Shown here: positions 1 to 64,000 of the stretch, one piece after another
Position numbering within the stretch: position 1 is the stretch's first letter
How the letters are laid out: each line of letters opens with the position of its first letter
Source of the DNA: Escherichia phage ECO07P1
Strand: one strand, 5' to 3'
Length of the DNA stretch: 64,000 bases
Sequence record: OP172784
The notes under the pieces: generated by a model
Databases searched by the model: none
What the model saw: only the letters and a program-made list of their open reading frames with translations
Told to the model about the DNA's origin: nothing
Position numbers and translations under genes: made by a program

Positions 1-516
1 TATAGCAGCAGACATCAGTACAATTTTAATATCCCTTTTAAACGGAATATCATTTCCAAACTGCTCGTACATAGTTGTATTAAAATGAGGTTGAAAATAT
101 GGAAGAATCTGTTCAACTATTTGAAACATATCGTCTTCGTAGCGAGTAAAGATACTCAATTCATAAATCATTTTAATAGGAGATGGATTATACTGCGATA
201 CTACAGAAGTTGCGCCTTTTTGCAGTAAATTCTGATTTAAAATGTTTGTTTTAAATGGAGCATTATAGCTAAAATCAACTAAATGTAAATTTATACGAGG
301 TAGAATAGTTTCAACTTTAGCTACATCTTCTTGCGAATTTATCGATGTCCATTTATTTAATTTCATCATGAAGTGTTCCTTTGATGCATACGTAATAGGA
401 ACACGTATAAACTTATCACCAGATTCTAACTGACGTTTGATTTGGATATTTGAAAACAAATCGCCCATCAAGGTAGCATATCGTCTAAAAGACGAATTAT
501 AAAAATAACCAAACAT
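1..516 (-). CDS. 15: tail sheath stabilizer/terminator gp15, N-terminal 172 codons (gene runs off window start)
   Basis: Minus-strand ORF from ATG (complement of 514-516, SD aggag) to position 1; N-terminus MFGYFYNSSFRRYATLMG matches remembered T4 gp15; follows gp14. Confidence 0.85.
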   Translation of the reverse strand, partial: MFGYFYNSSFRRYATLMGDLFSNIQIKRQLESGDKFIRVPITYASKEHFMMKLNKWTSINSQEDVAKVETILPRINLHLVDFSYNAPFKTNILNQNLLQKGATSVVSQYNPSPIKMIYELSIFTRYEDDMFQIVEQILPYFQPHFNTTMYEQFGNDIPFKRDIKIVLMSAAI

Positions 517-557
517 GATTTCTCCTAATCTGGGCTTTAATTAGTTTATAATATTTA

Positions 558-2259
<1,702 letters not shown>

Positions 2260-2271
2260 TTAAAATCCTTT

Positions 2272-2286
2272 GGGGCCTTGCGGCCC
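2272..2286 (-). other. intergenic GC hairpin (5-bp stem, GCAA loop on the minus transcript) between wac and gene 13
   Basis: gggcc-ttgc-ggccc palindrome in the 30-nt gap; no U-tract follows on the minus transcript. Confidence 0.3.
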
Positions 2287-2289
2287 ATG

Positions 2290-3753
2290 TTATGCTGGTG
2301 ATAAAAAGGTAGAAAGCAATACCCATTCGCCGTCTTTACGAACGTAAGCTTGGCCATCTTTTGGAGCTTCAGGAATATAACCTGCTTCTTGTAGAGCTTG
2401 AACATCACCTTGCAGAGAAGATATACTGCCTTTGGCTGTATTCACTTCTTGTGTAACTGATGCAATGTTGGTTTCGTTAGCTTTTATTGAATTGGTTAAT
2501 CCACGTTCTTCGACAGTTGAACCGTTTGGATTAGTTCCATTTACTAAAGTATTTAACGCTACAACTTGCCCTTTAATTCCTGTGCTGTTATTACCAATCT
2601 CTACTTGTAGGTTTTGAACATCATTATTCAAGCCTGAAACAGAAGTTTCAATTGTAGAAACTCGGTTTAAAAGAGACCCAGGAGGAGAAGGTTGTCCACC
2701 GCTAGAATCAGTTCCAACAATTTGGTTTAACCATGAAACATTCGCTCTTAAACCGGATGAAGTGTTTTCACCTACAATTCCGTTTAGAGCTTCGATTGAA
2801 GTTGTATTATCTTTAATTTGTCCTTTAATACTCGAAGGAATATCATCTGAACCGATAGAAGTTTCTATAGCGGTTAAACGCTGTTTAATACCTCCACTTT
2901 GATTTAGCTCTAAATTAATAGATGCAATATTATCAGTGTTTGTATTAACACTCGTGATAATCGAATTATTTCCTGGATATCCTATTGAGGTCTTAATAGC
3001 ACTAATGTCAGATTCAAATGTTGTCTGTTTAGTGTCAATTTCATTTAAACGACTATAAACGTTTTGTGAAAATGATGGCGGTTTCGGTCCAAGCTCTTCA
3101 CGAAGATTACCAACTTCAATAGTCAAAGAACCTACATCAGATTCAATAAATTTTGTTTCTAATTCGCTTAAACGTATTCCCTGTGAAGTAATGGCATCAG
3201 TATTATTAATAATGCGATGCTTCATTCCACTACTAGGATTTCCTACAACAGGAAGACCATTAATATCTTGACCTGCGTATTGTCCAAGTTCACGCTTTAT
3301 CCACAGTAAATCATTTCTGATTGTTCTGTATACAGAGTTGGCCTCAGAGTTAAATGGACCAATATCAGCAAGAATACTGTCAACCGTACTATTAGTTCCA
3401 TTTAATATTTCTGTATGTTCACTGGTTAGCGTTTTGAGGTCAGAAATATCCTTTTTATTGATACCTATTTGGGCCAAAGCTTCAATATCACCAGATACAT
3501 CTAAGATGCCCTGAATTGTTTTAATATCACTATTTGCGGTTTCTAAAGATGTTTTAAGTATTCCAATATTTTTATCAAGAACTTCAACATTTCTTAGTAC
3601 AGAAACTGTAGGTCTATTCATTGAACCTTCGCTTCCATACTGCGTGTCAGCTCCTAATATTTCTTCGCCGTTTTTAATCCAGGAAATGCGGCTCTGGCCC
3701 TCTGCAGGAGAGCCGTCAACGAATGGTAAGTCATTCAGTACAATATCTGTCAT
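2290..3753 (-). CDS. wac: fibritin (whisker antigen control)
   Basis: 487 aa; coiled-coil heptads; C-terminal foldon [27 protein letters not shown]. Confidence 0.95.
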
Positions 3754-5333
3754 TCTTTTACCTTAATTATGTAGTTTAAAGAAATGTTCCATGGACGTGT
3801 TTCATTTCCAATTAATTCAGGACGATTTAGTGTATATTTGGAATTTCGTTGTGATGCTGGGTCAATTTCATATCCGTCATTGGTGAAGTATGAATGGTTA
3901 TCCCAGTCAAGTCCTTTACGTGTACCAACAAAATTTGATCTACGAGTATTACCGAATGCCCCAGAATCATCAGCCTCACCAAATCCGCCAGCGTGTTTAT
4001 GATAAGACATCTGCTGTTTTTGTACTTCACCGACATATCCACCGGTACAACCTACACCTAATCTAGGCTTACCAAATTGGTCATTACCATTAACATTTGG
4101 ATTCGTTAAGTGAGAGCCACGACCAGAGCCACGAACAAAAAGACCACGCATGTCAGGCAATCCAGGATTTGATGAGCTTCCGCCATATCTTGTTCCAATT
4201 CTAGAAGCATATAATGGGCAATCTGACGCAGAAACAGTTCCACCATGACAGAAGCGCCAAGCATCACTAGGAAGACTATCTGCCGCCCACATCATAATAG
4301 CTCCGACAGGAATAGTTCTATCTATTTCATTCTGCGTTACAACACGCTTACCTTGAATATAACCACCGGTCATGTTAACTGTTCCGGTAATATTTGCTCC
4401 GCCTGAAGCTATTGTAAGCGTATTATTAATACGAAGTGTTCCATTAATCGTTTGACCACCTCTTTGGTGGATAACGTCAGCATTCCAAGCTAGTGCTGAT
4501 GAAGCATCACCTCCGCTCTGTGAACCGGCGGTTGTAGTTAATTTAACCACGCCTCTCATTGACGTTGTAGAACCACGACCATTAAGAGTTGCGCCAGTAA
4601 CCGCAACAGAAGCATTATTTGAGTTAACTTCTGATTGTGTTCCTAATTTAATTACGCCTTTATATTCTTCAGTAGCAGTAGAATTCATTAGCGTATAAGG
4701 AGAAATTGCATAGCCTTCTCTTAAGGTTCCTTGACGAACTTGAGCTACTGTCGCTAATTGAACAACGCCTTGGTCCGATTCGGTAGCTGTGGTTTCAGAA
4801 GGAGCGATTTGCGCAATTAGTTTAATAGCTAACTGCTGCGTTTTTAATGGAGTCATTGCAGTAGTATCATCTGCGCCAGCTAATGCTTGCGGTAGAGATG
4901 AAATTTTAATAACACCATTCGAGGATTCAGTTGAAACACGAGTTTCAAACGCATTATTAAGAGCAACAGTAAATTTAGCTGGAGTTATAGAAGATTCGTT
5001 ATTAACTCCGGCAATGGCTTCATCATTGGTTGAATATCTTGTTAATCCGTAAACAGTTTCAGTTGCATTTGGATAAGATAATCTTGTTGCCAACGTTGCT
5101 GGTGTAACTGCTTTGGTATTATTAGTTCCATCTATAACTTCCTGTTCAGTGGCAAGAAATAAAATTCCCTTTGTTGTTGACGATGCATCAGGAACTCCAT
5201 TTACGCCAGCAGGAGAAATGGCTGCTATAGCAGCCTGAACATCAGTAATCTCTGGTGGAAAATTCGTATCGGTAGGATCAAATTTTACATAACGAGATTC
5301 ATTAGAAACGTGTTGATATGTATTATTACTCAT
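3750..5333 (-). CDS. 12: short tail fiber gp12
   Basis: 527 aa; length and synteny as T4 gp12. Confidence 0.9.
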
Positions 5334-5989
5334 GCTGTTCTCTCAAAATGATAAAATACTGTAGGAGTATGCTGATTATCTAAAGTTACCGTTTGTGCGC
5401 CTAATAAATTCCATGTACCGTAGCCAGGTTTAGACTCAGAAATAATTTCCTGCGAAATAGTTATTCCATATGTAGAATATGTGCTTAATACATGTTTTTG
5501 ATTATCTAAATAAGTAACTTCTAATTTACTACCATCTGTTGGATGGTCTTTATATGAGTTGATAGCAGTAAATGACGCAATAGCTTCTTGAAGGGCAACA
5601 CGAACTTTGGCGACAAACTCAATAGCTGTCATTCCAGTTGTTGCTGAAACTGGAAGACCGAATACTAATACAGTAACAGGAGAACCAGGAGGAAGCGAAT
5701 CATCTGTTACAGTTCCCGAAAATGCCCAATAATCAGTTTGAGAAACACCCTCAGGAGAAACACCAGTTTTATTAGTAATAATTGTACCAACGTCTTTTAT
5801 AGAAAAATTATGAACATCATTAATAGCTGATTCTACGTTTGGTTCATAAAATCCTTTCGCTAATTGAGAAATTGTCACTGACCCAACTGATTGACGATTC
5901 ATTACATCGATGTCACCAGTTTTAGGTCTAAAACCAAGAAAATCGGCTAAGCGGGAAATAACTCCCGCTTTATTATTAAGTAAACTCAT
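5330..5989 (-). CDS. 11: baseplate wedge/short-fiber attachment protein gp11
   Basis: Start set at [10 protein letters not shown] (219 aa) overlapping the gp10 stop as TAATG; track ORF begins 18 nt upstream. Confidence 0.85.
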
Positions 5990-7797
5990 TATGCAATCCT
6001 TATCCAACGATAAACTGTAATATATGGTTGAATGTTAGTTATTGATGTTGGCGGAGTGTGAGTAGAGTTAGTAGATGCTTTAGCTTCACGGTATTTCGTG
6101 TAAACTGGACCGGATTCATCTGGATCGTATTGACATCCACCAACAATGACTGATCCATTTTCATCAACTATTAGAACTTCTTCATCTGTTTCAGTTGCAG
6201 GAAGATTAGCATTTTCCAATGTAACAGAAGTAGAACCGCCTGTTCCACCTGCAGTATGTGAAGGATTTCCACCCGAATCTAAATCGTTGTTATTTAGAGC
6301 AAAGTTAGGGTCCGAAATATCTTCATTCCATCCAACTAAAACTTTTCCTTGCCCAAATAATTTCCATGAGCCGAATCCCATATATGTAACAGGGTTATTT
6401 GGATTAACAGCGTTTTCATATATAGTTCCAATAGGATAAATCGTATCAAAGATATTTGAAACAGCATTAAATTCGCGTTGATAGGATTGAACTGCTTCTA
6501 CATTTGGCCAACCAATTTTATCGAAGTCTGTTAAATTTACATCACCTGAAATATCTACTCCCGGTCCTTGCGATACATAGAGATTATCAGTTTCATCAAT
6601 AATCTCATCTTTTGTTAATAATGTACCTAAATCATTATTAAACCAGGTGATATTGATAATGTCACCATGCTCAAATACTCTATCGAAATGTAAAATTTCC
6701 GGTATGCCGTTTTCGTCAGTTTCAACTGAATAGTCGGTATGAGACTGTTCCCAAGTTCCACCTAAAACAGAGCATTCTACTTCATCGTCTGAATCGGCAC
6801 CAACACAATGAAATAATGGCATTCCAACTGTTCCAGCCAATTCTTGTAAAATTCCATTAAAACGAACCTCAAGAGAATTAGGATTAATAGGTTCACCTGG
6901 AATTAATCCAAAAGCTGAAAATGGAATTGATTTCATTGTTGATAAATCAGTAACGTAAATGCTTCCTTCTAAAGAAGTTTTTGACGTTAATTTTGAATCT
7001 AACAGTCTAATTTGGCGTCTTGTATATGAACTTCTCCATTGTGATACACCATCCATAAATGTTTCAATTTGAACAGTGTCGCCAATATTACAAGGCTGTC
7101 TTAATCGAATATTAAATCCATCAAGAGGAACTAATTCGCCTTCATTTTCGCCCGGAGAGCCAAAATCACTGTTTTCACTAAATACATCGCCGTAATACAA
7201 TTCGTTACCACGATGTTTTACTCTGATGTTATTTACATTATAACTAGTTCCACGGAAAACATCTAAAAAGTCTGTTTGTCCTTGGACTTCGACTAAAAAT
7301 TCTTTACGAGCTACATTACTAATGTCTGAACTGGTAATTTTGTCAATTTGTTTATTTTTGACATATTCCCAACGTCCTGGGGCGCAATACACTAATTCCA
7401 AATCGCTGAATTGAACATTAATTTCAACTGGTACTGCAGAACCTTTAATCGTATCGCCGGAAGCAGCTACTAGCGTAACTGGGTTAACGTTCCATGTAGC
7501 AAATACGTCTCTAGCTCTAATTACTTTGTTGTAATCATTGACAGTTCCTTTTGGAAGATTTATAGTTACTCTTCCAGAAGAGGTATTAATAGCGTATGAT
7601 TTTCCCCATTCGGCTTTTAGTGTTTGGCCAGATGAAGCATCATAAGTTTTCCAGGCACCGGCTGAATATGGAACATCTCCATCACCGAGCTCGTAATAAA
7701 GCTCATCAAAGTTTTCATTTATTTTTATACCACCTTTACGCAGGTAGTCACCGGTACCATCATCAACAACATTACCGATATTAATATTTTGTTTCAT
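5989..7797 (-). CDS. 10: baseplate wedge protein gp10
   Basis: 602 aa; length and synteny. Confidence 0.9.
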
Positions 7798-8663
7798 TAT
7801 TGAGCCACCCCGATTTTCTGCGTAGCGATAACTTTAACTGCTGCTCTCATACCGACAGTTGAAGAACTTATAGTCGCCGTTACATAATTTTCTTTAATAC
7901 TAAATGCAATATTAGCGATTTCGTCTTCTTCGGTTTCATTCCCAACTCGCATGACAGCATATTCAGAAGAAATGACCTCTGAATTAACAGTATCCACAAG
8001 AATATTTATTTCTGCCGTTTTAATTTTTCTTCCATCTACTGATTGGCATGTAACTAACAATTTAGCCATGTTATATTCAGTACGATGAAATAGTGGAATA
8101 TCAACTGATCCGGATGTAGAAATATTCCATGTACCTTCAGCAGGTGATTCCTTTTGACCAAACATACTTTCAATAGAATAATTCCACACCGATGTAGAAT
8201 TATCAGATGAAATACAACGTAAAGTTACTTTACTATATGGGCTAGTTACTACTAAATTACCTGAAACACCTTTAATTGAATCAATGGCTTGAATTGTTAA
8301 AGGATTAGTAACTGATATTGATCCATTTGAGTTAATAAATTCAACACAATCACCAAGTTCGCCTCTTTCAATGATAACTTTAACACCTACAGTAGAGGTA
8401 TCAATATCATGTCTAGTGCCAACTTTCACTGGAGTTGCGTACTCTGCAATAGAGTGTTTTTGATAATATCCAGTAGCATGGATAATTTGACCATCTGCTC
8501 CAGTGCCATTTGCTACTGCCATTTTGCGCTGATCGCCAAACGCATTATAAATTGCGTTAAAATCACTATTAATTTTATTACCACCGTCGAATAAGATATC
8601 ACCAGTAGAAGCGTTACCAATTTCGCCGGTATCAATCAATTTCTTTGGTTCTTGAATGAACAT
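7797..8663 (-). CDS. 9: baseplate wedge protein gp9 (long tail fiber socket)
   Basis: 288 aa; length and synteny. Confidence 0.9.
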   Translation of the reverse strand: MFIQEPKKLIDTGEIGNASTGDILFDGGNKINSDFNAIYNAFGDQRKMAVANGTGADGQIIHATGYYQKHSIAEYATPVKVGTRHDIDTSTVGVKVIIERGELGDCVEFINSNGSISVTNPLTIQAIDSIKGVSGNLVVTSPYSKVTLRCISSDNSTSVWNYSIESMFGQKESPAEGTWNISTSGSVDIPLFHRTEYNMAKLLVTCQSVDGRKIKTAEINILVDTVNSEVISSEYAVMRVGNETEEDEIANIAFSIKENYVTATISSSTVGMRAAVKVIATQKIGVAQ

Positions 8664-8687
8664 AGCGGTTTCCTTATGAGTTTATAG

Positions 8688-8695
8688 TATTTATA
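8688..8695 (-). promoter_or_regulatory. late promoter TATAAATA for gene 9
   Basis: Exact TATAAATA on minus strand about 25 nt upstream of the gene 9 ATG. Confidence 0.55.
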
Positions 8696-8696
8696 A

Positions 8697-8721
8697 AGAA
8701 AAAGGGAGCCCATGGGCTCCC
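8697..8721 (-). terminator. hairpin plus U-tract after gene 8 (minus strand)
   Basis: gggagcc-catg-ggctccc stem-loop followed by TTTTTC on the minus strand. Confidence 0.5.
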
Positions 8722-8726
8722 TCAAT

Positions 8727-9731
8727 TTAAAATGTAAACAGAATATTGATTTCTTCTGTTTGATCCATTGCCATGATAATAGGTGGCCTATTTTCCATAT
8801 AAATCATTTCGCCCGAATGCCTCATTAAATCTTCCGGATCATAATAATCCTTTTCAGCTTTAACGTTTGGGTCATTTGGATGAGCTTTAGCTTCAAGAGG
8901 ATTCGTGATTATTGATATTTGTCTAAATCCTTTATTTCCTGGCAATGCAGCTTCAGGAAAATAAACTGAATCTAAATATGCTTTAAAACGGATAGTATTT
9001 GCCTTAACCCGATAAATTAATCCAAAATCATCTTGTTGCCAAGTGAGATTATCTTCATACCCCCATCTAGTCGGGTCTTCTTTTAATTCCTCAGGCCAAG
9101 GAACCACAATATATTCATTCGTGCATCTATTTATAGATACATCGGGCGGAATCTCAAAAAGATATTCCCATACATATCCGTCTCCAGGTTCAATTGTTCC
9201 TTCCGCGTCTCCTCGACCTTCAGGAGGAGTCATTGACCTAGCAGAAGGAGTCCATTTTCCACCTAACTTAAGGCATTCATCTTTATCAGTTAAAGATGCT
9301 ATTGAACACATTCCGGTATCAGGAACATCTAAACAACGATATACTAACCAGCCTGCGCCTGATTCGGTAGCATTGTAAGGAGCTGAGTTACACACTACAA
9401 TATCGTTAATTCTAAATGTGTATGGATCCGGATATCTAGTATCTCCCCAATCTCGACGAGGAATAACTGCATCAAGCATAGATGGAAGAACCTTCACGGT
9501 TCCCATCATATGAGTCCACATGTCAGTTACACCTAATACAGAATCGGTGGGATAAGGTGGGGCAAATCCCACCTCATTTTCATTTGATGACCATGGTTCT
9601 GATCTTCCAAATGTGATAAAGATAGTGTTTTTATCCGGACCACTTCCAATTGAATTATAAAAATTCAACATTTTTTCTGTTCTAAATTTTGAAGTAACTA
9701 TCGCACGATAGATAACACTTGAATCATTCAT
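8727..9731 (-). CDS. 8: baseplate wedge protein gp8
   Basis: 334 aa; length and synteny. Confidence 0.9.
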   Translation of the reverse strand: MNDSSVIYRAIVTSKFRTEKMLNFYNSIGSGPDKNTIFITFGRSEPWSSNENEVGFAPPYPTDSVLGVTDMWTHMMGTVKVLPSMLDAVIPRRDWGDTRYPDPYTFRINDIVVCNSAPYNATESGAGWLVYRCLDVPDTGMCSIASLTDKDECLKLGGKWTPSARSMTPPEGRGDAEGTIEPGDGYVWEYLFEIPPDVSINRCTNEYIVVPWPEELKEDPTRWGYEDNLTWQQDDFGLIYRVKANTIRFKAYLDSVYFPEAALPGNKGFRQISIITNPLEAKAHPNDPNVKAEKDYYDPEDLMRHSGEMIYMENRPPIIMAMDQTEEINILFTF

Positions 9732-12700
9732 CTATTTTAACCTGTGTTGGATTTTCAGGGTCTCTTGGATTTCCTATATTATCTTTTAGACGTTTATTAA
9801 CTAAATCTCTAAATTGTGCAAATGTTGTTCCAGATGCGTCAAATAGAGGACTCATTAATTTACGTCGTTCAGATGGCAATTGACCTTGAAATATTGAATT
9901 ATTATTTTCAGCATTATAGTCATCAGGAAGAGGATATTTTACACCAGCCATTGGGCCAGGTTCATAAATTGCTTCGCCTGTTACCGAATCATGCTCAATT
10001 TCACCGGTTGGAGTCAATTTAGCTACTCTATCAGCATATTCAGTAGGCAATCCAGAATCCCATTTATAGTTTTTGTATTTATTAATTATAGTCTCTGTGT
10101 GTTTAAGAGTTAAACCAACATTAATAAACATTGTTAAAAGAGTAATTGCTATAAATCCAAATCCTACCGGATGAACAAAACGAATAACGTCAGATTTCCA
10201 GCGGGAAGAAGGTAAATTGGATTTAATTTTCATTACATAATATGATCGACTTCTATTAATATAGTCTATATTATTTTGAAGCAAATCCTTTCCTTTAACC
10301 CCGCGAATAATTTCGCCTTCAAAACTAGGGAGTCTTTCTGCTTTAACTTCTTGACCGGCAATTAATCTTCCTAAAAGATTATGAATAGTTACAGTCCATT
10401 GCAATTTACCATTAGAATAGCTTCTTTCTATATAAGTAACATTACATCTTCCTGTAGCTGTATAAATTGTTTGTCCTACTAAGTCTTCAGTCAAAGAATC
10501 AGATTGAACGATTATATCATATTCAGTACCAGCCCCAGATTCAATTTCAATTTCAACTTCTTCATTATAAAGAACTTTAAAAAGAAATTTGTATGATGCT
10601 TCAATTCCTTTAGTGGAATAAAAATCATAGCTGCGTGATTCGAAAAATCTTGCAACAGCATCGCGTTTGTCAGCATTCAAATAAATGTTTCTTTTATATA
10701 TCTCTGACCACAAATATTCCCATGCATGCTCTTCTCGTGGATATTTGTTACGAATTAAATTTCGTAAATTGTTATACTGAGTTCCATATCCATCAGAGAG
10801 ATACTGAATATATGCTTCACAAAATGCCTCAAAATTCGAATCCTGTAACAAATAAGAATCAGGCATCATTGTGCCAATCAATGGTCTTAAATCAGGGTCA
10901 GCTAATCCACGCTCTTCTTCGGGCGACCAAGGAGTTTCATGCTCTTGGTTTTGTAAAAATGCTTTTAAAAATACTTCAGTTGGCTTCCAAATAATTTCGA
11001 CAGTGTCTCTAACACGATAGTTAAAATCATAGTAAGAAATTATTTCACCGGAGGCTTTATAGAAAAGCATCCCAGATGCATATTTTTTAAATCCAGTGAA
11101 TTTAACATTTGGCATTACTATAGTGCAATCGCCATCATCCCAGTATTCATGAACTAATCTATCTGGTGATGTTTCAGGAATATTTTCTATAACTTTAGTG
11201 TATTTTAAATCAGCATAAACTACTACAACCCTGTCAGAGTTGTTTATCCAACAGCGTGTGTTAGATTTTTTAGACCAGTTAAAGAATGGTTCAGCGTAGT
11301 ATTTCATCGGCTGAGGAGTAAAAGTTTCCCAATCAGACTTTTCATCTGCTATAAATGCCATCATATGATAATGCTTATCAGCTAACCATTCACGAGGAAA
11401 TTCATATTTAACAGCACCGATTAACTGATATTTTGCTGCAGTTTCAGGGTCATTAACAACATTATCACTTAAAAATTTAAAATTACTCGATGATAGAGAA
11501 ACTAATTTACCATCAGTTGACATATTCGCATACCCTGGTTGAATACGTCTTCTTTCTTCTTCAGTGTTGCCAAAAACTCTTTTCCATGTTTTTGTGTCAT
11601 GATTTAAAACATATATTCCTTTATCAGCAGAATCAATTATTTTTGATGTTCTAGGATTAGCATTTAATGTTTCAACTTCACCAATAATAAGAGCAAAAAC
11701 TTTATCACCGACAGAATCCATTTTATAGCATACTGCTTTAGGATTTCCAGTTATAGTCATAGTATCAGGTTCAAAAAGCCTTTCCGAATATGTCGGAGAT
11801 AATGGATCAGAATCTATAGGTGCATTACTCGTTTTTATGTATCTAACTTTATCTCTGGCGACAACGTAAATGTAATCATCGGTGCAAGTAATAGCTTCTG
11901 CAATACGGTATACATTAGCTGGTAAAGTCGCGTAAGTGGCAAAAATTTCTACATCAAATCCTAGATGTAATTGGTCACCGAGTTTAGCGAATGTTATATC
12001 CTGAGAACTAAATCTGACATCATCAGCTGACCATCTAACATCAGTCGATTTGCGGCCATAGAAAATCTTGTCGTATCCTAGAACGTATGTTGTGTTCGCA
12101 GATTGGTAATATACTGTCTTAGATAAAGGATATCCTACGCGGTCATTGAAGAGCTTTACAGCTTTCCAGGTTTGTCCTTTATCATTGGATACTTTAACTA
12201 CAGGTTGATAACGCTCAAAAAGATATAGAATCCCTTCTGATTCCATCAAATAAACTCGGTTAATATCCTTACATACTTGCTGAATAGAACCTTGTATTTC
12301 ATGATACTCATTTTCACCAATAATAAAATTACTTATTGATGAAACGTCAACATATGATGGGCTGAACTGAAATGATTCATTCATTAATGCAGCCATTATA
12401 GTGTCATTATTAAAATTAACATAATCAGAATTATTAAGAGTAAATTTTTCCTGAATGAATTTATTAGCTAATTGCATTTCAATCATGTTTTGAAATGTAT
12501 AAGCATTTGTAGCAAAAGTTTCAAACTCTTCGGTATAAATCCAATCAGACTGCTCAAAATCTTGTGCAGCTGTAGCTACTCTAATAACGTATGATGTCAA
12601 TGGGTCAGCATCATCAAAAAAGAAGCTGTTATTTGCAGTATATCCTAAGTTAATCCATCTGTATTGATTACTCGGGAGATTTTTCCCCGAGTTTGTTTTT

Positions 12701-12822
12701 GTCTCAGCGATTTCTACAAAATAGTAGAAATTAGCACCAACGTCATCCCAGCGTACTTGCACCTGATTTGCGGATAACTTGGAAATTCTGAGACTAGTGA
12801 CTGAAGGTGCTTTTACTGTCAT
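9724..12822 (-). CDS. 7: baseplate wedge protein gp7
   Basis: 1032 aa; length and synteny. Confidence 0.9.
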   Translation of the reverse strand: MTVKAPSVTSLRISKLSANQVQVRWDDVGANFYYFVEIAETKTNSGKNLPSNQYRWINLGYTANNSFFFDDADPLTSYVIRVATAAQDFEQSDWIYTEEFETFATNAYTFQNMIEMQLANKFIQEKFTLNNSDYVNFNNDTIMAALMNESFQFSPSYVDVSSISNFIIGENEYHEIQGSIQQVCKDINRVYLMESEGILYLFERYQPVVKVSNDKGQTWKAVKLFNDRVGYPLSKTVYYQSANTTYVLGYDKIFYGRKSTDVRWSADDVRFSSQDITFAKLGDQLHLGFDVEIFATYATLPANVYRIAEAITCTDDYIYVVARDKVRYIKTSNAPIDSDPLSPTYSERLFEPDTMTITGNPKAVCYKMDSVGDKVFALIIGEVETLNANPRTSKIIDSADKGIYVLNHDTKTWKRVFGNTEEERRRIQPGYANMSTDGKLVSLSSSNFKFLSDNVVNDPETAAKYQLIGAVKYEFPREWLADKHYHMMAFIADEKSDWETFTPQPMKYYAEPFFNWSKKSNTRCWINNSDRVVVVYADLKYTKVIENIPETSPDRLVHEYWDDGDCTIVMPNVKFTGFKKYASGMLFYKASGEIISYYDFNYRVRDTVEIIWKPTEVFLKAFLQNQEHETPWSPEEERGLADPDLRPLIGTMMPDSYLLQDSNFEAFCEAYIQYLSDGYGTQYNNLRNLIRNKYPREEHAWEYLWSEIYKRNIYLNADKRDAVARFFESRSYDFYSTKGIEASYKFLFKVLYNEEVEIEIESGAGTEYDIIVQSDSLTEDLVGQTIYTATGRCNVTYIERSYSNGKLQWTVTIHNLLGRLIAGQEVKAERLPSFEGEIIRGVKGKDLLQNNIDYINRSRSYYVMKIKSNLPSSRWKSDVIRFVHPVGFGFIAITLLTMFINVGLTLKHTETIINKYKNYKWDSGLPTEYADRVAKLTPTGEIEHDSVTGEAIYEPGPMAGVKYPLPDDYNAENNNSIFQGQLPSERRKLMSPLFDASGTTFAQFRDLVNKRLKDNIGNPRDPENPTQVKIDE

Positions 12823-14801
12823 TGTGATATAGGCTCCAAATCGATAGTTAAGTATTGTGGACGTAAGTCATTTTCAAATACAATCAGTGAACCATCGCGA
12901 GTAAAGATAACATCATCTGTTGGGTCAGAATATAATTCAATAGTCTGAACTTCAAATTTTTCAGATGTTAAATTAATTTTAGCGATATTCCAATAAATCA
13001 CATCAGCTGGATAATTTATTTCACCGATAACATAGTATTTGTCGCGTCCATCAGAATTTGCTAATTTGTTAAAATCGTTGCCTGTATACGGCTGAATATT
13101 TTCATTTTCTGTAACATCACCAGAAGCAAATGGACCAATAATAACTTTACCAATTCCTTTAGAATCTCGGTCTGTTGATACTATGCGAACGTCATATAAT
13201 ACATCTTCTTCTAAACCAGTATCAGGATTTACAACCTTTCGTCCAGAATTAAATGAAAACGTATTAGATTCCATAGAACGGTCTTTTATTTGATTATTGT
13301 ATTTAATACCTGCTTCAGGTGTTTTATAGAAGTTTTGTACTTCACGTACTATTTGAATTGTCGCCGATGAGCCAATGATAGAATGATCTGCATCATCTAC
13401 ATATGTCAACATCTTAGATTTAGCGAAAGATGAGTTAAAAATTTCTACATCTTCGGTATAATAACGATCAATTTTATCAATTATTTGACCTTCGAGCCAC
13501 TGTTCGGATTCTTGCAGCTTATTTAAAGCATATGTGACTTTTAAATTAGTCTTAATAAAAAGATAATTAGGAGAAATAATTGATGGCGTAATAGGAGCTA
13601 AATTATAGTCTTTGAGATAATTTTTAATATCTTCGCGTTGTACAGTAGTTAAATACAACCCTGATTTAGGTTTAGCAGCAATAAATGCATAACCAGGTTT
13701 AGTAGAATCAGTGAAAGTCTGAACTGCTTGAATAATAGAACCAAATCTCTCTGAAACGAATGTATCATAGTCAGTCGCAGTTACGCAGCGTTGCTGGGTT
13801 TCACGTTTAATAGTACCCAATTCGCGAATACGTTCAATATCTTCTGGGTCACCGCCGCCATCTGCCCCAACAAAATCTGGGTCATCGTTTGGATTTTCAT
13901 TAATGTTGATGACAGTTATATTTGTTAATGTATCTGCGTATGAAAATCCGACTGCGCCATTCGCATCGGCACCGTTAGTACTGATGTACTCAATAACAAT
14001 CGTAGAGTTCTGGGTAGGTTTAAGACCTCCAATGTAATTAGCGGTCAATGCTCCTTCTGCCGCATTAACAGAAATCTCACCTTCACCAAAATAAAATTCA
14101 GTATTTCCATCAATAGTTTCACGCATGTAGTAAATTGTTGATGTAGAACCAGCATGAACCATTGACTTTCTTGTCCAGTTAATCCATTCTGCTCCATCAA
14201 CATACAGCTTAACTTGGTTTCTATCTATATTTTTGTCATAAATGATAATAGGTGTTAATTTATCATAAATGATTTCAGTTCTTACTATACGTCCCTGGGC
14301 TAATTTTAAACGCGGAAAATATTGGTTATTTTTATCGCGAATAGCAATAACATCTTCGGTAGAGACAAAGTTATATGGATTAACAGAAGTATCTTTTGCA
14401 TATGCTAAAAAGCGAGTACCACGAGGAATAGTAATGTAATTTCTATTCAATGCATCTGTACACGTTAGCATAATTTCAGTTTGAGCAGCTGATTTTGAAG
14501 TAGGTAAATATCCATTATCTTGTGCAGCTTGAACTACTGAACTACGCAAATTAGCAGTACGCATAAAGCTTTCATACACGGCAGCATTACCAAACTGCTG
14601 AATGTATAATGTGTTATAAGCCAAAAGGTCACACAGAACGTTTAATCTTGAGCCTTCAAAATCATAATCCAAAAATTCATTTTGACCATTAAGCCATTCA
14701 ATGAGGTTTTGTTTTATTTCAGCAAATGTACCCCCGACGAATATCTCGGGAATAGCATTTGCTGTTCTTGTTAATTGATAATTTACAGGGGTATTTGCCA
14801 T
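12819..14801 (-). CDS. 6: baseplate wedge protein gp6
   Basis: 660 aa; length and synteny. Confidence 0.9.
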   Translation of the reverse strand: MANTPVNYQLTRTANAIPEIFVGGTFAEIKQNLIEWLNGQNEFLDYDFEGSRLNVLCDLLAYNTLYIQQFGNAAVYESFMRTANLRSSVVQAAQDNGYLPTSKSAAQTEIMLTCTDALNRNYITIPRGTRFLAYAKDTSVNPYNFVSTEDVIAIRDKNNQYFPRLKLAQGRIVRTEIIYDKLTPIIIYDKNIDRNQVKLYVDGAEWINWTRKSMVHAGSTSTIYYMRETIDGNTEFYFGEGEISVNAAEGALTANYIGGLKPTQNSTIVIEYISTNGADANGAVGFSYADTLTNITVININENPNDDPDFVGADGGGDPEDIERIRELGTIKRETQQRCVTATDYDTFVSERFGSIIQAVQTFTDSTKPGYAFIAAKPKSGLYLTTVQREDIKNYLKDYNLAPITPSIISPNYLFIKTNLKVTYALNKLQESEQWLEGQIIDKIDRYYTEDVEIFNSSFAKSKMLTYVDDADHSIIGSSATIQIVREVQNFYKTPEAGIKYNNQIKDRSMESNTFSFNSGRKVVNPDTGLEEDVLYDVRIVSTDRDSKGIGKVIIGPFASGDVTENENIQPYTGNDFNKLANSDGRDKYYVIGEINYPADVIYWNIAKINLTSEKFEVQTIELYSDPTDDVIFTRDGSLIVFENDLRPQYLTIDLEPISQ

Positions 14802-14809
14802 TTTAAATC

Positions 14810-15103
14810 CTATTTAATGAATACTTTAGATGATGCCTGAGCCACAGTATCACCGCATGATATTGGATCAGCCATTTGAACAGCTTTCTTTCCAGTGACA
14901 TATACCTTAGAAGTTCTAGGTTGTGTCACTCCGCCATGTGTTTCATATGGCTTTTTAATTTCTGTATGTTCTGTAATTGGATCACCTGCTACGAGAACAG
15001 CAATTCCTCCAGTGAATACTTTACTTTGTGTAGCATTCACAACTGTTGGAGGCCACGCTTCATGGCCGGCAGTAACACACTTATCATAGCTTAATCCTGA
15101 CAT
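14810..15103 (-). CDS. 5.4: PAAR-repeat spike tip protein gp5.4
   Basis: 97 aa; position immediately downstream of gene 5/5.1. Confidence 0.85.
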
Positions 15104-15661
15104 TTATGGCCTCTCATACACGTAGCTTCTCAATTTATTAGCCCAGCGACTCCAATTTCCAACTATAGTTTTTGTATAATTTTTAACAAGAGTTTTTCTT
15201 ATTGGAGCAGGAGGATCAGTTGGTTCAGTAGTATCAGAAGATGACCTAGAATTACTGCCAGAACCTCCAGATTCACCTTGTTCTTGGTAGTCATATATTA
15301 ATGTTACTTCGTAAGTGAATGTCTTCTGGAGGTTCTGAGGAGCTTTCCATAGATATAACTGAGTATTAGAATCAGTTGGAAGGTCTTCCCATGAAGCAGC
15401 GGTTTTAAATTCATTATCTAAACGATATTTCAACGCATCATTTCCAAATCCAAATACAGATTCATACGTTCCATATAAACGATTTTCTTCTACTAAAACC
15501 CCAGGAGTTTTTTCGTAACTAGTTATATTTATAGATACTAACGTTTCACCCGTTTCTAATTGAGCGGTAAAGGTGACGTCGATAGAAGAACCTTCCATGG
15601 ATTCTCCTAAATCAGCGCTCATTGGAAGTATATTAGCCAATGTCAATCCTCGATCCATCAA
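15104..15661 (-). CDS. 5.1: gene 5.1 protein
   Basis: 185-aa ORF between gene 5 and 5.4. Confidence 0.7.
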
Positions 15662-17360
15662 TTGTGTATTGACCAGATGAAATAGAACTCATAGATGCCA
15701 TTTTTTCTGTCCAATCACCACCAACGTCCCAATCAACTGTCCCAGCAACTTTCCAAGAAAGATTTCCATTTACTGTATTAGTTTGATTTCCTTCAACTAA
15801 AGTAGTAGCATCCCCTTTAACTGTAATGTCAGCATTACCTTCAACTACAATAGTAACATTACCTTTAACTAGGATAGTTCCATTACCTTCAACTGTCTTA
15901 GTTTCATCGCCACGCACAAATATTGTGTTGCTTCCATCTATTTGGTGAAGACGATTATCCATGTTGTAATAAATTTCTGATCCACCGACGTTAGTCTTTT
16001 TATCACCGGCTACCAAAAAATTACCATCGGCATTTGTTATATCATACAAATTATCAATAGTTTTTCTTGTTCTTCTTCCTGATGGTGATACTTCCTCATA
16101 CGTTCCAGTCGGATGAACTAATCTGTATCGTTCTTGCCCAGGGGTATCGTCAAATTCCTGAATATGACCGCTTTCAGTTTCCATTGTGTGAACATACGGA
16201 TATTCACCTTTATATGAAGAAACAGGTTCTTTGAATAAAATTCTTGAATCATTCGGAATAGGAGGGTCAGCCGGGTCAGAAGACTTTGCTACAGTAGCAG
16301 CCATTGCTGACAAAGACCTGGCTGGCGTTTTCACTTCAATACCGTATGATTCCAAATTCCCTGTAAGAATAATCATGGTAACACGGGATGCACGGCCTTT
16401 TGTTTGTTGATACCACAATGAATCACGGCCGGCTTTATATGCTTTTTCCCAATCTCCGGCTAACATAGCAGTTAACATTGTGTTAAATTTAGCTACGCCG
16501 CCAACGCCCATCTGAAATGCCATATTTTCTAATGCCATTTGACGAGAACGATTAACTGCTTTCCAAACTGGGCCAACTTTAGAATGTGATTTAATGTCAC
16601 GTTGCATATCAGCTAAATCACGTTCAAATAAAGTTACCGCTTCTTCCATTGTAATAGAACCTGGATTTCCGGTAATTTCACGTCCAACTTGTTTTGATAA
16701 AACTTTATTAATTTGGGTCATATCACGAACTGGCTGCTTCATGATAAGATGACCAATACCAATTGTCGGATATCCTTCAGTATCCCAATAAACTTTTAGT
16801 CTTAATCCTTCATCACGGCGAAGCATTTCAGCCATTGACATATTTGGATTATCATCAGTTGGAATCTCTGATAGCGGTCTATCATCGGGATTTATTGCAG
16901 TATCTAAATTACTGTCTTGGATAATGTTAGAAGACGAATCATATCCTACTTCTCCGCCTTGGTTTAATACGTTAGTATCATTTCCTAGACGTCTAGGATA
17001 CTGTCCAGTCGGGTCAGAAAATCCTTCAAGTCTATTAGGCTTTTCGCGAACTATTCCACCATACGTGCCAAGGACAATTCCGTTAGTTTTCCATTTGTCT
17101 AAAAAATGACCATAAACTCTAGTTCCTTCTACCGGACCAGTAACGGAGCCTCCAATTCCAGACATTGCTGCAGAAGTTATAGGTTGAATAACTGACATCC
17201 ATGGCAATTTATCGGTTGGAATACCCATTACGTCGCCTTGCGCTCTTTGGGGTGGATGCAGACCAACTACACGAACACGAACACGACCTAATTTTAATGG
17301 GTCCATTCTATCTTCAACAACACCAACAAACCAATTAAGGTTATTACTTATCATTTCCAT
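15633..17360 (-). CDS. 5: baseplate hub/cell-puncturing protein gp5 with lysozyme domain
   Basis: 575 aa; internal lysozyme-like segment resembling the gene e product. Confidence 0.95.
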   Translation of the reverse strand: MEMISNNLNWFVGVVEDRMDPLKLGRVRVRVVGLHPPQRAQGDVMGIPTDKLPWMSVIQPITSAAMSGIGGSVTGPVEGTRVYGHFLDKWKTNGIVLGTYGGIVREKPNRLEGFSDPTGQYPRRLGNDTNVLNQGGEVGYDSSSNIIQDSNLDTAINPDDRPLSEIPTDDNPNMSMAEMLRRDEGLRLKVYWDTEGYPTIGIGHLIMKQPVRDMTQINKVLSKQVGREITGNPGSITMEEAVTLFERDLADMQRDIKSHSKVGPVWKAVNRSRQMALENMAFQMGVGGVAKFNTMLTAMLAGDWEKAYKAGRDSLWYQQTKGRASRVTMIILTGNLESYGIEVKTPARSLSAMAATVAKSSDPADPPIPNDSRILFKEPVSSYKGEYPYVHTMETESGHIQEFDDTPGQERYRLVHPTGTYEEVSPSGRRTRKTIDNLYDITNADGNFLVAGDKKTNVGGSEIYYNMDNRLHQIDGSNTIFVRGDETKTVEGNGTILVKGNVTIVVEGNADITVKGDATTLVEGNQTNTVNGNLSWKVAGTVDWDVGGDWTEKMASMSSISSGQYTIDGSRIDIG

Positions 17361-17934
17361 AAGATTTCTCCATTATACGTATAAGGTCGTTCATAAATGA
17401 ATTGATGTCTGATTTTGCTATTATTTTTATTTGACGAAGTTTTTCATTTTCAAGAACAGCAGCTTCATACGTATCGACCGCAGCAAGTGCTCCTTCATAT
17501 TGAGGATATTTTCTGGCTTTATCGCCTTTGTCATACCAAACATATGGGTTATCATCATATGATATTAAATTATAAAATTTTTCACCGTTCTCATTCACAT
17601 GATATACTATTTGGTCTCCACCTATGTTTTTGTATTTTTGTATAGATGCTTGATAAGCAGCTTCTTGCGAAGTAATCCATCCATAATACGGATCATAATT
17701 ATCATTACACATCAATAAAACCCAATACAACTGCGGATTTCCATATATAGCATTTGCTAATTCTTCCGGGCGTGGTGAACCTTTAATATAATAAGTACGT
17801 AAGCGATATCCCGCAAGAGCGCGTTTGAAATAGTCTTTATAGTTTCTAAAAATATCTGTCATAGGAATAGTCGGCGCGTTTTTATTCACCGTTTTGGCCG
17901 CATATTCAATCGGATCAAAAAATGTAAAGAGCAT
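17344..17934 (-). CDS. 53: baseplate wedge protein gp53
   Basis: 196 aa; divergent from gene 4 as in T4. Confidence 0.9.
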   Translation of the reverse strand: MLFTFFDPIEYAAKTVNKNAPTIPMTDIFRNYKDYFKRALAGYRLRTYYIKGSPRPEELANAIYGNPQLYWVLLMCNDNYDPYYGWITSQEAAYQASIQKYKNIGGDQIVYHVNENGEKFYNLISYDDNPYVWYDKGDKARKYPQYEGALAAVDTYEAAVLENEKLRQIKIIAKSDINSFMNDLIRIMEKSYGNDK

Positions 17935-17947
17935 GGGCCCTCCTGTT

Positions 17948-17955
17948 TATAAATA
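17948..17955 (+). promoter_or_regulatory. late promoter TATAAATA for gene 4
   Basis: Plus-strand TATAAATA 27 nt upstream of the gene 4 ATG. Confidence 0.5.
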
Positions 17956-17962
17956 TATTATC

Positions 17963-17970
17963 TATTTATA
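17963..17970 (-). promoter_or_regulatory. late promoter TATAAATA for gene 53
   Basis: Minus-strand TATAAATA in the 47-bp divergent gap. Confidence 0.5.
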
Positions 17971-17981
17971 AGGAGAATCCA

Positions 17982-18434
17982 ATGGCATATTCTGGAAAAT
18001 GGGTTCCTAAAAATATATCAAAATATAGAGGTGACCCTAAAAAAATTACGTATAGATCAAATTGGGAAAAATTCTTTTTTGAATGGTTAGATAAAAATCC
18101 AGAAATTATTGCATGGGGTAGTGAAACAGCAGTAATTCCTTATTTTTGTAATGCAGAAGGGAAAAAACGTAGATACTTCATGGATATTTGGATGAAAGAT
18201 TCTTCTGGGCAAGAATTTTTTATTGAAATAAAACCTAAAAAAGAAACACAACCACCAGTTAAACCAGCACATCTAACAACTGCGGCGAAGAAAAGATTTA
18301 TGAATGAAATTTATACATATTCCGTTAATACCGACAAATGGAAAGCAGCACAATCTTTAGCTGAAAAGCGTGGAATAAAATTTAGAATTCTAACAGAAGA
18401 TGGATTACGAGCTCTTGGCTTTAAGGGGGCATAA
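17982..18434 (+). CDS. 4: head completion protein gp4
   Basis: 150 aa; length and synteny. Confidence 0.9.
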
Positions 18435-19258
18435 TGGCTATTTTTCAAATAATTAATGAAAGCACTCCCCAAGTTCCAAAGGTTAAGCAATCATTAAACG
18501 AAAAGAAATGGATTCAGATAGGTCTTGAATACAAAAAGGCCAAAGCAAAAGGAATGACAGGAAAGCAATTTGCTGAAGAAAGAGGAATCAAATACTCTAC
18601 GTTTACTTCGGCAATGTCAAAATATGCTTCAGGAATTAAAACAGCTGAAAAGATTCAAAATCTTGAATCAAAACCAATGAATAAACTCAATAAGCAAGAA
18701 AGACAACTGCTTATGATAAATTCATTCAGGCAAACGTTGCGTGATAAAATTCGTAATGAAGGTGCAGCAATTAATAATAAAACCAGAAAGTGGTTTGCTG
18801 AAACTATTAAGCAGGTAAAAGGACATAAAGTTGTTCGCCCGCAGCCGGGACGAATATATGCTTTTGCTTACGATGCTAAACACAAAGAAACTCTTCCTTA
18901 TTGGGATAAATTTCCTTTGATAATTTACCTTGGTTTAGGTAAACATAATTTAATGTACGGATTGAACTTGCACTATATTCCACCTAAAGCTCGTCAGCAA
19001 TTTCTAGAAGAGCTTTTAAAGCAATATTCAAATACACCTACTATTACTAATAAAACGAAATTAAAAATTGATTGGAGTCAAGTGAAAGGATTTAGGGGTG
19101 CAGACCAAATGATTAAGGCATATATACCTGGTAATATCATGGGTAGTCTTGTTGAAATCGCCCCGAAAGACTGGGCGAACGTTGTGTTAATGCCACTTCA
19201 GCAGTTCGTTTCAAAAGGAAAACGTTTCTCTGCAAACAAAGTCTGGTCAAATATCTAA
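18434..19258 (+). CDS. 2: DNA end protector protein gp2
   Basis: 274 aa; ATGG overlap with the gene 4 stop. Confidence 0.9.
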
Positions 19259-19364
19259 TTCTATTATCTTCCATTCTTTTCTATTGTTTGTTCTAATTGG
19301 AATTGAATGGAAGGGACTTAGACCCATTATACCACCAACACTTATAAAGCATTATGAGGAATAT

Positions 19365-19895
19365 ATGTCGCAAGCATTGCAACAAATTTTTAACCAAGCA
19401 AATACAACTAACTTTGTAGTATCAATACCGCATAGTAATACTACATCTGCTTTTACTTTAAATGCTCAGTCAGTTCCTATTCCGGGAATTAGGATACCTG
19501 TTACTGATACCGTGACTGGGCCGTTTGGACTAGGCCGAGCACAGCGTCCAGGAGTTACATTTGAGTACGATCCACTCATCGTGAGATTTATAGTTGATGA
19601 AGAGCTTAAGTCATGGATAGGAATGTATGAATGGATGCTAGGAACTAGTAACTATCTTACAGGCGAAAATACTGCCCAAAAAACAGGTCCTGAATACATT
19701 ACGCTTTACATTTTAGATAATAGTAAAACTGAAATCGTGATGTCAATAAATTTTTATAAGCCTTGGGTTTCTGACCTGTCTGAAGTAGAATTTAGCTACA
19801 CGGAAGATTCAGACCCAGCTTTAGTATGTACAGCAACGATTCCTTATACGTATTTTCAAGTAGAAAAAGATGGCAAAATTATAGCAGAAGTTTAA
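19365..19895 (+). CDS. 3: tail completion/sheath stabilizer gp3
   Basis: Start at MSQALQQIF (176 aa) with SD gagga; track ORF extends 27 codons upstream. Confidence 0.85.
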   Translation: MSQALQQIFNQANTTNFVVSIPHSNTTSAFTLNAQSVPIPGIRIPVTDTVTGPFGLGRAQRPGVTFEYDPLIVRFIVDEELKSWIGMYEWMLGTSNYLTGENTAQKTGPEYITLYILDNSKTEIVMSINFYKPWVSDLSEVEFSYTEDSDPALVCTATIPYTYFQVEKDGKIIAEV

Positions 19896-19944
19896 TGCTT
19901 CAGTTTCATGTGTTATAATCTTAACTAAATTTGAGGAGAAACAT

Positions 19945-20669
19945 ATGAAACTAATCTTTTTAAGTGGTGTAAAGCGTAGTGGAAAAGATACTACTGCAGA
20001 TTTTATCATGGAAAATTATTCTGCAGTTAAATATCAACTTGCTGGTCCTATTAAGGATGCATTGGCTTATGCATGGGGTGTATTTGCAGCAAACACTGAC
20101 TATCCTTGCTTAACTCGTAAAGAGTTTGAAGGAATTGACTATGATCGTGAGACTAATTTAAATCTGACTAAATTAGAAGTAATTACGATTATGGAACAAG
20201 CATTTTGCTATCTTAATGGTAAAAGCCCAATTAAAGGTGTGTTTGTTTTTGATGACGAAGGACAAGAATCAGTTAATTCCGTAGCATTTAACAAGATTAT
20301 TGACGTTATAAATAATATTGAAGATCAATGGTCAGTCCGTCGTCTGATGCAAGCCCTAGGTACGGATTTGATTGTTAATAACTTCGACCGCATGTATTGG
20401 GTAAAATTATTTGCTTTAGATTATCTTGATAAATTTAACTCAGGTTATGATTATTATATCGTTCCTGATACTCGTCAAGATCATGAAATGGATGCGGCTA
20501 GGGCGATGGGTGCTACAGTAATTCATGTAGTTCGTCCTGGTCAAAAATCCAATGATACTCATATTACAGAAGCTGGATTGCCAATTCGTGATGGCGATTT
20601 AGTAATTACAAACGATGGTTCTCTTGAAGAACTTTTTTCTAAAATTAAAAATACACTAAAGGTACTATA

Positions 20670-20670
<1 letters not shown>
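19945..20670 (+). CDS. 1: deoxynucleoside monophosphate kinase gp1
   Basis: 241 aa; P-loop GVKRSGKDT. Confidence 0.95.
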
Positions 20671-21367
<697 letters not shown>

Positions 21368-21379
21368 TTTCACAAAGTT

Positions 21380-21410
21380 GTTTACACGGGGTTTTAGTTG
21401 TGATACTATT
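21380..21410 (+). promoter_or_regulatory. early promoter (GTTTAC -35, extended -10)
   Basis: tcacaaagttGTTTAC, 17-18 bp spacer, tgTGATACTAT. Confidence 0.6.
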
Positions 21411-21445
21411 ACCCTATCAAAACAAATGAGTGATTGGAGAATAAA

Positions 21446-21718
21446 ATGAAAACATTTAAAGAATTTATCAATGAAGCTGCTTTTAACGAAAAAGTAAAAA
21501 TTAGCAAAGCTGTCAAGACTATGATTGATAACATCAATTACCTATATGGTATTGATTTAACTGACTATGTAACAGTTGGTAACAAACGTAACTATTTCGT
21601 GTTTGACATCTCTGAACTTGACCAGAATCAAATTAACAACATTGAGCGTTTTGCTAATGATAAGGGTCTTCGTCATGAGTCAGCGGGTTATAAAAAATAC
21701 GCAATTTATTTAAAATGA
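21446..21718 (+). CDS. internal protein with N-terminal capsid-targeting sequence (ipI locus, copy 1)
   Basis: N-terminus MKTFKEFINEA resembles the T4 CTS MKTYQEFIAE with L/I-x-E cleavage site; SD ggaga. Confidence 0.7.
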   Translation: MKTFKEFINEAAFNEKVKISKAVKTMIDNINYLYGIDLTDYVTVGNKRNYFVFDISELDQNQINNIERFANDKGLRHESAGYKKYAIYLK

Positions 21719-21750
21719 GTTTACTTTTAAATAGGGTTGTGGTACTATTA
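21719..21750 (+). promoter_or_regulatory. early promoter
   Basis: GTTTAC ... tgTGGTACTAT; -35 overlaps the upstream stop codon. Confidence 0.6.
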
Positions 21751-21778
21751 TCTCATCAAAATTAATTAGGAAAATAAA

Positions 21779-22087
21779 ATGAAAACATTTAAAGAATTTA
21801 TCAATGAAGCGGCTGCACCAAAGACATTCATTATTTATACTCAAGCGGGTCTTGATGATGAGTATGCGGAAGCAATTCTGAGGTCACTTGCTAAGAACGG
21901 TGTTGAAGTAATTGCTTCGGACTTTAAGAAAGGGGCTTCCGAGATGTTTATTTCTATAACTAAAGGATCTAAAGCTAAAATCAAATCATCATTCGGTGTT
22001 GCTCGTACCGATCAAATCGACAATCATGACTTTAAACAAACTGGTGCTAAACGACAGAATACAATTGCATCACGCGGAATAAAATAG
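21779..22087 (+). CDS. internal protein with CTS (ipI locus, copy 2)
   Basis: N-terminus MKTFKEFINEAAAPK; 102 aa. Confidence 0.7.
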   Translation: MKTFKEFINEAAAPKTFIIYTQAGLDDEYAEAILRSLAKNGVEVIASDFKKGASEMFISITKGSKAKIKSSFGVARTDQIDNHDFKQTGAKRQNTIASRGIK

Positions 22088-22099
22088 TTTATAAAAACC

Positions 22100-22130
22100 G
22101 TTTACTTTTAGATAGGGTAGTGATACTATT
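22100..22130 (+). promoter_or_regulatory. early promoter with inverted repeat bracketing the -10
   Basis: GTTTAC ... atagggt-aGTGATACTATT-accctat. Confidence 0.6.
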
Positions 22131-22157
22131 ACCCTATCAACTACTGAGGAGAATAAA

Positions 22158-22382
22158 ATGAAAACATGTAAAAAATTTATTGTAGAAGCTAAAAGACACG
22201 AAGACGAACTGCCTTTTGTTTCAAAAACCTTTGATGGAACATTGGCTGATTTTAAAAAAATTCCTAATGATAAACTTGCTAAATTGGTTGGTTCTATTAG
22301 TGAAAAAGATGGCAAGGTCACATTTTCTGCTCAAGGCGTTGCCAATCTCAAGAAACTTTTGAAAGCCGCTGGTGTTGAATAA
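22158..22382 (+). CDS. small protein with CTS-like N-terminus (ipI locus, copy 3)
   Basis: N-terminus MKTCKKFIVEA; 74 aa; SD gaggag. Confidence 0.6.
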   Translation: MKTCKKFIVEAKRHEDELPFVSKTFDGTLADFKKIPNDKLAKLVGSISEKDGKVTFSAQGVANLKKLLKAAGVE

Positions 22383-22385
22383 ATT

Positions 22386-22416
22386 GTTTACATAGGGTTT
22401 TAGTTGTGATACTATT
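22386..22416 (+). promoter_or_regulatory. early promoter with inverted repeat bracketing the -10
   Basis: GTTTAC ... atagggt ... GTGATACTATT accctat. Confidence 0.6.
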
Positions 22417-22443
22417 ACCCTATCAACTACTGAGGAGAATAAA

Positions 22444-22626
22444 ATGAAACGTTGTGAATTAATTCGAAATGTTGCTATTGCAATTTCTGCTTCTGCTTTT
22501 AGTTTTTCAATGTTTGTTGGATTTATATGCGGATTATTGACTACAGCAGAAAATGTTTTTTCACTTGTAGTAGCATTTTTAATTGGTTTAATTGCTATCG
22601 TTATGGATAAAATTTCTAAAGGTTAA
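22444..22626 (+). CDS. small hydrophobic membrane protein
   Basis: 60 aa, mostly hydrophobic; SD gaggag. Confidence 0.55.
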   Translation: MKRCELIRNVAIAISASAFSFSMFVGFICGLLTTAENVFSLVVAFLIGLIAIVMDKISKG

Positions 22627-22628
22627 TA

Positions 22629-22916
22629 ATGATTCTTTATGCGAAAGTATCGTCCGTTGAAAATGGATATAAATATGATCAAGATGCGGCTAAAGCCTTG
22701 ATTGATGATTATGGCATTTTAACATGTTTTGAAGTTGAAAAGGTTTACATTGACCGTTCATCTTCTCAAGTTAAATTAGTAAAGGAAGACCGTAAATTTA
22801 ATACAGTAAATTTTGATTTCTTTATTGAAACAGAAAAAGGTCCTCTTGAATATGATATTTTCAAGAATCCTTTGGGTCTTGAATGCATCGTAAACATGTA
22901 TTATCATAAATGGTAA
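22629..22916 (+). CDS. hypothetical protein
   Basis: 95 aa; ATGA-type overlap with upstream stop. Confidence 0.55.
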   Translation: MILYAKVSSVENGYKYDQDAAKALIDDYGILTCFEVEKVYIDRSSSQVKLVKEDRKFNTVNFDFFIETEKGPLEYDIFKNPLGLECIVNMYYHKW

Positions 22917-23013
22917 ATATGCTTTAAGAATTATTTGTTATTATTAACTCATATCACACTGATTAATACCCTCTATCATCAAGGGTTCTTGCTTGAGAGC
23001 CTTTGTTAATAAT

Positions 23014-23086
23014 TGGGAATTAGCCAAGTTGGTAAGGCACTGGATTTTGATTCCAGGATGCAAAGGTTCGAGTCCTTTATTCCCAG
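23014..23086 (+). tRNA. tRNA-Gln (anticodon UUG)
   Basis: Manual cloverleaf: acceptor tgggaat/attccca, anticodon loop ttTTGat, T-loop GTTCGAG. Confidence 0.85.
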
Positions 23087-23087
23087 C

Positions 23088-23174
23088 GCGAGAATGGTCA
23101 AATTGGTAAAGGCACAGCACTTAAAATGCTGCGGAATGATTTCCTTGTGGGTTCGAGTCCCACTTCTCGCACCA
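23088..23174 (+). tRNA. tRNA-Leu (anticodon UAA)
   Basis: Acceptor gcgagaa/ttctcgc, anticodon loop ctTAAaa, long variable arm, encoded CCA. Confidence 0.85.
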
Positions 23175-23179
23175 AATTT

Positions 23180-23253
<74 letters not shown>

Positions 23254-23263
23254 ATTTAATTTA

Positions 23264-23337
23264 CTCCGTGTAGCTCAGTTTGGTAGAGCGTCTGCTTTGG
23301 GAGCAGAATGTCGCAGGTTCAAATCCTGCCGCGGAGA
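23264..23337 (+). tRNA. tRNA-Pro (anticodon UGG)
   Basis: Anticodon stem tctgc/gcaga, loop ttTGGga; T-loop GTTCAAA. Confidence 0.8.
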
Positions 23338-23339
23338 CT

Positions 23340-23429
23340 GGAGGCGTGGCAGAGTGGTTTAATGCACCGGTCTTGAAAACCGGCAGTCGCTCCGGCGACT
23401 CATAGGTTCAAATCCTATCGCCTCCGCCA
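23340..23429 (+). tRNA. tRNA-Ser (anticodon UGA)
   Basis: Acceptor ggaggcg/cgcctcc, loop ctTGAaa, long variable arm, CCA. Confidence 0.85.
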
Positions 23430-23434
23430 GTTTT

Positions 23435-23510
23435 GCTGATTTAGCTTAGTAGGTAGAGCAACTCACTTGTAATGAGAAGGTCGGCGGTTCGATTCCGTCA
23501 ATCAGCACCA
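23435..23510 (+). tRNA. tRNA-Thr (anticodon UGU)
   Basis: Acceptor gctgatt/aatcagc, loop ctTGTaa, T-loop GTTCGAT, CCA. Confidence 0.8.
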
Positions 23511-23511
23511 A

Positions 23512-23586
23512 GGCCCTGTAGCTGGAAGGTTCAAGCAAGCGACTCATAATCGCCAGATGGTGGTTCAATTCCACCCAGGGCCACCA
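23512..23586 (+). tRNA. tRNA with CAU anticodon (Ile2-type or Met; T4 tRNA-Ile has CAU)
   Basis: Acceptor ggccctg/cagggcc, loop ctCATaa, T-arm ggtgg-ttcaatt-ccacc, CCA. Confidence 0.75.
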
Positions 23587-23599
23587 AATTAAGAATTAA

Positions 23600-23686
23600 G
23601 GGGAGTTATCCCGTAGAGGTAGCGGTGTGGACTGTAAATCCATTGTCATTGCGACTCGGGTGGTTCGACTCCATCACTCCCCACCA
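23600..23686 (+). tRNA. tRNA-Tyr (anticodon GUA)
   Basis: Acceptor ggggagt/actcccc, anticodon stem gtgga/tccat, loop ctGTAaa, long variable arm, CCA. Confidence 0.8.
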
Positions 23687-23690
23687 ATTT

Positions 23691-23765
23691 GGATGTGTAG
23701 CTCAATGGCAGAGCGATCGCCTGTTAAGCGATTGGTTATAGGTTCGAATCCTATCACGTCCGCCA
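23691..23765 (+). tRNA. tRNA-Asn (anticodon GUU)
   Basis: Anticodon stem atcgc/gcgat, loop ctGTTaa, T-arm atagg-ttcgaat-cctat, CCA. Confidence 0.8.
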
Positions 23766-23769
23766 AATC

Positions 23770-23845
23770 CGAGGCATAGCTCAGAAGGAAGAGCAAGGAC
23801 CTTCTAAGTCCTAGGTCGTAGGTTCGATCCCTACTGCCTCGACCA
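23770..23845 (+). tRNA. tRNA-Arg (anticodon UCU)
   Basis: Acceptor cgaggca/tgcctcg, anticodon stem aggac/gtcct, loop ctTCTaa, CCA. Confidence 0.85.
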
Positions 23846-23861
23846 ATTAAGTGAGGAAAAT

Positions 23862-24212
23862 ATGAAAGGTAATGTTTATTTAGTAGTTCATGATTTAACA
23901 TTCTATTTTAATCATAATGACACTGTTATTTCTGAACGCGTAATTAATTTGCTTTATCAGCACGCAGATTATGTTTATGTCGAAAACGAATACGGTCATT
24001 GGCAATTTCTCAAAAATCGTTCATTTGGTTTAGATGGTTACGAATACTTTGAACGTAAAGACCTTTTAGATAAAATTCCATTATCTACACAATATCAAAA
24101 TCACAAGTCTTTACATAAATGCCGTCCAATTCGAAATGTTGAATCTGCGTATGAAGCAATTGATTTGTGGCGTAAACGCCGTGAACAGATTGATGCTTTA
24201 AAAGAATATTAA
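23862..24212 (+). CDS. hypothetical protein
   Basis: 116-aa ORF right after the tRNA array; SD gaggaaaa. Confidence 0.6.
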   Translation: MKGNVYLVVHDLTFYFNHNDTVISERVINLLYQHADYVYVENEYGHWQFLKNRSFGLDGYEYFERKDLLDKIPLSTQYQNHKSLHKCRPIRNVESAYEAIDLWRKRREQIDALKEY

Positions 24213-24214
24213 GA

Positions 24215-24553
24215 AACCGGGTCGCTACCGGTAAGTCGTCGGACTGATGTTCCCTGGGTAAGGACTGGCATTAACAAATCTTTACGATTTGTTAATGTCC
24301 CCTTACATCACAGCAGAAACGGCGCACCGAATTATCGATTCGAGGAAATATCTTTGCCGTAAGCCGAGTAGCGTTTTTGACGGAACGTTCGGATATGGTC
24401 GAGATATGGCCTTTTAAAAATATTAAGTAGCGTCAACTGCTTAATAACCGGGTTCGAATCCCGGCGTTTCGTACAAACACTTGCCTTAGCAGGTGGAACC
24501 CCGACAAGGTTGCCGCAAGGCTTAGCCCCGACCGAAAGGTTGGGGCTTTTTAG
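24215..24553 (+). ncRNA. structured noncoding RNA region (position of T4 stable RNA species 1/2, rnaC/rnaD)
   Basis: About 340 nt, GC-richer, no ORF; several hairpins and a tRNA-like T-arm ccggg-ttcgaat-cccgg; ends in a terminator. Confidence 0.45.
24525..24553 (+). terminator. rho-independent terminator
   Basis: gccccgacc-gaaa-ggttggggc followed by TTTTT. Confidence 0.55.
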
Positions 24554-24641
24554 TTTGAATCACTCGGATAACGCTGTTACGGATAATAACAAAGTAATAA
24601 ATAATTAATAACCAACCGATAGATTATTTCAAGGATTTTAA

Positions 24642-25205
24642 ATGAAAACTTATGCCGAATTTTTAACCGAAGCAGCAAAATTACCATCTGAAGCAGAACT
24701 TACTAAAGTATTCTTCCAATTGGACCCAAAAGACCGTGGCGATTTTCTTAAGTGGAAAGCTAAAGCTATTGAAATGTATAACATTGATAATAGTTCTTTT
24801 ACGATGAGTCAAGAAAATAAATTCAATAAAGCATTTTTCAAAATTTCTAAGAAACTGGCATCTGGCGCTCAGGTTCCTAAATCTGCCTTAGCTACTCCTG
24901 AACGTGCGCCTGTTAAAATTTCTAAGAATATGTTCGACACTAAAAAATACGTTAATGCTTTGAATAAAGCTCTTGATGCATTGGATGATGCAAAGAAGGC
25001 AGCCCGTGATCTTCAAGACGTGTACATCGATTTTGATCGTAAAACTAAAGGTTCTATTTCAAATAGCGAACGCAATAGTGTAAGCGTTTATTCTGATAGC
25101 CTTGACGTTCTTGGCGATGCGTATACTGAAATTAAAAATCGTATTAACACCGCATCTAAACTAAAAGCTGCCGCAGAAGCTATAATAGCTAAACTAGATA
25201 AATAA
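24642..25205 (+). CDS. 187-aa protein with capsid-targeting sequence (candidate internal protein)
   Basis: N-terminus MKTYAEFLTEAA (CTS-like); lysine-rich helical remainder. Confidence 0.7.
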   Translation: MKTYAEFLTEAAKLPSEAELTKVFFQLDPKDRGDFLKWKAKAIEMYNIDNSSFTMSQENKFNKAFFKISKKLASGAQVPKSALATPERAPVKISKNMFDTKKYVNALNKALDALDDAKKAARDLQDVYIDFDRKTKGSISNSERNSVSVYSDSLDVLGDAYTEIKNRINTASKLKAAAEAIIAKLDK

Positions 25206-25213
25206 TTTTAAAT

Positions 25214-25238
25214 CCCTATCTAAATGATAGGGCTTTTT
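25214..25238 (+). terminator. rho-independent terminator
   Basis: ccctatc-taaat-gataggg then CTTTTT. Confidence 0.6.
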
Positions 25239-25372
25239 GGTATCTAGGCCTTTCTGGACCTCTCTAAGAATCATTTAGTTTCTACCCTTTATAATATATT
25301 ATCCTATCCTTTAATTGCCCCTCCCTGTCCTAGAATTCCCTAAAACTTTTTAAAAAATTTTTTCACAAAACT

Positions 25373-25403
25373 GTTTACATCCCCGTTCTTCCATGGTACT
25401 ATA
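25373..25403 (+). promoter_or_regulatory. early promoter with A/T UP element
   Basis: aaaaaattttttcacaaaactGTTTACA, 18-bp spacer, tGGTACTAT; cassette recurs at 41757. Confidence 0.6.
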
Positions 25404-25446
25404 CAACTATCAACTACTGATACAGAAAAACAACTTGGAGAATGAA

Positions 25447-25710
25447 ATGGATAATTACGGCGAACTGTTCAACTTCTTTATGAAATGCGTTTCAGAAGAT
25501 TTCGGTCGTACAGTGAATGATATTAAAGTCATCGGTCCTGACCATCCGATGTTTGAAACTTACGCAGTAATGGGTAATGAAGACGGTCAGTGGTATACTG
25601 TAAAAGTTGTGATTAATATGTTCACTGCTGAAGGTTATGTTAAACTGTCTTCTAAAGTTTACCACGATAACGATGAAATCGCAGAAGAATATTTCAATAA
25701 TATGAAATAA
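25447..25710 (+). CDS. hypothetical protein
   Basis: 87 aa from ATG with SD ggag; track ORF extends upstream into the promoter. Confidence 0.6.
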   Translation: MDNYGELFNFFMKCVSEDFGRTVNDIKVIGPDHPMFETYAVMGNEDGQWYTVKVVINMFTAEGYVKLSSKVYHDNDEIAEEYFNNMK

Positions 25711-25778
25711 GTGTGTACAAACACCAAGGATGGTGTTATTATAGACTTATCAAAACAATCACAGAAGCGGAGAAATAA

Positions 25779-25955
25779 ATGACTACTTTAACTATTTGGT
25801 TTGACGAAAATGAAGAAACATACTGTGTGAACATTGATGAAAGTCCAATGCCAGAATTTGAATCTTCAGATAAAAACTCGGTTGTATCTTGGGCTGAAGG
25901 TTATAAAGCAGCAAAAGGCGATGTTGAAATAGTTTACAAACTATCCGGAGTATAA
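25779..25955 (+). CDS. hypothetical small protein (58 aa)
   Basis: ORF below track threshold; SD ggag 7 nt upstream. Confidence 0.4.
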   Translation: MTTLTIWFDENEETYCVNIDESPMPEFESSDKNSVVSWAEGYKAAKGDVEIVYKLSGV

Positions 25956-25998
25956 TACTCTCATGGATTTTAAATCTTAATTAACCTAAGGAAATACT

Positions 25999-26592
25999 AT
26001 GAACACACTGAAGAAAATTGTTGATTTTATTCGCACTAAACTTGGTTCTGCAATGGCTAAAAATCTATCTGTTGAAGAACAGTATACTGCTGCAGCAGCA
26101 AAACTGCTTGATAAAATTAAAGACCTAAAAACTGCTTCTGTTAAATCTATTAATGAAGAAAAACGTATTCGTGAACTTATTGTTGAAAAGAATAAACAGG
26201 CTGAATCAAAAGAGCGTGAAATTCGCAAGCTTCTTTCCGAAGGTCAAGATGTAACAATGCATGCTAAACTTGGCTTGCTATATCGTCGAACAGCTGAACA
26301 GCTGACTACTAAAGCTGATGGGTATGCTGAAATGCGAATTGAAATCGCCAAGAAAGTAGTTGAGTTAGATGATGCTCGTCAAGAACTTGCAGTTAAATTG
26401 GAATATATCCGTGAAACTCGTGCGGCAAATGCCCTTGGAATTAGTACTGCTGATGATGTAGTTGAAATCGCAGCGCTAACTAAGGTTGATATTGAAGATA
26501 CTCTTGCTCGAGTTGAAACCTTTAACGGTAATATTTCCGGGGTTGAAACCACCTCTGCCGATGTCCAGGAATATATTAATTCTCTGAAATAA
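25999..26592 (+). CDS. alpha-helical coiled-coil protein, function unknown
   Basis: 197 aa, heptad-rich and charged. Confidence 0.65.
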
Positions 26593-26597
26593 TGATA

Positions 26598-26620
26598 AGG
26601 GGCTTCGGCCCCTATTACTT
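26598..26620 (+). terminator. terminator hairpin with GCTTCGGC loop
   Basis: aggggcttcggcccct then T-rich tail. Confidence 0.5.
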
Positions 26621-26633
26621 GGAGTAAATAGGA

Positions 26634-27242
26634 ATGAAAATGCAAAGTGATTTCAATTCAATGTTTGAAGAGTTCCAAAGACAGGTTGATGTTCCAGACC
26701 AATTACTAAATGCTCTTAAACGTATGGCAGAAGGACGTAATTATTATTGGGGGTCTTCATATGAAACTGATGAAAGTCTTTCTGGAAGATTTTCTAGAGG
26801 TAAAAAGTCTTTAATACGTCCTGGAATACTCATTAAAAGTATTGAATCAATTCATTCATTGACGTGTGATTTTGATGTTGAATTTACTGATTTCATTTCT
26901 CCTGAATGGACAGTTTGTTATTTAAATGACGATTATGATTATCTTGGCGTTTATAGTTTAAGTGACGCATGGTTTAAACGTAATTTACAAAAGTCAAATT
27001 TGTTCTATATTGATACTACGGTAAAATTTCAGGGAAAGAAATATTTCTTTACTCTTATAGTTGACTCTGAAACAAAATATGAAAATAAGCGTATTCTTAG
27101 TAAAAAGAATATCTTAACTATCGTTGATGATCTTTTTGATAAATTCGTGGAAAATCCTAATTTTGAAAGCGATTTATTATTAGAAAAATTTGTTAAGGAA
27201 TGTAGAGAATATGTCAAAGCCATCACTATACCTTCCAAGTAA
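26634..27242 (+). CDS. hypothetical protein sharing the C-terminal FVKECR motif with the downstream membrane-protein family
   Basis: 202 aa; ends EKFVKECREYVK overlapping the next gene start. Confidence 0.65.
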   Translation: MKMQSDFNSMFEEFQRQVDVPDQLLNALKRMAEGRNYYWGSSYETDESLSGRFSRGKKSLIRPGILIKSIESIHSLTCDFDVEFTDFISPEWTVCYLNDDYDYLGVYSLSDAWFKRNLQKSNLFYIDTTVKFQGKKYFFTLIVDSETKYENKRILSKKNILTIVDDLFDKFVENPNFESDLLLEKFVKECREYVKAITIPSK

Positions 27243-27603
27243 ACCTGTGAAGTATGAACTAAAGCGTCAGCTAATTCCTACTGATGTATTAATAGGTCCT
27301 GTGACAGCTATATCATTTGTAATTCTATTGATTGTTGGAATGGTTATAGACTTTATGACTGATATTGAATCTGGCGTAATATTTTTGTTAATATTAATTC
27401 TTCCATTAGTAGTTCCATTTTTATTGGTACCTGTAAATTGGGTAGGATATTGGTATCAAGGAAGGCATTATCGTAAACGTGTACGTGAATGGAAAGCTCA
27501 GTGTAAAAAGATTAAAAAGGAACACCAGCTTAAACTAAATATGTATGAATTTAATGAAATTATGAAATTTGTTAAGGAATCACGATGCAAAAGCCAAAAC
27601 TAA
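27211..27603 (+). CDS. two-TM membrane protein, family member 1
   Basis: 130 aa; two hydrophobic helices, basic tail; C-terminus EIMKFVKESRC. Confidence 0.65.
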   Translation: MSKPSLYLPSKPVKYELKRQLIPTDVLIGPVTAISFVILLIVGMVIDFMTDIESGVIFLLILILPLVVPFLLVPVNWVGYWYQGRHYRKRVREWKAQCKKIKKEHQLKLNMYEFNEIMKFVKESRCKSQN

Positions 27604-27959
27604 ATAAAGTCAAATATTCTTTTTCTGAGTCATTTTTAATTTTTGCTGTGGCGTTGGCTGCAGCTCTTGCTGGTAGTCTTATTGGATTAATGATTGACTG
27701 TATTATTTTAAACATCCGCAGTAACGTCAGCGGTATAGTAGATATAATAGAAGTTTGGAGTGAACTTCATTATACTATAGCAATTTCATTATTTTCATTC
27801 TTTAGTATCATTTTATATTTTCATTATGATAATTTTAAAATAAATTGGCAAAGAAAAAAGGATTACAAAATACAATTAAAAGAATATAATAACTACATGT
27901 CTTATATTGAAAATGAATCAATGGAAGAGTTTGTGAGTGATTGCAGGAAAATCAAATGA
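27585..27959 (+). CDS. two-TM membrane protein, family member 2
   Basis: 124 aa; C-terminus EEFVSDCRKIK; stop overlaps next start (ATGA). Confidence 0.65.
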   Translation: MQKPKLNKVKYSFSESFLIFAVALAAALAGSLIGLMIDCIILNIRSNVSGIVDIIEVWSELHYTIAISLFSFFSIILYFHYDNFKINWQRKKDYKIQLKEYNNYMSYIENESMEEFVSDCRKIK

Positions 27960-28444
27960 TTTTAAAAACTCGCTGGTATGATTTAGATGACGGGGATGAT
28001 GGCATTTCAGTTGATAGAGTTGACTGGAATGGCTGTTCCGAAGATATGAAAAATTTGCTGATTAGGGAGTTTAGAATGGGATATCAACCAGTTAAGCCAT
28101 CTACTGCAACAGATGATAAGTTTGTATGTATTCAAAATGGCCGCGCTAAGTTAACGAACGCTGATTGGTTCACAGATAAGAAGGTTATTCTGTGGTATAT
28201 CATTAGTTTTCCTGTGACATCATTTGTATTTTGCTTCTTTGGAGAAAGTCCAGTAGGCAGAACGGGAGATTGGATTCTTTTAACCATACTTGTTAATATT
28301 TTTACAGCAGCAATATTATCTGGGATATGGTACATGTTCATTGAAATGCCATGGCGGTTACGTAGGCAGCAAAAGATTTTTGATGAAAAGAAATATACTC
28401 AAAATTTAAATAACTTTATCACTGAATGCAGGAAATTAAAATGA
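27956..28444 (+). CDS. two-TM membrane protein, family member 3
   Basis: 162 aa from MILKTRWY; C-terminus NNFITECRKLK; ATGA overlap with nudE. Confidence 0.65.
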   Translation: MILKTRWYDLDDGDDGISVDRVDWNGCSEDMKNLLIREFRMGYQPVKPSTATDDKFVCIQNGRAKLTNADWFTDKKVILWYIISFPVTSFVFCFFGESPVGRTGDWILLTILVNIFTAAILSGIWYMFIEMPWRLRRQQKIFDEKKYTQNLNNFITECRKLK

Positions 28445-28881
28445 AAACATTATCAGCTGGTATTATCTTTATGACAGAAGATAAAGATTTATTTATGGGA
28501 CGAGTTACTGGTTCTCGTAAGCCCGGAATGATGGCACATCGCTGGGATATTCCAAAGGGCCGCGTAGAAAGTTTTGATTTGAATGCACTGGAAGCTGCAA
28601 AAAGAGAATGCTCAGAAGAGACTGGTTTTAGCAATTATAATCCAGACCTTCTAGAAGACCTAGGTGTATTTAAATATTCTAGTAATAAAGACTTACAGTT
28701 ATTTTATTATACGATTCCAGTAGAGCATGAGATGTTTAGAAATTGCCATTGCGAGTCTTATTTTGAAAATAAAGATGGCGTTATGATTCCAGAGATGGAT
28801 GCTTTTGCTCTTATTCCTCGTACTCAGTGGCAATATGTGATGGGTCCTTCACTTTACCGAATAATGAACAACCTCTTTTAA
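28441..28881 (+). CDS. nudE: Nudix hydrolase NudE
   Basis: Nudix box (RECSEETGF); immediately upstream of e as in T4. Confidence 0.85.
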   Translation: MKTLSAGIIFMTEDKDLFMGRVTGSRKPGMMAHRWDIPKGRVESFDLNALEAAKRECSEETGFSNYNPDLLEDLGVFKYSSNKDLQLFYYTIPVEHEMFRNCHCESYFENKDGVMIPEMDAFALIPRTQWQYVMGPSLYRIMNNLF

Positions 28882-29684
<803 letters not shown>

Positions 29685-29685
29685 T

Positions 29686-29716
29686 GTTTACTTCCTCCAA
29701 GGACTTTGATACTATA
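29686..29716 (+). promoter_or_regulatory. early promoter for denV
   Basis: GTTTAC, 18 bp, tGATACTAT; SD ggagg then ATG. Confidence 0.6.
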
Positions 29717-29742
29717 CATTCATCAACTACTTGGAGGAAATT

Positions 29743-30156
29743 ATGACTCGTATCAATTTAACACTTGTTTCTGAACTGACCGACCAACATCTTATGGCTG
29801 AGTATCGTGAATTACCACGCGTATTTGGTGCAGTCCGTAAACATGTTCAAAACGGTAAACGTGTAAAGGATTTTAAAATCTCTCCAACATTTATCTTAGG
29901 CACAGGTCACGTAACATTCTTTTACGACAAACTCGAATTTTTACGTTTACGTCAAATCGAGCTAATCGCTGAATGCTTGAAACGTGGTTTCAAAATCAAG
30001 GACACGACTGTCCAGGATATTTCCGACATCCCTGTCGAATTTCGTAATAATTATGTCCCGTCCGAAGCGTCCATTGCGATAAGTCAAGCTCGCTTAGATG
30101 AAAAAATTGCTCAACGCCCTACTTGGTACAAATACTATGGTAAATCAATTTACTAA
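29743..30156 (+). CDS. denV: endonuclease V (pyrimidine dimer DNA glycosylase)
   Basis: 137 aa; [31 protein letters not shown] matches remembered T4 endo V. Confidence 0.95.
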
Positions 30157-30162
30157 GGAAAA

Positions 30163-30421
30163 ATGAAAATGTATCAAGAATTTATCGCTGAAGCAGATGC
30201 CAAAGGCCCCAAATTTAAAGTTAAAGCTTTCGTTGGTGATGCGGAAGACTTTGGCTCATTAAAACGTAATGGGTATTTTTCCTAGGCGGCGATGGTAGAG
30301 AAATAAACACCTATGCAAAACGTAGTGAATTGCTTATGTTGCTGCAAGTCCTAAAGTAGATGTTGACGATATTGGATACGATTTTAACAACTTCGGAATT
30401 ATTTCTGGCGGTGAAGCTTAA
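30163..30421 (+). pseudogene. decayed CTS-type internal-protein gene (frame broken at least twice)
   Basis: ATG with SD aaggaaaa encodes MKMYQEFIAEADAKGPK..., stop after 40 codons; coding-like sequence continues in two other frames. Confidence 0.4.
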
Positions 30422-30424
30422 ACG

Positions 30425-30455
30425 GTTTACGCTTAAGTATTAATATGGTATAATT
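30425..30455 (+). promoter_or_regulatory. early promoter for ipIII
   Basis: GTTTAC, 18 bp, tGGTATAAT. Confidence 0.6.
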
Positions 30456-30484
30456 ACTCTATCAAAACAAACAAGGAAACAAAA

Positions 30485-31063
30485 ATGAAAACGTATAAAG
30501 AATTTATTGCTGAAGCTTCTGTGGAAAAGGCCAAAGGCATTAATAAGGACGAGTGGAACTATCGTGGTGGAAACGGCTTTGACCCTAAAACTGCTCCACT
30601 TGAACGATATCTAGCCACAAAAGCTTCTGACTTTAAAGCTTTCGCTTGGGAAGGACTTCGCTGGCGTACCGATCTAAATATTGAAGTTGATGGGCTTAAA
30701 TTTGGCCATATTCAAGATGTTGTTGCTAGTAACTTGGATGCAGCTTTTGTTAAAGCTGACGGTGACCTTCGTCGCTGGAATTTAAAACTATTCTCTAAAC
30801 AGAAAGGCCCGGTGTTTGTGCCTAAAGCTGGTAAATGGGTTATTGATAATAAATTAGCTAAGGCTGTCAACTACGCTGGTCTTGAATTCGCCAAGCACAA
30901 ATCATCATGGAAAGGTCTGGATGCAATGGCTTTCCGTAAAGAATTTGCTGATGTTATGGCTAAAGGCGGCTTTAAGGCAGAAATAGATACCTCTAAAGGT
31001 ACGTTTAAGGACGCTAATGTTCAGTACGCTTATGCCGTTGCTAACGCAGCCCGTGGTAATTAA
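30485..31063 (+). CDS. ipIII: internal protein III
   Basis: 192 aa; CTS MKTYKEFIAEA; size as T4 IPIII. Confidence 0.8.
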   Translation: MKTYKEFIAEASVEKAKGINKDEWNYRGGNGFDPKTAPLERYLATKASDFKAFAWEGLRWRTDLNIEVDGLKFGHIQDVVASNLDAAFVKADGDLRRWNLKLFSKQKGPVFVPKAGKWVIDNKLAKAVNYAGLEFAKHKSSWKGLDAMAFRKEFADVMAKGGFKAEIDTSKGTFKDANVQYAYAVANAARGN

Positions 31064-31104
31064 TAAGGCCGATACTTAGGCTTATTTACATTTAAAGGAA
31101 ACAT

Positions 31105-31407
31105 ATGAAAACATATCAAGAATTTATTACTGAAGCTCGAGTGAGTGCAGGTAAATTAGAATCCGCTATAAATAAAAAGGCCCATTCATTTCATGATTTG
31201 TCCGATAAAGACCGTAAGAAACTTATAAGCCTTTATATTGACAAAGAGCGTATTCTCGCTCTTCCTGGCGCTAATGAAGGTAAACAGGCCAAGCCTTTGA
31301 ATGCTGTCGAAAAGAAAATTGATAACTTTGCTTCTAAATTCGGTATGTCTATGGATGACCTTCAGCAAGCGGCTATCGAAGCAGCTAAAGTAATTAAAGG
31401 TAAATAA
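31105..31407 (+). CDS. ipII: internal protein II
   Basis: 100 aa; CTS MKTYQEFITEA; size as T4 IPII. Confidence 0.8.
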   Translation: MKTYQEFITEARVSAGKLESAINKKAHSFHDLSDKDRKKLISLYIDKERILALPGANEGKQAKPLNAVEKKIDNFASKFGMSMDDLQQAAIEAAKVIKGK

Positions 31408-31550
31408 CATGGGAACAACCTGGACCTCATGATTCTATGAGGGATTCCCGCCAACCTGTAATAAGGGTCGAGCCCAAGTGCGGTAATGGGTAAACACAGA
31501 AATGGACAATTCATGCGCCACGGAATGGCCCAACCTAAAAGAGAAACTAA

Positions 31551-32090
31551 ATGAGAACATTTTTAACTGGTCCTTATCTATCCCTGATGAATGCTTTTAC
31601 ACACCATTCTGATGCTAGAGTAGAAGAAATTTGTAAGAATGATTATGTCCCACCATTTGAAGACTTACTCAAACAGTATTGCACACTTCGACTAGATGGT
31701 GGACGTCAATCCGGTAAATCAACTGCAGTAACTAATTTTGCCGCTAATTGGTTGTATGATGGCGGAACAGTTATTGTTCTTTCTAATACTTCAGCTTACG
31801 CTAAAATTTCTGCAAATAACATTAAAAAGGAATTTTCGCGTTATTCTAATGATGATATACGTTTTCGTTTATTTACTGATTCTGTCCGTAGTTTTATCGG
31901 TAATAAAGGAAGCAAGTTCAGAGGTTTATCGCTTTCGCGGATTTTGTATATAATCGATGAGCCTGTTAAATCTCCTGATATGGATAAAATTTACGATATT
32001 CATATTGAAACTGTGCACCACTGTTGCAATAGTAAATGCTGCATTGGTGGTATTATTCGTCCACAGTTTTTCATAATCGGAATGCAATGA
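31551..32090 (+). CDS. P-loop NTPase-like protein
   Basis: 179 aa; Walker A-like GGRQSGKST and Walker B-like ILYIIDEP. Confidence 0.6.
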   Translation: MRTFLTGPYLSLMNAFTHHSDARVEEICKNDYVPPFEDLLKQYCTLRLDGGRQSGKSTAVTNFAANWLYDGGTVIVLSNTSAYAKISANNIKKEFSRYSNDDIRFRLFTDSVRSFIGNKGSKFRGLSLSRILYIIDEPVKSPDMDKIYDIHIETVHHCCNSKCCIGGIIRPQFFIIGMQ

Positions 32091-32269
32091 TGACAGACAC
32101 GCAACTTTTCGAATATCTTTATTTTTCGCCAAAAACTGTTAAAAATAAATTGGTGAATCATTTTGAAATTTTGGCAAATAACAACGTCTTGAGCGAATTT
32201 TATCCTAAGCAATACAAATTACAAAAAAGGCGTATTCAAAGGATGCAGAGTTTTGTGCACTGCTCCTAA
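32087..32269 (+). CDS. hypothetical small protein
   Basis: 60 aa from ATG overlapping upstream stop (ATGATGA); weak SD. Confidence 0.4.
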   Translation: MMTDTQLFEYLYFSPKTVKNKLVNHFEILANNNVLSEFYPKQYKLQKRRIQRMQSFVHCS

Positions 32270-32425
32270 TGCAAGATTAATGAATAAAATTCCATATTTT
32301 ACCATGGAATTTATTGATGGGCCTTTTAAAGGACTAATCACGCAGAGTTTAATGGCATATGATTCTGAGCCATTTTTAATTAAAGAACAATCTTGGATAA
32401 ATTTATTTTCTAATTGAGAGGTTAT

Positions 32426-32788
32426 ATGAAAGCATATCAAATTCTTGAAGGCACGCATAAAGGTACTATTTATTTTGAAGATGGTATTCAAGCACGAATT
32501 ATTGTCTCTAAAACTTTTAAAGAGGACTCTTTTGTAGACCCAGAAATTTTCTATGGTTTGCATGCCCGTGAAATTGAAATTGAAACACAACCTACAGTTA
32601 AAATTGAAGGTGGTCAACACCTGAACGTTAACGTTCTGCGTCGCGAAACTCTGGAAGATGCAGTTAAGCATCCGGAAAAATATCCGCAGCTAACCATCCG
32701 TGTATCCGGTTATGCAGTTCGCTTTAACTCTCTGACTCCGGAACAGCAGCGCGACGTTATCGCTCGTACCTTTACTGAGAGTCTGTAA
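32426..32788 (+). CDS. autonomous glycyl-radical cofactor (GrcA/YfiD-like; T4 Y06I-type)
   Basis: 120 aa; C-terminal about 59 aa ([60 protein letters not shown]) match remembered E. coli GrcA including the RVSGY glycyl-radical motif. Confidence 0.85.
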
Positions 32789-33009
32789 TGGCAAAGATAA
32801 TTATTGAAGGTTCTAAAGATGTGCTAAATGCTTTCGCCGAATGGTTTAGTAATTCAGGCGAACAGCAATTTAATGAAGCGTGGAATATGGGTGATATTGA
32901 TGGAATTTATCCTACGACAGAAATTTCTGTTCAAGGATATGGAATTCATGAGCCTATTCGTTTAGTTGAATATGATTTAGGTACTGGTGAGGAAGTAAAA
33001 TATGATTGA
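32788..33009 (+). CDS. hypothetical protein
   Basis: 73 aa; overlapping start/stop with neighbours. Confidence 0.55.
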   Translation: MAKIIIEGSKDVLNAFAEWFSNSGEQQFNEAWNMGDIDGIYPTTEISVQGYGIHEPIRLVEYDLGTGEEVKYD

Positions 33010-33268
33010 AGATATTAAGGGTTATAAGCCACATACTGAAGAGAAAATCGGTAAAGTGAATGCTATTAAAGACGCTGAAGTTCGTTTAGGACTTATCTTT
33101 GGTGCTTTATACGATGAATTCTGGGAAGCACTAGATAATTGTGAAGACTGTGAATTCGCGAAGAATTATGCTGAAAGCCTTGATCAGTTAACTATTGCTA
33201 AAACTAAACTCAAAGAAGCCAGTATGTGGGCTTGTCGTGCTGTGTTCCAACCAGAGGAAAAATACTAA
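33002..33268 (+). CDS. hypothetical small helical protein
   Basis: 88 aa; stop overlaps next start (TAATG). Confidence 0.55.
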
Positions 33269-33546
33269 TGGCTCAATTAAGCGCAGGGTTTGGTTATGAG
33301 TATTATACTGCCCCTCGTCGTGTATCTGTTGCTCCTAAGAAAATTCAAAGTCTTGATGACTTCCAGGAAGTAGTTCGTAACGCTTTCCAGGACTATGCAC
33401 GTTATCTTAAAGAAGATTCACAGGACTGTCTCGAAGAAGATGAAATTGCTTACTATGAGCAGCGTCTTGAACAGCTTAAAAACCTACATGAGGTTCGTGC
33501 AGAAGTTACAAAGTCTATGAATAAATTGATTAGATTTAAAGAATAA
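33268..33546 (+). CDS. hypothetical small helical protein
   Basis: 92 aa from MAQLSAGF; track ORF begins upstream. Confidence 0.55.
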
Positions 33547-33548
33547 CT

Positions 33549-33579
33549 GTTTACTTTTCCTCTTGACTGTGGTATAATT
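33549..33579 (+). promoter_or_regulatory. early promoter for regB
   Basis: GTTTAC, 18 bp, tGGTATAAT; SD gaggag. Confidence 0.6.
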
Positions 33580-33605
33580 TTTCTATCAGTTAAGAGGAGA
33601 ATAAC

Positions 33606-34067
33606 ATGACTATCAACACAGAAGTTTTTATCCGTCGAAATAAGCTCCGTCGTCACTTTGAGTCGGAGTTTCGTCAAATTAACAATGAGATTCGTGAGGC
33701 ATCAAAAGCAACAGGAGTCTCATCGTTTCATCTAAAATATTCTCAGCATCTTCTTGATCGTGCAATTCAGCGGGAGATTGATGAGACATATGTTTTTGAA
33801 TTATTCCACAAAATAAAAGACCATGTTTTAGAAGTTAATGAATTCCTGAGTATGCCTCCACGCCCTGATATTGACGAAGATTTTATTGATGGTGTTGAAT
33901 ATCGTCCTGGACGTTTAGAAATCACAGATGGAAATCTTTGGCTTGGATTTACAGTTTGTAAACCTAATGCGAAGTTCAAAGACCCGTCGCTTCAATGTAG
34001 GATGGCAATTATCAACAGTCGTCGTTTACCAGGAAAGGCTTCTAAAGCAGTAATTAAAACTCAATGA
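33606..34067 (+). CDS. regB: site-specific RNA endonuclease RegB
   Basis: 153 aa; size and synteny as T4 RegB. Confidence 0.8.
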   Translation: MTINTEVFIRRNKLRRHFESEFRQINNEIREASKATGVSSFHLKYSQHLLDRAIQREIDETYVFELFHKIKDHVLEVNEFLSMPPRPDIDEDFIDGVEYRPGRLEITDGNLWLGFTVCKPNAKFKDPSLQCRMAIINSRRLPGKASKAVIKTQ

Positions 34068-34074
34068 GGTAAGC

Positions 34075-34620
34075 ATGAGAAAAGCACTACTCGCTGGTCT
34101 ATTGGCCATTTCTATGATGGCACATAGCTCCGAGCATACTTTCAGTAATGTCCAACTCGATAACATGCGTTACGCGTATCAATTCGGGGAACAATTTTCT
34201 AAGGATGGAAAATATAAAACACATAAAAATATCCACAAGAGCGGATTAGGTCATATAATGGCTGCTATTTTATGGCAAGAAAGCTCTGCCGGAGTTAATT
34301 TAAAATCTAAACCAAAGCATCATGCCTATGGAATGTTCCAAAATTATTTGCCGACCATGCGAGCAAGAGTTAAGGAACTTGGTTATAATATGACCGATGC
34401 CGAAATAAAAAGAATGTTGAATAAACGGTCCAATTCAGCTTCCTGGGCGTACATTGAACTTTCTTATTGGTTAAATATACATAAGGGTGATATAAGAAAG
34501 GCAATATCCTCTTATAATTCGGGATGGAATGTTAAAGCAGGTTCTAAATATGCTTCTGAAGTCCTAGAAAAGGCTAACTACCTTAAAAATAATAAACTGT
34601 TGGAAATAGTAAATGACTAA
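34075..34620 (+). CDS. secreted lytic transglycosylase (SLT)-like protein
   Basis: 181 aa; signal peptide MRKALLAGLLAISMMAHS; SLT-like motifs WQESSAG and SYNSG. Confidence 0.65.
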   Translation: MRKALLAGLLAISMMAHSSEHTFSNVQLDNMRYAYQFGEQFSKDGKYKTHKNIHKSGLGHIMAAILWQESSAGVNLKSKPKHHAYGMFQNYLPTMRARVKELGYNMTDAEIKRMLNKRSNSASWAYIELSYWLNIHKGDIRKAISSYNSGWNVKAGSKYASEVLEKANYLKNNKLLEIVND

Positions 34621-34954
34621 AATTTTGGTTTTATGTGTAGGATTAATTTCATTTTCTGCGTTAGCAAATACATCATACACTGAAATTAGAGAGTATGCAA
34701 ACCGTACTGCCGCGGATTATTGTGGGAAAAATAAAGCATGCCAAGCTGAATTTGCACAGAAATTAATATATGCATATAAAGACGGAGAAAGAGATAAATC
34801 AAGCAGATATAAAAATGATACTTTATTAAAACGATATGCTAAAAAGTGGAATACTTTAGAATGTTCAGTTGCGGAGGAGAAAGATAAAGCCGCTTGTCAT
34901 TCAATGGTTGACCGTTTGGTAGATTCTTATAATCGAGGATTGAGTACTAGATGA
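34613..34954 (+). CDS. small secreted protein (at the position of T4 vs)
   Basis: 113 aa with signal-peptide-like N-terminus; several Cys. Confidence 0.55.
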   Translation: MTKILVLCVGLISFSALANTSYTEIREYANRTAADYCGKNKACQAEFAQKLIYAYKDGERDKSSRYKNDTLLKRYAKKWNTLECSVAEEKDKAACHSMVDRLVDSYNRGLSTR

Positions 34955-35430
34955 TTGTAAAATATATCAAGGGCGATATTGTCGCCCTATTTCTTCAAGG
35001 AAATATTATTGCGCACGGGTGCAATTGTTTTCATACTATGGGTTCAGGTGTAGCGGGTCAATTAGCAAGGGCCTATCCTAAAATTTTAGAAATAGATAAA
35101 ACCACTACCGAGTACGGTTCTCGTGATAAATTAGGCGATATGTCTATTGTTTTTAAGCATAGTCCTACGGGATTTGGTATATGCTATAACCTGTATACGC
35201 AATACGAACCGGGTCCTAATCTTGATTATGGTGCTTTAGTAAATTGCATGATAGAATTAAATCTACAGGCAGAAACCCTTTTGTTTAAACCAGTAATTTA
35301 CATTCCACGCATAGGTTGCGGTATTGCTGGAGGCGATTGGGATAAGGTTTCTAAATTAATCGACATGTTTACTCCTGATATTGATTTAATAGTGGTGGAT
35401 TATGAAAGCACATTACCCGCATCCGTTTGA
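34951..35430 (+). CDS. macro-domain (ADP-ribose binding/processing) protein
   Basis: 159 aa; KGDIV...AHGCNCFHTMGSGVAGQL and IPRIGCGIAGG resemble macro-domain motifs. Confidence 0.65.
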   Translation: MIVKYIKGDIVALFLQGNIIAHGCNCFHTMGSGVAGQLARAYPKILEIDKTTTEYGSRDKLGDMSIVFKHSPTGFGICYNLYTQYEPGPNLDYGALVNCMIELNLQAETLLFKPVIYIPRIGCGIAGGDWDKVSKLIDMFTPDIDLIVVDYESTLPASV

Positions 35431-35614
35431 CCCTAAAAATAAAGCGGAAATTATTCGTCAATGGGAACGCATTTGCCGTACTAAATGCCCAATTAATAGT
35501 CCACATGATGTAGATAAAGACTATATTGGAACATTCGTTGAATATACCTTTATTGATAAGAAAGGTCGTAAACAACATGTAGAAGAATATTGCTTAAAGG
35601 TTACATGGTTATGA
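35402..35614 (+). CDS. hypothetical protein
   Basis: 70-aa ORF, Cys-containing. Confidence 0.5.
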   Translation: MKAHYPHPFDPKNKAEIIRQWERICRTKCPINSPHDVDKDYIGTFVEYTFIDKKGRKQHVEEYCLKVTWL

Positions 35615-35796
35615 GTCTGAGTAAAGAACAAAAAGACAGACTGTTTTCTCTTATTCACGAAGTTATGGATAAAAATAGTGAATTGGAAAAAGTTTGCGAT
35701 GAATGCGGTCCTTTTAATACCGACGAATACGAAGAACTGTGTAAAGATTTCGACGATAAAGAACAAGAACTTATTGATTATATAAATTCCTTATGA
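35611..35796 (+). CDS. small helical protein, EQ-family paralog
   Basis: 61 aa from MSLSKEQKDRLFSLIHEV; ATGA overlap. Confidence 0.5.
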   Translation: MSLSKEQKDRLFSLIHEVMDKNSELEKVCDECGPFNTDEYEELCKDFDDKEQELIDYINSL

Positions 35797-35981
35797 TTAC
35801 TCGCGAACAAAAGAATGAAATACGATTTTTAATCAGCGAAATTACTAGTTTAGAACGAGATTTATCTTTTGAATTGGCTTCGGATTATGGAGATGCTGAA
35901 ACATACTACGAATTAGTAAAATCTATCGATAAAGCTGAAAATGATTTAGAAACATATTTAGAAAATTTAACTAAGGACTAA
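35793..35981 (+). CDS. small helical protein, EQ-family paralog
   Basis: 62 aa, MITREQKNEIRFLISEI; ATGA overlap. Confidence 0.5.
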   Translation: MITREQKNEIRFLISEITSLERDLSFELASDYGDAETYYELVKSIDKAENDLETYLENLTKD

Positions 35982-35982
35982 G

Positions 35983-36564
35983 ATGGCGAGTTTAATTTTT
36001 ACTTATGCAGCAATGAATGCTGGAAAATCTGCTTCTCTTTTGACTGCTGCGCATAATTATAAAGAACGTGGAATGAGTGTATTAGTTCTTAAGCCTGCTA
36101 TTGATACTCGCGATTCTGTCTGTGAAGTCGTTTCTCGCATTGGAATTAAGCAGGAAGCGAATATTATTACGGATGATATGGATATTTTTGAGTTCTATAA
36201 ATGGGCTGAAGCACAAAAAGATATTCATTGCGTATTTGTAGATGAAGCCCAATTTTTAAAAACTGAACAGGTGCATCAATTAAGTCGAATTGTTGATACA
36301 TATAATGTTCCTGTTATGGCTTATGGTCTAAGGACTGATTTCGCTGGAAAATTATTTGAAGGTTCTAAGGAACTTTTGGCGATTGCAGATAAACTTATTG
36401 AACTGAAGGCAGTTTGTCATTGCGGTAAAAAAGCGATTATGACAGCTCGATTAATGGAAGATGGAACACCAGTTAAAGAAGGTAATCAAATCTGTATTGG
36501 TGATGAAATTTATGTTTCTTTGTGTAGAAAACATTGGAACGAATTAACTAAAAAGCTCGGTTAG
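35983..36564 (+). CDS. tk: thymidine kinase
   Basis: 193 aa; P-loop AMNAGKSASLL; C-terminal Zn-binding Cys pairs. Confidence 0.95.
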   Translation: MASLIFTYAAMNAGKSASLLTAAHNYKERGMSVLVLKPAIDTRDSVCEVVSRIGIKQEANIITDDMDIFEFYKWAEAQKDIHCVFVDEAQFLKTEQVHQLSRIVDTYNVPVMAYGLRTDFAGKLFEGSKELLAIADKLIELKAVCHCGKKAIMTARLMEDGTPVKEGNQICIGDEIYVSLCRKHWNELTKKLG

Positions 36565-36573
36565 TGCAAAAGT

Positions 36574-36581
36574 TATAAATA
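36574..36581 (+). promoter_or_regulatory. candidate late promoter TATAAATA upstream of rI.-1/rI
   Basis: Exact TATAAATA about 25 nt upstream of the 36607 ATG. Confidence 0.4.
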
Positions 36582-36606
36582 GGTTTATCTAACTAAAGGG
36601 GTATAT

Positions 36607-36819
36607 ATGCTACAATTAACTGAAAAGCAACTTCGCAATCTTACTGTTCTTCAATTAGATGAAATTCGTAGGGAAGTTGGAAATATCATTTCAGCTTTGC
36701 GTCGAGAAGTATCGCTCAACCAATCTCCGGCAGACTATACTAGATTGCGAAATTTTGAAAAATACCTTGATAAAGTTAAGGCCGTACATCGGCATAAAGT
36801 AAATACAGGACAAAAATGA
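36607..36819 (+). CDS. rI.-1: hypothetical protein at the rI.-1 position
   Basis: 70-aa ORF directly upstream of rI. Confidence 0.6.
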
Positions 36820-36831
36820 TAGGAGGCCTTT

Positions 36832-37125
36832 ATGGCCTTAAAAGCAGCGGCACTATTCGCCATGCTAGGATTAGCGTTTGTTTTATCTCCGCCGATTGAA
36901 GCGAATGTCGATCCTCATTTTGATAAATTTATGGAATCTGGTATTAGACATGTTTATACGCTTTTTGAAAATAAAAGCGTAGAATCATCTAAACAGTTCT
37001 ATAGTTTCATGCGAACGACCTATAAAAATGACCCGTGTTCTTCTGATTTTGAATGTATAGAACGAGGCGCGGAGATGGCACAATCATACGCTAGAATTAT
37101 GAACATTAAATTGGAGACTGAATGA
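36832..37125 (+). CDS. rI: lysis inhibition regulator rI (periplasmic antiholin)
   Basis: 97 aa; MALKAAALFAMLGLAFVLSPPIEANVDPHFDKF matches remembered T4 RI. Confidence 0.9.
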   Translation: MALKAAALFAMLGLAFVLSPPIEANVDPHFDKFMESGIRHVYTLFENKSVESSKQFYSFMRTTYKNDPCSSDFECIERGAEMAQSYARIMNIKLETE

Positions 37126-37508
37126 AATTCAGCGACTTTTCACAAAGTGGAAAACCTTCAAAGGCAGATGAATACTTAGGTTTATTAATGGCTGCGCAAG
37201 CTTATTTTCATTCTGCGCATTTTGAAACTAAAAGTTATGCTAGACACAAAGCATACGATTTTATTTTTTCCGAGTTGCCAGATTTGATTGATAAATTTGG
37301 TGAGCAATATTTGGGGTATTCTGGTAGAAAATACACACCTTCAATTCCAGATGCTAGTAAACTTCCTACCGACACAATTAAAATGATTGATCGTATACTA
37401 GACCAATCTAACAGCATTTACAAAGAAATGCCTCCAGCCATTCAAAGCACGATAGATGATATTACTGGAATGTTTTATCAAAGTAAGTATCTTCTTTCCC
37501 TCGAATAA
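37122..37508 (+). CDS. rI.1: hypothetical protein at the rI.1 position
   Basis: 128 aa; ATGA overlap with rI. Confidence 0.65.
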
Positions 37509-37512
37509 CATT

Positions 37513-37536
37513 AGTCTCCTTCGGGAGACTTTTTTC
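37513..37536 (+). terminator. rho-independent terminator
   Basis: agtctcc-ttcg-ggagact then TTTTTT. Confidence 0.65.
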
Positions 37537-37545
37537 ATTTTACCG

Positions 37546-37576
37546 GTTTACTTTCCATTTGAGCTGTGATACTATA
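37546..37576 (+). promoter_or_regulatory. early promoter
   Basis: GTTTAC, 18 bp, tGTGATACTAT; SD gaggag. Confidence 0.6.
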
Positions 37577-37603
37577 CAACCATCGGATAAAGAGGAGAAC
37601 ATC

Positions 37604-37792
37604 ATGAAAATTGAAGCACTTAATCAAGAAGGAAATATCTACGTCATCATTAATGGTGATTTTTTCGTCGACATGGATGAAGTTACCAGTGAAGAGCTTG
37701 TAGAACTTCTTAAGAAACGTTATGATATGTGTGATGAAGCTGCAACTCATATGGCGTGTGCAATGTTCTCTCTTTCATATGTGGTGGAATAA
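37604..37792 (+). CDS. hypothetical small protein
   Basis: 62 aa from [10 protein letters not shown]. Confidence 0.55.
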
Positions 37793-37995
37793 TGATTAGT
37801 ATAGAACAAGCAGATAAAATTAAAGAATTGATAGCTTTAATTCGCAAAGCAGACGAGGAACTTAGTGACTTTGCTTGGTTTTCGGCAGGCATTGCAAATA
37901 AAGGCGCTGAAGAACTTGAAGCTAAAGTTGATAATGCTGTAGAAGCTTTAGATATGTTTCTTGATGAAATTATCGATCACAATACGAGAGTTTAA
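37792..37995 (+). CDS. small helical protein, EQ-family paralog
   Basis: 67 aa, [17 protein letters not shown]; TAATG overlap. Confidence 0.5.
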   Translation: MISIEQADKIKELIALIRKADEELSDFAWFSAGIANKGAEELEAKVDNAVEALDMFLDEIIDHNTRV

Positions 37996-37997
37996 GT

Positions 37998-38192
37998 ATG
38001 CTAACACGTGAACAGTTTGAAAAAATCATTAAATTAGCACGTGATATTGAAATAGATTCATACCAATTGGCAGTTGAGCATTGTGAAGGATATTCATACG
38101 ATGGTATAGAAGCGGCTAAAAAGGATTTGGATAAATCCAAAGCTAAGTTAGTTCAATATCTTGAAATGATTAGGTGGAATAATGAAAACTGA
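37998..38192 (+). CDS. small helical protein, EQ-family paralog
   Basis: 64 aa, MLTREQFEKIIKLARDI. Confidence 0.5.
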   Translation: MLTREQFEKIIKLARDIEIDSYQLAVEHCEGYSYDGIEAAKKDLDKSKAKLVQYLEMIRWNNEN

Positions 38193-38355
38193 AAAGCAGA
38201 TGTTTTTAATGAAGCTAATTGAAGAATATGCTAATGCAGTTTCTGACTACGATTATTCTTCTCGTGAAAGAGGTACAGCTTTCGCAAAGGAAGAAATGAA
38301 AATCATGGTTGATGCTCACACAAAACTCCAGAATTTTATTGAAAACGTCATTTAA
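38182..38355 (+). CDS. small helical protein (57 aa), EQ-family-like
   Basis: MKTEKQMFLMKLIEEY; junction ggtggaataATGa identical to that of the 37792 gene. Confidence 0.4.
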   Translation: MKTEKQMFLMKLIEEYANAVSDYDYSSRERGTAFAKEEMKIMVDAHTKLQNFIENVI

Positions 38356-38357
38356 CG

Positions 38358-38400
38358 GTTTATAAGTTGGCAAGGTTATGGTATAGTAATCTTGCCAACT
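38358..38400 (+). promoter_or_regulatory. early promoter with perfect 10-bp inverted repeat bracketing the -10
   Basis: GTTTAT, 18 bp, TATAGT; arms agttggcaag (38365-38374) and cttgccaact (38391-38400). Confidence 0.5.
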
Positions 38401-38415
38401 GCCAGGGAGAAGAGA

Positions 38416-38520
38416 ATGAAAGTTTTGTTTGTTGTGTATGTGATGATTCAATATTATCATCCGATGTTTACTTATAATCTGGTGAACAACATTATTGATA
38501 TTATTCAAAGGAGTATGTAA
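38416..38520 (+). CDS. possible 34-aa hydrophobic peptide
   Basis: ATG with SD gggagaagaga; MKVLFVVYVMIQYYHPMF... Confidence 0.3.
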   Translation: MKVLFVVYVMIQYYHPMFTYNLVNNIIDIIQRSM

Positions 38521-38522
38521 TT

Positions 38523-39080
38523 GTGAGTGAGTCGAAGAGAATCAATATGAAACGATTAGTATTAGAAGTTAGTCCGCTTTTTGGTGAATTGGCTATAGAA
38601 AAAGTAAATAACATGTATCGTTTGACGCAAGAAGACGATATGCTATATTTTACGCCTAGTGAAATCATTCATTTAACCCAAATTGAAAATCCTTATACTG
38701 ATAAAATTGTAAGCATTAATGATGAGCATAAAATTCATTTTTATTCTTTATGCCCAGGATTTAATATTGAAAGCGAGTCAATATGCTTATCAATTAATAA
38801 TTGGGATAATTTTATAACTTACATTAAATATTTTTATTATTCTAATGAAAGAAAACATAGTTTAAAATGGCTTAAAAATTGCAATGCTATTATTACTAAC
38901 GCTTGCGATCAGAATGATGAAACTGTTTTAAGTGTATCAAAATGTTATGAAGAAGGAGATGTCTTAACTATTCGTCAAATTGATGATTTTCGAGCGCATA
39001 TTGTCACATTTACCAAAGATGAAGCTATTGCGTTAAAGACTTATCTTGATTCTGTCATTCCAACTATGATTTCAAAGTGA
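38523..39080 (+). CDS. hypothetical protein, paralog A
   Basis: 185 aa, GTG start 10 nt after SD aaggag; C-terminus EAIALKTYLDSVIPTMISK. Confidence 0.6.
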   Translation: MSESKRINMKRLVLEVSPLFGELAIEKVNNMYRLTQEDDMLYFTPSEIIHLTQIENPYTDKIVSINDEHKIHFYSLCPGFNIESESICLSINNWDNFITYIKYFYYSNERKHSLKWLKNCNAIITNACDQNDETVLSVSKCYEEGDVLTIRQIDDFRAHIVTFTKDEAIALKTYLDSVIPTMISK

Positions 39081-39610
39081 GGAAATATGTGTTTATTTCA
39101 AGTGAAAGCGGTTTAATTCGTGTTGAATTTAAAAATGACATCTTCCTTATTCAAGGAGATGATATTATTAAAATGAGTTATGACGAAATCAAGAAAATTT
39201 GCCGTGCTCTTGAAAGTCATGGAAAAGTAAATGCTACTATCGATATAGGTGATTTATGGGTGACACTTTATGAAGTATCCGAAGGATTTAACATTGAAGA
39301 TGAAAACAACATCTTAGCTATTGATAAAAGAAGTGATTTGTTTGATGTGTTAAAAGTTTATGAACAGTCAAACGGTGGAAGAAAAGCTGCATTGATTTAT
39401 CAAAAACCACATTCATGTGGAACTGCTTCAATCATTTCAAATATTGAAGATGAAACTGATACTTATATGTGTGTTTTAAAGGCTGGCGGTGATCGTCATC
39501 CGGATTTTATTTCTATTCGTCAAAACAATGGAGAAATTTCATTATCAAAATCAGAAGCTGAAGCTATGATTAAGTATTTAACAACTGTTACACCTTCAAT
39601 GAAAGGATAG
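39077..39610 (+). CDS. hypothetical protein, paralog B
   Basis: 177 aa; C-terminus EAEAMIKYLTTVTPSMKG and GFNIEDEN resemble the upstream gene. Confidence 0.6.
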   Translation: MRKYVFISSESGLIRVEFKNDIFLIQGDDIIKMSYDEIKKICRALESHGKVNATIDIGDLWVTLYEVSEGFNIEDENNILAIDKRSDLFDVLKVYEQSNGGRKAALIYQKPHSCGTASIISNIEDETDTYMCVLKAGGDRHPDFISIRQNNGEISLSKSEAEAMIKYLTTVTPSMKG

Positions 39611-39612
39611 TT

Positions 39613-40074
39613 ATGATTATTAATGAAAGCTCTTGGCACTATAAATTATTCAAAATGTTTAATGATGAATGGAAACGACCTAAGACACTGTGCGCGTATT
39701 TTTGGTCTATTGTTATTCCTACATTTTTCGTTTCTTTTTTCGGATGTACTATACTCGCAGGTCTAACTATCATCTGCGCAGAAATTATGCAGAAATGGCT
39801 TATTTTTGGTAGTTTATGGACTCTTATTCCATCAGCATTTATACTTGCCATTTTGCTTGTTTTACTTATTATTGGTTCATTTGTTATTCCTGCACAACTG
39901 CGTGAAAAATATAAAGATTATAAATGGAAAAAGGATTATGCTTTACATGTAGAAAATATTGATAGGGCGTATAAAGGTTTACCTCCTATTCAACCCAAGA
40001 AATCTATTATCGTCGAATTTTTAAAAACGCGTAAAGCTAAAGTATGTCCTGTTATTGAATATAAGGCTGAATGA
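39613..40074 (+). CDS. membrane protein
   Basis: 153 aa; two long hydrophobic segments. Confidence 0.6.
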   Translation: MIINESSWHYKLFKMFNDEWKRPKTLCAYFWSIVIPTFFVSFFGCTILAGLTIICAEIMQKWLIFGSLWTLIPSAFILAILLVLLIIGSFVIPAQLREKYKDYKWKKDYALHVENIDRAYKGLPPIQPKKSIIVEFLKTRKAKVCPVIEYKAE

Positions 40075-41084
40075 TGAAAACTGTAGTTAAGTCTTATTTT
40101 GGTAGTCATCTTTATGGAACTTCTACTCCAGAATCTGATGTAGATTTTAAAGAAATCTTTGTTCCTCCTGCTCGCGATATTCTTATCGGAAATGTTAAAG
40201 AGCATATGAGTAAAAATACTAACAACACATCATCTAAAAACACTAAAGATGATATTGACCATGAACTATACAGTCTTAAGTATTTCTTTAAATTAGCAAC
40301 AGATGGTGAAACCGTAGCATTGGATATGCTCCACACTCCACCTGAACTGGTAGTTAAATCTGATTTGCCTGATGTATGGAAGTTTATTCAAGACAATCGT
40401 TCTCGTTTTTATACGACTAACATGAAATCCTATTTAGGATATGTCCGCAAGCAAGCTTCTAAATATGGTGTTAAGGGTTCTCGTTTGGCCGCATTACGTG
40501 ATGTATTGAAAGTAGTTAATCAAATCCCCGATCAGTGGGTTGATTACCGAGAAGATGGAACACAAGGACAACGTCGTACTAAAATTGCAGATATTAAGCA
40601 TCGTCTTCCAGAAAACGAGTTCTGCGAATGGGTATTCCATAATCATGAGAAAACGGGCCCGCAAACGTTCTATACTGTGTTGGGTCGTAAATATCAAACA
40701 ACGCTTTCTCTTATTGAGCTTAAGCAGTCTTTGAATAAACTTGATGCTGAATATGGTGAACGTGCTCGTAAAGCTGAAGCTAATGAGGGCATTGACTGGA
40801 AAGCACTGAGTCATGCTTGCCGAGGTGGACTCCAACTATTGGAAATTTACAAAACTGGTGACTTAGTCTATCCACTCCAAGACGCTCCATTTATTCTCGA
40901 CGTGAAGTTGGGTAAACATCCATTTAAAACTGTTCAAGAGTTTTTGGAAGATGTGGTCGATCAAGTAGAAGCAGCATCCATTGAAGCTTCTAAGAACGGT
41001 ATGCAGCAAAAAGTAGACATGGGTTTCTGGGATGACTTCCTTGAGAGGGTTTATCTTGAAAACCACCGAAGTTATTATAAATGA
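40071..41084 (+). CDS. Pol-beta-superfamily nucleotidyltransferase-like protein
   Basis: 337 aa; N-terminal G-S-x9-D-x-D motif (FGSHLYGTSTPESDVDF) and downstream acidic residue (ALDMLH). Confidence 0.65.
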   Translation: MMKTVVKSYFGSHLYGTSTPESDVDFKEIFVPPARDILIGNVKEHMSKNTNNTSSKNTKDDIDHELYSLKYFFKLATDGETVALDMLHTPPELVVKSDLPDVWKFIQDNRSRFYTTNMKSYLGYVRKQASKYGVKGSRLAALRDVLKVVNQIPDQWVDYREDGTQGQRRTKIADIKHRLPENEFCEWVFHNHEKTGPQTFYTVLGRKYQTTLSLIELKQSLNKLDAEYGERARKAEANEGIDWKALSHACRGGLQLLEIYKTGDLVYPLQDAPFILDVKLGKHPFKTVQEFLEDVVDQVEAASIEASKNGMQQKVDMGFWDDFLERVYLENHRSYYK

Positions 41085-41086
41085 TA

Positions 41087-41112
41087 GGGAGCCTTCGGGC
41101 TCCCTTTTTTGT
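41087..41112 (+). terminator. rho-independent terminator
   Basis: gggagcc-ttcg-ggctccc then TTTTTT. Confidence 0.65.
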
Positions 41113-41133
41113 TTAAAATGACGTCACAAAGTT

Positions 41134-41164
41134 GTTTACTTCTATCGCAAAGCATATTATAATA
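41134..41164 (+). promoter_or_regulatory. early promoter
   Basis: tcacaaagttGTTTAC, 18 bp, TATAAT. Confidence 0.55.
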
Positions 41165-41209
41165 TATGTGTAGTTAATTAATTGCTCTTTAAAAATTGAG
41201 GAGAATACA

Positions 41210-41695
41210 ATGCATATTTTAATGCAATGCCTTGGCAACAAAATTAATGATTTTAATCATAAGCGTGTTAATGATTACATTAAAGACAAACTTGAGATTA
41301 AAGACATACTTTTTAGAGGACTTACAATAGAGGAAGTGCTATCTTATAAGTTTGAAGTTAATAGGAGAATCAAATTTAAAAGAATAACTTCCTTTAGCAG
41401 TGAGTCTCATATAGCTGAAACGTTTGCTGCAGAACGCTATATGACTAATATTTTAGTAGTGTTAAAAAATGCAAACGTTTTTGACTATTCGACTGCTATG
41501 ATTGACATTTTAGAAAATTTAATCGCAATTGAAGAATCTGGCCAAACTGACGATGATAAGCTTAACAAGCTTTATGATAATCTTTGCATGGTAGATTATG
41601 AAAGAGAGTTTTTACTGCCAATTAATTCTGAGTTAATAGTTAAAAACATATATTTTGATAGCAAAAAGAACATGCATATAGTAGAAATGGAATAA
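41210..41695 (+). CDS. hypothetical protein
   Basis: 161 aa; SD gaggag. Confidence 0.6.
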   Translation: MHILMQCLGNKINDFNHKRVNDYIKDKLEIKDILFRGLTIEEVLSYKFEVNRRIKFKRITSFSSESHIAETFAAERYMTNILVVLKNANVFDYSTAMIDILENLIAIEESGQTDDDKLNKLYDNLCMVDYEREFLLPINSELIVKNIYFDSKKNMHIVEME

Positions 41696-41706
41696 ATCAA
41701 CACAAA

Positions 41707-41733
41707 GGGGACCCTAGAGGTCCCCTTTTTATT
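41707..41733 (+). terminator. rho-independent terminator
   Basis: ggggacc-ctaga-ggtcccc then TTTTTATTT. Confidence 0.65.
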
Positions 41734-41756
41734 TCAAAAAATTTTTTCACAAAACG

Positions 41757-41787
41757 GTTTACAAGCATAAAGCTTTATGGTACTATA
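41757..41787 (+). promoter_or_regulatory. early promoter (duplicate of the 25373 cassette)
   Basis: aaaaaattttttcacaaaacgGTTTACA, 18 bp, tGGTACTAT; 34-nt -10/leader identical to 25393-25426. Confidence 0.6.
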
Positions 41788-41823
41788 CAACTATCAACTA
41801 CTGATACAGATTTGGAGAATAAA

Positions 41824-42792
41824 ATGAAAACTGTAACTATCAATAAGGGTATCTACTTCGGTAAAGAAATCTCTGGAACTTTTGAGCTCTTAGGCGAATG
41901 GTTCCCAGATAATGCTCCGGTAGATGCACAAGGAGATGGTAAAGTTTTTGTTGAAATTGACGGTAAACGTCGCGGTGTTTGGGTTTACAAATCAGATATT
42001 TCATATGATGGTGTAAAAGTTGAAGAAGTTAAAGAATCATATGAAGATATGAAAACCCGCATTAATAAAAGATTTAATGTTATGGGAATGATGACGAATG
42101 GTATTATTAATGGAAATATTCGTTCATTAATTATCTCTGGCGCAGCAGGTATTGGTAAAACGTATTCTTTAGATAAAGCTTTAAATAAAGCAAATGATAA
42201 TGGATACATTGAATATAAAAGCATTAATGGTAAAATCTCTGGTATTGGTCTTTATGAGCAGCTTTGGAATAATCGTGAAGAGAACTCTGTCCTTTTGATT
42301 GATGATGTGGATGTTTTCTCTGATATGGACATTCTTAATCTTCTAAAAGCTGCTCTGGACACTGGAGAGACCCGTAAAGTCTGCTGGAGCACTGCATCTT
42401 CTTACTTAGAAGAAAAAGGCATTGACCGTGAGTTTGAATTTAAAGGAACGATTGTTTTTATCACAAACGTTGACATTGACCGCGAATTAGACCGTGGTAC
42501 TAAACTTGCTCCACACTTACAAGCATTGGTGTCCCGCTCAGTTTATTTGGATTTGGGTGTTCACACTAATGAAGAAATTATGGTCAGGGTTGAAGATGTT
42601 ATTCTTTCAACTGACATGATGCAAAAGCGCGGTCTTTCTGATGAAGAAACTTATAAAGCATTATCATGGATGAAAGTCAATGTTAATCGTTTACGCAATG
42701 TTTCACTGCGTACTGCTCTTTATCTTGCTGACTTTATTATGACCGACAAAAACGGTTGGGAAGAAATTGCTGAGGTTACTCTTCTGAAATAA
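41824..42792 (+). CDS. AAA+/P-loop ATPase
   Basis: 322 aa; Walker A GAAGIGKT, Walker B VLLIDDVD. Confidence 0.7.
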   Translation: MKTVTINKGIYFGKEISGTFELLGEWFPDNAPVDAQGDGKVFVEIDGKRRGVWVYKSDISYDGVKVEEVKESYEDMKTRINKRFNVMGMMTNGIINGNIRSLIISGAAGIGKTYSLDKALNKANDNGYIEYKSINGKISGIGLYEQLWNNREENSVLLIDDVDVFSDMDILNLLKAALDTGETRKVCWSTASSYLEEKGIDREFEFKGTIVFITNVDIDRELDRGTKLAPHLQALVSRSVYLDLGVHTNEEIMVRVEDVILSTDMMQKRGLSDEETYKALSWMKVNVNRLRNVSLRTALYLADFIMTDKNGWEEIAEVTLLK

Positions 42793-42893
42793 TTCATAAG
42801 AGGACTTCTATGACAAAAAGGCAGTTCAGAAATAGATTATATGGACTGCCATCAAAAAGATGACTAGAATTAAACTGGTGAATGGAGGTAGTG

Positions 42894-43196
42894 ATGTTAT
42901 ACTCAAAGGCTCGTGAAATTTACGAAACTAAGATTAAAGAAGCTGTATTTCAATTCGCAACGACAATGCGATGGACAAATGACTGGGAGTATTCAAAAAA
43001 TCATAAGAAGCCCATGGTGACAAGAAAGGCTCATATGTTAGTGTTAATAGACCGTGAGCAGATTAAAGCCCGAGAAGCCCTCCAGAATCATAAAAAGGCT
43101 GCCTTTGAATGGTTTATGGATAACACTGCTCCTGAGACTAAGAAAGCAGTGAGCGCATGGTTCAGTGGAAAAAATTGTGAAAGAAGTTTCTTTTAG
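42894..43196 (+). CDS. hypothetical protein
   Basis: 100 aa from second ATG (SD ggagg 8 nt upstream). Confidence 0.5.
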   Translation: MLYSKAREIYETKIKEAVFQFATTMRWTNDWEYSKNHKKPMVTRKAHMLVLIDREQIKAREALQNHKKAAFEWFMDNTAPETKKAVSAWFSGKNCERSFF

Positions 43197-43198
43197 TG

Positions 43199-43229
43199 GT
43201 TTACAAGACTGTTCCTCTGTGGTACTATA
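43199..43229 (+). promoter_or_regulatory. early promoter
   Basis: GTTTAC, 18 bp, tGTGGTACTATACAACTATCAACTAC leader; SD ggagg. Confidence 0.6.
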
Positions 43230-43256
43230 CAACTATCAACTACGGAGGAACAGAAA

Positions 43257-43784
43257 ATGAACGCTAAAGATATTTTCAACTTGGTAAATTACAATGATGG
43301 TAAATTTAAATCTGAAGCACAAAGCAAGTTCTTTAACGACATCTCAATCGGAGGTGAAATCACTGTTGATGGAGGACAAATTTACAAATCCCGTTGGAAT
43401 TGGATCGTTATTATTGATGAGATTGGTATTGTAGAAATTTACAAGAATACGAATAAAAATCGTACATTACATTGGTCTCGTGATACTAACGAACAGTACA
43501 AAAAGGATAAAGCATCTAAATTATCTCGTGTAACTCAAGAAGATATTGAGTTTATCAAGAAAGATATTTTAATGTATGATAACTTAATTGCTGAAGAACA
43601 AGCTGTTATTGATAAATTTGATGAGATTAAAGCTTCTCGTGAAATTCCTGATTTTATGAAAGAATCAGTAAATGAACGATACTCTCTCATTTCAGAGCGT
43701 ATTGAAACTTACAAAAAGCAAAGAGCTGAACGCCAAAATACTCTTCGGAAGTTTGAAGAACGGTTAAAGACGGTACTCGCATAA
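43257..43784 (+). CDS. hypothetical protein
   Basis: 175 aa; charged helical C-terminus. Confidence 0.6.
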   Translation: MNAKDIFNLVNYNDGKFKSEAQSKFFNDISIGGEITVDGGQIYKSRWNWIVIIDEIGIVEIYKNTNKNRTLHWSRDTNEQYKKDKASKLSRVTQEDIEFIKKDILMYDNLIAEEQAVIDKFDEIKASREIPDFMKESVNERYSLISERIETYKKQRAERQNTLRKFEERLKTVLA

Positions 43785-43839
43785 CCGCTTTATACCAAGG
43801 ATGGTATAATGGTTCTAAGCCCTTTTAATTGAGATTATT

Positions 43840-44247
43840 ATGAAACAGTTGATAATTAAAAGATTGAATTTATTGATATGTTGTTTATGTGTAGTAGTTG
43901 CATACGGTTATTACGCAATTAATGATTATATGCATTATAAAGATTATGATGTTACTGTAGTTAATACCATTACAGGAACACAAGGAAAAGGGTCTAGTTT
44001 ATCGTTTATTGCCGTATATGAACTTAAAGACGGTTATAGATTTAGTGAATATATTTCCCCAGAGATGTATTCTTCAATAGAAAAAGGTGATAATATTACT
44101 GTAAGTTTACGTCCTTTCGACGTAAAACAGACAATGTTTGATAATATTGTTTGGTTCTTTGGGATGGTATTAGTTCAATCCGTGTGTGGCGCTTATGTAG
44201 TCTGTTCAATCATATTCTGTGTATTTAGTAAAATTGAAATTGAGTGA
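43840..44247 (+). CDS. membrane protein
   Basis: 135 aa; N- and C-terminal hydrophobic helices. Confidence 0.55.
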   Translation: MKQLIIKRLNLLICCLCVVVAYGYYAINDYMHYKDYDVTVVNTITGTQGKGSSLSFIAVYELKDGYRFSEYISPEMYSSIEKGDNITVSLRPFDVKQTMFDNIVWFFGMVLVQSVCGAYVVCSIIFCVFSKIEIE

Positions 44248-44254
44248 GGAAAAT

Positions 44255-45145
44255 ATGTCAGTGGTAATTAATAATGTCAATGCAGTAATTAAATCTTTAG
44301 TTAATAAAAAAATGATGAATGAATGGACTGTATTTCGTCGTGGAGAGCCAGATAAATTTTTTCATAGATTTAACCCAACTTTGGATTTGAATGTTATCGA
44401 CAAAGATGTTCATGCAGAAATTTTAGATAAGTTTAAAGTTGATATTGGATTTGGATTAGAAAAACATTTACAGCGAACAAGCGGATCTGGAATGAGTTTA
44501 TCTAATCGCATTATGAAAGCCCTTAATAAAATTGGAGCATTGTCTCGTATTAATGCGAGTGAAATTCTTCGTAATTATAATAAAGGATATGACCTTTATG
44601 GTCGACTAATGCCGAAATTATCATTCGATCAAATGATTGCGGATTTGTGGGAAAATCAACGACGATTATTAGCATTAGGCGCTCGATTAGCTAAAGGTCT
44701 AGATAAACAAATGATTTTTAAGACCAATAATACAGAAGACCTTAAATGCTTTAAATTTAGTATTCGTGGAGATGATTATTACATCAGAGCTCACTCTACA
44801 GATTATGTCAATATGGGGCATCATCTCTGTTTAGCTTTTGAAGTTTTAAAAGAAGCTGGAACATTAGAATATTCATCTGGTGCTAAATGCCCTATTGGTT
44901 CAAGTTGTATTTTAATTTATCGCCCGGATGAATTCAGTTCAACTAAATTGCCTACAAAACCTGTACCGGTTCGTAGTAACGAAAAACATTCTGAACAAAT
45001 TGATTATTTTAATAAGCAGATTGAAGAGCTGAATATTTCTATTCAACAATATGACGATGAAATTTTCAGACTATCTGGATTGAGTAGTAAAGCTAAATCT
45101 GAGCGTGAAAAGTTAATTAAAATTGTTGATTTACTTAAATCTTAA
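44255..45145 (+). CDS. hypothetical protein with C-terminal coiled coil
   Basis: 296 aa from ATG with SD gaggaaa; last 45 aa heptad-rich. Confidence 0.6.
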   Translation: MSVVINNVNAVIKSLVNKKMMNEWTVFRRGEPDKFFHRFNPTLDLNVIDKDVHAEILDKFKVDIGFGLEKHLQRTSGSGMSLSNRIMKALNKIGALSRINASEILRNYNKGYDLYGRLMPKLSFDQMIADLWENQRRLLALGARLAKGLDKQMIFKTNNTEDLKCFKFSIRGDDYYIRAHSTDYVNMGHHLCLAFEVLKEAGTLEYSSGAKCPIGSSCILIYRPDEFSSTKLPTKPVPVRSNEKHSEQIDYFNKQIEELNISIQQYDDEIFRLSGLSSKAKSEREKLIKIVDLLKS

Positions 45146-45153
45146 GGAACACT

Positions 45154-46182
45154 ATGAAAACTCGTTCTCAAATTGAAGATATGGTTCGTAATGCCAGCTA
45201 TACTCGTGATGTTATGACATTTTTGTGTGAAAATAATTTAGACCCTGATAAAGTTAATCGTGTTATTCATCACTTTAAGTATACGAATAGCAGTGAATGG
45301 GTGCGTAATTTTAGTAAAGCAGGGTATATTACACAAATGACGGCTCGTGAGCAGCTCACCGATTTCTGTAAAACTATTGATTATAAAAATCCTCTATTTG
45401 TTCAAGGCGTTGGTCAAAGTAAGGTCGATTTATCATCTGGATTTTTTAATCCAAATCATTATCGTATTGAATGGAGATTTATTGCTCTGTTCCGTAAACA
45501 ATTAAAGCAAATTTTGTCTACTGCTAGTCGATTAAAAGGCTCTGATATTAACTTAAAGAACCTGAAATTTGATGGTTATACTCTTCAGATGGAAGTAAGA
45601 CCATTAAAAGAAAATAATAGAACTGCACGAATTAGCTTTAAACCTAATACAAAAAATTCTCTTTCAATTTGCGAATGCCTTAAATCACAGTTAACAGAAG
45701 CATTTAAGTATATGGATGTTGTTGCCGCTGTTCAGTCTAAGATTTTACCTCGTTTTGAGCGAAATTGGGAACATACAACAACGTATGAACTTGATATGAT
45801 CGTTTCATTTAAATACGATTTTTTGAGAAAGGACGAAGTCACGCAAGAGAAAAAGCAGGAAGTGCAAGATAACTTAAATTTAAATTTATCCAATTACTCA
45901 TCAAACGATCCTAAATTTTGGATGTATAGTTCAGGTAATAAGGATGCATGGAAATTCAATAAAGTGAATTTTCTTCCTGATGAAAATCCGAGTCTTAAAC
46001 CTGTTGAAAAATGGCATGCTGATGCGATTGAGAAGTCTCTTAAGGCAGTAGATGATGAACTCGTTAAAGCAACTAATGAAGTGTTAGAAGCTGAAAAGAT
46101 GCTAGAAAAAGCTCAAGAAAAAGTCAAAAATCTTACGAAGCAACGTTCTAAACTGAACAATGCACTAAATGCACTAAACTAG
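45154..46182 (+). CDS. hypothetical protein with C-terminal coiled coil
   Basis: 342 aa; C-terminus LEAEKMLEKAQEKVKNLTKQRSKLNNALN. Confidence 0.6.
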   Translation: MKTRSQIEDMVRNASYTRDVMTFLCENNLDPDKVNRVIHHFKYTNSSEWVRNFSKAGYITQMTAREQLTDFCKTIDYKNPLFVQGVGQSKVDLSSGFFNPNHYRIEWRFIALFRKQLKQILSTASRLKGSDINLKNLKFDGYTLQMEVRPLKENNRTARISFKPNTKNSLSICECLKSQLTEAFKYMDVVAAVQSKILPRFERNWEHTTTYELDMIVSFKYDFLRKDEVTQEKKQEVQDNLNLNLSNYSSNDPKFWMYSSGNKDAWKFNKVNFLPDENPSLKPVEKWHADAIEKSLKAVDDELVKATNEVLEAEKMLEKAQEKVKNLTKQRSKLNNALNALN

Positions 46183-46212
46183 TTTACTTTGCCACAAGGA
46201 TGTGGTATAATG
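46182..46212 (+). promoter_or_regulatory. early promoter
   Basis: GTTTAC overlapping upstream stop, 18 bp, tGGTATAAT; SD gaggag. Confidence 0.6.
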
Positions 46213-46239
46213 TTCTTACTTTCTACTGAGGAGATTAAT

Positions 46240-47166
46240 ATGACTCGTAAACATTATATTGATTATTTTGATAGTCTTATTACTAAACATCGTAATTATC
46301 AGATAGGACACAGAGCAGTAATCAATAATATTCTTCGTGATTTTTTAGACTATATTGGGTGGGAAAACCATATTTGTAAAGATACACAAAATGCATATTC
46401 ACATTCTCTTGGTTCTTTGCTAGAGTGGTTCAAACGTTCCCGATTACTATCTTCTGTGATAGCTCGTGATAACATTAAAAACTTTATGAAGCCGAGCTTT
46501 ATTAAATCTGAGACATCTATAACTGATTTGGTTGAATTTACTATTGTTAACGATGTTAAAAAGACCCGTTTGGCTGATTGGTTATCTACCATTCCTGAAA
46601 CTAAATTTGCTGATAAATTTGCTTGTCAATTCAATGACCAAGTGAATATGCTTTTTAAGCATGCTCGCAAACTATTTACCGCAGGCGATGATCGTACAAA
46701 TAAAGTTCATGTTAAAGATTGGGTTACTGCAGTATTCAAACCAACCGGTAATGGTAACGCATCATTATCAATTGATATCCAGGTTCCTTATTATTACTCA
46801 CGTAATCTCGGCACCATGACAGCTAGAGAAATTAATAAGCATAACAAAACTATTCGTTCGTTGTCTTATAAACTCTGCACGATGGTGGAGATGATGGACG
46901 TAGTGGAAATGTATGATGAAACCGAAGATAATAGTTCAATGTTATACAGTTCACGCATTTTAATTAAACTGAAGAATCCTAATACATATAAGCCAGTTGT
47001 AAAAGAACCTAAAGTAGAAAAGGTTGATAACTTGAGCGAAGAACGTGAATACCTCAAATCTCGACTAGTTGAAGTTGAAGCCCAGATTGCCGAACACACC
47101 AAATTGTTAAAAGCTCTTAATGCAAAAGCAAATGGTTTACGCAATGCTATTGAGGTATTGAAATGA
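46240..47166 (+). CDS. hypothetical protein with C-terminal coiled coil
   Basis: 308 aa from MTRKHYIDYF; C-terminus EEREYLKSRLVEVEAQIAEHTKLLKALN. Confidence 0.6.
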   Translation: MTRKHYIDYFDSLITKHRNYQIGHRAVINNILRDFLDYIGWENHICKDTQNAYSHSLGSLLEWFKRSRLLSSVIARDNIKNFMKPSFIKSETSITDLVEFTIVNDVKKTRLADWLSTIPETKFADKFACQFNDQVNMLFKHARKLFTAGDDRTNKVHVKDWVTAVFKPTGNGNASLSIDIQVPYYYSRNLGTMTAREINKHNKTIRSLSYKLCTMVEMMDVVEMYDETEDNSSMLYSSRILIKLKNPNTYKPVVKEPKVEKVDNLSEEREYLKSRLVEVEAQIAEHTKLLKALNAKANGLRNAIEVLK

Positions 47167-47480
47167 AAAAGCGTCTATTAGAAGATATTGCAGCTTCAAG
47201 TAATTCCAGTCTAATTAAAATTATTATGGCTGGTGAAGAAGACGATATGGAAATGCGTGGAAAGATTCATGGTTGCGATGATTTAGACTTTAAACCTCCA
47301 GCCTGGGATGCCATTATGGTTATGGTTGAACGCCGCGAAAGGGCTTCTAAGAATGTTCCGAACTGCCCAAAATGTGGTACTGAACAGGTTCAATTAATTC
47401 ATTGGCAGACTAGTAATCTTCGTTATAAATGTCGTCATTGCAAACACCGATTTAACCGAGAAGAAAATGACCAAGCGTAA
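47163..47480 (+). CDS. zinc-ribbon protein
   Basis: 105 aa; CPKCG...CRHCKH four-Cys ribbon. Confidence 0.6.
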
Positions 47481-47709
47481 AGAATATATGGAGATTGCTG
47501 AAAAGGCAGTCCGTGAATTAGCAATAGCGTATTATAATGAACATGGTAAATTTCCTGATAGATACAGCGTGCTTAAATCTGCTTTAACTCGTTCATATAA
47601 AAATATGCTATCAGAAGTAAGTGATATTATATACAAACATAAAGAACAAACGGGCCAAAGTCTTGATTACGACGAGACTTTTAAACAAGTACTAGGAATT
47701 AAGGAATAA
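47467..47709 (+). CDS. hypothetical protein
   Basis: 80-aa ORF. Confidence 0.5.
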
Positions 47710-47710
47710 T

Positions 47711-47974
47711 ATGTTTAAAGTATATGGTTATGATAGCAACATCCACAAATGTGTGTATTGCGATAATGCAAAACGTCTCTTGACTGTGAAGAAACAGCCG
47801 TTTGAATTTATCAACATTATGCCTGAAAAAGGTGTTTTTGATGATGAGAAAATTGCTGAGCTTCTGACGAAACTAGGTCGTGATACTCAAATCGGATTGA
47901 CGATGCCTCAGGTATTTGCTCCTGATGGAAGTCATATTGGTGGATTTGACCAATTGCGGGAATACTTTAAATGA
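47711..47974 (+). CDS. nrdC: glutaredoxin/thioredoxin NrdC
   Basis: 87 aa; CVYC active site; matches remembered T4 NrdC. Confidence 0.9.
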   Translation: MFKVYGYDSNIHKCVYCDNAKRLLTVKKQPFEFINIMPEKGVFDDEKIAELLTKLGRDTQIGLTMPQVFAPDGSHIGGFDQLREYFK

Positions 47975-48186
47975 TGCTTGAAGGAACTGATTATATCCAT
48001 GACTACCGCGGAAGCGCGGTATATGTGGGTGATGAGGTTGCAGTTTATTATGGATATGGAACTTTGATGACAGCAAAGGTTATTCAAATTAAAAATGGCC
48101 GCGCTAAACTCGAAGTTTATTATTCTAATGGTGAAAAGTCTATTTCTAAATGGAAATATGGCGATTGCATGGTCAAACTGGGGTAA
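47971..48186 (+). CDS. hypothetical protein
   Basis: 71-aa ORF; ATGA overlap with nrdC. Confidence 0.5.
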   Translation: MMLEGTDYIHDYRGSAVYVGDEVAVYYGYGTLMTAKVIQIKNGRAKLEVYYSNGEKSISKWKYGDCMVKLG

Positions 48187-48188
48187 AT

Positions 48189-48497
48189 ATGATTTACGAT
48201 GTTGATGCAGTTCTGAGTGAAATCATCGAAGACCATGATGCATTTTCAGAAAACTATGATTTCGATTTTTCGGATTATCTTAAACCTATCGAAATAGAAG
48301 ACTGGGTACAAGATGGCAAATGCCAATATCGGCAGTGTGTTTATTTTAGTCCAAAACATAACGTTCATGTGTCTGTAAATGAATCTCGCTCAGGTTCTTA
48401 CCATTCTGACTGGTATTATGCAGTTCCGACTGTTGAACTAGTTGAGCCCCGTGAACGTGTAGTAACTCAGACAATACGAGAATGGATTACGCTATAA
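48189..48497 (+). CDS. hypothetical protein
   Basis: 102 aa from MIYDVDAV. Confidence 0.5.
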   Translation: MIYDVDAVLSEIIEDHDAFSENYDFDFSDYLKPIEIEDWVQDGKCQYRQCVYFSPKHNVHVSVNESRSGSYHSDWYYAVPTVELVEPRERVVTQTIREWITL

Positions 48498-48620
48498 AAC
48501 CTTGGTGGGCGGCTAGATGGGAAACAGTAGAGCCAGAGCCGGAAGAACCGGTTTACACTGATGAAGAAACAGTATATAATGAACCAACGATAAATGACTT
48601 AATTGATATGGAGATGGGAC

Positions 48621-49067
48621 ATGATTACAGTAGATAAGTGGTTTAGAATTAATCGTGCTGATATAGGGCTGTGTAATTACTGGCCGGAACTTAGTGCAGG
48701 TACTGTCTTTAAAGTTCGTGAACTTGCAAAAGAATGTGAAGATGATATAGAACCTGATACTGGAATTATTGAAATTGAACTTTCTGGCGGAAAGGTTATT
48801 AACATTTACGATAAGCCAATTACGTATTGGTGCTTGTGGAATACTGAATCAGTAGAAAATGGCGAAATTGAAGAAATCGTAGAACGAGTTGATCAAGCTA
48901 TTCATAAACCTAAAGCCGCTTTTCAAGGTGAACGTATTTCATATGCATTAGCTAAATTAGCTGCACAAGAAAATAACGATGGTTATGAAGGAAATTTGAT
49001 GCAAGCTGCGGCAGAATATATTGAATGGCTTGAAACTCAAATTTCTTTTTCTGACCGAGCGTTTTAA
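48621..49067 (+). CDS. hypothetical protein (position of T4 pin/49.x genes)
   Basis: 148 aa from MITVDKWF; track ORF begins at a TTG upstream. Confidence 0.5.
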   Translation: MITVDKWFRINRADIGLCNYWPELSAGTVFKVRELAKECEDDIEPDTGIIEIELSGGKVINIYDKPITYWCLWNTESVENGEIEEIVERVDQAIHKPKAAFQGERISYALAKLAAQENNDGYEGNLMQAAAEYIEWLETQISFSDRAF

Positions 49068-49116
49068 TACTTGAAAATAATAAATACCCTTATCTATTCA
49101 AGGTAAGGGTTTTATT

Positions 49117-49590
49117 ATGTTATTGACTGGCAAATTGTACAAAGAAGAAAAACAAAAATTTTATGATGCACAAAACGGTAAATGCTTAATTTGCCAACGA
49201 GAACTAAATCCTGATGTTCAAGCTAATCACCTTGACCATGACCATGAATTAAATGGACCGAAAGCTGGAAAGGTGCGTGGATTGCTCTGTAATCTTTGCA
49301 ATGCTGCGGAAGGTCAAATGAAGCATAAATTTAATCGTTCTGGCTTAAAGGGACAAGGTGTTGATTATCTTGAATGGTTAGAAAATTTACTTACTTATTT
49401 AAAATCCGATTACACCCAAAATAATATTCACCCTAACTTTGTTGGAGATAAATCAAAGGAATTTTCTCGTTTAGGAAAAGAGGAAATGATGGCTGAGATG
49501 CTTCAAAGAGGATTTGAATATAATGAATCTGACACTAAAACACAATTAATAGCTTCATTTAAGAAGCAGCTTAGAAAGAGTTTAAAATGA
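49117..49590 (+). CDS. 49: Holliday-junction resolvase endonuclease VII
   Basis: 157 aa; MLLTGKLYKEEKQKFYDAQNGKCLICQ...HLDHDH matches remembered T4 gp49. Confidence 0.95.
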   Translation: MLLTGKLYKEEKQKFYDAQNGKCLICQRELNPDVQANHLDHDHELNGPKAGKVRGLLCNLCNAAEGQMKHKFNRSGLKGQGVDYLEWLENLLTYLKSDYTQNNIHPNFVGDKSKEFSRLGKEEMMAEMLQRGFEYNESDTKTQLIASFKKQLRKSLK

Positions 49591-51404
49591 CAATTGAAAA
49601 AGAAATTGAAGGATTGATTCATAAAACTAATAAAGACCTTTTAAACGAGAATGCTAATAAAGATTCTCGTGTTTTTCCAACTCAACGGGACCTTATGGCT
49701 GGTATTGTGTCTAAACACATTGCCAAAAATATGGTCCCGTCTTTTATTATGAAAGCGCATGAAAGCGGAATTATTCATTTCCATGATATTGATTATTCCC
49801 CTGCTCTTCCATTTACTAATTGCTGTTTAGTAGATTTAAAAGGAATGCTTGAGAACGGATTTAAGCTCGGTAATGCACAGATTGAAACTCCTAAATCAAT
49901 CGGTGTTGCTACTGCAATTATGGCACAAATTACTGCACAGGTTGCTTCCCATCAATACGGTGGAACGACTTTTGCGAATGTAGACAAAGTACTTTCTCCT
50001 TATGTTAAACGCACATATGCGAAACATATTGAGGACGCAGAAAAATGGCAAGTCGCTGATGCGTTGAATTATGCCCAATCTAAAACAGAAAAAGACGTAT
50101 ACGATGCATTCCAAGCTTATGAATATGAAGTAAATACTCTCTTTAGTTCAAACGGACAAACGCCTTTTGTAACAATTACATTTGGTACGGGAACTGACTG
50201 GACTGAACGAATGATTCAGAAAGCAATTCTGAAAAATCGTATTAAAGGTCTTGGTCGTGACGGGATAACTCCTATTTTCCCTAAACTTGTTATGTTCGTT
50301 GAAGAAGGTGTTAATCTTTATAAAGACGATCCGAACTATGATATTAAGCAGCTTGCTCTAGAGTGTGCAAGCAAAAGAATGTATCCTGACATCATTTCGG
50401 CTAAGAACAATAAAGCTATCACTGGTTCATCTATTCCTGTTTCTCCAATGGGTTGTCGTAGTTTCTTGGGCGTATGGAAAGATTCGACTGGTAATGAAAT
50501 TCTTGATGGACGTAATAATCTTGGTGTTGTAACACTGAATCTTCCTCGCATTGCGCTAGATTCTTATATTGGAACACAGTTCAATGAACAGAAATTTGTT
50601 GAGCTATTTAATGAACGAATGGATCTGTGTTTTGAAGCCTTGATGTGTAGAATTAGTTCCTTAAAAGGAGTTAAAGCAACTGTAGCTCCTATTCTTTACC
50701 AAGAAGGTGCATTCGGGGTTCGTCTTAAACCTGATGACGATATAATTGAGTTATTTAAAAACGGTAGAAGTTCAGTGTCCCTAGGATACATTGGTATTCA
50801 CGAATTGAATATTCTTGTCGGTCGTGATATTGGACAAGAAATTTTAACTAAAATGAATACTCGTCTTAAGCAGTGGACTGAAAGAACCGGATTTGCTTTT
50901 AGTTTGTATTCTACTCCTGCTGAAAACCTGTGCTATCGCTTCTGTAAACTTGATACCGAAAAATATGGAAGTGTAAAAGATGTTACTGATAAAGGCTGGT
51001 ACACTAACAGTTTCCACGTTTCAGTAGAAGAAAATATTACTCCATTTGAAAAGATTTCTCGCGAAGCCCCATATCATTTCATTGCAACAGGCGGTCACAT
51101 TTCTTATGTTGAACTTCCTGATATGAAAAATAACTTAAAAGGCCTTGAGGCTGTATGGGATTATGCTGCACAACATTTAGATTATTTTGGTGTTAATATG
51201 CCAGTAGATAAATGTTTTACGTGTGGAAGTACCCATGAAATGACTCCTACTGAAAACGGATTTGTTTGTTCTATTTGTGGAGAAACTGATCCTAAAAAGA
51301 TGAACACCATAAGAAGAACATGTGGCTATTTAGGAAATCCGAACGAGCGCGGATTTAATCTTGGCAAAAATAAAGAAATCATGCATAGGGTTAAACACCA
51401 ATGA
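49587..51404 (+). CDS. nrdD: anaerobic ribonucleoside-triphosphate reductase NrdD (no intron)
   Basis: 605 aa continuous ORF; C-terminal Cys cluster and glycyl-radical region. Confidence 0.9.
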   Translation: MTIEKEIEGLIHKTNKDLLNENANKDSRVFPTQRDLMAGIVSKHIAKNMVPSFIMKAHESGIIHFHDIDYSPALPFTNCCLVDLKGMLENGFKLGNAQIETPKSIGVATAIMAQITAQVASHQYGGTTFANVDKVLSPYVKRTYAKHIEDAEKWQVADALNYAQSKTEKDVYDAFQAYEYEVNTLFSSNGQTPFVTITFGTGTDWTERMIQKAILKNRIKGLGRDGITPIFPKLVMFVEEGVNLYKDDPNYDIKQLALECASKRMYPDIISAKNNKAITGSSIPVSPMGCRSFLGVWKDSTGNEILDGRNNLGVVTLNLPRIALDSYIGTQFNEQKFVELFNERMDLCFEALMCRISSLKGVKATVAPILYQEGAFGVRLKPDDDIIELFKNGRSSVSLGYIGIHELNILVGRDIGQEILTKMNTRLKQWTERTGFAFSLYSTPAENLCYRFCKLDTEKYGSVKDVTDKGWYTNSFHVSVEENITPFEKISREAPYHFIATGGHISYVELPDMKNNLKGLEAVWDYAAQHLDYFGVNMPVDKCFTCGSTHEMTPTENGFVCSICGETDPKKMNTIRRTCGYLGNPNERGFNLGKNKEIMHRVKHQ

Positions 51405-51871
51405 ATTATGATAGATTTTATCCTTGCGATTTTGTGAATGGCCCTGGATGCAGGGTCGTTCTTTTCGTTACAGGTTGTTTGCATAAATGCGAAGGGTGTT
51501 ATAATAAATCAACATGGAATGCTAGAAATGGCGTTCCATTCACTGGTAAAACACTAGAACAATTAATTGAATGTTTGAATAATGATTATATAGAAGGATT
51601 AACTATAACTGGAGGAGACCCTCTTTATCCTGATAACCGAGATGATGTTCATTGCATTGTTCAAACGGTAAAAAATCTTTATCCGAATAAAAGCATTTGG
51701 TTGTGGACAGGGTACAAGTTTGAAGATATTAAACAACTAGAAATGCTTAAATATGTTGATGTTATTATTGATGGGAAGTATGAGAAAAATCTTCCGACCA
51801 AAAAGCTGTGGCGAGGTTCAGATAATCAGCGACTTTGGTCAAATACCGATGGGGTGTGGAAACATGATTAA
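51401..51871 (+). CDS. nrdG: anaerobic RNR activating protein NrdG
   Basis: 156 aa; radical-SAM cluster CLHKCEGC. Confidence 0.9.
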   Translation: MNYDRFYPCDFVNGPGCRVVLFVTGCLHKCEGCYNKSTWNARNGVPFTGKTLEQLIECLNNDYIEGLTITGGDPLYPDNRDDVHCIVQTVKNLYPNKSIWLWTGYKFEDIKQLEMLKYVDVIIDGKYEKNLPTKKLWRGSDNQRLWSNTDGVWKHD

Positions 51872-51985
51872 ACTGAATTATATTATTGATACTATAAATG
51901 ATATGATTTTTCATTTTGGTCCAGAATTTTATTCGCAGTATAGTTTAGTACTTATCAATGCTTGGTTAATCAATTAAGGGTAAAT

Positions 51986-52201
51986 ATGTATAAATTTCGT
52001 AAAGGTTTAGCTGATTTTCTTACAACTGTAACGTTCTTTTTGTTTATGGCAGTTGGTGCTATTTTTCTTATTCCTTTTATTGCTATATTTTTCGTGATTA
52101 GCTTAATTTCTCCAGAAAAAGGCTTATCTTCTAGCGAGTTCAATGAGCGTCTGGATAAAATTACTAACAAACTGAATTCTGTTCTTGACAAAAAGGCTTA
52201 A
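51986..52201 (+). CDS. small membrane protein
   Basis: 71 aa from ATG with SD aaggg; central hydrophobic helix. Confidence 0.5.
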   Translation: MYKFRKGLADFLTTVTFFLFMAVGAIFLIPFIAIFFVISLISPEKGLSSSEFNERLDKITNKLNSVLDKKA

Positions 52202-52203
52202 TT

Positions 52204-52515
52204 ATGATTAGTTTTGAGCGGTATGTGGTAGAGAGTTGGAAGGGTTTTGATATGTTCGGTAATGACTATTATTTCTATGAATGTAGTCTAAATCCTAGTT
52301 TTTGGGCTGGACGAGAACGAGAACTCGAAGAAATTAATAACCGTGCTGAATTGTTAGGTGAATTACCTACGGTGTATTTTACCTTTGACGCATCTGGATT
52401 TGTTATCCAGGTTTATTTTCCTGAAGAAAATTCTGGCGATGATTCTGTTAACCCGCCATACTGGGCTTATCAAGGAATTATTTCTCGTGGAACAAAACTC
52501 GAACTTAAAGAATAA
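52204..52515 (+). CDS. hypothetical protein
   Basis: 103-aa ORF. Confidence 0.55.
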   Translation: MISFERYVVESWKGFDMFGNDYYFYECSLNPSFWAGRERELEEINNRAELLGELPTVYFTFDASGFVIQVYFPEENSGDDSVNPPYWAYQGIISRGTKLELKE

Positions 52516-52516
52516 G

Positions 52517-52810
52517 ATTGAAGTCTATGGAATTCCAGATGAAGTAGGTCGTTGTCCTGGATGTCAATCAGTTACAAAACTTCTAAAGGAGCTCAATGCT
52601 CCTTTTACTTTCTATAAAGTTCTTACAAATAATGGTAAGATTGAGTATGATCGCCCACTGATTGTATCTCTTGCTAAACGCGCTGGATTCACATCTCTTA
52701 ACATTCGTTATCCAGTCATTTTCATCAATGATTCTAGACAAAAGAACATTAAACACTTCAAAGAAACTCTCATTTCACTTGGATATGATAGAGATATCAT
52801 AGAAGACTAA
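52517..52810 (+). CDS. glutaredoxin/NrdH-like thioredoxin-fold protein (start codon uncertain)
   Basis: Domain begins KIEVYGIPDEVGRCPGCQ (CxxC); no in-frame ATG/GTG/TTG from the domain N-terminus to the stop; 52517 is an ATT codon. Confidence 0.5.
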   Translation: MEVYGIPDEVGRCPGCQSVTKLLKELNAPFTFYKVLTNNGKIEYDRPLIVSLAKRAGFTSLNIRYPVIFINDSRQKNIKHFKETLISLGYDRDIIED

Positions 52811-52812
52811 GA

Positions 52813-52836
52813 CGGGCCCTCTGGGCCTTTCTTTCT
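52813..52836 (+). terminator. rho-independent terminator
   Basis: gggccc-tct-gggcc then TTTCTTTCT. Confidence 0.55.
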
Positions 52837-52907
52837 CACATTCTGTATATTACCATTCTAACTATCATTCACTTCTTATCATTCCCTAAAATAATTTTCA
52901 CAAAGTT

Positions 52908-52939
52908 GTTTACAAGAAGTTCAAACTGTGGTATTATTA
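52908..52939 (+). promoter_or_regulatory. early promoter
   Basis: tcacaaagttGTTTAC, 19 bp, tGGTATTAT. Confidence 0.55.
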
Positions 52940-52967
52940 ACATATGAATTGCCTTTGAGGATTTGAT

Positions 52968-53144
52968 ATGGTTGATAAAGAGATTAAAAGGAAACAGTAT
53001 TATCGTGTTAACGGACATATTGTTATTGTTACAGCAGTAGATGATCTAGATGTTCATTATACTGTACTTAAATGGAACAAACACATGATTTGTGACCGTG
53101 CTGTATTTAGTTCAGTTGCTAAGGAAATTAAACTCCATGGGTAA
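52968..53144 (+). CDS. hypothetical small protein (58 aa)
   Basis: Below track threshold; SD gagga; stop overlaps next start. Confidence 0.4.
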   Translation: MVDKEIKRKQYYRVNGHIVIVTAVDDLDVHYTVLKWNKHMICDRAVFSSVAKEIKLHG

Positions 53145-53430
53145 AACGTATCGTCGTAAAGATTTAAAAGTGCGTGATTATGACTATTTCGGAAAGCGTA
53201 AAGCTCCTGATGGTGTAAGTCATAAAGATATGGTTGAAAACATTTTTCGCTCTGATAAATGGCGTAGAATGAAAGGCATTGATTCAGAAGTTAAAGATGA
53301 GCTAAACCGTCAATTGCGTAGTGAAGTAAGAAAGTTGAAAAAATCAGTTTACATTGACGATGATTTTGATTATAATACTTCTCAACGAGTTGCTAAACGT
53401 AAATCAAACGAGTGCTATCGTTACAGCTGA
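53137..53430 (+). CDS. small basic protein
   Basis: 97 aa from MGKTYRRKDLK; Lys/Arg-rich. Confidence 0.5.
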   Translation: MGKTYRRKDLKVRDYDYFGKRKAPDGVSHKDMVENIFRSDKWRRMKGIDSEVKDELNRQLRSEVRKLKKSVYIDDDFDYNTSQRVAKRKSNECYRYS

Positions 53431-53437
53431 GGAAAAT

Positions 53438-53638
53438 ATGAATCCTGAATCTAAATTATCGCAACGAATTGCCGAAGCTCGTCGTCAGTTCTTTGAAAAT
53501 ATGATAGCCCAGGGTATTGATGACGAAGTTTTTCTAAACTGGTTTTGGAATCACAAATATTCAAGTTGCTCAGGAGCAATATTAATATCAGCTGCAATGA
53601 TGTATGAAGGCTGGAAAGGTGCCAAACAGTTTAGCTAA
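53438..53638 (+). CDS. hypothetical small protein
   Basis: 66 aa from ATG with SD gaggaaa. Confidence 0.5.
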   Translation: MNPESKLSQRIAEARRQFFENMIAQGIDDEVFLNWFWNHKYSSCSGAILISAAMMYEGWKGAKQFS

Positions 53639-53647
53639 GGGCTTCGG

Positions 53648-53666
53648 CCCTTTTTGGATAATAAAA
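53648..53666 (+). terminator. rho-independent terminator (GCTTCGGC loop)
   Basis: agggcttcggccct then TTTTT. Confidence 0.65.
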
Positions 53667-53690
53667 TTTTAACGCAATTGAGGATAATGT

Positions 53691-54017
53691 ATGACTATTC
53701 AAATTAAAAACGCCATCAATTCTTATGCATATGATAAAGTAGTTTCTCTGCTAGAAAAAGGCGATATTGTAACTCCTCAAATTTTGGATAAATGGGAAAA
53801 AGAGCTTCATCAGACGATGAAACAGAATGATCAGAAGATTGGACGAAATACTGTCCGTGAATTGTTGGTTCAATATATCCTGTCAGAATTTGATGTTAAA
53901 GCTTTTGGTGTAGAATCTAAAGCTTATCAAAAACATGAAATTTCCGATAAAACTATTCGTCGTATGAAAAATCAACGCAAGAAAAAATTTGCTGACCTGA
54001 AAATTACTAAGGCATAA
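53691..54017 (+). CDS. hypothetical protein
   Basis: 108-aa ORF. Confidence 0.55.
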   Translation: MTIQIKNAINSYAYDKVVSLLEKGDIVTPQILDKWEKELHQTMKQNDQKIGRNTVRELLVQYILSEFDVKAFGVESKAYQKHEISDKTIRRMKNQRKKKFADLKITKA

Positions 54018-54019
54018 TT

Positions 54020-54235
54020 ATGAACGAAGCTCTTATTAACGATTTACGTCTTGCCGGATATGAAGTAAATATAAACGGCGTTGGTTTAACTCAAATTGAA
54101 GGAAATGGATTCATCCTTGAGTATGAATTTAGCCAATGGTGGTTATATGCTAATTATGGCGAATTAATTGAATATGTCGATCAATTTGATTCACTAGATG
54201 CAGCTCTCGAAGCGGCTAACTTAATGAATGCGTGA
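54020..54235 (+). CDS. hypothetical protein
   Basis: 71-aa ORF, acidic. Confidence 0.5.
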   Translation: MNEALINDLRLAGYEVNINGVGLTQIEGNGFILEYEFSQWWLYANYGELIEYVDQFDSLDAALEAANLMNA

Positions 54236-54251
54236 AATTGATTCATCCTCT

Positions 54252-54281
54252 ATGCTTTAAGATAGATCTTCAAATATTATG
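54252..54281 (+). promoter_or_regulatory. candidate MotA-dependent middle promoter for gene 55
   Basis: MotA-box-like aTGCTTtA near -30 and TATTAT -10. Confidence 0.4.
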
Positions 54282-54317
54282 ATATAATAGATCTATGAAT
54301 TGAGCTAAGAGGTGAAA

Positions 54318-54875
54318 ATGTCAGAAACTAAGCCTAAATATAATTACGTAAACAATAAAGAGCTTTTACAAGCTATTATTGATTGGAAAACAGAATTAGC
54401 AAATAATAAAGACCCAAATAAAGTAGTTCGTCAGAATGATACTATCGGATTGGCCATTATGCTTATTGCAGAAGGCTTATCTAAACGTTTCAACTTTTCA
54501 GGATACACCCAATCTTGGAAACAAGAAATGATTGCAGATGGTATAGAAGCTTCTATTAAGGGGCTTCATAATTTTGATGAAACGAAATATAAAAACCCAC
54601 ATGCGTATATAACTCAAGCTTGTTTTAATGCATTCGTCCAACGTATTAAAAAAGAACGTAAGGAAGTTGCAAAGAAATATAGTTACTTCGTTCACAATGT
54701 CTATGACAGTCGTGACGACGATATGGTTGCGTTAGTAGATGAAACTTTTATTCAAGACATCTACGATAAAATGACGCATTACGAAGAATCAACCTATAGA
54801 ACACCGGGGGCTGAAAAGAAAAGTGTTGTAGACGATTCTCCTAGTTTGGATTTTTTATATGAGGCTAACGATTAA
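54318..54875 (+). CDS. 55: late-transcription sigma factor gp55
   Basis: 185 aa from [17 protein letters not shown]; matches remembered T4 gp55. Confidence 0.95.
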
Positions 54876-55077
54876 CCTCTCCGGATTCTTGGAAGAAATA
54901 CCTGAAGTTGAAGCTATTCCCTATTTACTTAAAATGTATCTCAGGGAAGTTTTAGCTCTTGACATTGATATTGATCCAGAAAATCCGTATGATACCGCTT
55001 TTAAATCTAATGGTGTAGAATTAAACTATCGGTATCATTTAACAGATGATGATTTTTATTTTATATTAGAGAAATAA
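54859..55077 (+). CDS. hypothetical protein
   Basis: 72-aa ORF overlapping gene 55 end; no clear SD. Confidence 0.45.
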
Positions 55078-55078
55078 T

Positions 55079-55396
55079 ATGACTGATAAACCCGAAATTA
55101 ATGATGAAGTGGAAAAGCTTATTTCTTCTATTGAAGAAAAGAACCGTCTTGAAGCAGAAAGAAAAGCAAATAAGTTATTGTCTAAAAATAAACGCGAACT
55201 GAACCGTCTTTATAAACACGCTCAGATTGCAGCTGAAAACAATAATTTTGCTCAATACGAATATGCTATCAAGAAAAGTCGGGATATTCTAAAACAGCCA
55301 TATAACGATGAACTCATTAGTATTCTTTGGAAGACTACTAGATCGCAGATTGAGGATATGATTGATGCTTACACACGTAAAATTCAAGCGTCTTAA
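55079..55396 (+). CDS. hypothetical protein
   Basis: 105 aa; ATGA-type overlap. Confidence 0.55.
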   Translation: MTDKPEINDEVEKLISSIEEKNRLEAERKANKLLSKNKRELNRLYKHAQIAAENNNFAQYEYAIKKSRDILKQPYNDELISILWKTTRSQIEDMIDAYTRKIQAS

Positions 55397-55568
55397 AATT
55401 AATGCAGGATTTACTGAATCTTTGAACGGTCATCTTTGTGTGAAAATTTCTGAAAAAGAATACCATGATAGTTCAATTAAAGAAGTTAATCCTCCTATTG
55501 TAAGAGCAGACCCTAATATGAAAGTGTGGGTTGATTCTTATCAAGTCAAAAAATGGTGGCAACTGTGA
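55365..55568 (+). CDS. hypothetical protein
   Basis: 67 aa from ATG with SD gagga. Confidence 0.5.
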   Translation: MLTHVKFKRLKINAGFTESLNGHLCVKISEKEYHDSSIKEVNPPIVRADPNMKVWVDSYQVKKWWQL

Positions 55569-55571
55569 AAG

Positions 55572-55745
55572 ATGAACACCCAGACTTCTGAAATAGATTA
55601 TAATAAAATTCGTTCCTCTAAAGTAGAAATGATGAGACGCTTTAAAGAGTCTCATGATAAAGCTAAAGCAGAAGGAACTATAACGTATAAGCGCATAAAA
55701 TTTAGAAGCTCTAATGAGCCTCTGTATGGTGTATTATGCGGATAG
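55572..55745 (+). CDS. hypothetical small protein (57 aa)
   Basis: Below track threshold; weak SD; followed by hairpin. Confidence 0.3.
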   Translation: MNTQTSEIDYNKIRSSKVEMMRRFKESHDKAKAEGTITYKRIKFRSSNEPLYGVLCG

Positions 55746-55766
55746 GAGCTTCGGCTCCTATATTGC
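55743..55766 (+). terminator. terminator-like hairpin (GCTTCGGC loop)
   Basis: taggagcttcggctccta; weak T-tract. Confidence 0.45.
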
Positions 55767-55789
55767 TTTATAAATTTTTTTGTAAAATA
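55763..55789 (+). promoter_or_regulatory. MotA-dependent middle promoter for a-gt
   Basis: tTGCTTtA MotA box, 12 bp, TAAAAT. Confidence 0.5.
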
Positions 55790-55812
55790 AACCAAAACAA
55801 TGAGGATATTAA

Positions 55813-57015
55813 ATGAAAGTATGCATTTTTCTGGCTCGGGGTCTTGAAGGTTGCGGTGTAACTAAATTTTCTCTTGAGCAGCGTGATTGGTTTATTAAAA
55901 ATGGTCATGAAGTAACTTTGGTTTATGCTAAAGATAAATCATTTACTCGTACAAGTTCTCATGACCACAAATCATTTTCAATTCCAGTTATTTTAGCTAA
56001 AGAATACGATAAAACGCTTAAGCTGGTAAATGATTGTGATATTCTAGTTATCAATTCAGTTCCTGCTACTTCAGTCGAAGAAGACACAATTAATAACTAT
56101 AAAAAAATTATTGATAACATTAAACCTTCGGTTCGTGTTGTAGTTTATCAGCATGACCATTCTTCTCTTTCTTTGCGTCGAAATTTGGGATTAGAAGAAA
56201 CTGTTCGTCGAGCTGATGTTATTTTTAGCCATTCTGATAATGGCGATTTTAATAAAGTTCTGATGAAAGAGTGGTATCCAGAAACTGTTTCTCTGTTTGA
56301 TGATATTGAAGAAGCACCGACCGTATACAACTTTCAGCCTCCTATGGATATTGCGAAGGTTCGGTCAACTTATTGGAAAGATGTTTCTGAAATTAACATG
56401 AATATCAACCGTTGGATTGGTCGTACGACTACATGGAAAGGTTTTTATCAGATGTTTGATTTTCATGAAAAATTCTTAAAACCTGCTGGTAAATCCACTG
56501 TATTGGAAGGTCTTGAACGTTCCCCTGCTTTTATTGCAATTAAGGAAAAAGGTATTCCGTATGAATATTATGGTAATCGTGAGATTGATAAAATGAATCT
56601 CACGCCGAATCAACCGGCACAAATCCTAGATTGTTATATTAATAGCGAAATGCTTGAACGAATGAGTAAATCTGGCTTTGGATATCAGTTGAGTAAACTT
56701 AACCAGAAATACTTACAACGTTCACTCGAATATACTCATCTTGAATTAGGTGCTTGTGGTACAATTCCTGTTTTCTGGAAATCAACAGGTGATAATTTGA
56801 AATTCCGTGTTGATAATACTCCTTTGACCTCGCATGATAGCGGTATCATTTGGTTTGATGAAAATGACATGGAATCAACATTTGAGCGTATTAAAGAACT
56901 GTCATCTGACCGAGCTCTTTATGACCGTGAACGCGAAAAAGCTTATGAATTTTTGTATCAGCATCAAGATTCAAGCTTCTGCTTTAAAGAACAGTTTGAC
57001 ATTATTACAAAATAA
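55813..57015 (+). CDS. a-gt: DNA alpha-glucosyltransferase
   Basis: 400 aa; matches remembered T4 AGT. Confidence 0.95.
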   Translation: MKVCIFLARGLEGCGVTKFSLEQRDWFIKNGHEVTLVYAKDKSFTRTSSHDHKSFSIPVILAKEYDKTLKLVNDCDILVINSVPATSVEEDTINNYKKIIDNIKPSVRVVVYQHDHSSLSLRRNLGLEETVRRADVIFSHSDNGDFNKVLMKEWYPETVSLFDDIEEAPTVYNFQPPMDIAKVRSTYWKDVSEINMNINRWIGRTTTWKGFYQMFDFHEKFLKPAGKSTVLEGLERSPAFIAIKEKGIPYEYYGNREIDKMNLTPNQPAQILDCYINSEMLERMSKSGFGYQLSKLNQKYLQRSLEYTHLELGACGTIPVFWKSTGDNLKFRVDNTPLTSHDSGIIWFDENDMESTFERIKELSSDRALYDREREKAYEFLYQHQDSSFCFKEQFDIITK

Positions 57016-57037
57016 AGGGCTTCGGCCCTTTAGCTTT
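57015..57037 (+). terminator. rho-independent terminator (GCTTCGGC loop)
   Basis: aagggcttcggccctt then tagcttt. Confidence 0.55.
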
Positions 57038-57054
57038 ATACGGAGTTTGATATA

Positions 57055-57195
57055 ATGATATTTCTTGGATATGTGATACTTTTTCTTGCATTTTATCTAT
57101 TCACCAAAGCATGCTGGATTGGGTTCTTTAGCACTCCAGATGGGTTTATTTCAATAATTTTATTTTGCATTTCAATGACGGTTCTTGATATATGA
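57055..57195 (+). CDS. possible 46-aa hydrophobic peptide
   Basis: ATG with SD ggag; MIFLGYVILFLAFYLF...; stop overlaps gene 47 start (ATGA). Confidence 0.35.
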   Translation: MIFLGYVILFLAFYLFTKACWIGFFSTPDGFISIILFCISMTVLDI

Positions 57196-58211
57196 AAATT
57201 TTAAATTTAGGTGATTGGCATTTAGGTGTTAAAGCCGATGATGAGTGGGTTCAATCAATCCAGTTGGATGGAATTAAGCAGGCGATAGAATATTCTAAGA
57301 AAAATGGAATTACTACATGGATTCAATACGGTGATATTTTTGATGTGCGAAAAGCAATCACGCATAAAACTATGGAGTTCGCACGTGAAATAGTTCAAAT
57401 GCTTGATGATGCTGGTATTACCCTACATACTGTTGTAGGAAACCATGATATGCACTTTAAAAATACTTTAACTCCAAATGCTTCTACTGAGCTTTTAGCT
57501 AAATATCCTAATGTTAAAGTATATGATAAGCCTACTACAGTAGATTTTGACGGATGTTTGATTGATTTAATTCCTTGGATGTGTGAAGAAAATACTGGTG
57601 AAATTCTTGAACACATCAAAACTTCATCTGCTTCTTTTTGTGTTGGTCACTGGGAACTGAATGGATTTTATTTTTATAAAGGAATGAAATCTCACGGTCT
57701 TGAACCTGATTTCCTTAAGACTTATAAAGAAGTGTGGTCTGGTCACTTCCATACTATCTCTGAGGCTGCTAACGTCAGATATATTGGGACACCATGGACA
57801 CTAACTGCAGGTGACGAGAATGACCCTCGTGGGTTCTGGATGTTTGATACAGAAACAGAACGAATGGAATTTATTCCAAACAACACTACCTGGCATCGTC
57901 GAATTCAATATCCATTTAAAGGAAAAATTGACTATAAAGATTTTACAAATCTGTCAGTACGTGTTATAGTAACTGAGGTAGACAAAAATCTGACAAAGTT
58001 CGAATCTGAACTAGAAAAAGTTGTGCATTCATTACGAGTTGTGTCAAAGATTGATAACTCTGTCGAGTCAGATGATAGTGAAGAAGTTGAAGTTCAATCT
58101 CTTCAGACGTTGATGGAAGAATACATTAATGCAATTCCAGACATCACTGATTCTGACCGTGAAGCACTTATTCAATATGCAAATCAGTTATATGTAGAGG
58201 CAACACAATGA
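57192..58211 (+). CDS. 47: recombination endonuclease subunit gp47 (Mre11-like)
   Basis: 339 aa; phosphoesterase motifs (GDWH, GNHD). Confidence 0.95.
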   Translation: MKILNLGDWHLGVKADDEWVQSIQLDGIKQAIEYSKKNGITTWIQYGDIFDVRKAITHKTMEFAREIVQMLDDAGITLHTVVGNHDMHFKNTLTPNASTELLAKYPNVKVYDKPTTVDFDGCLIDLIPWMCEENTGEILEHIKTSSASFCVGHWELNGFYFYKGMKSHGLEPDFLKTYKEVWSGHFHTISEAANVRYIGTPWTLTAGDENDPRGFWMFDTETERMEFIPNNTTWHRRIQYPFKGKIDYKDFTNLSVRVIVTEVDKNLTKFESELEKVVHSLRVVSKIDNSVESDDSEEVEVQSLQTLMEEYINAIPDITDSDREALIQYANQLYVEATQ

Positions 58212-58471
58212 CTTTTGATGAATTTAAAAATGTTATGATGAGTCAGCATTTTGAATGTGAAGTAAAAGATGATATTGGGCATAAAGAAATTATTGAATAT
58301 TGGTTTGAACCGCTAGAGGTTGAAGATAATTGTATTAAAAAGGTCACGGTCTGCACTGACTGGGCTGTATCTTTTAACTTCAACATTTTAGATAATGACA
58401 CACCTAAATCATTACAAGATATGGCTGTATCTTGTATTAAGGATGCATACTGTGAAGTTTTCGACATTTGA
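58208..58471 (+). CDS. hypothetical protein
   Basis: 87 aa; ATGA overlap with gene 47. Confidence 0.5.
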   Translation: MTFDEFKNVMMSQHFECEVKDDIGHKEIIEYWFEPLEVEDNCIKKVTVCTDWAVSFNFNILDNDTPKSLQDMAVSCIKDAYCEVFDI

Positions 58472-58658
58472 CATTAACGATGAATTCATAGCAAATATTG
58501 ATTACACCGAAGAAGATTCTAGATATGTTGGAATAATTTATATCACATCAAAAGCAGCACAAGGTGTTGTTTGCATGGCTGAATTTGATGAATACTTTTT
58601 AGATTATGATGATATGATAGAATGGTCTAAAAGATACATTAAAAGGAATCTTTTGTGA
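58443..58658 (+). CDS. hypothetical protein (start uncertain; GTG at 58452 also possible)
   Basis: ORF between 47 and 46. Confidence 0.45.
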   Translation: MHTVKFSTFDINDEFIANIDYTEEDSRYVGIIYITSKAAQGVVCMAEFDEYFLDYDDMIEWSKRYIKRNLL

Positions 58659-60337
58659 AGAATTTTAAACTAAATCGAGTTAGGTATCAAAATATAATGT
58701 CAGTAGGTGGAAATCCTATTGACATTCAACTAGATAAGGTTCAAAAAACTCTTATTACTGGACGAAATGGCGGTGGTAAGTCTACTATGCTAGAAGCCAT
58801 CACATTTGGGCTTTTTGGCAAGCCATTTCGTGATGTAAAGAAAGGTCAATTAATAAACAGCACAAATAAAAAAGAACTTTTAGTTGAACTGTGGATGGAA
58901 TATGATGAGAAAAAGTACTATATCAAAAGAGGACAAAAACCAAACGTTTTCGAAATCACCGTTAACGGTACACGTCTTAATGAATCTGCCAGCAGTAAAG
59001 ATTTCCAAGCAGAATTTGAACAGCTTATCGGAATGTCATATGCCAGTTTCAAGCAGATTGTTGTCCTTGGTACAGCAGGGTATACCCCTTTCATGGGTTT
59101 GTCGACCCCTGCGCGAAGAAAGCTTGTGGAAGACCTGCTTGAGGTAGGAACATTAGCTGAAATGGATAAGCTTAATAAAGCACTAATACGTGAATTAAAT
59201 TCACAAAACCAAGTGCTTGATGTTAAAAAAGATAGTATTATCCAGCAAATTAAAATATATAATGATAACGTTGAACGCCAGAAAAAATTAACTGGTGATA
59301 ACCTTACTCGTCTACAGAATATGTATGATGATTTGGCGAAGGAAGCTAGAACGTTAAAATCGGAAATAGAAGAAGCTAATGAAAGATTAGTTAATATTGT
59401 TTTAGATGAAGACCCGACTGATGCATTTAATAAAATCGGTCAAGAAGCATTTTTAATTAAATCAAAAATTGACTCATATAATAAAGTCATTAATATGTAT
59501 CACGAAGGTGGATTATGTCCAACCTGTTTGTCACAATTAAGTTCCGGTGATAAAGTTGTTTCTAAAATTAAAGATAAAGTTTCTGAATGTACGCATTCAT
59601 TTGAACAGCTTTCAACACATCGTGATAATTTAAAAGTTCTTGTTGACGAATACCGAGATAATATTAAAACCCAGCAGACGTTGGCGAATGATATTCGCAA
59701 TAAAAAGCAATCTCTAATCACGACGGTAGATAAAGCTAAAAAAGTTAAAGCGGCTATAGAAAAAGCATCATCTGAGTTTATTGACCATGCTGATGAAATA
59801 GCACTGCTTCAAGAAGAACTTGATAAAATTGTTAAGACAAAAACTAATTTAGTAATGGAAAAATACCATAGAGGAATTTTGACTGATATGCTCAAAGATT
59901 CTGGTATTAAAGGTGCTATTATTAAAAAGTACATTCCATTATTTAATAAGCAAATTAACCATTATCTTAAAATAATGGAAGCGGATTATGTGTTTACATT
60001 AGATGAAGAATTTAATGAGACAATTAAATCCCGTGGTCGTGAAGATTTTAGTTATGCTTCATTTAGTCAAGGTGAAAAAGCACGAATTGATATTGCTCTT
60101 TTATTTACTTGGCGTGATATTGCTGAAAAAGTTTCAGGTGTTAAAATAAACACACTAATTCTCGATGAAGTTTTTGATTCAGCAACTGATGTTGAAGGTG
60201 TAAAAGCTATTTCAACTATTTTAGATAGTTTAAAAAATACTAATGTTTTTGTTATTTCACACAGAGACCATGACCCGCAAGCATATGGTCAGCATCTTCA
60301 AATGAAGAAAGTTGGTCGATTTACTGTAATGGTTTAA
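58655..60337 (+). CDS. 46: recombination endonuclease subunit gp46 (Rad50/SbcC-like)
   Basis: 560 aa, GTG start; Walker A GRNGGGKST, zinc hook CPTC. Confidence 0.95.
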   Translation: MKNFKLNRVRYQNIMSVGGNPIDIQLDKVQKTLITGRNGGGKSTMLEAITFGLFGKPFRDVKKGQLINSTNKKELLVELWMEYDEKKYYIKRGQKPNVFEITVNGTRLNESASSKDFQAEFEQLIGMSYASFKQIVVLGTAGYTPFMGLSTPARRKLVEDLLEVGTLAEMDKLNKALIRELNSQNQVLDVKKDSIIQQIKIYNDNVERQKKLTGDNLTRLQNMYDDLAKEARTLKSEIEEANERLVNIVLDEDPTDAFNKIGQEAFLIKSKIDSYNKVINMYHEGGLCPTCLSQLSSGDKVVSKIKDKVSECTHSFEQLSTHRDNLKVLVDEYRDNIKTQQTLANDIRNKKQSLITTVDKAKKVKAAIEKASSEFIDHADEIALLQEELDKIVKTKTNLVMEKYHRGILTDMLKDSGIKGAIIKKYIPLFNKQINHYLKIMEADYVFTLDEEFNETIKSRGREDFSYASFSQGEKARIDIALLFTWRDIAEKVSGVKINTLILDEVFDSATDVEGVKAISTILDSLKNTNVFVISHRDHDPQAYGQHLQMKKVGRFTVMV

Positions 60338-60350
60338 TTTATAAGAGATT

Positions 60351-60376
60351 ATGCTTTAATTTATTAGAGTATAATC
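60351..60376 (+). promoter_or_regulatory. MotA-dependent middle promoter
   Basis: aTGCTTtA, 12 bp, TATAAT. Confidence 0.5.
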
Positions 60377-60392
60377 TCTATGGAGGAAAAAC

Positions 60393-60581
60393 ATGGAATA
60401 TTCAACTGGACAGCATCTATTAACTATTCCTGAAATAAAACGATATATTCTGAGAAATAATTTTTCTAATGAAGAGCATATAGTTACTGAATCTATGCTT
60501 AAGAATGCATTTAAATCAGAATATACGAAAATAATGTCCAACAGAAATGAAGCTTGGACTGTTACTGATTATTATGACTAA
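60393..60581 (+). CDS. hypothetical protein
   Basis: 62 aa; SD ggagg. Confidence 0.55.
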   Translation: MEYSTGQHLLTIPEIKRYILRNNFSNEEHIVTESMLKNAFKSEYTKIMSNRNEAWTVTDYYD

Positions 60582-60590
60582 AGGTGTATT

Positions 60591-60980
60591 ATGACTAAAA
60601 TTACTGTGAATTATACTGTTGATGTAAAAGATATTCAGCCAAAACACGTGCGTTCTGAATCAAATCCACAAAACCAAAATAAAATTCGTCGAGCATGGGT
60701 TTTGTCTCTTTCTGATAACGCAATGGAAGTTATTCAGAGCAAAATTAAATCTGCACCTGCTCGTCATGCGTATTATGAAGCTATCGATCGTGAAGTGAGT
60801 GATAAATGGATTGAACTGATGCGCAAACATACGGCAGAATCTCTAAATGCTGGTGCTAAATTTATTATGACTTCATGTGGTGAACGCCTTGAAGATGGTT
60901 ATTGCGGTAATGCAGATGAACGTCTAATTGTTGCTGCTCAAATTGTTGCGGAAACAATTGCTGCTGATTTTAATCGTTAA
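60591..60980 (+). CDS. rpbA: RNA polymerase binding protein RpbA
   Basis: 129 aa; size and synteny. Confidence 0.85.
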
Positions 60981-61007
60981 TTGCTTTATTAAATTAGTTA
61001 TAAAATT
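60981..61007 (+). promoter_or_regulatory. MotA-dependent middle promoter for gene 45
   Basis: tTGCTTtA MotA box and TATAAAAT -10. Confidence 0.55.
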
Positions 61008-61035
61008 AAATCTCATTTGAATTGAAGGAAATTAC

Positions 61036-61722
61036 ATGAAACTGTCTAAAGATACTACTGCTCTGCTCAAAAATTTCGCTACTATTAACTCTGGTATTAT
61101 GCTTAAATCTGGTCAATTTATTATGACTCGCGCGGTTAATGGTACAACTTATGCGGAAGCAAATATTTCTGACACTATTGATTTTGATGTAGCGATTTAC
61201 GATTTGAACGGTTTTCTTGGTATTCTGTCTCTCGTTAATGATGATGCAGAAATTTCCCAGTCAGAAGATGGTAATATTAAAATTGCTGATGCCCGTTCAA
61301 CAATTTTTTGGCCAGCAGCCGATCCGAGTACAGTAGTTGCTCCTAATAAACCAATTCCATTCCCGGTAGCATCTGTTGTTACTGAAATTAAAGCTGAAGA
61401 CCTTCAACAGCTGTTGCGTGTATCTCGTGGTCTGCAGATTGATACAATTGCTATCACAGTAAAAGAAGGTAAAATCGTAATTAATGGTTTTAATAAAGTG
61501 GAAGATTCTGCTTTGACCCGTGTTAAATATTCTTTGACTCTTGGTGATTATGATGGTGAAAATACATTTAATTTCATTATCAATATGGCAAATATGAAAA
61601 TGCAACCAGGAAATTATAAACTTCTGCTCTGGGCAAAAGGTAAACAAGGTGCTGCTAAATTTGAAGGTGAACATGCGAATTATGTAGTAGCTCTTGAAGC
61701 TGATTCTACCCACGATTTTTAA
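61036..61722 (+). CDS. 45: sliding clamp gp45
   Basis: 228 aa; size and synteny. Confidence 0.95.
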   Translation: MKLSKDTTALLKNFATINSGIMLKSGQFIMTRAVNGTTYAEANISDTIDFDVAIYDLNGFLGILSLVNDDAEISQSEDGNIKIADARSTIFWPAADPSTVVAPNKPIPFPVASVVTEIKAEDLQQLLRVSRGLQIDTIAITVKEGKIVINGFNKVEDSALTRVKYSLTLGDYDGENTFNFIINMANMKMQPGNYKLLLWAKGKQGAAKFEGEHANYVVALEADSTHDF

Positions 61723-61724
61723 TA

Positions 61725-61745
61725 AAGGGCTTCGGCCCTTTATAA
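61725..61745 (+). terminator. terminator hairpin (GCTTCGGC loop)
   Basis: aagggcttcggccctt, identical to the hairpin at 57015. Confidence 0.55.
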
Positions 61746-61773
61746 TTTACACTAAAACTTGAATGAGGAAATT

Positions 61774-62733
61774 ATGATTACTGTAAATGAAAAAGAACAC
61801 ATTCTTGAACAGAAATATCGTCCATCTACTATCGATGAATGTATTCTTCCCGCCTTTGATAAAGAAACCTTTAAATCTATTACAAGTAAAGGTAAGATTC
61901 CACATATTATTCTTCATTCTCCTTCTCCAGGAACAGGTAAAACAACTGTAGCAAAAGCATTGTGTCATGATGTAAATGCTGATATGATGTTTGTGAATGG
62001 GTCAGATTGTAAAATTGATTTCGTTCGTGGTCCTTTGACTAATTTTGCTAGTGCAGCTTCATTTGATGGTCGTCAAAAAGTAATCGTTATTGATGAATTT
62101 GACCGTTCAGGGTTAGCAGAGTCTCAGCGACATCTTCGTTCCTTTATGGAAGCTTATAGTTCAAACTGTAGTATTATTATTACTGCTAACAATATTGATG
62201 GTATTATTAAACCGCTTCAGTCACGCTGCCGAGTTATTACGTTCGGTCAACCGACCGATGAAGATAAAATTGAAATGATGAAGCAGATGATTCGTCGATT
62301 GACTGAAATCTGTAAGCATGAAGGAATTGCTATAGCTGATATGAAAGTTGTAGCAGCTTTGGTTAAAAAGAATTTTCCTGATTTTCGTAAAACTATTGGT
62401 GAGCTCGATAGTTATTCATCTAAAGGTGTTTTGGATGCTGGTATTTTATCACTGGTTACTAACGATCGTGGTGCTATTGATGATGTTCTTGAGTCTCTCA
62501 AAAATAAAGATGTTAAACAACTCAGAGCTTTAGCACCAAAATATGCGGCTGATTATTCGTGGTTCGTTGGTAAACTTGCCGAAGAAATTTATACACGCGT
62601 AACTCCGCAAAGTATTATTCGTATGTATGAAATTGTTGGTGAAAATAACCAGTATCATGGAATTGCGGCTAATACGGAATTACATTTAGCATATCTTTTC
62701 ATTCAATTGGCATGCGAAATGCAGTGGAAGTGA
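61774..62733 (+). CDS. 44: clamp loader large subunit gp44
   Basis: 319 aa from [13 protein letters not shown]; Walker [10 protein letters not shown]. Confidence 0.95.
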
Positions 62734-62734
62734 T

Positions 62735-63298
62735 ATGAGCTTATTTGAAGATGATATTCAATTAAACGAACACCAAGTTGCTTGGTATTCAAAAGATTGG
62801 ACAGCTGTCCAATCTGCTGCTGATTCTTTTAAAGAAAAAGCTGAAAATGAATTTTTTGAAATAATTGGAGCTATTAATAATAAAACTAATTGCTCTATTG
62901 CTCAAAAAGATTATTCAAAATACATGGTTGAGAATGCATTATCACAATTTCCTGAGTGCATGCCAGCTGTATATGCTATGAATTTAATTGGATCAGGCTT
63001 AAGTGATGAAGCTCATTTTAATTATCTAATGGCTGCAGTTCCTCGTGGTAAAAGATATGGTAAATGGGCAAAACTAGTTGAAGATTCCACCGAAGTATTG
63101 ATTATTAAGTTACTTGCTAAGCGGTATCAAGTTAATACAAATGATGCAATTAACTATAAATCAATTCTTACTAAAAATGGAAAACTACCTTTAGTATTAA
63201 AAGAACTTAAAGGATTAGTCACGGATGATTTTTTGAAAGAAGTGACTAAGAACGTAAAAGAACAGAAACAACTCAAAAAACTAGCATTGGAATGGTAA
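62735..63298 (+). CDS. 62: clamp loader small subunit gp62
   Basis: 187 aa; size and synteny. Confidence 0.9.
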
Positions 63299-63299
63299 A

Positions 63300-63668
63300 A
63301 TGATTGAAATTACTCTTAAAAAACCTGAAGATTTTCTGAAAGTAAAAGAAACTTTGACTCGCATGGGAATTGCTAATAATAAAGATAAAGTTCTGTATCA
63401 GTCCTGTCATATTCTTCAGAAAAAAGGACTATACTATATCGTTCATTTTAAAGAAATGCTTCGTATGGATGGCCGTCAGGTTGAAATGACAGAAGAAGAT
63501 GAAGTTCGTCGTGATTCGATTGCATGGCTGTTAGAAGATTGGGGACTGATTGAAATCGCTCCCAGTCAAAGAACTTTTATGAAAGATTTAACTAATAACT
63601 TCCGAGTTATTTCTTTTAAACAAAAACATGAATGGAAACTCGTTCCTAAATATACGATTGGTAATTAA
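63300..63668 (+). CDS. regA: translational repressor RegA
   Basis: 122 aa; size and synteny. Confidence 0.9.
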   Translation: MIEITLKKPEDFLKVKETLTRMGIANNKDKVLYQSCHILQKKGLYYIVHFKEMLRMDGRQVEMTEEDEVRRDSIAWLLEDWGLIEIAPSQRTFMKDLTNNFRVISFKQKHEWKLVPKYTIGN

Positions 63669-63670
63669 GC

Positions 63671-63693
63671 AAGGGGCTTCGGCCCCTTATTTG
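63671..63693 (+). terminator. terminator hairpin (GCTTCGGC loop)
   Basis: aaggggcttcggcccctt then atttgg. Confidence 0.5.
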
Positions 63694-63746
63694 GAGTATA
63701 ATATATCAAGAGCCTAATAACTCGGGCTATAAACTAAGGAATATCT

Positions 63747-64000
63747 ATGAAAGAATTTTATATCTCTATCGAAACAGTCGGAAATAACATTGTTGAACGT
63801 TATATTGATGAAAACGGAAAGGAACGTACTCGTGAAGTAGAATATCTTCCAACTATGTTTAGGCATTGTAAGGAAGAGTCAAAATACAAAGACATCTATG
63901 GTAAAAACTGCGCTCCTCAAAAATTTCCATCAATGAAAGATGCTCGAGATTGGATGAAGCGAATGGAAGACATCGGTCTCGAAGCTCTCGGTATGAACGA
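63747..64000 (+). CDS. 43: DNA polymerase gp43, N-terminal 84 codons (continues past window end)
   Basis: ATG with SD aagga; MKEFYISIETVGNNIVERYIDENGKERTREVEY resembles T4-family gp43 N-terminus. Confidence 0.9.
   Translation, partial: MKEFYISIETVGNNIVERYIDENGKERTREVEYLPTMFRHCKEESKYKDIYGKNCAPQKFPSMKDARDWMKRMEDIGLEALGMN

Follow-up and report, generated by a model that had tools for sequence, protein, structure and literature searches.

A conserved C-terminal motif shared by the T4-type genes e.5, e.4, e.3 and e.2 of Escherichia phage ECO07P1

Results

Four adjacent genes in the 64-kb stretch of ECO07P1 DNA that we analysed (the window) encode proteins that all end in [LIM]-x-x-F-[VI]-x-[ED]-[CS]-R, the last position being [RK] when other genera are included. 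Sequence comparison confirmed that this motif is real, conserved and not the product of chance. By sequence and synteny the genes are the orthologues of T4 e.5, e.4, e.3 and e.2. About half of T4 genes have no function assigned, and e.5 to e.2 are among these; they are already catalogued as T4-type genes but uncharacterised. The motif that crosses the families is itself apparently undescribed. Family resources treat each of the four genes as a family of its own and make no mention of the common C-terminus, while the literature searched mentions e.2 to e.5 only in supplementary tables, never in running text.

Identity of the genes

The window is a Tequatrovirus (T4-like) genome, with 97.6% DNA identity to Tequatroviruses, and the order and strand of the e.5 to e.2 block relative to e.6, nudE and e match those of T4. 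The locus contains the following features.

26598..26613, + strand: C(UUCG)G tetraloop hairpin, core GGGGCTTCGGCCCC, between e.6 and e.5 (sequence reading and inverted-repeat scan)
26634..27242, + strand: e.5 orthologue, 202 aa, soluble, motif on a predicted C-terminal helix; synteny with T4 e.5
27211..27603, + strand: e.4 orthologue, 130 aa, motif FVKESR; start conserved across genera
27585..27959, + strand: e.3 orthologue, 124 aa, motif FVSDCR
27956..28444, + strand: e.2 orthologue, 162 aa, motif FITECR; directly upstream of nudE
28441..28881, + strand: nudE (Nudix hydrolase; PF00293, E = 1.5e-12), downstream of e.2 and probably coupled to it

Each assignment combines a profile match with position. 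The e.5 product matched phrog_2607 over its full length (residues 1-202, E = 7.6e-110) and follows e.6; e.4 matched phrog_2604 over 1-130 of 130 (E = 3.8e-71) and sits between e.5 and e.3; e.3 matched phrog_2330 over 1-122 of 122 (E = 8.1e-62) and sits between e.4 and e.2; and e.2 matched phrog_2203 over its full length (E = 1.7e-79). Homologues of e.5 were found in 643 phage records by tblastn, and the 45 homologues of e.3 are all of T-even type. Two newer Pfam families also cover the locus, PF26873 (precomputed) being present on all close e.4 homologues and PF26896 on all e.2 homologues. The UUCG hairpin bounds the tightly packed block from e.5 to nudE on its upstream side. Beyond the hairpin lies e.6, which by eye had given the impression of a PspA/ESCRT-III-like protein; we rejected this, as BLASTP against a PspA sequence gave E = 0.033 and the profile score of 13.6 was that of reversed and shuffled controls.

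Compared with T4, the window's e.5 is about 95% identical (10 nonsynonymous differences in 202 codons), e.4 is 86% identical and e.3 about 83% (tblastn to a T4 isolate). The window has an uninterrupted e.2 of 162 aa. In reference T4 the gene contains -1 and +1 indels, and the annotation gives only a 102-aa stump lacking the second helix and the tail; reference T4 therefore serves poorly as a model for this locus. The T4 annotation also starts nudE at an upstream ATG (window position 28426), within the e.2 motif codons.

The C-terminal motif

The motif copies lie 3-11 residues ahead of the stop codon in all four genes.

27189-27206, + strand: e.5 motif FVKECR, with AAGGAA codons upstream of the e.4 start
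27568-27585, + strand: e.4 motif FVKESR (pattern scan)
27930-27947, + strand: e.3 motif FVSDCR (pattern scan)
28415-28432, + strand: e.2 motif FITECR (pattern scan)

A preliminary description of this DNA had noted the motif on three consecutive genes with two hydrophobic helices and a basic tail, and again at the end of the preceding 202-aa gene. Both observations were borne out, the first by hydropathy, charge counts and pattern scan. It had placed the terminus of e.4 at KFVKESRC; the motif is there, but the protein ends ...KFVKESRCKSQN rather than at RC.

The pattern F[VI]x[ED][CS]R occurs five times in the six frames of the window (127,996 residues), and four of these are the e.5 to e.2 copies, against 0.044 expected in + strand open reading frames. 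The fifth match, FINDSR at 52721, lies in a homologue of the glutaredoxin NrdH, 23 residues from its end, and is unrelated. In T4, a six-frame scan of the genome outside 50-63 kb likewise returned the motif only in e.5, e.4, e.3 and e.2, together with the unrelated NrdH.

Predicted membrane topology

Hydropathy and charge distribution divide three of the proteins as follows.

e.4, + strand: first hydrophobic helix (TM1) 27286-27348, periplasmic loop 27349-27375, second helix (TM2) 27376-27444, then a basic tail
e.3, + strand: TM1 27633-27704, loop, TM2 27765-27824, tail
e.2, + strand: N-terminal domain 27956-28183, TM1 28184-28240, loop, TM2 28271-28342, tail

The helices cover about residues 26-46 and 56-78 in e.4, 17-40 and 61-80 in e.3, and 77-95 and 106-129 in e.2. 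Lysine and arginine residues are distributed between N-terminus, loop and tail as 5/0/15 in e.4, 4/1/9 in e.3 and 12/1/9 in e.2. These three are predicted inner-membrane two-helix hairpins with both ends inside and basic cytoplasmic tails. The two helices of e.2 had been recognised in the preliminary description, which missed the 76-residue soluble, acidic domain in front of them. The e.5 product has no hydrophobic segment.

Each tail is predicted to end in an amphipathic helix, although the secondary-structure prediction is of low confidence and the hydrophobic moment moderate (0.39-0.49). AlphaFold2 models reached a pLDDT of only 38.8 for e.5 from a single sequence and 48.8 for e.2 with 11 close homologues, neither good enough to support a search by fold.

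Conservation across genera

The motif is kept in Mosigvirus, Gaprivervirus and Dhakavirus orthologues that are only 20-55% identical. Mosigviruses have FIMECR, FVKEIR, FIKECR and FITECR; Gaprivervirus versions are FIAECR, FIKEVR, FIKECK and FIEECR; and those of Dhakavirus are FIAECR, FIKECK and FIEECR. The motif F, E and R/K are invariant alignment columns in e.4 and e.2, while the cysteine is substituted by S, I or V in e.4. The Gaprivervirus protein in the e.5 position aligns with the window's e.5 over the 15-residue tail only (E = 2e-4).

The motif codons vary synonymously (AGA, CGA, AGG or CGT for R, TGT or TGC for C, TTT or TTC for F), and the target of selection is therefore the protein. 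Variability in the tails is 2-4 times lower than in the membrane helices and loop. The dN/dS of the genes, 0.21-0.47, indicates purifying selection and is 2-5 times that of neighbouring genes. Part of the motif's low variability must stem from the overlapping ribosome-binding site and overlapping reading frames.

A joint profile of e.4, e.3 and e.2 run against 1.84 billion representative proteins gave only 11 matches. Ten were pieces or variants of these T-even genes, and the lowest-scoring match was a 745-aa protein (E = 8.3e-4). A scan of IMG/VR gave nine loci, all in the same genera.

Expression, fitness and searches for relatives

Evidence on expression and fitness comes from the T4 literature and not from ECO07P1. 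Supplements to PMC9697503 give early RNA for all four T4 genes, with protein detected early for e.4 and e.5, in the middle period for e.2 and late for e.3. In the supplements to PMC11879866 all four are "nonfit genes", knocked down by CRISPRi-ART without fitness cost.

Pfam and NCBIfam held no characterised family for the four proteins, PADLOC gave no defence or counter-defence model match at E <= 1 for any of them, and no PDB chain matched at E < 0.5. Many NCBI records of e.3 and e.4 carry the name sulfurtransferase; with no sulfurtransferase or rhodanese match in NCBIfam or Pfam at E <= 1, the name appears unfounded.

These data bear on whether the proteins could be superinfection-exclusion or envelope-protecting factors of the Imm/Sp type, acting against incoming phage or membrane-targeting host defences. 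They are small, probably accessory inner-membrane proteins made early, their dN/dS exceeds that of their neighbours, their transmembrane and loop regions vary, and PHROG labels e.2 "moron/host takeover: membrane protein". The constrained part is predicted to be cytoplasmic, however, and the periplasmic loop, only 9-20 residues long, is conserved less than any other segment. With similarity to Imm or Sp no better than that of controls (hhalign E = 0.02-0.3) and no PADLOC match, an Imm/Sp-type role seems unlikely. The preliminary description had proposed superinfection exclusion and membrane-targeted anti-defence more generally; the data speak neither for nor against these.

Gene junctions

The preliminary description had reported ATGA junctions that are nearly identical in DNA and had taken them as a sign of tandem duplication with coupled translation. 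Only e.3/e.2 and e.2/nudE meet at ATGA; e.5 and e.4 overlap by 32 nt, and e.4 and e.3 by 19 nt. The near-identity held: the two 18-mers quoted in that description agree at 16 of 18 positions, and the longer repeats listed here, both ending in ATGA, at 24 of 30 (80%).

27930..27959, + strand: junction repeat, copy 1; e.3 motif codons, AGGAAA Shine-Dalgarno, ATGA (e.3 stop/e.2 start)
28415..28444, + strand: junction repeat, copy 2; e.2 motif codons, AGGAAA, ATGA (e.2 stop/nudE start)
27186..27201 (e.5 end) and 27565-27580 (e.4 end), + strand: exact 16-nt repeat AAATTTGTTAAGGAAT, encoding K-F-V-K-E (repeat search)

The junction DNA is nearly identical because the motif codons usually serve the following gene as its ribosome-binding site as well: the purine-rich codons of the motif (AAG GAA, GAG GAA, AGG AAA) usually provide its Shine-Dalgarno sequence. 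Translation is probably coupled at the tight junctions. A conserved RNA element or coupling hairpin was ruled out by fold z-scores of +1.0, +1.25, -1.31 and +0.44, which gave no sign of RNA structure at the junctions, and Rfam returned no family match.

Could the motif then be a by-product at the nucleotide level, its last codons being the downstream gene's translation-initiation region (U-rich stretch, Shine-Dalgarno, spacer, ATG) and its amino acids incidental? The next ATG does lie 17-26 nt after the F codon in almost every member, with the Shine-Dalgarno in the x-E codons (AAGGAA, GAGGAA, AAGGAG) or the R-K codons (AGGAAA), and junction DNA is 80-100% identical among paralogues. Yet the amino acids are kept despite synonymous changes that alter Shine-Dalgarno quality, and the Shine-Dalgarno sits at differing motif positions in different members. 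The Gaprivervirus gene in the e.5 position keeps FIAECR with no Shine-Dalgarno in it, the annotated e.4 start being 40 nt downstream. Although 44 open reading frames in the window have equally tight junctions, only e.5, e.4, e.3 and e.2 carry the motif, and a ribosome-binding site leaves the cysteine and the hydrophobic positions -3, 0 and +1 unexplained. The preliminary description had allowed for a motif that reflects the ribosome-binding site only; the synonymous changes, the Gaprivervirus orthologue and the shared N-termini of e.4 and e.3 make this improbable.

Paralogy and plasticity of the locus

BLASTP detected little similarity among the paralogues (E = 0.53, 0.005 and 0.16). In hhalign comparisons e.4 and e.3 matched over their full length (E = 2e-4), with N-termini in common too, while e.3/e.2 (E = 1.2e-4) and e.5/e.2 (E = 3e-4) matched in the tail only. 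The other three of the six pairs gave E = 0.0036-0.044, and the best of 28 unrelated membrane-protein controls gave E = 0.0035, so that three of six pairs exceeded the controls. Only the 15-residue tail of e.5 is common to the other three proteins.

In three genera or more, e.5 to e.2 are already distinct lineages of orthologues, and any duplication is therefore ancient. Paralogy is plausible on these comparisons, but weakly supported: e.4 and e.3, and probably e.2, may descend from ancient duplications. Of the tandem duplication with coupled translation proposed earlier, the tight and probably coupled junctions stand, and the duplication survives only in this older and less certain form.

The locus is also plastic. 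A natural in-register e.4/e.2 chimera, which also speaks for paralogy, exists (P0143, UFV11); UFV11 lacks e.3, MX01 lacks e.4, and in the moskry locus e.3 is reduced to a 6-codon remnant. As single members are lost or broken in these phages, and e.2 is frameshifted in T4, an obligate four-part complex is unlikely. Mosig-, Gapriver- and Dhakaviruses carry inserted 3-kb cassettes behind e.4 or e.3.

This plasticity invites the reading that the common 3' ends are recombination joints, a conserved junction being reused as a crossover point as with PeSL cassettes, whose shuffling is documented in T4-like phages (PMC4122927). Cassettes, chimeras and deletions fit this, as does the Gapriver/Dhakavirus e.5-position protein, which resembles the window's e.5 in the tail only. 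The sole mapped chimera, however, joins inside TM1 (shared TCCTGTGACA...TCATTTGTA) and not at the tail. The junctions have no promoter-plus-stem-loop: the genes overlap without a spacer, and a promoter scan gave 30 hits against 22.4 +/- 4.8 expected, which is not an enrichment. From genus to genus the motif DNA changes but its amino acids stay, as purifying selection on a peptide predicts and a recombination joint does not. Recombination joints are thus a doubtful source of the shared ends, and we consider them quite improbable.

Discussion

The explanation that we favour, though we see the case for and against it as about evenly balanced, is that the four proteins share a cytoplasmic docking or assembly helix carried on variable anchors, with an accessory early function other than lysis. 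The motif would be the working end. The membrane hairpins, the N-terminal domain of e.2 and the body of e.5 may be exchangeable carriers for it. Through the motif, early in infection, the four proteins could associate on the cytoplasmic side of the membrane, either with each other or with a partner in the cytoplasm that all of them share. The function would be accessory, most likely in host takeover, exclusion or counter-defence rather than lysis.

More tentatively, and in a form that we think will probably prove too specific, the motif might be a new short docking signal through which e.5 and the hairpins assemble on, or sequester, one host or phage cytoplasmic protein at the inner membrane in the opening minutes of infection. 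It would amount to a new form of membrane tethering, specific to T-even coliphages and used for host takeover or counter-defence.

A single shared cytoplasmic peptide links the four genes and provides an experimental handle. The motif could be used as a bait of 10-15 residues in pull-downs or interface prediction, and F, E, C and R offer clear point mutants. Beyond this handle, the finding has no bearing on a major open question. It does illustrate that where a protein motif and a ribosome-binding site occupy the same codons, old paralogues can look recently duplicated in DNA.

Several known systems resemble the e.5 to e.2 locus in part. PeSL cassettes are intergenic promoter-early plus stem-loop units in the hyperplastic regions of T4-type genomes (PMC2839356, PMC4122927). 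They too are short repeats at gene boundaries in a plastic region, whereas the e.5 to e.2 repeat is coding sequence plus ribosome-binding site, conserved as amino acids.

Class II holins and pinholins are of similar size to e.4, e.3 and e.2, form the same kind of hairpin with a basic cytoplasmic tail and are likewise encoded near an endolysin gene. The preliminary description had suggested a part in lysis timing, and the N-in/C-in layout and a position 0.5-1.7 kb upstream of e would suit holin-, antiholin- or pinholin-like factors working with endolysin e, but this is very unlikely: T4 transcripts are early, knock-downs leave fitness unchanged, T4 has its holin gene, t, at another locus, hhalign to holin T gave E >= 0.04, Pfam and PHROGs hold no holin family for these proteins, and reference T4 lyses normally despite its frameshifted e.2. 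Late expression and a requirement in timed lysis would be expected of a class II holin, in contrast to the early, non-fitness T4 orthologues; there is no sequence relationship, and the conserved element here is the C-terminal helix rather than the membrane helices.

T4 Imm is a two-helix membrane protein, and Imm and Sp are likewise small, early, non-essential envelope proteins of T-even phages. Imm and Sp have their site of action at or beyond the membrane; in e.4, e.3 and e.2 the constrained part is the predicted cytoplasmic tail.

The internal proteins (Ip) of T4 have an N-terminal MKTYxEFIxE capsid-targeting sequence common to otherwise unrelated members. This is likewise a short terminal peptide on neighbouring, fast-evolving, dissimilar proteins of the same hyperplastic region, and five open reading frames with an N-terminus of this type flank the e.5 to e.2 cluster in the window. 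The capsid-targeting sequence lies at the N-terminus, sends proteins into the prohead and is removed by cleavage, whereas the e.5 to e.2 motif is C-terminal and mostly on early proteins predicted to be membrane-anchored. The capsid-targeting sequence is nevertheless an earlier example of a terminal peptide that works as a shared address label.

A common motif at the ends of four T4 genes

Four consecutive genes of the window encode proteins that end in a common motif, F[VI]x[ED][CS]R. Across all six frames, the window holds five occurrences of the motif, four of them 3-11 residues before the stops of e.5, e.4, e.3 and e.2; 0.044 would be expected by chance in the + strand ORFs. This bears out the preliminary description, in which e.5 and three membrane proteins shared this ending. 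A scan of T4 outside 50-63 kb found the motif only in the same four genes and in an unrelated NrdH-internal match. The motif is real at the protein level, and family databases miss it.

The genes and their neighbours in the window are:

25999-26592, + strand: e.6, by T4 synteny
26634-27242, + strand: e.5, full-length match to phrog_2607
27211-27603, + strand: e.4, full-length match to phrog_2604
27585-27959, + strand: e.3, full-length match to phrog_2330
27956-28444, + strand: e.2, full-length match to phrog_2203
28441-28881, + strand: nudE, by T4 synteny
28918-29406, + strand: lysozyme e, by T4 synteny

The PHROG matches (E 1e-62 to 1e-110) and T4 synteny mean that the finding concerns long-known, named, hypothetical T4 genes. 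Comparison with the annotated T4 record shows that the window + strand is the T4 map reversed. More than 500 deposited genomes of T-even-type phages match the 1.8-kb stretch, the closest at 97.6% identity; most of them are Tequatrovirus phages named for Escherichia, Shigella or Yersinia. A Pfam search of our local copy with the four proteins returned no model; newer precomputed labels in the protein database place PF26873 on e.4 and PF26896 on e.2. No relatives of e.5-e.2 were found in PDB, NCBIfam or PADLOC.

A C(UUCG)G tetraloop hairpin of high stability (GGGGCTTCGGCCCC, 26598-26613) separates e.6 from e.5. No T-run follows it, and it is probably an mRNA-stabilising or processing element where the tightly packed e.5-nudE block begins. 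At the other end of the block, the nudE start of the T4 annotation (151 aa) corresponds to 28426, an ATG spanning the E and C codons in the e.2 motif; an alternative ATG 15 nt downstream at 28441 (146 aa, ATGA junction) has a better Shine-Dalgarno, AGGAAA, with a 5-nt spacer. The e.6 product is a helical, coiled-coil-looking protein of 197 aa. By eye it resembled PspA (BLASTP E = 0.033), a likeness that found no support, as its profile score was no better than with reversed or shuffled PspA.

Membrane topology

By hydropathy, e.4, e.3 and e.2 each have two hydrophobic helices and e.5 has none. The counts of lysine plus arginine in the N-terminus, loop and tail (the segment after TM2) were 5/0/15 for e.4, 4/1/9 for e.3 and 12/1/9 for e.2. 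The two helices and basic tail originally described are thus confirmed, and by the positive-inside rule these counts support predicted hairpins with both ends in the cytoplasm. The e.2 protein also carries a 76-residue acidic soluble N-domain (27956-28183), absent from the preliminary description. Across genera this domain has two conserved cysteines and an invariant acidic loop, [DN]-[LI]-D-D-[GC]-[DN]-[DE]-G-I...D-W, a pattern reminiscent of a putative metal-binding loop.

Amino acids or ribosome-binding site

The junction DNA is indeed nearly identical, as first reported: a 30-nt repeat has two copies, 80% identical and each ending at ATGA, and the e.5 and e.4 gene ends have an exact 16-mer in common. 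This is because the motif codons double as the Shine-Dalgarno of the next gene, built from AAG-GAA, GAG-GAA or AAG-GAG at x-E, or from AGG-AAA at R-K. Across four genera, almost all members have the next gene's ATG 17-26 nt 3' of the F codon. A pure ribosome-binding-site artefact, which by its own terms would have refuted the preliminary description, is contradicted by the codon evidence: the residues are kept through synonymous codons (R as AGA, CGA, AGG or CGT, C as TGT or TGC, F as TTT or TTC), and the position of the Shine-Dalgarno within the motif differs among members. In Gaprivervirus, the e.5-position gene retains FIAECR in codons that contain nothing like a Shine-Dalgarno, the annotated downstream start being 40 nt away, and the window's 40 other tightly joined ORFs all lack the motif. 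Together these observations show selection on the amino acids as such. Both levels, amino acids and ribosome-binding site, act on the motif, with the protein level dominant. The same codon evidence contradicts a recombination joint like those of PeSL (promoter-early plus stem-loop) cassettes. The junction RNAs were unstructured on folding and matched no Rfam family.

Paralogy and distribution

BLASTP between the window paralogues was weak (E = 0.53, 0.005 and 0.16). We built family alignments and compared profile with profile; seven unrelated window ORFs for membrane proteins served as controls (best E = 0.0035). The e.4/e.3 pair matched at E = 2e-4 over its full length, including a common N-terminus, M-x-K-P-x-L...VKY. 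The e.3/e.2 (E = 1.2e-4) and e.5/e.2 (E = 3e-4) matches were driven by the tail, and the remaining three pairs (E = 0.0036-0.044) were at background. Against these controls, common descent is plausible for e.4 and e.3 and possible for e.2 with them; evidence relating e.5 to the others is confined to the motif.

Gene order in other genera (m, motif present)
Mosigvirus (L011): e.5 (m), e.4 (m), ~2.2 kb of other genes, 101-aa two-helix gene (m), 228-aa gene, e.2 (m), 83-aa gene, nudE
Gaprivervirus (L012, L005): e.5-position gene (m), e.4 (m), e.3 (m), ~3.2 kb of other genes, e.2 (m)
Dhakavirus (MX01; L004, L019): e.5-position gene (m), e.3 (m), e.2 (m); no e.4

Protein identity across genera is only 20-55%, and the motif is nearly invariant. 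Window e.5 and the Gaprivervirus e.5-position protein align only over the last 15 residues (E = 2e-4). The four lineages are already separate in other genera, the compact tandem of the window being one arrangement of an old set and thus not a recent duplication. The tandem duplication initially proposed has weak support overall and would be old.

A joint-profile search of 1.84 billion representative proteins gave 11 matches, 10 of them variants of the same genes; tblastn in 50,697 phage records gave 643 for e.5, 656 for e.4, 607 for e.3 and 533 for e.2. Apart from the weakest joint-profile match, a 745-aa protein at E = 8.3e-4, the family seems confined to T-even coliphages. In Mosig-, Gapriver- and Dhakaviruses, ORFs of 65-101 aa, mostly ending G-x-W-V-S-S-S-x-x-C, form another tandem family between e.4/e.3 and e.2 (L011 7492-8286, L012 7691-8957, L019 853-1143, - strand), one that the window lacks.

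Selection and natural variants

Within families, variability in TM1, loop and TM2 is 2-4 times that in the basic tail and motif helix. Comparing the window with four Tequatroviruses (L007 values for e.5 and e.2 excluded for broken alignments), dN/dS was 0.21-0.47 for e.4, e.3 and e.2, 0.02-0.17 for e.5, 0.02-0.06 for e.6, 0.09-0.20 for nudE and 0.03-0.12 for e. These are real genes under purifying selection, with a fast-evolving membrane part and a conserved cytoplasmic tail.

Any one member can be dispensed with, as variants found in nature show. Against window 27956-28444, reference T4 e.2 (NC_000866 67491-67960) lacks 1 nt and, 78 nt further on, has 1 nt too many, leaving a 102-aa product with neither TM2 nor motif tail; this makes T4 ill-suited as a model for e.2. 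UFV05 and UFV11 have lost e.3 and have e.4 and e.2 fused in register, the joint of this chimera lying at sequence common to both TM1 helices (UFV11, L015 1501-1821, 106 aa, P0143), and a metagenomic 69-aa e.4 (P0197) lacks both membrane helices.

Possible function

None of the papers searched treats e.2-e.5 in its text; they are named in supplementary tables. All four T4 proteins are listed as detected and all four transcripts as early, with e.4 and e.5 early, e.2 middle and e.3 late as proteins (Wolfram-Schauerte et al. 2022, PMC9697503). The CRISPRi-ART supplements place e.2-e.6 among 'nonfit genes', with prior essentiality 'unknown' (PMC11879866). Predicted structures gave no guidance (pLDDT 38.8 for e.5 and 48.8 for e.2). 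Many e.3/e.4 records (e.g. P0011, P0031, P0056, P0064) carry the NCBI name 'sulfurtransferase'; no sulfurtransferase or rhodanese model matches, and the name seems to be an error passed between records.

Superinfection exclusion of the Imm or Sp type is less likely, being hard to square with a cytoplasmic constraint; the proteins resemble neither Imm nor Sp. Lysis control by e.4, e.3 and e.2, suggested in the preliminary description, is disfavoured by the early timing in T4, the absence of a fitness effect or of similarity to holin T, and T4's own broken e.2. We favour a motif that would act as a docking or assembly helix on exchangeable carriers, which may gather e.5 and the hairpins or recruit to the membrane a cytoplasmic partner that they share.

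The e.5-e.2 cluster is flanked by five window ORFs that begin MK[TM]YxEF[LI]xE, the internal-protein capsid-targeting sequence:

start 24642, + strand: 187 aa
start 29403, + strand: 93 aa
start 30163, + strand: 40 aa
start 30485, + strand: 192 aa
start 31105, + strand: 100 aa

The order near e and denV is e, ip, denV, ip, ipIII-like, ipII-like in the window and e, ipIII, ipII, denV in T4. The window itself holds a precedent for the proposed docking motif of e.5-e.2: the capsid-targeting N-terminus of the internal proteins is a short address label at one end of neighbouring proteins with no other relationship.

Follow-up and report, generated by a model that had tools for sequence, protein, structure and literature searches.

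The internal proteins (Ip) of T-even phages are non-essential proteins that are carried into the prohead by an N-terminal signal and injected with the phage DNA (PMC3012670, PMC12373910). At least ten kinds are known, encoded in two polymorphic loci (PMC3012670, PMC12373910); each of three from T4 (Ip1, Ip2 and Ip3) acts as an inhibitor of a single GmrSD type IV restriction enzyme (PMC12373910). The concept of a capsid-targeting (CTS) leader comes from the same reports (PMC3012670, PMC12373910). In T-even Ip genes, this leader follows the pattern M-K-T-Y-x-E-F-[IL]-x-E, comprises about 10-11 residues and ends in [IL]-x-E, directly before the cleavage site. The polymorphism of the Ip genes is said to have been described originally by Repoila et al. 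in 1994.

The closest described relatives of the gene considered here are annotated Ip genes of RB69-like phages. In RB69, the gene (RB69p125 / RB69ORF125c, NP_861815.1) is located between denV and the next Ip gene and encodes an 86-aa protein named “internal head protein”. IME340 has an intact ortholog in the same place (YP_010066527.1), also annotated “internal head protein” in RefSeq, and in phage 132 the intact gene is Phage132_125. The family is annotated but uncharacterised (a literature search returned no mention of “RB69ORF125c” by name and no proteomic data on RB69ORF125c-type proteins), and the locus has long been known for gene shuffling and loss. We analysed the copy of this gene in a 64,000-nt stretch of DNA from Escherichia phage ECO07P1 (record OP172784; referred to in full as “the window”). 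The phage is an RB69-like T-even coliphage; related records carry the label Mosigvirus or Tequatrovirus, the window and phage 132 are collinear over ~60 kb, and among phage records none identical to the window was found, the best matches having 95-97.5% identity. Our data make us highly confident that positions 30163-30421 of the window contain a genuine pseudogene of an RB69ORF125c-type Ip gene that was inactivated by two single-base deletions.

An RB69ORF125c-type gene spread over three reading frames

A preliminary description had proposed that a CTS-type internal-protein gene of roughly 85 aa, inactivated by at least two frameshifts, lies between denV and ipIII. It placed the start at an ATG with a good Shine-Dalgarno sequence, ended the reading frame after 40 codons and noted coding-like sequence in the other two frames up to the ipIII promoter, all of which we confirmed (Table 1). 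Its two estimates needed only small corrections: RB69, IME340, phage 132 and many other phages do have an intact ortholog in exactly this place, and it encodes 86 aa (261 nt with the stop codon); inactivation was indeed by frameshift, and there are exactly two lesions, both 1-bp deletions. Assignment to the CTS-type internal proteins is supported by the leader (MK(T/M)YQEFIAE), by a match to PHROG 2667 and by the RefSeq annotation of the ortholog.

Table 1. Positions of the pseudogene, its parts and neighbouring features in the window
Feature	Position	Strand	Description
Intact leader gene	21446-21718		90 aa; leader MKT[YF]xEF[IL]xE
Intact leader gene	21779-22087		102 aa; same leader pattern
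tRNA gene cluster	23014-23842		ten tRNA genes
Intact leader gene	24642-25205		187 aa; same leader pattern
nudE	28426-28881	+	
Lysozyme e	28918-29406	+	
ip5-like gene	29403-29684	+	93 aa; intact, same leader pattern
denV	29743-30156	+	stop TAA 30154-30156
Shine-Dalgarno sequence	30155-30161	+	AAGGAAA; overlaps the denV stop; same in intact orthologs
Pseudogene	30163-30421	+	RB69ORF125c / RB69p125 ortholog; original start ATG 30163 to original stop TAA 30419-30421
Leader MKMYQEFIAE	30163-30192	+	predicted prohead-protease (gp21-type) cleavage after Glu10 (I-A-E/A)
Residual 40-aa ORF MKMYQEFIAEADAKGPKFKVKAFVGDAEDFGSLKRNGYFS	30163-30285	+	codons 1-38 orthologous, then two out-of-frame codons; TAG 30283-30285
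Lesion 1	30276-30280	+	1-bp deletion between 30277 and 30278 (GGGTATT^TTTCC), leaving a T5 run; codon 39
Middle segment FLGGDGREINTYAKRSE	30279-30329	+	frame 3 relative to the start; codons 40-56 of the intact protein
Lesion 2	30327-30331	+	one A lost between 30329 and 30330; codon 57
C-terminal segment IAYVAASPKVDVDDIGYDFNNFGIISGGEA	30332-30421	+	frame 2; AYVAASPKVDVDDIGYDFNNFGIISGGEA plus the original stop
Early-type promoter of ipIII-like gene	30426-30454	+	TTTACG, 17 nt, TATAAT, TG upstream; 10/12 positions matched in promoter scan
ipIII-like gene	30485-31063	+	192 aa; intact, same leader pattern
Ip gene	31105-31407	+	100 aa; intact, same leader pattern
GC-richer segment	31407-31550		~140 nt, between the 100-aa Ip gene and a vs.8-like gene
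vs.7-like gene	32087-32417	+	split by +1 in an A run (A5 to A6, 32218-32223); ORFs 32036-32269 and 32253-32417

The 86-aa ortholog of phage 132 aligned with the window by tblastn in three segments, in three frames and in the correct order (E = 1e-33), such that a single protein, rather than several unrelated ones, was matched by all three segments. Judged from the sequence, a coding continuation of this kind through three frames is far beyond chance. Between them, the two lesions divide the coding sequence among all three frames, and alignments with intact orthologs revealed no nonsense mutation inside the three segments. The protein reconstructed across the lesions matched the PHROG 2667 profile (“internal head protein”) over residues 1-84 (E = 1.1e-19), and the 40-aa stub alone also matched it (E = 2e-10). 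By full-length similarity at a syntenic position, the locus belongs to the RB69ORF125c orthologous group (PHROG 2667); it has no intact open reading frame that would make it a functional member, as the two 1-bp deletions bring a stop after codon 40. Compared with RB69ORF125c and its orthologs in IME340 and phage 132, the window copy has the same locus, start, leader, stop and flanking regulatory sequences, but it can encode only a 40-aa stub, whereas the orthologs encode 86 aa. The stub is not conserved elsewhere as an intact short gene: a look-up in 153 billion gene positions found the exact 40-aa product nowhere else on record.

At the DNA level, the pseudogene is 95-97.5% identical to intact genes at the same locus in at least 165 phage records (megablast). 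A megablast search with positions 30100-30500 matched 205 phage records, most of which have 2 nt more than the window in the aligned stretch. Match length by itself (403 versus 401 or 404 nt) was rejected as a proxy for intactness, since BGP, JoYop and DCP548 differ in length and have intact genes. More than 200 RB69-like coliphages have the gene in this place, with denV on one side and the ipIII-like gene on the other. The intact protein was found by tblastn in 217 phage records, with at least 80% of its length covered in 214; these include more distant VR7-like phages (~70% identity) and S16/STP4-a-like Salmonella phages (62-67%), all with proteins of 86-87 aa. Values of pN/pS among intact orthologs are 0.06-0.68, mostly 0.15-0.4, indicating purifying selection and therefore a real coding gene wherever it is intact.

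A cluster of substitutions in the middle segment (CCTAGGCGGCGATGGTAGAGAAATA) might suggest relaxed selection after inactivation. We rejected this reading because the same bases occur in relatives in which the stretch is in frame. The substitutions are common to 236Ecol005PP and Logan contig SRR27143261, and they therefore reflect a haplotype and not decay.

The leader, the locus and the proposed consequence for the phage

The first residues of the pseudogene product conform to the leader motif of T-even Ip genes (MKMYQEFIAE/A, positions 30163-30195, with the slash at the predicted cleavage site). A scan for M-K-x-Y/F-x-E-F-[ILV]-x-E identified seven genes in the window, one of which, the pseudogene, is dead. 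Like T4 IPI, IPII and IPIII (Ip1-3), the RB69ORF125c-type protein has an N-terminal leader of the MKTYQEFIAE type and is small, and its gene, non-essential like theirs, is part of the polymorphic e/denV/ip cluster. Unlike the leaders of T4 Ip1-3, which have Thr at position 3, those of RB69-like alleles have Met; the window has Met, and Thr is present in two orthologs (P0002 and P0006). Beyond the leader there is no similarity to T4 Ip1-3, and other Ip PHROGs match only residues 1-20. The intact protein matched no Pfam family, a sequence search of the PDB returned chance matches only (E above 0.07), and an AlphaFold2 model built from a 5-sequence alignment had low confidence (pLDDT 54, pTM 0.43).

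With the order nudE, e, ip5-like gene, denV, pseudogene, ipIII-like gene and 100-aa Ip gene, the neighbourhood is that of the polymorphic Ip loci (e / denV / ipII / ipIII). Conserved signals for translation and transcription flank the pseudogene. Upstream, its ATG starts 6 nt past the denV stop, and TAAGGAAAAATGAAAATG around the Shine-Dalgarno sequence AAGGAAA is invariant in alignments with intact orthologs; the spacing of AAGGAAA fits a second ATG (30169) better than the first (30163), both being in the same frame. Downstream, the early-type promoter of the ipIII-like gene forms the boundary of the pseudogene. It is kept in all relatives, is invariant in the alignment with them, and in phage Lutter a promoter is annotated at the equivalent place. 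denV and the pseudogene form one transcription unit, with a promoter annotated upstream of denV in relatives and none between the two genes.

By analogy with T4 Ip1-3, the intact 86-aa protein would enter the prohead core, be trimmed by the prohead protease after Glu10 and be injected with the DNA as an accessory protein, packaging and cleavage being predicted from its leader. Once injected, it would probably neutralise a host defence. Neither lesion affects the ribosome-binding site, the start codon or the leader of the window copy. Because these elements are intact and the gene shares a transcription unit with denV, the locus is probably still transcribed and translated into the 40-aa stub (the leader and 30 residues). 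The stub lacks the conserved C-terminal half, which includes VDVDDIGYDFNNFGIISGGEA, and is most likely non-functional. Loss of the gene would be tolerated, as Ip genes can be dispensed with and bring a benefit only where particular host defences are encountered. The many other broken alleles, together with the pN/pS values of intact copies, fit a gene that is accessory and dispensable in the arms race of T-even phages and has been lost repeatedly.

Two single-base deletions and their probable order

At the site of lesion 1, the closest haplotype (Logan SRR27143261, 236Ecol005PP and SF2-1) reads TATTCTTTCC, indicating that a C was lost from TTCTTT; a comparison with IME340 would make the change T6 to T5. 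We saw lesion 1 in no sequence other than the window. No match to it turned up in exact-pattern scans of viral and metagenome contigs, and INPHARED contained no record with the lesion, the best matches being 93% identical and spanning 44 nt against the 43-nt query.

Lesion 2 changed GTGAAATTG to GTGAATTG (GAAATT to GAATT). Alignments and base-by-base comparison revealed the same deletion in Shigella phage SF2-1 (PQ571308.1) and in Logan contig SRR27143261_1885, carriers that came to light through a truncated protein (P0004) and a 36-nt megablast query spanning the lesion. Among 50,697 phage records this query matched only SF2-1, and exact-pattern scans of viral and genome contigs for lesion 2 gave 0 matches. 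The Logan contig has the gene order of the window, yet its identity over 5 kb is only 95%, and it therefore represents a different phage.

The carriers of lesion 2 are not alike in the rest of the gene: the C deletion occurs in the window and a T deletion at ACCTATG in SF2-1, and the Logan contig has no further lesion. Because lesion 2 is common to two other phages that are without lesion 1, it is most probably the earlier of the two. Lesion 2 would thus have come first and inactivated the gene, and lesion 1 would have arisen later in a gene that was already dead. The simplest history is one old inactivating lesion followed by different later lesions in the dead gene. Recombination could blur this order, since SF2-1 has its second lesion in common with a lineage that does not carry lesion 2. 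By itself, lesion 2 destroys the last 30 residues, and the gene would therefore be dead even if lesion 1 were an error. The combination of the two lesions is new and was not found elsewhere; the kind of allele is ordinary.

The SF2-1 allele (L022, positions 363-630) combines lesion 2 with the change of ACCTATG to ACCATG. The same T deletion is otherwise present, without lesion 2, in a lineage represented by ERZ19289331, SRR26926504 and SRR36495837 (L017-L019). Its occurrence with and without lesion 2 points either to recurrent mutation at this site or to recombination between pseudogene alleles.

Broken alleles in other phages

Including that of the window, we identified at least 12 different broken alleles of the gene (nine frameshift types, two in-frame deletions and one denV::ip fusion deletion), and thus at least 11 others. 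Two frameshifts at one spot, a +T in a T run in Lutter (KMC16_gp126/gp125; 43 aa) and a TT deletion in UFV13 (BIZ64_gp126/gp125; 44 aa), were deposited as split ORFs; other broken alleles are on deposit as truncated ORFs. Further frameshift alleles have a G deletion in AATGGGTA (Logan SRR8427994), +AA (FL44 and Pu-Krd-SF7; 61 aa), the T deletion in ACCTATG (the ERZ19289331, SRR26926504 and SRR36495837 lineage, with 8 contigs; 63 aa), a +1 with substitutions (ERZ19211333, a 168-kb contig; 52 aa) and a T deletion in GATGTTGAC that results in a 93-aa read-through (236Ecol005PP). JS09 (JS09_057), TU01 and 172859UKE1 have lost 144 bp in frame between GTCCTAAA direct repeats, with 38 aa left; in an ENA contig, an in-frame deletion of 21 codons leaves 65 aa; and in a 1,657-nt Logan contig (P0011), a deletion fuses DenV residues 1-30 to Ip residues 63-86 in a 54-aa ORF. 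In the deposited alleles of Lutter, UFV13, FL44, Pu-Krd-SF7, 236Ecol005PP, SF2-1 and JS09 the same gene was inactivated by small indels or deletions, and while SF2-1 has exactly lesion 2 of the window, the others carry different lesions. The truncation points of the broken alleles all differ (38, 40, 43, 44, 52, 58, 61, 63, 91 and 93 aa).

Two of these alleles have further features. The P0011 fusion implies that ~0.6 kb was deleted, comprising the greater part of both denV and the Ip gene. The 38-aa mini-gene of JS09 (L011, positions 1001-1117) consists of the leader and the C-terminus. PHROG 35655, with 38 profile positions matching residues 1-31 and 61-86 of the intact protein, appears to have been built from this JS09-type deletion allele.

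The number of broken alleles raises the alternative that loss of the gene is adaptive, and not neutral: the injected protein would be a liability on some hosts, either sensed by a defence or costly where its target is missing, and the gene would behave like a contingency gene. In keeping with this idea, four inactivating events lie within ~10 nt at codons 37-40 (the C deletion of the window, the +T of Lutter, the TT deletion of UFV13 and the G deletion of SRR8427994), and 4/45 close relatives, taken as an evenly spaced sample of the tblastn ranking, are frameshifted, as opposed to 1/29 broken copies of the ip5-like neighbour (at least 98.9% conserved), a difference that is suggestive but not statistically significant. 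Against it, intact copies are under purifying selection, ~90% of relatives retain the gene, and the accumulation of second lesions is what neutral decay predicts. We regard adaptive loss as unlikely, and selected knock-out on some hosts has no more than anecdotal support from the present data.

The same doubt applies to a broader proposal, that RB69ORF125c-type Ip genes are a hotspot of recurrent, possibly selected inactivation whose pseudogene alleles circulate and recombine between phages. Alleles are in fact shared (lesion 2 in three phages, the ACCTATG T deletion in two lineages), and we still consider this proposal improbable. If it were true, the injected protein would be a liability on some hosts, for example as the trigger of a defence system, and phages would toggle the gene off.

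In the reading that we prefer, the locus is a pseudogene of an ordinary kind, within a gene cluster whose high changeability was already known. It offers a small, clean example of how a dispensable accessory gene of the anti-defence type decays step by step in T-even phages, with a shared first lesion, different second lesions and many independent knock-outs in relatives, in agreement with the known plasticity of Ip loci. For annotation, it should be labelled a pseudogene of an RB69ORF125c-type internal-protein gene and not a 40-aa hypothetical protein. By itself the locus raises no new question, and its sole wider point is whether Ip loss is selected on particular hosts.

Sequencing error and residual function

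A pseudogene defined by 1-bp deletions could also be an artefact, the real phage having an intact 86-aa gene and both deletions being errors in A/T-rich tracts. Both lesions do fall within short runs of A or T, neither lesion 1 nor the 40-aa product was seen anywhere else, and a third private homopolymer indel (A5 to A6) breaks a vs.7-like gene 1.9 kb away. Lesion 2, however, is reproduced in independent sequence data: its presence in two other, independently sequenced phages (SF2-1 and Logan SRR27143261) indicates that it was inherited and is not a sequencing error, and from this comparison the caveat of sequencing error appears largely removed for lesion 2. Lesion 1, private to the window and in a T-rich tract, could be an assembly error.

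The rest of the window also argues against an error-prone assembly, as random homopolymer errors would strike long essential genes as well. About 170 other ORFs are intact, including long essential baseplate and replication genes rich in longer homopolymers. Among 178 phage 132 ORFs with a match, frameshifts in the window affect just two real genes (the pseudogene and the vs.7-like gene), and the ~13 other isolated 1-2-bp indels that distinguish the window from phage 132 are all located between genes. Confinement of small indels to intergenic positions is the signature of selection on real mutations and not of random read errors. In addition, broken alleles of the gene occur in very deep assemblies, such as ERZ19211333 NODE_1 (5,586x coverage). 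Together, these results make a sequencing or assembly artefact very improbable as the explanation for the pseudogene.

The vs.7-like gene is a second pseudogene 1.9 kb downstream. It encodes 108 aa in phage 132, and in the window it is split by the private +1 in its A run. The corresponding stretch is 411 nt long in the window as opposed to 408-410 nt, mostly 410, in the relatives listed (30 of 540 matching records).

That the locus is still functional, with the 40-aa peptide as a working short Ip or with ribosomal or transcriptional slippage restoring the full-length protein, we consider very improbable. In its favour, the Shine-Dalgarno sequence, the ATG and the capsid-targeting leader have all been kept, ...GYFFLGGDG would, judged from the sequence, be restored exactly by a -1 slip on U UUU UCC at lesion 1, and short in-frame alleles persist elsewhere (the JS09-type 38-aa form, with its own PHROG 35655, and the 65-aa form). 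Against it, lesion 2 lies at GUG AAU UGC without a slippery context, such that two separate recoding events would be needed, and T5 is too short for efficient transcriptional slippage. The differing truncation points mean that none of the short forms is conserved, the window alone has the 40-aa product, and the surviving in-frame mini-alleles retain the conserved C-terminus that the stub lacks. Programmed frameshifting, plausible at lesion 1 only and not at lesion 2, was rejected.

Other features of the window

Ten tRNA genes are clustered in the window, one of which (23602-23681) is barely above the Rfam threshold (30.2 bits versus 29). A 4-nt insertion relative to phage 132 is located at 23593, just upstream of this tRNA gene.

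The GC-richer segment that follows the 100-aa Ip gene matched nothing in Rfam, and its RNA fold was not unusual (z = +0.28). It is missing in the otherwise collinear phage 132 and is 90-97% conserved in 565 phage records; in JS09, a 45-aa ORF at the equivalent position is annotated as a DenV remnant.

What the first reader, a model, noticed from the sequence alone, without database searches (positions are those of the whole stretch)
31408..31550. GC-rich noncoding island between ipII and the P-loop gene
About 143 bp with no ORF and clearly higher GC than the flanks, containing a hairpin cctcat-gattct-atgagg (31425-31442). It could be a small RNA, a regulatory element or the remnant of an excised element.
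Basis: seen in the sequence. Interest (0 to 1): 0.4.

Follow-up and report, generated by a model that had tools for sequence, protein, structure and literature searches.

The report
Conserved pseudoknotted phage RNA, uncatalogued family
The GC-rich gap between ipII and the P-loop gene (T4 vs.8) is not junk or a remnant: it is one copy of a strongly conserved, pseudoknotted RNA fold shared by unrelated phage families, absent from Rfam, and of unknown function.

Summary
Window 31408-31550 has 48% GC against 35% for the window, carries no conserved ORF, and contains the hairpin at the stated coordinates.

The hairpin is only the tip of a larger RNA, about 31409-31499, on the gene strand. The fold has five helices:
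- a pseudoknot between the P1 internal loop and the 3' tail;
- stem P2, which closes a three-way junction;
- two small hairpins, H1 and H2, flanked by near-invariant junction nucleotides.

Every helix covaries across about 85 distinct copies. A covariance model scores the window copy at 93 bits (E about 1e-24), finds one copy per genome, and separates real copies from chance pattern matches.

Copies occur in T4-like, rV5-like, N4-like and Kagunavirus-like phages and in metagenomic contigs. They often lie inside tRNA gene arrays, and some have their own promoter and terminator with no ORF. No copy turned up in bacterial genomes.

Rfam 15 and the literature searches gave nothing. In T4 the element is hidden under an over-extended vs.8 start.

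Function is unknown. I read it as an autonomous RNA module, either a stable ncRNA that binds a conserved partner or an RNA-processing element, rather than a regulator specific to vs.8.

The parts
31409..31499 (+). Core structured-RNA motif: P1, pseudoknot, P2, H1, H2. The covariance-model match extends to 31514.
   Evidence: cmsearch with R1: window 31409-31514, 93.3 bits, E 3.8e-24, the only significant hit in 64 kb. Homologous copies score 28-122 bits in 83 other loci.
31411..31415 (+). P1 5' strand GGGAA; pairs with 31445-31449.
   Evidence: All five P1 pairs covary across classes. For example, columns 4-98 show AU 35, GC 32, CG 3, UA 3, GU 1 and 0 unpaired. Within class B, columns 7-54 show GC 17, CG 8, AU 1.
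31445..31449 (+). P1 3' strand UUCCC.
   Evidence: Same evidence as the P1 5' strand.
31420..31422 (+). Pseudoknot 5' strand CUG, in the 5' internal loop of P1; pairs with 31497-31499.
   Evidence: The equivalent pairs covary in a plain MAFFT alignment of 26 class-B copies. Columns 13-110 show CG 14, AU 7, GC 3, UA 2; columns 14-109 show GC 16, CG 10; none is unpaired. Other classes show CCAGC/GCUGG, UGAGG/CCUCA, CGGAA/UUCCG, GGGUA/UACCC versus GGGAG/CUCCC, and CUCCGG/CCGGAG (sequences, read by eye). In Tequatrovirus itself the 3 bp are invariant, so the window's pairing is inferred by homology.
31497..31499 (+). Pseudoknot 3' strand CAG.
   Evidence: Same evidence as the pseudoknot 5' strand.
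31425..31442 (+). This part varies in length and sequence between classes.
   Evidence: Compensatory changes in L109, L108 and L040. Replaced by other hairpins, often with GNRA loops, in other classes.
31450..31453 (+). P2 5' strand GCCA; pairs with 31487-31491 UG[G]GU, with G31489 bulged.
   Evidence: P2 covaries: in class B, columns 63-96 show UG 10, UA 8, CG 5, AU 3. Across all classes, columns 104-149 show AU 40, UA 16, CG 8, UG 7, GC 2. The register with a bulged purine was fitted by eye (ACUA/UG[A]GU versus ACCA/UG[G]GU).
31487..31491 (+). P2 3' strand.
31454..31468 (+). H1 hairpin: ACCU, loop GUAAUA, AGG(G)U. It contains an extra G (one of 31465-31467) found in no other copy.
   Evidence: The outer pair is A-U in 73 copies and G-C in 3. 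The loop varies as G-Y-R-R-N-A in 10 further members. The extra G is absent from all 922 matching phage records.
31469..31486 (+). Junction nucleotides C-G-A, H2 hairpin (G31472-C31481, C31473-G31480), then junction GGUAA 31482-31486.
   Evidence: The second pair of H2 is C-G in 61 copies, U-A in 11 and G-C in 2. The H2 loop is variable. GGUAA is invariant, but the search patterns partly fixed it. Copies found by BLAST alone support it independently.
31503..31531 (+). 3' block specific to Tevenvirinae: AUGGACnnnnnCAUGYGCCAnGGAAYGGCCC, with a 3-bp hairpin 31517-31519/31527-31529 whose loop is ACGGAAU.
   Evidence: Sequence-invariant in 21 diverse T4-like copies with no covariation. Absent from the other phage classes. 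Its role is unknown.
31538..31553 (+). Purine-rich Shine-Dalgarno-like AAAGAG and the ATG of the vs.8 homologue.
   Evidence: PHROG 1488 (177 positions) aligns to residues 3-179 of the 179-aa ORF. The distance from the core to the ATG is 61-71 nt in most T4-like copies.
31551..32090 (+). Downstream gene: vs.8 homologue, a P-loop protein of unknown function. It is a neighbour, not part of the RNA.
31105..31407 (+). Upstream gene ipII (internal virion protein). Its stop codon lies 3 nt before P1.

Best explanation
The island is a single copy of a previously uncatalogued family of structured RNAs, encoded on the gene strand.

The fold, about 90 nt at window 31409-31499:
- Stem P1 has an internal loop that forms a pseudoknot with the 3' tail.
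- Stem P2 follows P1 and closes a three-way junction.
- The junction holds two short hairpins, H1 and H2.
- The junction nucleotides C-R-A and GGUAA, and the H1 stem CCU/AGG, are almost invariant.

How it most likely works. In this phage it is transcribed as part of the early ipIII-ipII-vs.8 message. I think it acts as an autonomous RNA module whose function does not depend on its neighbours. The compact pseudoknotted core would present the invariant junction to a conserved partner, either a host or phage macromolecule or possibly a small ligand. The RNA is probably released or stabilised as a small RNA, as tRNAs and T4's other stable RNAs are.

Shown:
- it is noncoding;
- the functional strand is the gene strand;
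- the fold, with covariation in every helix;
- one copy per genome;
- presence in unrelated phage families, in contexts with no shared neighbouring gene.

Inferred:
- that it is transcribed and accumulates;
- that it acts in trans or on its own;
- the nature of the partner.

My split: about 0.85 that it is a functional structured RNA of a new family. Given that, about 0.5 for a stand-alone ncRNA that binds a partner, 0.2 for a self-cleaving or RNA-processing module, 0.15 for a cis-regulator of the downstream gene in T4-like phages, and the rest other.
For: Conservation:
- 999 phage records match the island, and 549 of them match over at least 80% of its length.
- The core is about 90% identical over 43 nt in Vequintavirus (rV5-like) phages and 75-80% identical in other Tevenvirinae genera, in unannotated gaps.

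Structure:
- A plain MAFFT alignment of 26 class-B copies has 92.8% of cells paired, against 18-45% when the 3' partners are slid by 1-3 columns.
- Its covariation score is 0.228 against 0.083 for shuffles (0 of 500 shuffles reach it). The pseudoknot pairs covary with no exceptions.
- The model-fitted alignment of 78 matches has 94.4% paired against 27-54% slid. All five P1 pairs, all three P2 pairs, one H1 pair and one H2 pair change on both sides.
- G.U pairs occur only on the + strand reading.

Specificity:
- Model R1 gives 28-122 bits for real copies and at most 20.6 bits for chance pattern matches.
- It finds one copy in the 64-kb window and none in T4's tRNA/rnaC/rnaD region.

Noncoding:
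- Of 37 distinct vs.8-upstream configurations, only T4 has an in-frame 40-codon extension.
- Twenty have a stop 0-12 nt before the ATG. The others have 11-17 codons in three different frames.
- The window has +1 and -7 indels relative to T4.
- The PHROG profile starts at the 179-aa start.

Autonomy:
- No flanking protein family is shared between the T4-like and the other classes.
- tRNA genes lie on the same strand within about 0-600 nt in roughly 25 of 40 loci. In L178, L129, L127, L167 and L104 they are directly adjacent or on both sides.
- L163 has its own sigma70-type promoter about 12 nt upstream, in a 451-nt unit with no ORF of 20 aa or more that ends in terminators. Class D has its own promoter.
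- In Kagunavirus-like phages the element sits between the endolysin stop codon and the terminator.

Taxa: Straboviridae, Vequintavirinae, Schitoviridae, Kagunavirus-like, and a 360-kb contig.

Not found in 185,579 bacterial and archaeal genomes by exact core pattern: all 33 hits lack the downstream half. Not found in 5,426 E. coli genomes.
Against: There is no expression data, so transcription, processing and stability are inferred.

Single-sequence folding energy is ordinary.

In Tequatrovirus the pseudoknot is only 3 bp and invariant. It rests on homology with other classes.

Members outside the T4-like and rV5-like groups were found with patterns that fix part of the core. The apparent invariance of CCUG..AAGG and CGGUAA is therefore partly ascertainment. 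When the H1 loop was freed it proved variable.

Alignment A6 is fitted to the model and leans towards the structure.

In Tevenvirinae the element keeps a nearly constant distance (61-71 nt) to the next start codon. It is also followed by an invariant T4-like-specific block. Both fit a cis role there.

The window's own copy carries a private extra G inside the otherwise invariant core. This could be a sequencing error or could impair this copy.

No partner or activity is identified.
Confidence: 0.75

Rival explanations
1. Self-cleaving ribozyme or other RNA-processing module. The compact double-helix-plus-pseudoknot fold would catalyse or direct cleavage. It would define transcript ends in polycistronic or tRNA-array transcripts, much as HDV-like theta ribozymes do next to phage tRNAs.
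For: The order of strands is the nested topology of HDV-like ribozymes: P1 5', pseudoknot 5', hairpin, P1 3', domain, pseudoknot 3' (my reading). The placement does not depend on neighbouring genes, lies next to tRNAs and occurs at operon ends. Tandem copies occur in L031, L160 and L157. About 20 near-invariant nucleotides are concentrated in junctions. Theta ribozymes set a precedent for ribozymes beside phage tRNAs (PMC10879173, title and abstract).
Against: No Rfam ribozyme family matches even at E up to 10. The segment equivalent to J4/2 is 1-8 nt long with no conserved C. P1 does not begin with a G.U pair. The conserved nucleotides lie where HDV-like ribozymes have the dispensable P4. No cleavage data exist.
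Confidence: 0.15
2. Cis-acting leader of the downstream gene (vs.8, or an ip gene in Jiaodavirus). This would be a riboswitch-like aptamer or translational operator that controls ribosome access to the start at 31551.
For: In Tevenvirinae the element always lies upstream of a gene start at a nearly fixed distance, 61-71 nt from the core end to the ATG in most copies. An invariant block with a small hairpin precedes the Shine-Dalgarno region. The upstream gene's stop codon abuts or overlaps P1, so translation could remodel the fold.
Against: Outside Tevenvirinae there is no consistent downstream gene. The element is followed by a promoter in rV5-like phages and class D, or by a terminator in L178, L182 and L183. 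It can also lie between tRNAs, or in an ORF-free unit as in L163. In Jiaodavirus the next gene is an internal protein, not vs.8. Alternative pairing between P2 and the 3' block does not covary: L139 and L052 change P2 while GGCCC stays invariant (my reading).
Confidence: 0.12
3. It is protein-coding: the N-terminal 40 codons of Vs.8 as annotated in T4. On this view the window copy is broken by a frameshift, either as a pseudogene-like N-terminus or through sequencing error.
For: The window differs from T4 by +1 and -7 nt, a net change of -6. The extra G is private to this genome.
Against: Only 1 of 37 configurations keeps that frame. Three different frames are open in different relatives, and 20 have a stop 0-12 nt upstream of the ATG. 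Without the extra G the window would still be out of frame, because of the 7-nt deletion. Nucleotide conservation is frame-independent and includes phages with no vs.8 next to the element. The PHROG family profile begins at the short start. RNA covariation explains the conservation.
Confidence: 0.03
4. A DNA-level element: a recombination or shuffling cassette (PeSL-like), a homing-endonuclease target or scar, or a remnant of an excised mobile element.
For: It lies in a plastic region where gene order differs between T4-like phages. It follows denV in T4, ipII here, and ipIII in others. Homing endonuclease genes and group I introns are common nearby in such phages.
Against: Strand-specific G.U pairing and a covarying pseudoknot are RNA signatures. 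The element is single-copy and has no early-promoter consensus within it. It is intact and under purifying selection in unrelated phage families. No terminal repeats or flanking endonuclease gene travel with it.
Confidence: 0.03

Closest known systems
T4 stable RNAs rnaC and rnaD (species 1 and 2 RNAs)
   Same: They are small phage-encoded RNAs of unknown function, co-oriented with and adjacent to tRNA genes. This is the same genomic niche that this family occupies in many non-T4 phages.
   Different: There is no sequence or structure relationship: model R1 finds nothing in T4 68000-75500, which holds rnaC and rnaD. In T4-like phages this element sits 6-7.5 kb from the tRNA cluster.
HDV-like / theta ribozymes next to phage tRNAs (PMC10879173)
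   Same: The nested pseudoknot strand order is the same, and both lie beside tRNA genes of phages.
   Different: The defining catalytic C in J4/2 and the G.U pair at the base of P1 are absent. Here the conserved nucleotides lie in the domain equivalent to the dispensable P4. No Rfam HDV-family hit was found.
GOLLD and ROOL large ornate RNAs
   Same: They are phage-associated structured RNAs of unknown function, often next to tRNA genes (from memory; PMC12286853 abstract for their structures).
   Different: They are 5-8 times larger and were not detected by their Rfam models in any locus scanned. This motif is about 90-120 nt. L153 and L167 do carry extra conserved blocks around the motif, so a larger RNA in some phages is not excluded.
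Pseudoknotted riboswitch aptamers
   Same: A compact fold with an H-type pseudoknot and a highly conserved junction, located 5' of a gene in T4-like phages.
   Different: There is no consistent downstream gene or expression platform across the family, and no Rfam riboswitch match.
PeSL (promoter-early stem-loop) cassettes of T4-type phages (from memory: Arbiol et al. 2010)
   Same: A short conserved noncoding segment with a stem-loop in a plastic region of T4-like genomes.
   Different: PeSLs carry an early promoter and occur many times per genome. This element has no promoter consensus, is single-copy and has a covarying multi-helix fold.
Unnamed candidates in the catalogue of 10,006 viral csRNAs (PMC10690425)
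   Same: That catalogue draws on the same data source (IMG/VR) and the same kind of object (covarying intergenic RNA motifs). This motif may be among them.
   Different: This could not be checked because the supplement is not held. The paper's text describes no motif with these features.

Membership tests
Any Rfam 15 family (4227 covariance models) | A match to a curated covariance model at or near its gathering score | tested here: not met
   The window scans of 30000-33000 and 31400-31560 at E up to 10 gave only a 13.9-bit chance hit. The L178 copy gave nothing but the adjacent tRNA. Gathering-threshold scans of 19 loci found only tRNAs, group I introns and one abiF motif elsewhere.
HDV-like (including theta) self-cleaving ribozymes | Nested double pseudoknot with strand order P1, P2, P3, P1', P4, P2' | tested here: met
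   The strand order P1 5', pseudoknot 5', hairpin, P1 3', junction domain, pseudoknot 3' is seen in all classes. This is topology only.
HDV-like (including theta) self-cleaving ribozymes | A conserved catalytic cytosine in J4/2, and P1 starting at the cleavage site with a G.U pair | tested here: not met
   The segment between P2 3' and the pseudoknot 3' strand is 1-8 nt with no conserved C (UAAAUA, UUUACAUA, U, CCUACA and others). The first P1 pair is G-C, A-U or U-A.
HDV-like (including theta) self-cleaving ribozymes | Self-cleavage activity | not testable with these tools
   This needs in vitro transcription and a cleavage assay.
Riboswitch / cis-regulatory leader | Consistent position upstream of functionally related genes, with an expression platform | tested here: not met
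   No neighbouring protein is shared across classes. The element is followed variously by a promoter, a terminator, tRNAs or nothing. The feature is met only within Tevenvirinae.
Riboswitch / cis-regulatory leader | Ligand-dependent structural change | not testable with these tools
   This needs in-line probing or ITC.
tRNA / tmRNA / tRNA-like gene | Cloverleaf detectable by ARAGORN or the Rfam tRNA model | tested here: not met
   ARAGORN finds 10 tRNAs at 23014-23845 and nothing at 31.4 kb. The Rfam tRNA model does not hit the motif in any locus.
Protein-coding 5' end of vs.8 (T4 annotation, 219 aa) | The reading frame is conserved among relatives | tested here: not met
   Only 1 of 37 configurations keeps the frame. 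Stops and three alternative frames occur elsewhere. Indels of +1, -7 and -8 are present. The PHROG 1488 profile starts at the short start.
T4 rnaC / rnaD stable RNAs | Sequence or structure homology | tested here: not met
   R1 finds no hit in L188, which contains both genes.
Double T-loop tRNA-elbow-binding module (T-box stem I, RNase P, L1 stalk) | Two interdigitated pentanucleotide T-loops | not tested
   This is only a recollection-based lead, prompted by the UAA-containing H1 loop and the GGUAA junction. The H1 loop varies as G-Y-R-R-N-A. No 3D tool was available.

The most novel reading that the evidence does not exclude
The motif is a new class of catalytic or tRNA-directed RNA carried by many virulent phages. 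It could be a new self-cleaving ribozyme that processes phage tRNA and mRNA transcripts. Alternatively it could be an RNA that binds tRNAs or a tRNA-handling host factor through its invariant three-way junction, and so manipulates host translation or evades a tRNA-targeting defence.
Probability: 0.2. Interest if true: 0.9.

Novelty: categorically new. Interest (0 to 1): 0.75.

Why it matters
T4 is among the most closely studied genomes. Here it carries an RNA more conserved than its neighbouring proteins, hidden under a mis-set start codon. The same fold occurs in myo-, podo- and siphoviruses that share no neighbouring genes. That points to a function important enough to be kept or exchanged across phage families.

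Its frequent place inside tRNA arrays suggests a link to tRNA or translation biology, or to RNA processing. Both areas are central to current work on phage-host conflict.

The element is small, genetically accessible in T4 and comes with a ready set of natural compensatory variants, so its function is directly testable. It also corrects annotation in two places: the Vs.8 start in T4 and many relatives, and a spurious 31-aa CDS in EcoPhCCP1.

By 'new' I mean new at the level of RNA family, with no Rfam or literature match. The kind of function is not established. The motif may sit unnamed in large candidate catalogues that I could not inspect.

Tried and rejected
- Single-sequence folding of both strands was uninformative, with z about +0.4.
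- Host mimicry: no similar sequence in 5,426 E. coli genomes.
- Bacterial homes: the exact core pattern gave 33 hits in 185,579 genomes, all lacking the downstream half and about as many as chance predicts.
- Shared neighbouring gene: an all-against-all BLASTP of ORFs within 4 kb found none across classes.
- Generic 'best helix anywhere' swap test for the pseudoknot: not discriminating, with own mean 4.4 against swapped 4.1. Short helices arise easily, so I replaced it with a column-based count on an unbiased alignment.
- tRNA-Tyr anticodon-loop mimic (CUGUAA): weakened, because the loop varies (GUGAAA, GUAGAA, GCAAUA).
- Switch between P2 and the downstream GGCCC: rejected, because P2 changes without compensation in GGCCC.
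- Structure in the 3' block specific to T4-like phages: only an invariant 3-bp hairpin.
- Homology to T4 rnaC/rnaD, GOLLD, ROOL or RNase P RNA: none.
- Literature: the core sequence string, T4 small-RNA terms, phage structured-RNA catalogues and anti-defence RNA terms returned nothing on this element. The supplement of PMC10690425 is not held.
- Wasted calls: one search used wrong coordinates, and one search used a mistyped pattern with 5 N instead of 4. Its 16 hits were all model-negative.
- A MAFFT alignment of all classes misaligns the P1 5' strands. All-class counts therefore rest on the model-fitted alignment A6.

Full report
**1. Setting**

The window comes from a T4-like phage (Tequatrovirus). 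On the + strand the order is:
- denV, 29731-30156
- an ipIII-like gene, 30485-31063
- ipII, 31105-31407
- the island
- a 179-aa P-loop ORF, 31551-32090, homologous to T4 vs.8

A sigma70-type promoter-like site lies at 30426-30454 and a terminator-like hairpin at 31066-31083. Nothing of either kind lies between ipII and vs.8. The island is therefore most simply part of the early polycistronic transcript.

**2. The observation**

The hairpin and the coordinates are exact.
- GC is 0.483 against 0.353 for the window. That puts the island in the top 1.2% of 143-nt windows, a set that also contains the tRNA cluster.
- Only unconserved mechanical ORFs overlap it.
- Folding energy alone is unremarkable.

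The case for significance rests on comparison with other phages.

**3. It is not coding, although T4's annotation says so**

T4 annotates vs.8 as 219 aa.
- The window differs from T4 by a +1 G and a 7-nt deletion. Phage SP1 differs by 8 nt.
- Among 37 distinct configurations upstream of vs.8 homologues, only T4 keeps that frame.
- Twenty have a stop 0-12 nt before the short start. The rest have 11-17 codons in three different frames.
- PHROG 1488, with 177 profile positions, aligns to residues 3-179 of the short ORF.

Yet the nucleotide sequence is 90-97% identical in several hundred records. Conservation that ignores the reading frame points to an RNA-level or DNA-level function.

**4. The same core in unrelated phages**

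BLAST with the island alone found the central 40-45 nt in several groups:
- at 75-80% identity in other Tevenvirinae genera (Jiaodavirus KP17, Roskildevirus Cronus);
- at about 90% identity in rV5-like Vequintavirus phages.

In each case it lies in unannotated gaps on the gene strand.

Exact-pattern scans then recovered copies from IMG/VR and metagenomes. The scan of 185,579 bacterial and archaeal genomes gave only chance matches that lack the downstream half. E. coli genomes hold nothing similar.

Isolates place further classes in Schitoviridae (Klebsiella phage KpCHEMY26) and in Kagunavirus-like siphoviruses (EcoPhCCP1). One copy lies on a 360-kb contig.

**5. The fold** (window coordinates)

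- P1: 31411-15 / 31445-49.
- P1 internal loop: contains CUG 31420-22, which pairs with CAG 31497-99 to form the pseudoknot.
- Distal hairpin: 31425-42.
- P2: 31450-53 / 31487-91, with a bulged G.
- H1: 31454-68.
- Junction C-G-A.
- H2: 31472-73 / 31480-81.
- Junction GGUAA: 31482-86.

Evidence from a plain MAFFT alignment of 26 class-B copies, which is independent of any structure:
- 92.8% of cells pair, against 18-45% when the 3' partners are slid.
- The covariation score is 0.228 against 0.083 for shuffles (0 of 500).
- Two pseudoknot pairs show four and two standard pair types respectively, with no unpaired cell.

Evidence from all classes:
- P1 appears as GGGAA/UUCCC, GGGAG/CUCCC, AAAGG/CCUUU, AAAGC/GCUUU, AAAGA/UCUUU, GGGG/CCCC, GGAAC/GUUCC, UGAAUG/CAUUCA, UGAGUG/CACUCA, GUGUAU/AUACAC, UGCGU/ACGCA, AGCGC/GCGCU and more.
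- On the model-fitted alignment of 78 matches, 94.4% of cells pair against 27-54% slid. All five P1 pairs, all three P2 pairs, one H1 pair (A-U to G-C) and one H2 pair (C-G, U-A, G-C) change on both sides. This alignment leans towards the structure by construction.
- The pseudoknot strands differ by class yet remain complementary. Examples are CGCCGA/UCGGUG, AACCG/CGGUU, CACAC/GUGUG, CCUGG/UCAGG, CCAGC/GCUGG, UGAGG/CCUCA, CGGAA/UUCCG, GGGUA/UACCC versus GGGAG/CUCCC, CUCCGG/CCGGAG and UACCAA/UUGGUA (sequences, read by eye).
- G.U pairs fit only the + strand.

**6. Specificity**

Covariance model R1 (P1, P2, H1 and H2, without the pseudoknot) gave these results:
- the window copy scores 93.3 bits and T4's 97.4 bits;
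- it finds no other copy in the window and none in T4's tRNA/rnaC/rnaD region;
- real members score 28-122 bits, while chance pattern matches score at most 20.6 bits.

Tandem second copies exist in L031, L160 and L157.

One caveat applies. Members beyond the T4-like and rV5-like groups were retrieved with patterns that fix CCUG..AAGG and CGGUAA, so their invariance is partly forced. When I freed the H1 loop it turned out to vary as G-Y-R-R-N-A.

**7. Context**

No neighbouring protein family is shared between classes. tRNA genes lie on the same strand within a few to about 600 nt in roughly 25 of 40 loci:
- L178: 5 nt after tRNA-Ser, and followed by a terminator.
- L129 and L127: directly after a tRNA.
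- L167 and L104: between tRNAs.

Elsewhere the element has its own promoter, or sits in a 3' UTR:
- L163 has TTGCGG-17-TATAAT about 12 nt upstream of P1, in a 451-nt unit with no ORF of 20 aa or more that ends in two terminators.
- Class D also has its own promoter.
- In Kagunavirus-like phages the element lies between the endolysin stop codon and the operon terminator.

In Tevenvirinae it lies upstream of vs.8 (or of an ip gene), 61-71 nt from the start codon. There it is followed by an invariant T4-like-specific block whose only structure is a 3-bp hairpin with an AnGGAAY loop.

**8. What it most likely is**

It is an autonomous structured RNA. The variety of contexts argues against a gene-specific regulator, and the covarying pseudoknot and strand asymmetry argue against a DNA element.

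I commit to this reading: the RNA folds into a compact pseudoknotted body that presents the invariant junction to a conserved partner. It probably accumulates as a small RNA after processing, as its tRNA neighbours do.

A self-cleaving or processing module is the main rival. It shares the HDV-like strand topology and the association with tRNAs, but it lacks the defining catalytic C and the G.U pair at the P1 base. A cis role limited to T4-like phages remains possible alongside either reading.

**9. Known families**

Rfam 15 gives nothing. The literature searches, including the core sequence as a text string, gave nothing. A catalogue of about 10,000 viral candidate RNAs may include the motif unnamed, but that could not be checked.

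I therefore treat it as a new RNA family whose function remains to be found.

**10. This particular copy**

The extra G in H1 (AAGGG) occurs in none of 922 matching phage records. It costs only a few bits against the model. It may be a homopolymer sequencing error or a private mutation.

Noticed in passing
L001 3329-3448 (T4 NC_000866 64793-64912): T4's annotated Vs.8 (219 aa) appears over-extended by 40 codons. The family start is Met41 (MRTFLTG). Many relatives are annotated inconsistently, with products such as 'endoribonuclease', 'large terminase subunit' or 'TraG-like'.
   Followed up: yes
window 31465-31467: The run GGG is GG in every other copy, including 922 phage records. It is either a private insertion inside the otherwise invariant core or a homopolymer sequencing error.
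   Followed up: partly
window 31503-31531: A sequence-invariant block specific to Tevenvirinae, with a 3-bp GCC/GGC hairpin presenting an A-n-GGA-A-Y loop, just upstream of the vs.8 Shine-Dalgarno region. From memory it resembles a CsrA-type GGA hairpin site. This was not tested.
   Followed up: partly
L190 2319-2414 (Escherichia phage EcoPhCCP1, protein XHQ01469.1): An annotated 31-aa 'hypothetical protein' coincides exactly with the RNA motif (model hit 2319-2411, 52 bits). It is probably a spurious CDS.
   Followed up: partly
L153 about 1520-1860 and the corresponding region of L167: Two unrelated-looking contigs share further colinear conserved noncoding blocks, about 115-230 nt upstream and about 155 nt downstream of the motif. 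These may be other RNAs or a larger RNA that contains the motif as a domain.
   Followed up: no
L144 3624-3655 (- strand): An Rfam abiF RNA motif (45.4 bits, above its gathering score) lies next to a tRNA-Asn and about 470 nt upstream of the element. It may be a phage-borne antitoxin-like RNA.
   Followed up: no
L043 3115-3418; L167 4112-4333 (- strand): Group I introns were detected in two of the phage contigs that carry the motif.
   Followed up: no
L018, L024, L033, L161 (Schitoviridae-like), flanks of the element: A repeated sequence of about 20 nt (GUGCYMUUWYCGUUGUGR) and an outer 8-bp stem (GUUGUGAC...GUCACAAC) bracket the element and neighbouring noncoding units. These may be promoters or processing signals of an array of small RNAs.
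   Followed up: no
window 30163-30285: A 40-aa ORF begins MKMYQEFIAEA, the same N-terminal motif as ipII and ipIII (MKTYQEFI..). It may be a truncated internal-protein gene. SP1 has an 84-aa gene at the equivalent place.
   Followed up: no
L011/L012 about 1430-1470 and L043 about 60-100 and 215-245: In rV5-like and related phages the motif is flanked by copies of CCCnUAGAGGGCUUGAnAGUGC. A similar CCCUUAG-initiated hairpin precedes the motif in L153 and L167. Its meaning is unknown.
   Followed up: no

Follow-up and report, generated by a model that had tools for sequence, protein, structure and literature searches.

The radical site of pyruvate formate-lyase (PFL) is G734, and the Escherichia coli protein YfiD and the bacteriophage T4 protein Y06I are the sole validated spare-part proteins (PMC8683613). 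According to that paper, both proteins are activated by the PFL-activating enzyme (PFL-AE), form a complex with PFL cleaved at Gly734 and restore the O2-cleaved enzyme in vitro (Wagner et al. 2001, cited in PMC8683613). The gene coding for the T4 protein, vs.6, was listed as one of the ORFs shared by every T4-like genome in the comparison, and a role in nucleotide metabolism was suggested for it (Nolan et al. 2006, PMC1524935). In RefSeq, T4 vs.6 is labelled 'autonomous glycyl radical cofactor GrcA'.

The vs.6 gene, its family and the in vitro activity of its product are, all together, already known. For a different gene, psbA of T4-like cyanophages, mosaics arising by intragenic exchange between host and phage were reportedly described by Zeidner and co-workers in 2005 and by Sullivan and co-workers in 2006. 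In the literature searched, where vs.6 figures only in citations of Wagner et al. 2001 and in a Pfam-level note of Nolan et al. 2006, we found no description of a nucleotide-level mosaic or of a host-matching pattern in vs.6 and nothing on nucleotide identity to host grcA, an older mention in work on T4 being possible. Here we analyse the vs.6 gene of Escherichia phage ECO07P1, contained in a stretch of 64,000 nucleotides (sequence record OP172784; the window, from here on), which a preliminary description had presented as a mosaic grcA-like gene.

Results

Identity and genomic context of the ECO07P1 gene

The window is a Tequatrovirus genome, and its strand is the reverse of that shown in the T4 map. 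The reading frame under study lies on the plus strand at 32426..32788, from an ATG at 32426 to a TAA at 32786-32788, and comprises 120 codons for a phage GrcA-type autonomous glycyl-radical cofactor of 120 aa. A Shine-Dalgarno sequence, GAGAGG, can be read at 32416..32421 (plus strand), 4 nt 5' of the ATG and overlapping the TGA stop codon of vs.7 (32415-32417), while at the other end the TAA overlaps the ATG of vs.5 (32788-32790). Enclosed in this way by the end of vs.7 and the beginning of vs.5, the ORF has the size of a small stand-alone protein of about 14 kDa.

The succession of the neighbouring ORFs (vs.8, vs.7, vs.6, vs.5, vs.4, vs.3, regB and vs.1) is that of the T4 map, and the position of vs.6 between vs.7 and vs.5, upstream of regB, is conserved with respect to both T4 (57000-66000) and Mosigvirus ATK47. 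At the DNA level, the closest phage relative is Escherichia phage EP01, with an identity of 99.4% over the gene, compared with about 97.5% for T4 vs.6 (NP_049730), and 730 phage records match it at megablast level. By sequence and by gene order, the ECO07P1 ORF at 32426-32788 is the ortholog of the already characterised T4 vs.6/Y06I; the relationship to Y06I pointed out in the preliminary description, which had quoted it as a precedent, is thus closer than that word implies.

A consensus scan detected no sigma-70-like promoter directly upstream of vs.6, so that the gene is apparently part of a polycistronic unit; in the same scan, strong promoter-like sites come no nearer than 30426 and 33550. 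In this respect the phage gene, as part of an operon, differs from E. coli grcA, which is under the control of the host's regulated promoter. On the minus strand, a hairpin resembling a terminator at the junction described below (32622-32608) was discarded, as it is at chance level and occurs in E. coli grcA as well. An Rfam scan of the region 31000-34000 returned no RNA elements at E<=1.

Protein family and radical domain

The vs.6 protein scored 67.2 bits with the Pfam Gly_radical model PF01228, against a cut-off of 22.2, and matched phrog_1209 over its full length (residues 1-120, 211.6 bits). With the NMR structure of E. coli YfiD (PDB 6owr) an alignment was obtained over residues 22-120 (E=4.6e-42), and residues 58-120 align with 94 bits to residues 697-759 of PflB, that is, to the C-terminal domain (PDB 1H16, 2PFL) that is lost or damaged by cleavage at Gly734. 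The RVSGY motif corresponds to residues 92-96. In the alignments to 6owr and to PflB 697-759, Gly95 (codon at 32708..32710, plus strand), the predicted radical-bearing glycine, is paired with GrcA Gly102 and with PflB Gly734, respectively. Unlike PflB, the phage protein is devoid of the catalytic barrel and of Cys418/Cys419, and it can act only as a replacement piece.

With respect to E. coli GrcA/YfiD (P68066; 6OWR), likewise a small stand-alone protein, residues 61-120 of Vs.6 are 100% identical to GrcA residues 68-127, the RVSGY loop included. The identity stated in the preliminary description is confirmed, with a length of 60 aa instead of the ~59 proposed. The divergence of the N-terminal half, also proposed there, is evident as well, as this region is 7 residues shorter than in GrcA and 33% identical over 40 aa (GrcA residues 28-67), a weak likeness to which BLASTP assigned E=6e-6 in a single comparison. 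The N-terminal 60 aa alone scored 60.1 bits with phrog_1209, and no NCBIfam model matched them on their own. The NCBIfam GrcA equivalog TIGR04365 (IPR011140), in an alignment spanning residues 20-120, gave 154.6 bits, below its cut-off of 170, because of the diverged N-terminus.

On the basis of these comparisons, the protein is best described as a phage (Vs.6) subtype of GrcA, and its 5' half appears to encode a strongly diverged GrcA N-terminal region, not a segment foreign to the family. Since the 5' half would be a very diverged GrcA N-terminus, a complete grcA homolog has probably been present in the phage lineage for long.

Mosaic structure of vs.6

Three portions can be distinguished along the plus strand. 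The phage-type 5' half, coding for residues 1-59 with the apparent, strongly diverged GrcA N-terminal region, occupies 32426..32603 and is AT-rich (GC 0.33, GC3 0.17). It is followed at 32604..32778 by the putative host-derived conversion tract, which corresponds to nt 200-374 of E. coli grcA and codes for residues 61-117, including the glycyl-radical loop. The last 10 nt of the gene, G AGT CTG TAA (32779..32788), contain both terminal mismatches with grcA, namely G32779 and T32782.

Over 32604-32778 the identity to E. coli K-12 grcA is 174/175, the sole mismatch being A32692 (CTA for CTG), and in EP01 the tract equals that of K-12 at all the 172 columns compared. When searched by blastn, 32604-32788 matched grcA at 98.4% (182/185) in 5426/5426 complete E. 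coli genomes, as the preliminary description had anticipated for the 3' part, while the 5' 178 bases of vs.6 gave zero matches among the same genomes. The DNA identity of the 5' half to host grcA 5' halves is 38-45%. In addition, no other part of the 64-kb window matches E. coli chromosomes at megablast level. The proposed juxtaposition of a phage-type 5' half and a host-like 3' half is therefore borne out.

In the alignment, the switch from one pattern to the other is abrupt and falls between ...GTTAAAA and TTGAAGGTGG.... Using a Pseudotevenvirus reference, the max-chi2 test located the breakpoint within positions 177-180 of the gene, corresponding to 32602-32605 of the window (permutation p<=0.0005); across reference pairs, the max-chi2 values ranged from 32 to 51 (p<=0.0005) and the breakpoints from position 177 to 186. 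The base composition changes as well, at about 32600 as originally suggested: calculated over 100 nt at a time, GC is 0.25-0.34 before about 32550 and 0.46-0.48 over 32600-32800, and in the 5' half of vs.6 GC is 0.33 and GC3 0.17, as against 0.49 and 0.43, respectively, in the 3' half. For comparison, GC3 is 0.44 in the matching part of E. coli grcA, and the GC of the whole window is 0.353.

At the 3' end, phage copies lacking a host-like tract terminate with GAGAGTCTATAA and host genes with GAAAGCCTGTAA, and the last ten bases of vs.6 resemble the phage ends. As the mismatches in the last 10 nt look phage-type, the 3' junction falls inside the last codons, downstream of which phage and host sequences are unrelated.

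The T4 protein (Y06I_BPT4) shares with that of the window the length of 120 aa, and its gene the vs.8-vs.7-vs.6-vs.5 order, the 5' junction and the E. coli-like tract. Specifically, the differences are His73 (CAT) in T4, a position taken by Arg (CGC) in the window as in E. coli, a synonymous change private to the window (CTA at 32690-32692), and the end of the gene, which reads ...GAAAGTTTGTAA in T4 and ...GAGAGTCTGTAA in the window. The tracts of T4 and of Mosigvirus ATK47 differ from E. coli K-12 at 2 positions each.

Taken together, these data confirm that the 3' half of vs.6 is a near-exact copy of E. coli grcA, to all appearances gained by recombination with host DNA. The analysis was carried out on alignments of 12-26 representative phage and host sequences, roughly 1500 phage records matching vs.6.

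Comparison with the level expected from protein conservation

A radical domain of identical amino acid sequence is also found in Klebsiella phage Kp_GWPR59 (Pseudotevenvirus), whose C-terminal 60 residues equal those of E. coli GrcA and whose DNA matches at 144/172 positions (84%). Protein conservation alone thus appears to yield about 84% DNA identity and, since a phage copy coding for the identical domain differs at 28/172 sites, the near-exact tract of the window goes beyond it. Slopekvirus and Karamvirus copies, in which the domain differs from that of E. coli GrcA by two residues and by more, respectively, show 28-41/172 differences from E. coli grcA. When the Pseudoteven-, Slopek- and Karamvirus copies were compared with each of 16 aligned host genes, the differences were 27-51/172, and for two Krischvirus copies and a T5-like one the identity did not exceed 80% with any gene in a set of 56 from hosts.

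The GrcA-like genes of Slopek-, Pseudoteven-, Karam- and Krischvirus and of the T5-like Epseptimavirus belong to the same protein family as vs.6 and, in full-gene alignments, the Slopek-, Pseudoteven- and Karamvirus copies have the same N-terminal type as the window. Unlike the window, none of the copies sampled from these five groups carries a host-identical tract, their 3' halves being 69-85% identical to every sampled host.

On the host side, the window tract differs from grcA of E. coli K-12 at 1 site, of Escherichia sp. MOD1 at 4, of Citrobacter at 16 and of Salmonella at 31. Its identity to grcA of other Enterobacterales is 78-91%, with a median of 85.5% over 56 Enterobacterales/Pasteurellaceae grcA genes. 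An identity above the level of protein conservation and a non-uniform composition were thus both found, in agreement with the preliminary description.

A second, Klebsiella-type tract

In neighbour-joining (NJ) trees, which are simple reconstructions on 172-200 columns with no bootstrap support, the two portions of the gene behave differently. In the 5'-half tree the ten sampled copies of T4-like phages (Straboviridae) form one clade apart from all hosts, while in the tract tree Tequatro- and Mosigvirus fall inside E. coli and Jiaodavirus beside K. pneumoniae. The host grcA genes cluster by host genus in both trees.

The Klebsiella-infecting Jiaodaviruses (Mineola, KPV15, Nispero) keep the phage-type 5' half, and their tracts differ at 6-10/172 sites from K. 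pneumoniae grcA and at 21-23 from that of E. coli; K. aerogenes and K. pneumoniae tracts, each represented by one strain, differ from each other at 11. In this case too a breakpoint was detected (p<=0.0005), and GC3 passes from 0.24 to 0.62, to be compared with 0.67 in the K. pneumoniae tract. The K. pneumoniae gene was obtained from PLSDB chromosomes mislabelled as plasmids, the genome-contig scan (80 loci) containing no K. pneumoniae. Searched against all phages, it retrieved 77 records with 95-99% identity, and in 40/40 of the records listed (of 77) the match is restricted to nt 199/202-374 of K. pneumoniae grcA, with the same junctions. The GrcA domains of E. coli and Klebsiella differ at two residues (LEDAVKH vs LLDAVEH), and the converted phages follow their host.

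These comparisons indicate that conversion took place at least twice, from different donors, one being E. coli and the other K. pneumoniae-like. With the single K. pneumoniae strain available for comparison, the Jiaodavirus tract has no more than 94-97% identity, and it may derive from a different Klebsiella lineage or from an older event. Phage tracts at least 95% identical to grcA of Salmonella enterica or Enterobacter sichuanensis were not found in the search against phages, and E. coli-infecting Krischviruses have no conversion tract; conversion therefore looks episodic and not general.

Direction and age of the transfer

E. coli and Salmonella grcA are 84.5% identical in the 5' part and 82.6% in the tract, and E. 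coli grcA is not mosaic. Because the tract has the composition of the host, the host gene is not mosaic and the tract nests among hosts, the direction of transfer is, as judged from the sequences, from host to phage. Of the five readable changes on the phage side, four are from G/C to A/T (CTG to CTA, CCG to CCA, and both bases from CGC to CAT), which fits a drift toward the phage composition after acquisition.

When the window is compared with Mosigvirus ATK47, identity amounts to 67-84% in the flanking genes, to 87.6% in the 5' half of vs.6 and to 98.3% in the tract. Given this excess over the flanks, the tract entered later than the split between Tequatro- and Mosigvirus. About 640 records from these two genera have a 3' half at least 95% identical to that of the window, with 5' halves down to 87%. 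The earlier suggestion of a recent acquisition from the host thus stands as to the origin of the tract; the event is not specific to this isolate, and it is recent only in relation to the split of the phage genera. The tract may have entered Tequatro- and Mosigvirus separately, or else once, being then passed between phages.

Discussion

We consider it very probable that vs.6 codes for a spare part of PFL and that the gene is an old phage homolog of grcA, the conserved 3' half of which was overwritten by the host gene. T4-like phages would have carried the homolog for a long time, with a 5' half that diverged and became AT-rich and a 60-residue radical domain held near-constant by selection. 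What remains alike between phage and host gene would be a block of about 180 bp, roughly 84% similar and with exact runs of 17-20 bp, and runs of this length shared with host grcA are visible in the alignments. Homologous recombination (gene conversion) with host grcA DNA during infection would then replace the phage tract by the host allele, T4 being able to recombine with homologous plasmid or host fragments via its own recombination system. Both junctions coincide with the edges of the similarity block, at the start of the sequence coding for EGGQHLNVN and in the last codons, phage and host DNA being unrelated on either side of it, and this argues for homologous recombination rather than illegitimate capture. 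The donor would have been E. coli in the Tequatrovirus and Mosigvirus lineages and, separately, a K. pneumoniae-like bacterium in Jiaodavirus. Recombination with host DNA is what we infer from these sequence patterns.

T-even phages exchange segments, and a single T-even lineage could have been converted once, the allele then spreading across Tequatro- and Mosigvirus by phage-phage recombination in co-infection. Such a history would account for the apparent 5' junction shared by the two genera, for tracts that are both 0-2 sites from E. coli K-12, and for a patchy inter-genus identity, which is 94% across the vs.7/vs.6 boundary and higher in the 5' half (87.6%) than in the flanks (67-84%). However, the sampled tracts have no derived substitution in common (CTA in the window, CAT in T4, CCA and ACC in ATK47), the 3' ends differ, with the full phage-type GAGAGTCTATAA in Mosigvirus and CTG/TTG TAA in Tequatroviruses, and the identity falls abruptly to about 72% right after the stop codon; moreover, the Klebsiella-type tract in Jiaodavirus would be left unexplained. 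We regard this spread from one event as possible, though on the unlikely side.

Far less room is left for histories in which the host gave no recent DNA to the phage. An ancient capture of the whole gene, with a 3' half kept host-like by purifying selection and codon convergence, draws on the strong constraint acting on the C-terminal 60 residues, which are identical in Kp_GWPR59 despite synonymous differences throughout. Those same synonymous sites refute it, since the window departs from E. coli at 1 site and phage copies coding for an equal or almost equal protein at 28/172, there are 15-31 differing sites for other Enterobacteriaceae whose codon usage is similar, and two phage genera with flanks at about 70% have tracts with 98.3% identity; hardly any probability can be assigned to this reading. 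A gain of the grcA 3' half by E. coli and K. pneumoniae from T4-like phages has to be weighed as well, near-identity alone having no direction, but the composition of the tract is that of the host and not of the phage, the two halves of host grcA are equally divergent and cluster by genus in both trees, and the tract lies in the same gene, grcA, in 5426/5426 E. coli genomes (in K-12 at a locus between ung and eamB), so that we judge the reverse direction extremely improbable. As to host reads merged into a phage contig during assembly, nothing else than the unusual identity to host DNA would speak for them; the T4 reference has this junction too, as do more than 640 phage genomes sequenced independently, the frame runs through it uninterrupted and the final codons are of the phage type. 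So many independent genomes exclude an artefact of assembly or contamination, the chance of which is practically nil.

With regard to the function, the rescue of PFL is the best-supported one for the ECO07P1 protein, because the radical domain is identical to that of E. coli GrcA and the protein is the ortholog of T4 Y06I, on which the proposal of a spare-part glycyl-radical protein made in the preliminary description also finds its support. After infection, Vs.6 would be made from phage transcripts and the host activating enzyme PflA would place the radical on Gly95; radical-bearing Vs.6 would dock onto PFL that oxygen has cut at Gly734 and make it active again, and the production of acetyl-CoA and formate would thereby be kept going in a microaerobic host. 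We infer that Vs.6 would in this way maintain fermentation and the formate supply after the shut-off of host gene expression.

T4-like phages also encode a glycyl-radical ribonucleotide reductase that uses formate. Vs.6 might accordingly have a main role other than PFL repair, either as a decoy of PflA or by serving the phage anaerobic ribonucleotide reductase, directly or via formate. The role in nucleotide metabolism proposed by Nolan et al. 2006 (PMC1524935) is in line with this, as is the lack of an in vivo vs.6 phenotype in the literature searched. Against it, the radical domain is of the PFL/GrcA type, being 100% identical to GrcA and alignable to PflB 697-759 with 94 bits, and rescue of cleaved PFL in vitro is reported for T4 Y06I (PMC8683613). 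A main function other than repair is therefore improbable in our opinion, and a supply of formate via PFL would be compatible with the spare-part function, not opposed to it.

The pattern resembles that of cyanophage psbA in several respects, as both are host-derived metabolic genes of lytic T4-like phages, with segments that track the host and an intragenic shift in composition. Apart from the gene and the hosts involved, vs.6 differs from psbA in that the tract is about 175 bp long, begins and ends alike in three phage genera, and has 99-100% identity to one named species of host.

In conclusion, the useful part of these observations is the evolutionary footprint, the claim on protein function not being new. 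Although T4-type phages destroy the host DNA, the tract is 99-100% identical to a present-day host gene, and our data support at least two donor-specific events. The tract may thus provide a marker, readable from sequence, of the frequency at which recombination between strictly lytic phages and host chromosomes occurs in nature. It is conceivable, and we propose it with reserve as a doubtful extension, that vs.6 acts as a natural recorder, the radical domain being repeatedly overwritten by the grcA allele of the current host and the re-matching being favoured by selection. If this were true, selection would act since the spare part must fit the PflA and PflB of the host. The locus allows testing whether metabolic 'spare parts' of phages must match their host, and the marker could give a hint of the recent host of an uncultured T4-like phage.

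Organization of the region around vs.6

Around vs.6, the GrcA-type gene mapping to 32426-32788, the window was compared with the corresponding locus of the Mosigvirus ATK47. Along this alignment, the middle of vs.7 shows about 54-63% identity; the value climbs to 94% over the vs.7/vs.6 boundary (32361-32480) and falls to 45-50% within vs.4 (33078-33197). Such a patchy distribution of identity suggests further phage-phage mosaicism around the locus.

Immediately upstream of vs.6, vs.7 (32087-32417), a gene of 109 codons, is broken by a +1 frameshift at positions 32223-32228. Sequence comparison revealed a run of six A at this site, where both T4 and the closest phage relative, EP01, carry five; the extra A splits vs.7 into two ORFs, one ending at 32269 and the other beginning at 32253. 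The extra A could stem from a sequencing error, or vs.7 could be a pseudogene here or contain a homopolymer prone to slippage. Hypermutable 'contingency loci' of this kind are reported for T2 and T4 in a 2025 bioRxiv preprint.

On the T4 map, denV, coding for endonuclease V, is located between ipII and vs.8. In the window, the ORF resembling ipII stops at 31407 and that of vs.8 begins at 31551; denV therefore appears to be missing, and the same arrangement is found in EP01. The GC content of the intervening segment (31408-31550) is 0.48, unusually high for the window. The 120 nt by which T4 vs.8 is extended at its 5' end are retained, but out of frame or altered.

Other matches to bacterial records

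Besides the grcA tract, the sole megablast match of the window to the E. coli collection maps to 23596-23689. This stretch shares about 80-90% identity with a tRNA-Tyr gene present on 259 E. coli plasmid records, which locates a phage tRNA gene at this position. These plasmid records may be phage-plasmids.

Oddities were also encountered among the host records (loci L093, CP125156.1; L095, LR134122.1; L029; L037). A K. pneumoniae 'plasmid' of 5.37 Mb in PLSDB is evidently a chromosome, an additional A shortens the annotated grcA CDS of K. aerogenes NCTC10006, and contamination or mislabelling probably explains the enterobacterial grcA on a contig that bears the name Vagococcus sp. WN89Y.

GrcA-like genes in other phages

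The vs.6 copy of the Klebsiella phage KPV15 (L094, 424-786) has a 5' half that lacks 1 nt, and its annotation consists of two short CDSs; this spare-part gene may therefore be inactivated in the phage, or the missing base may reflect a sequencing error in the record. Outside the T-even phages, copies were sampled from the Krischviruses GEC-3S and JK32 and the T5-like Salmonella phage S124 (L089, L090 and L091): all three genes have N-terminal regions of their own, and the host-identical tract is absent from these sampled copies. GrcA-like genes are widespread outside the T-even phages: the 3' half of vs.6 finds matches in about 1500 phage records, including many from T5-like Epseptimaviruses of Salmonella.
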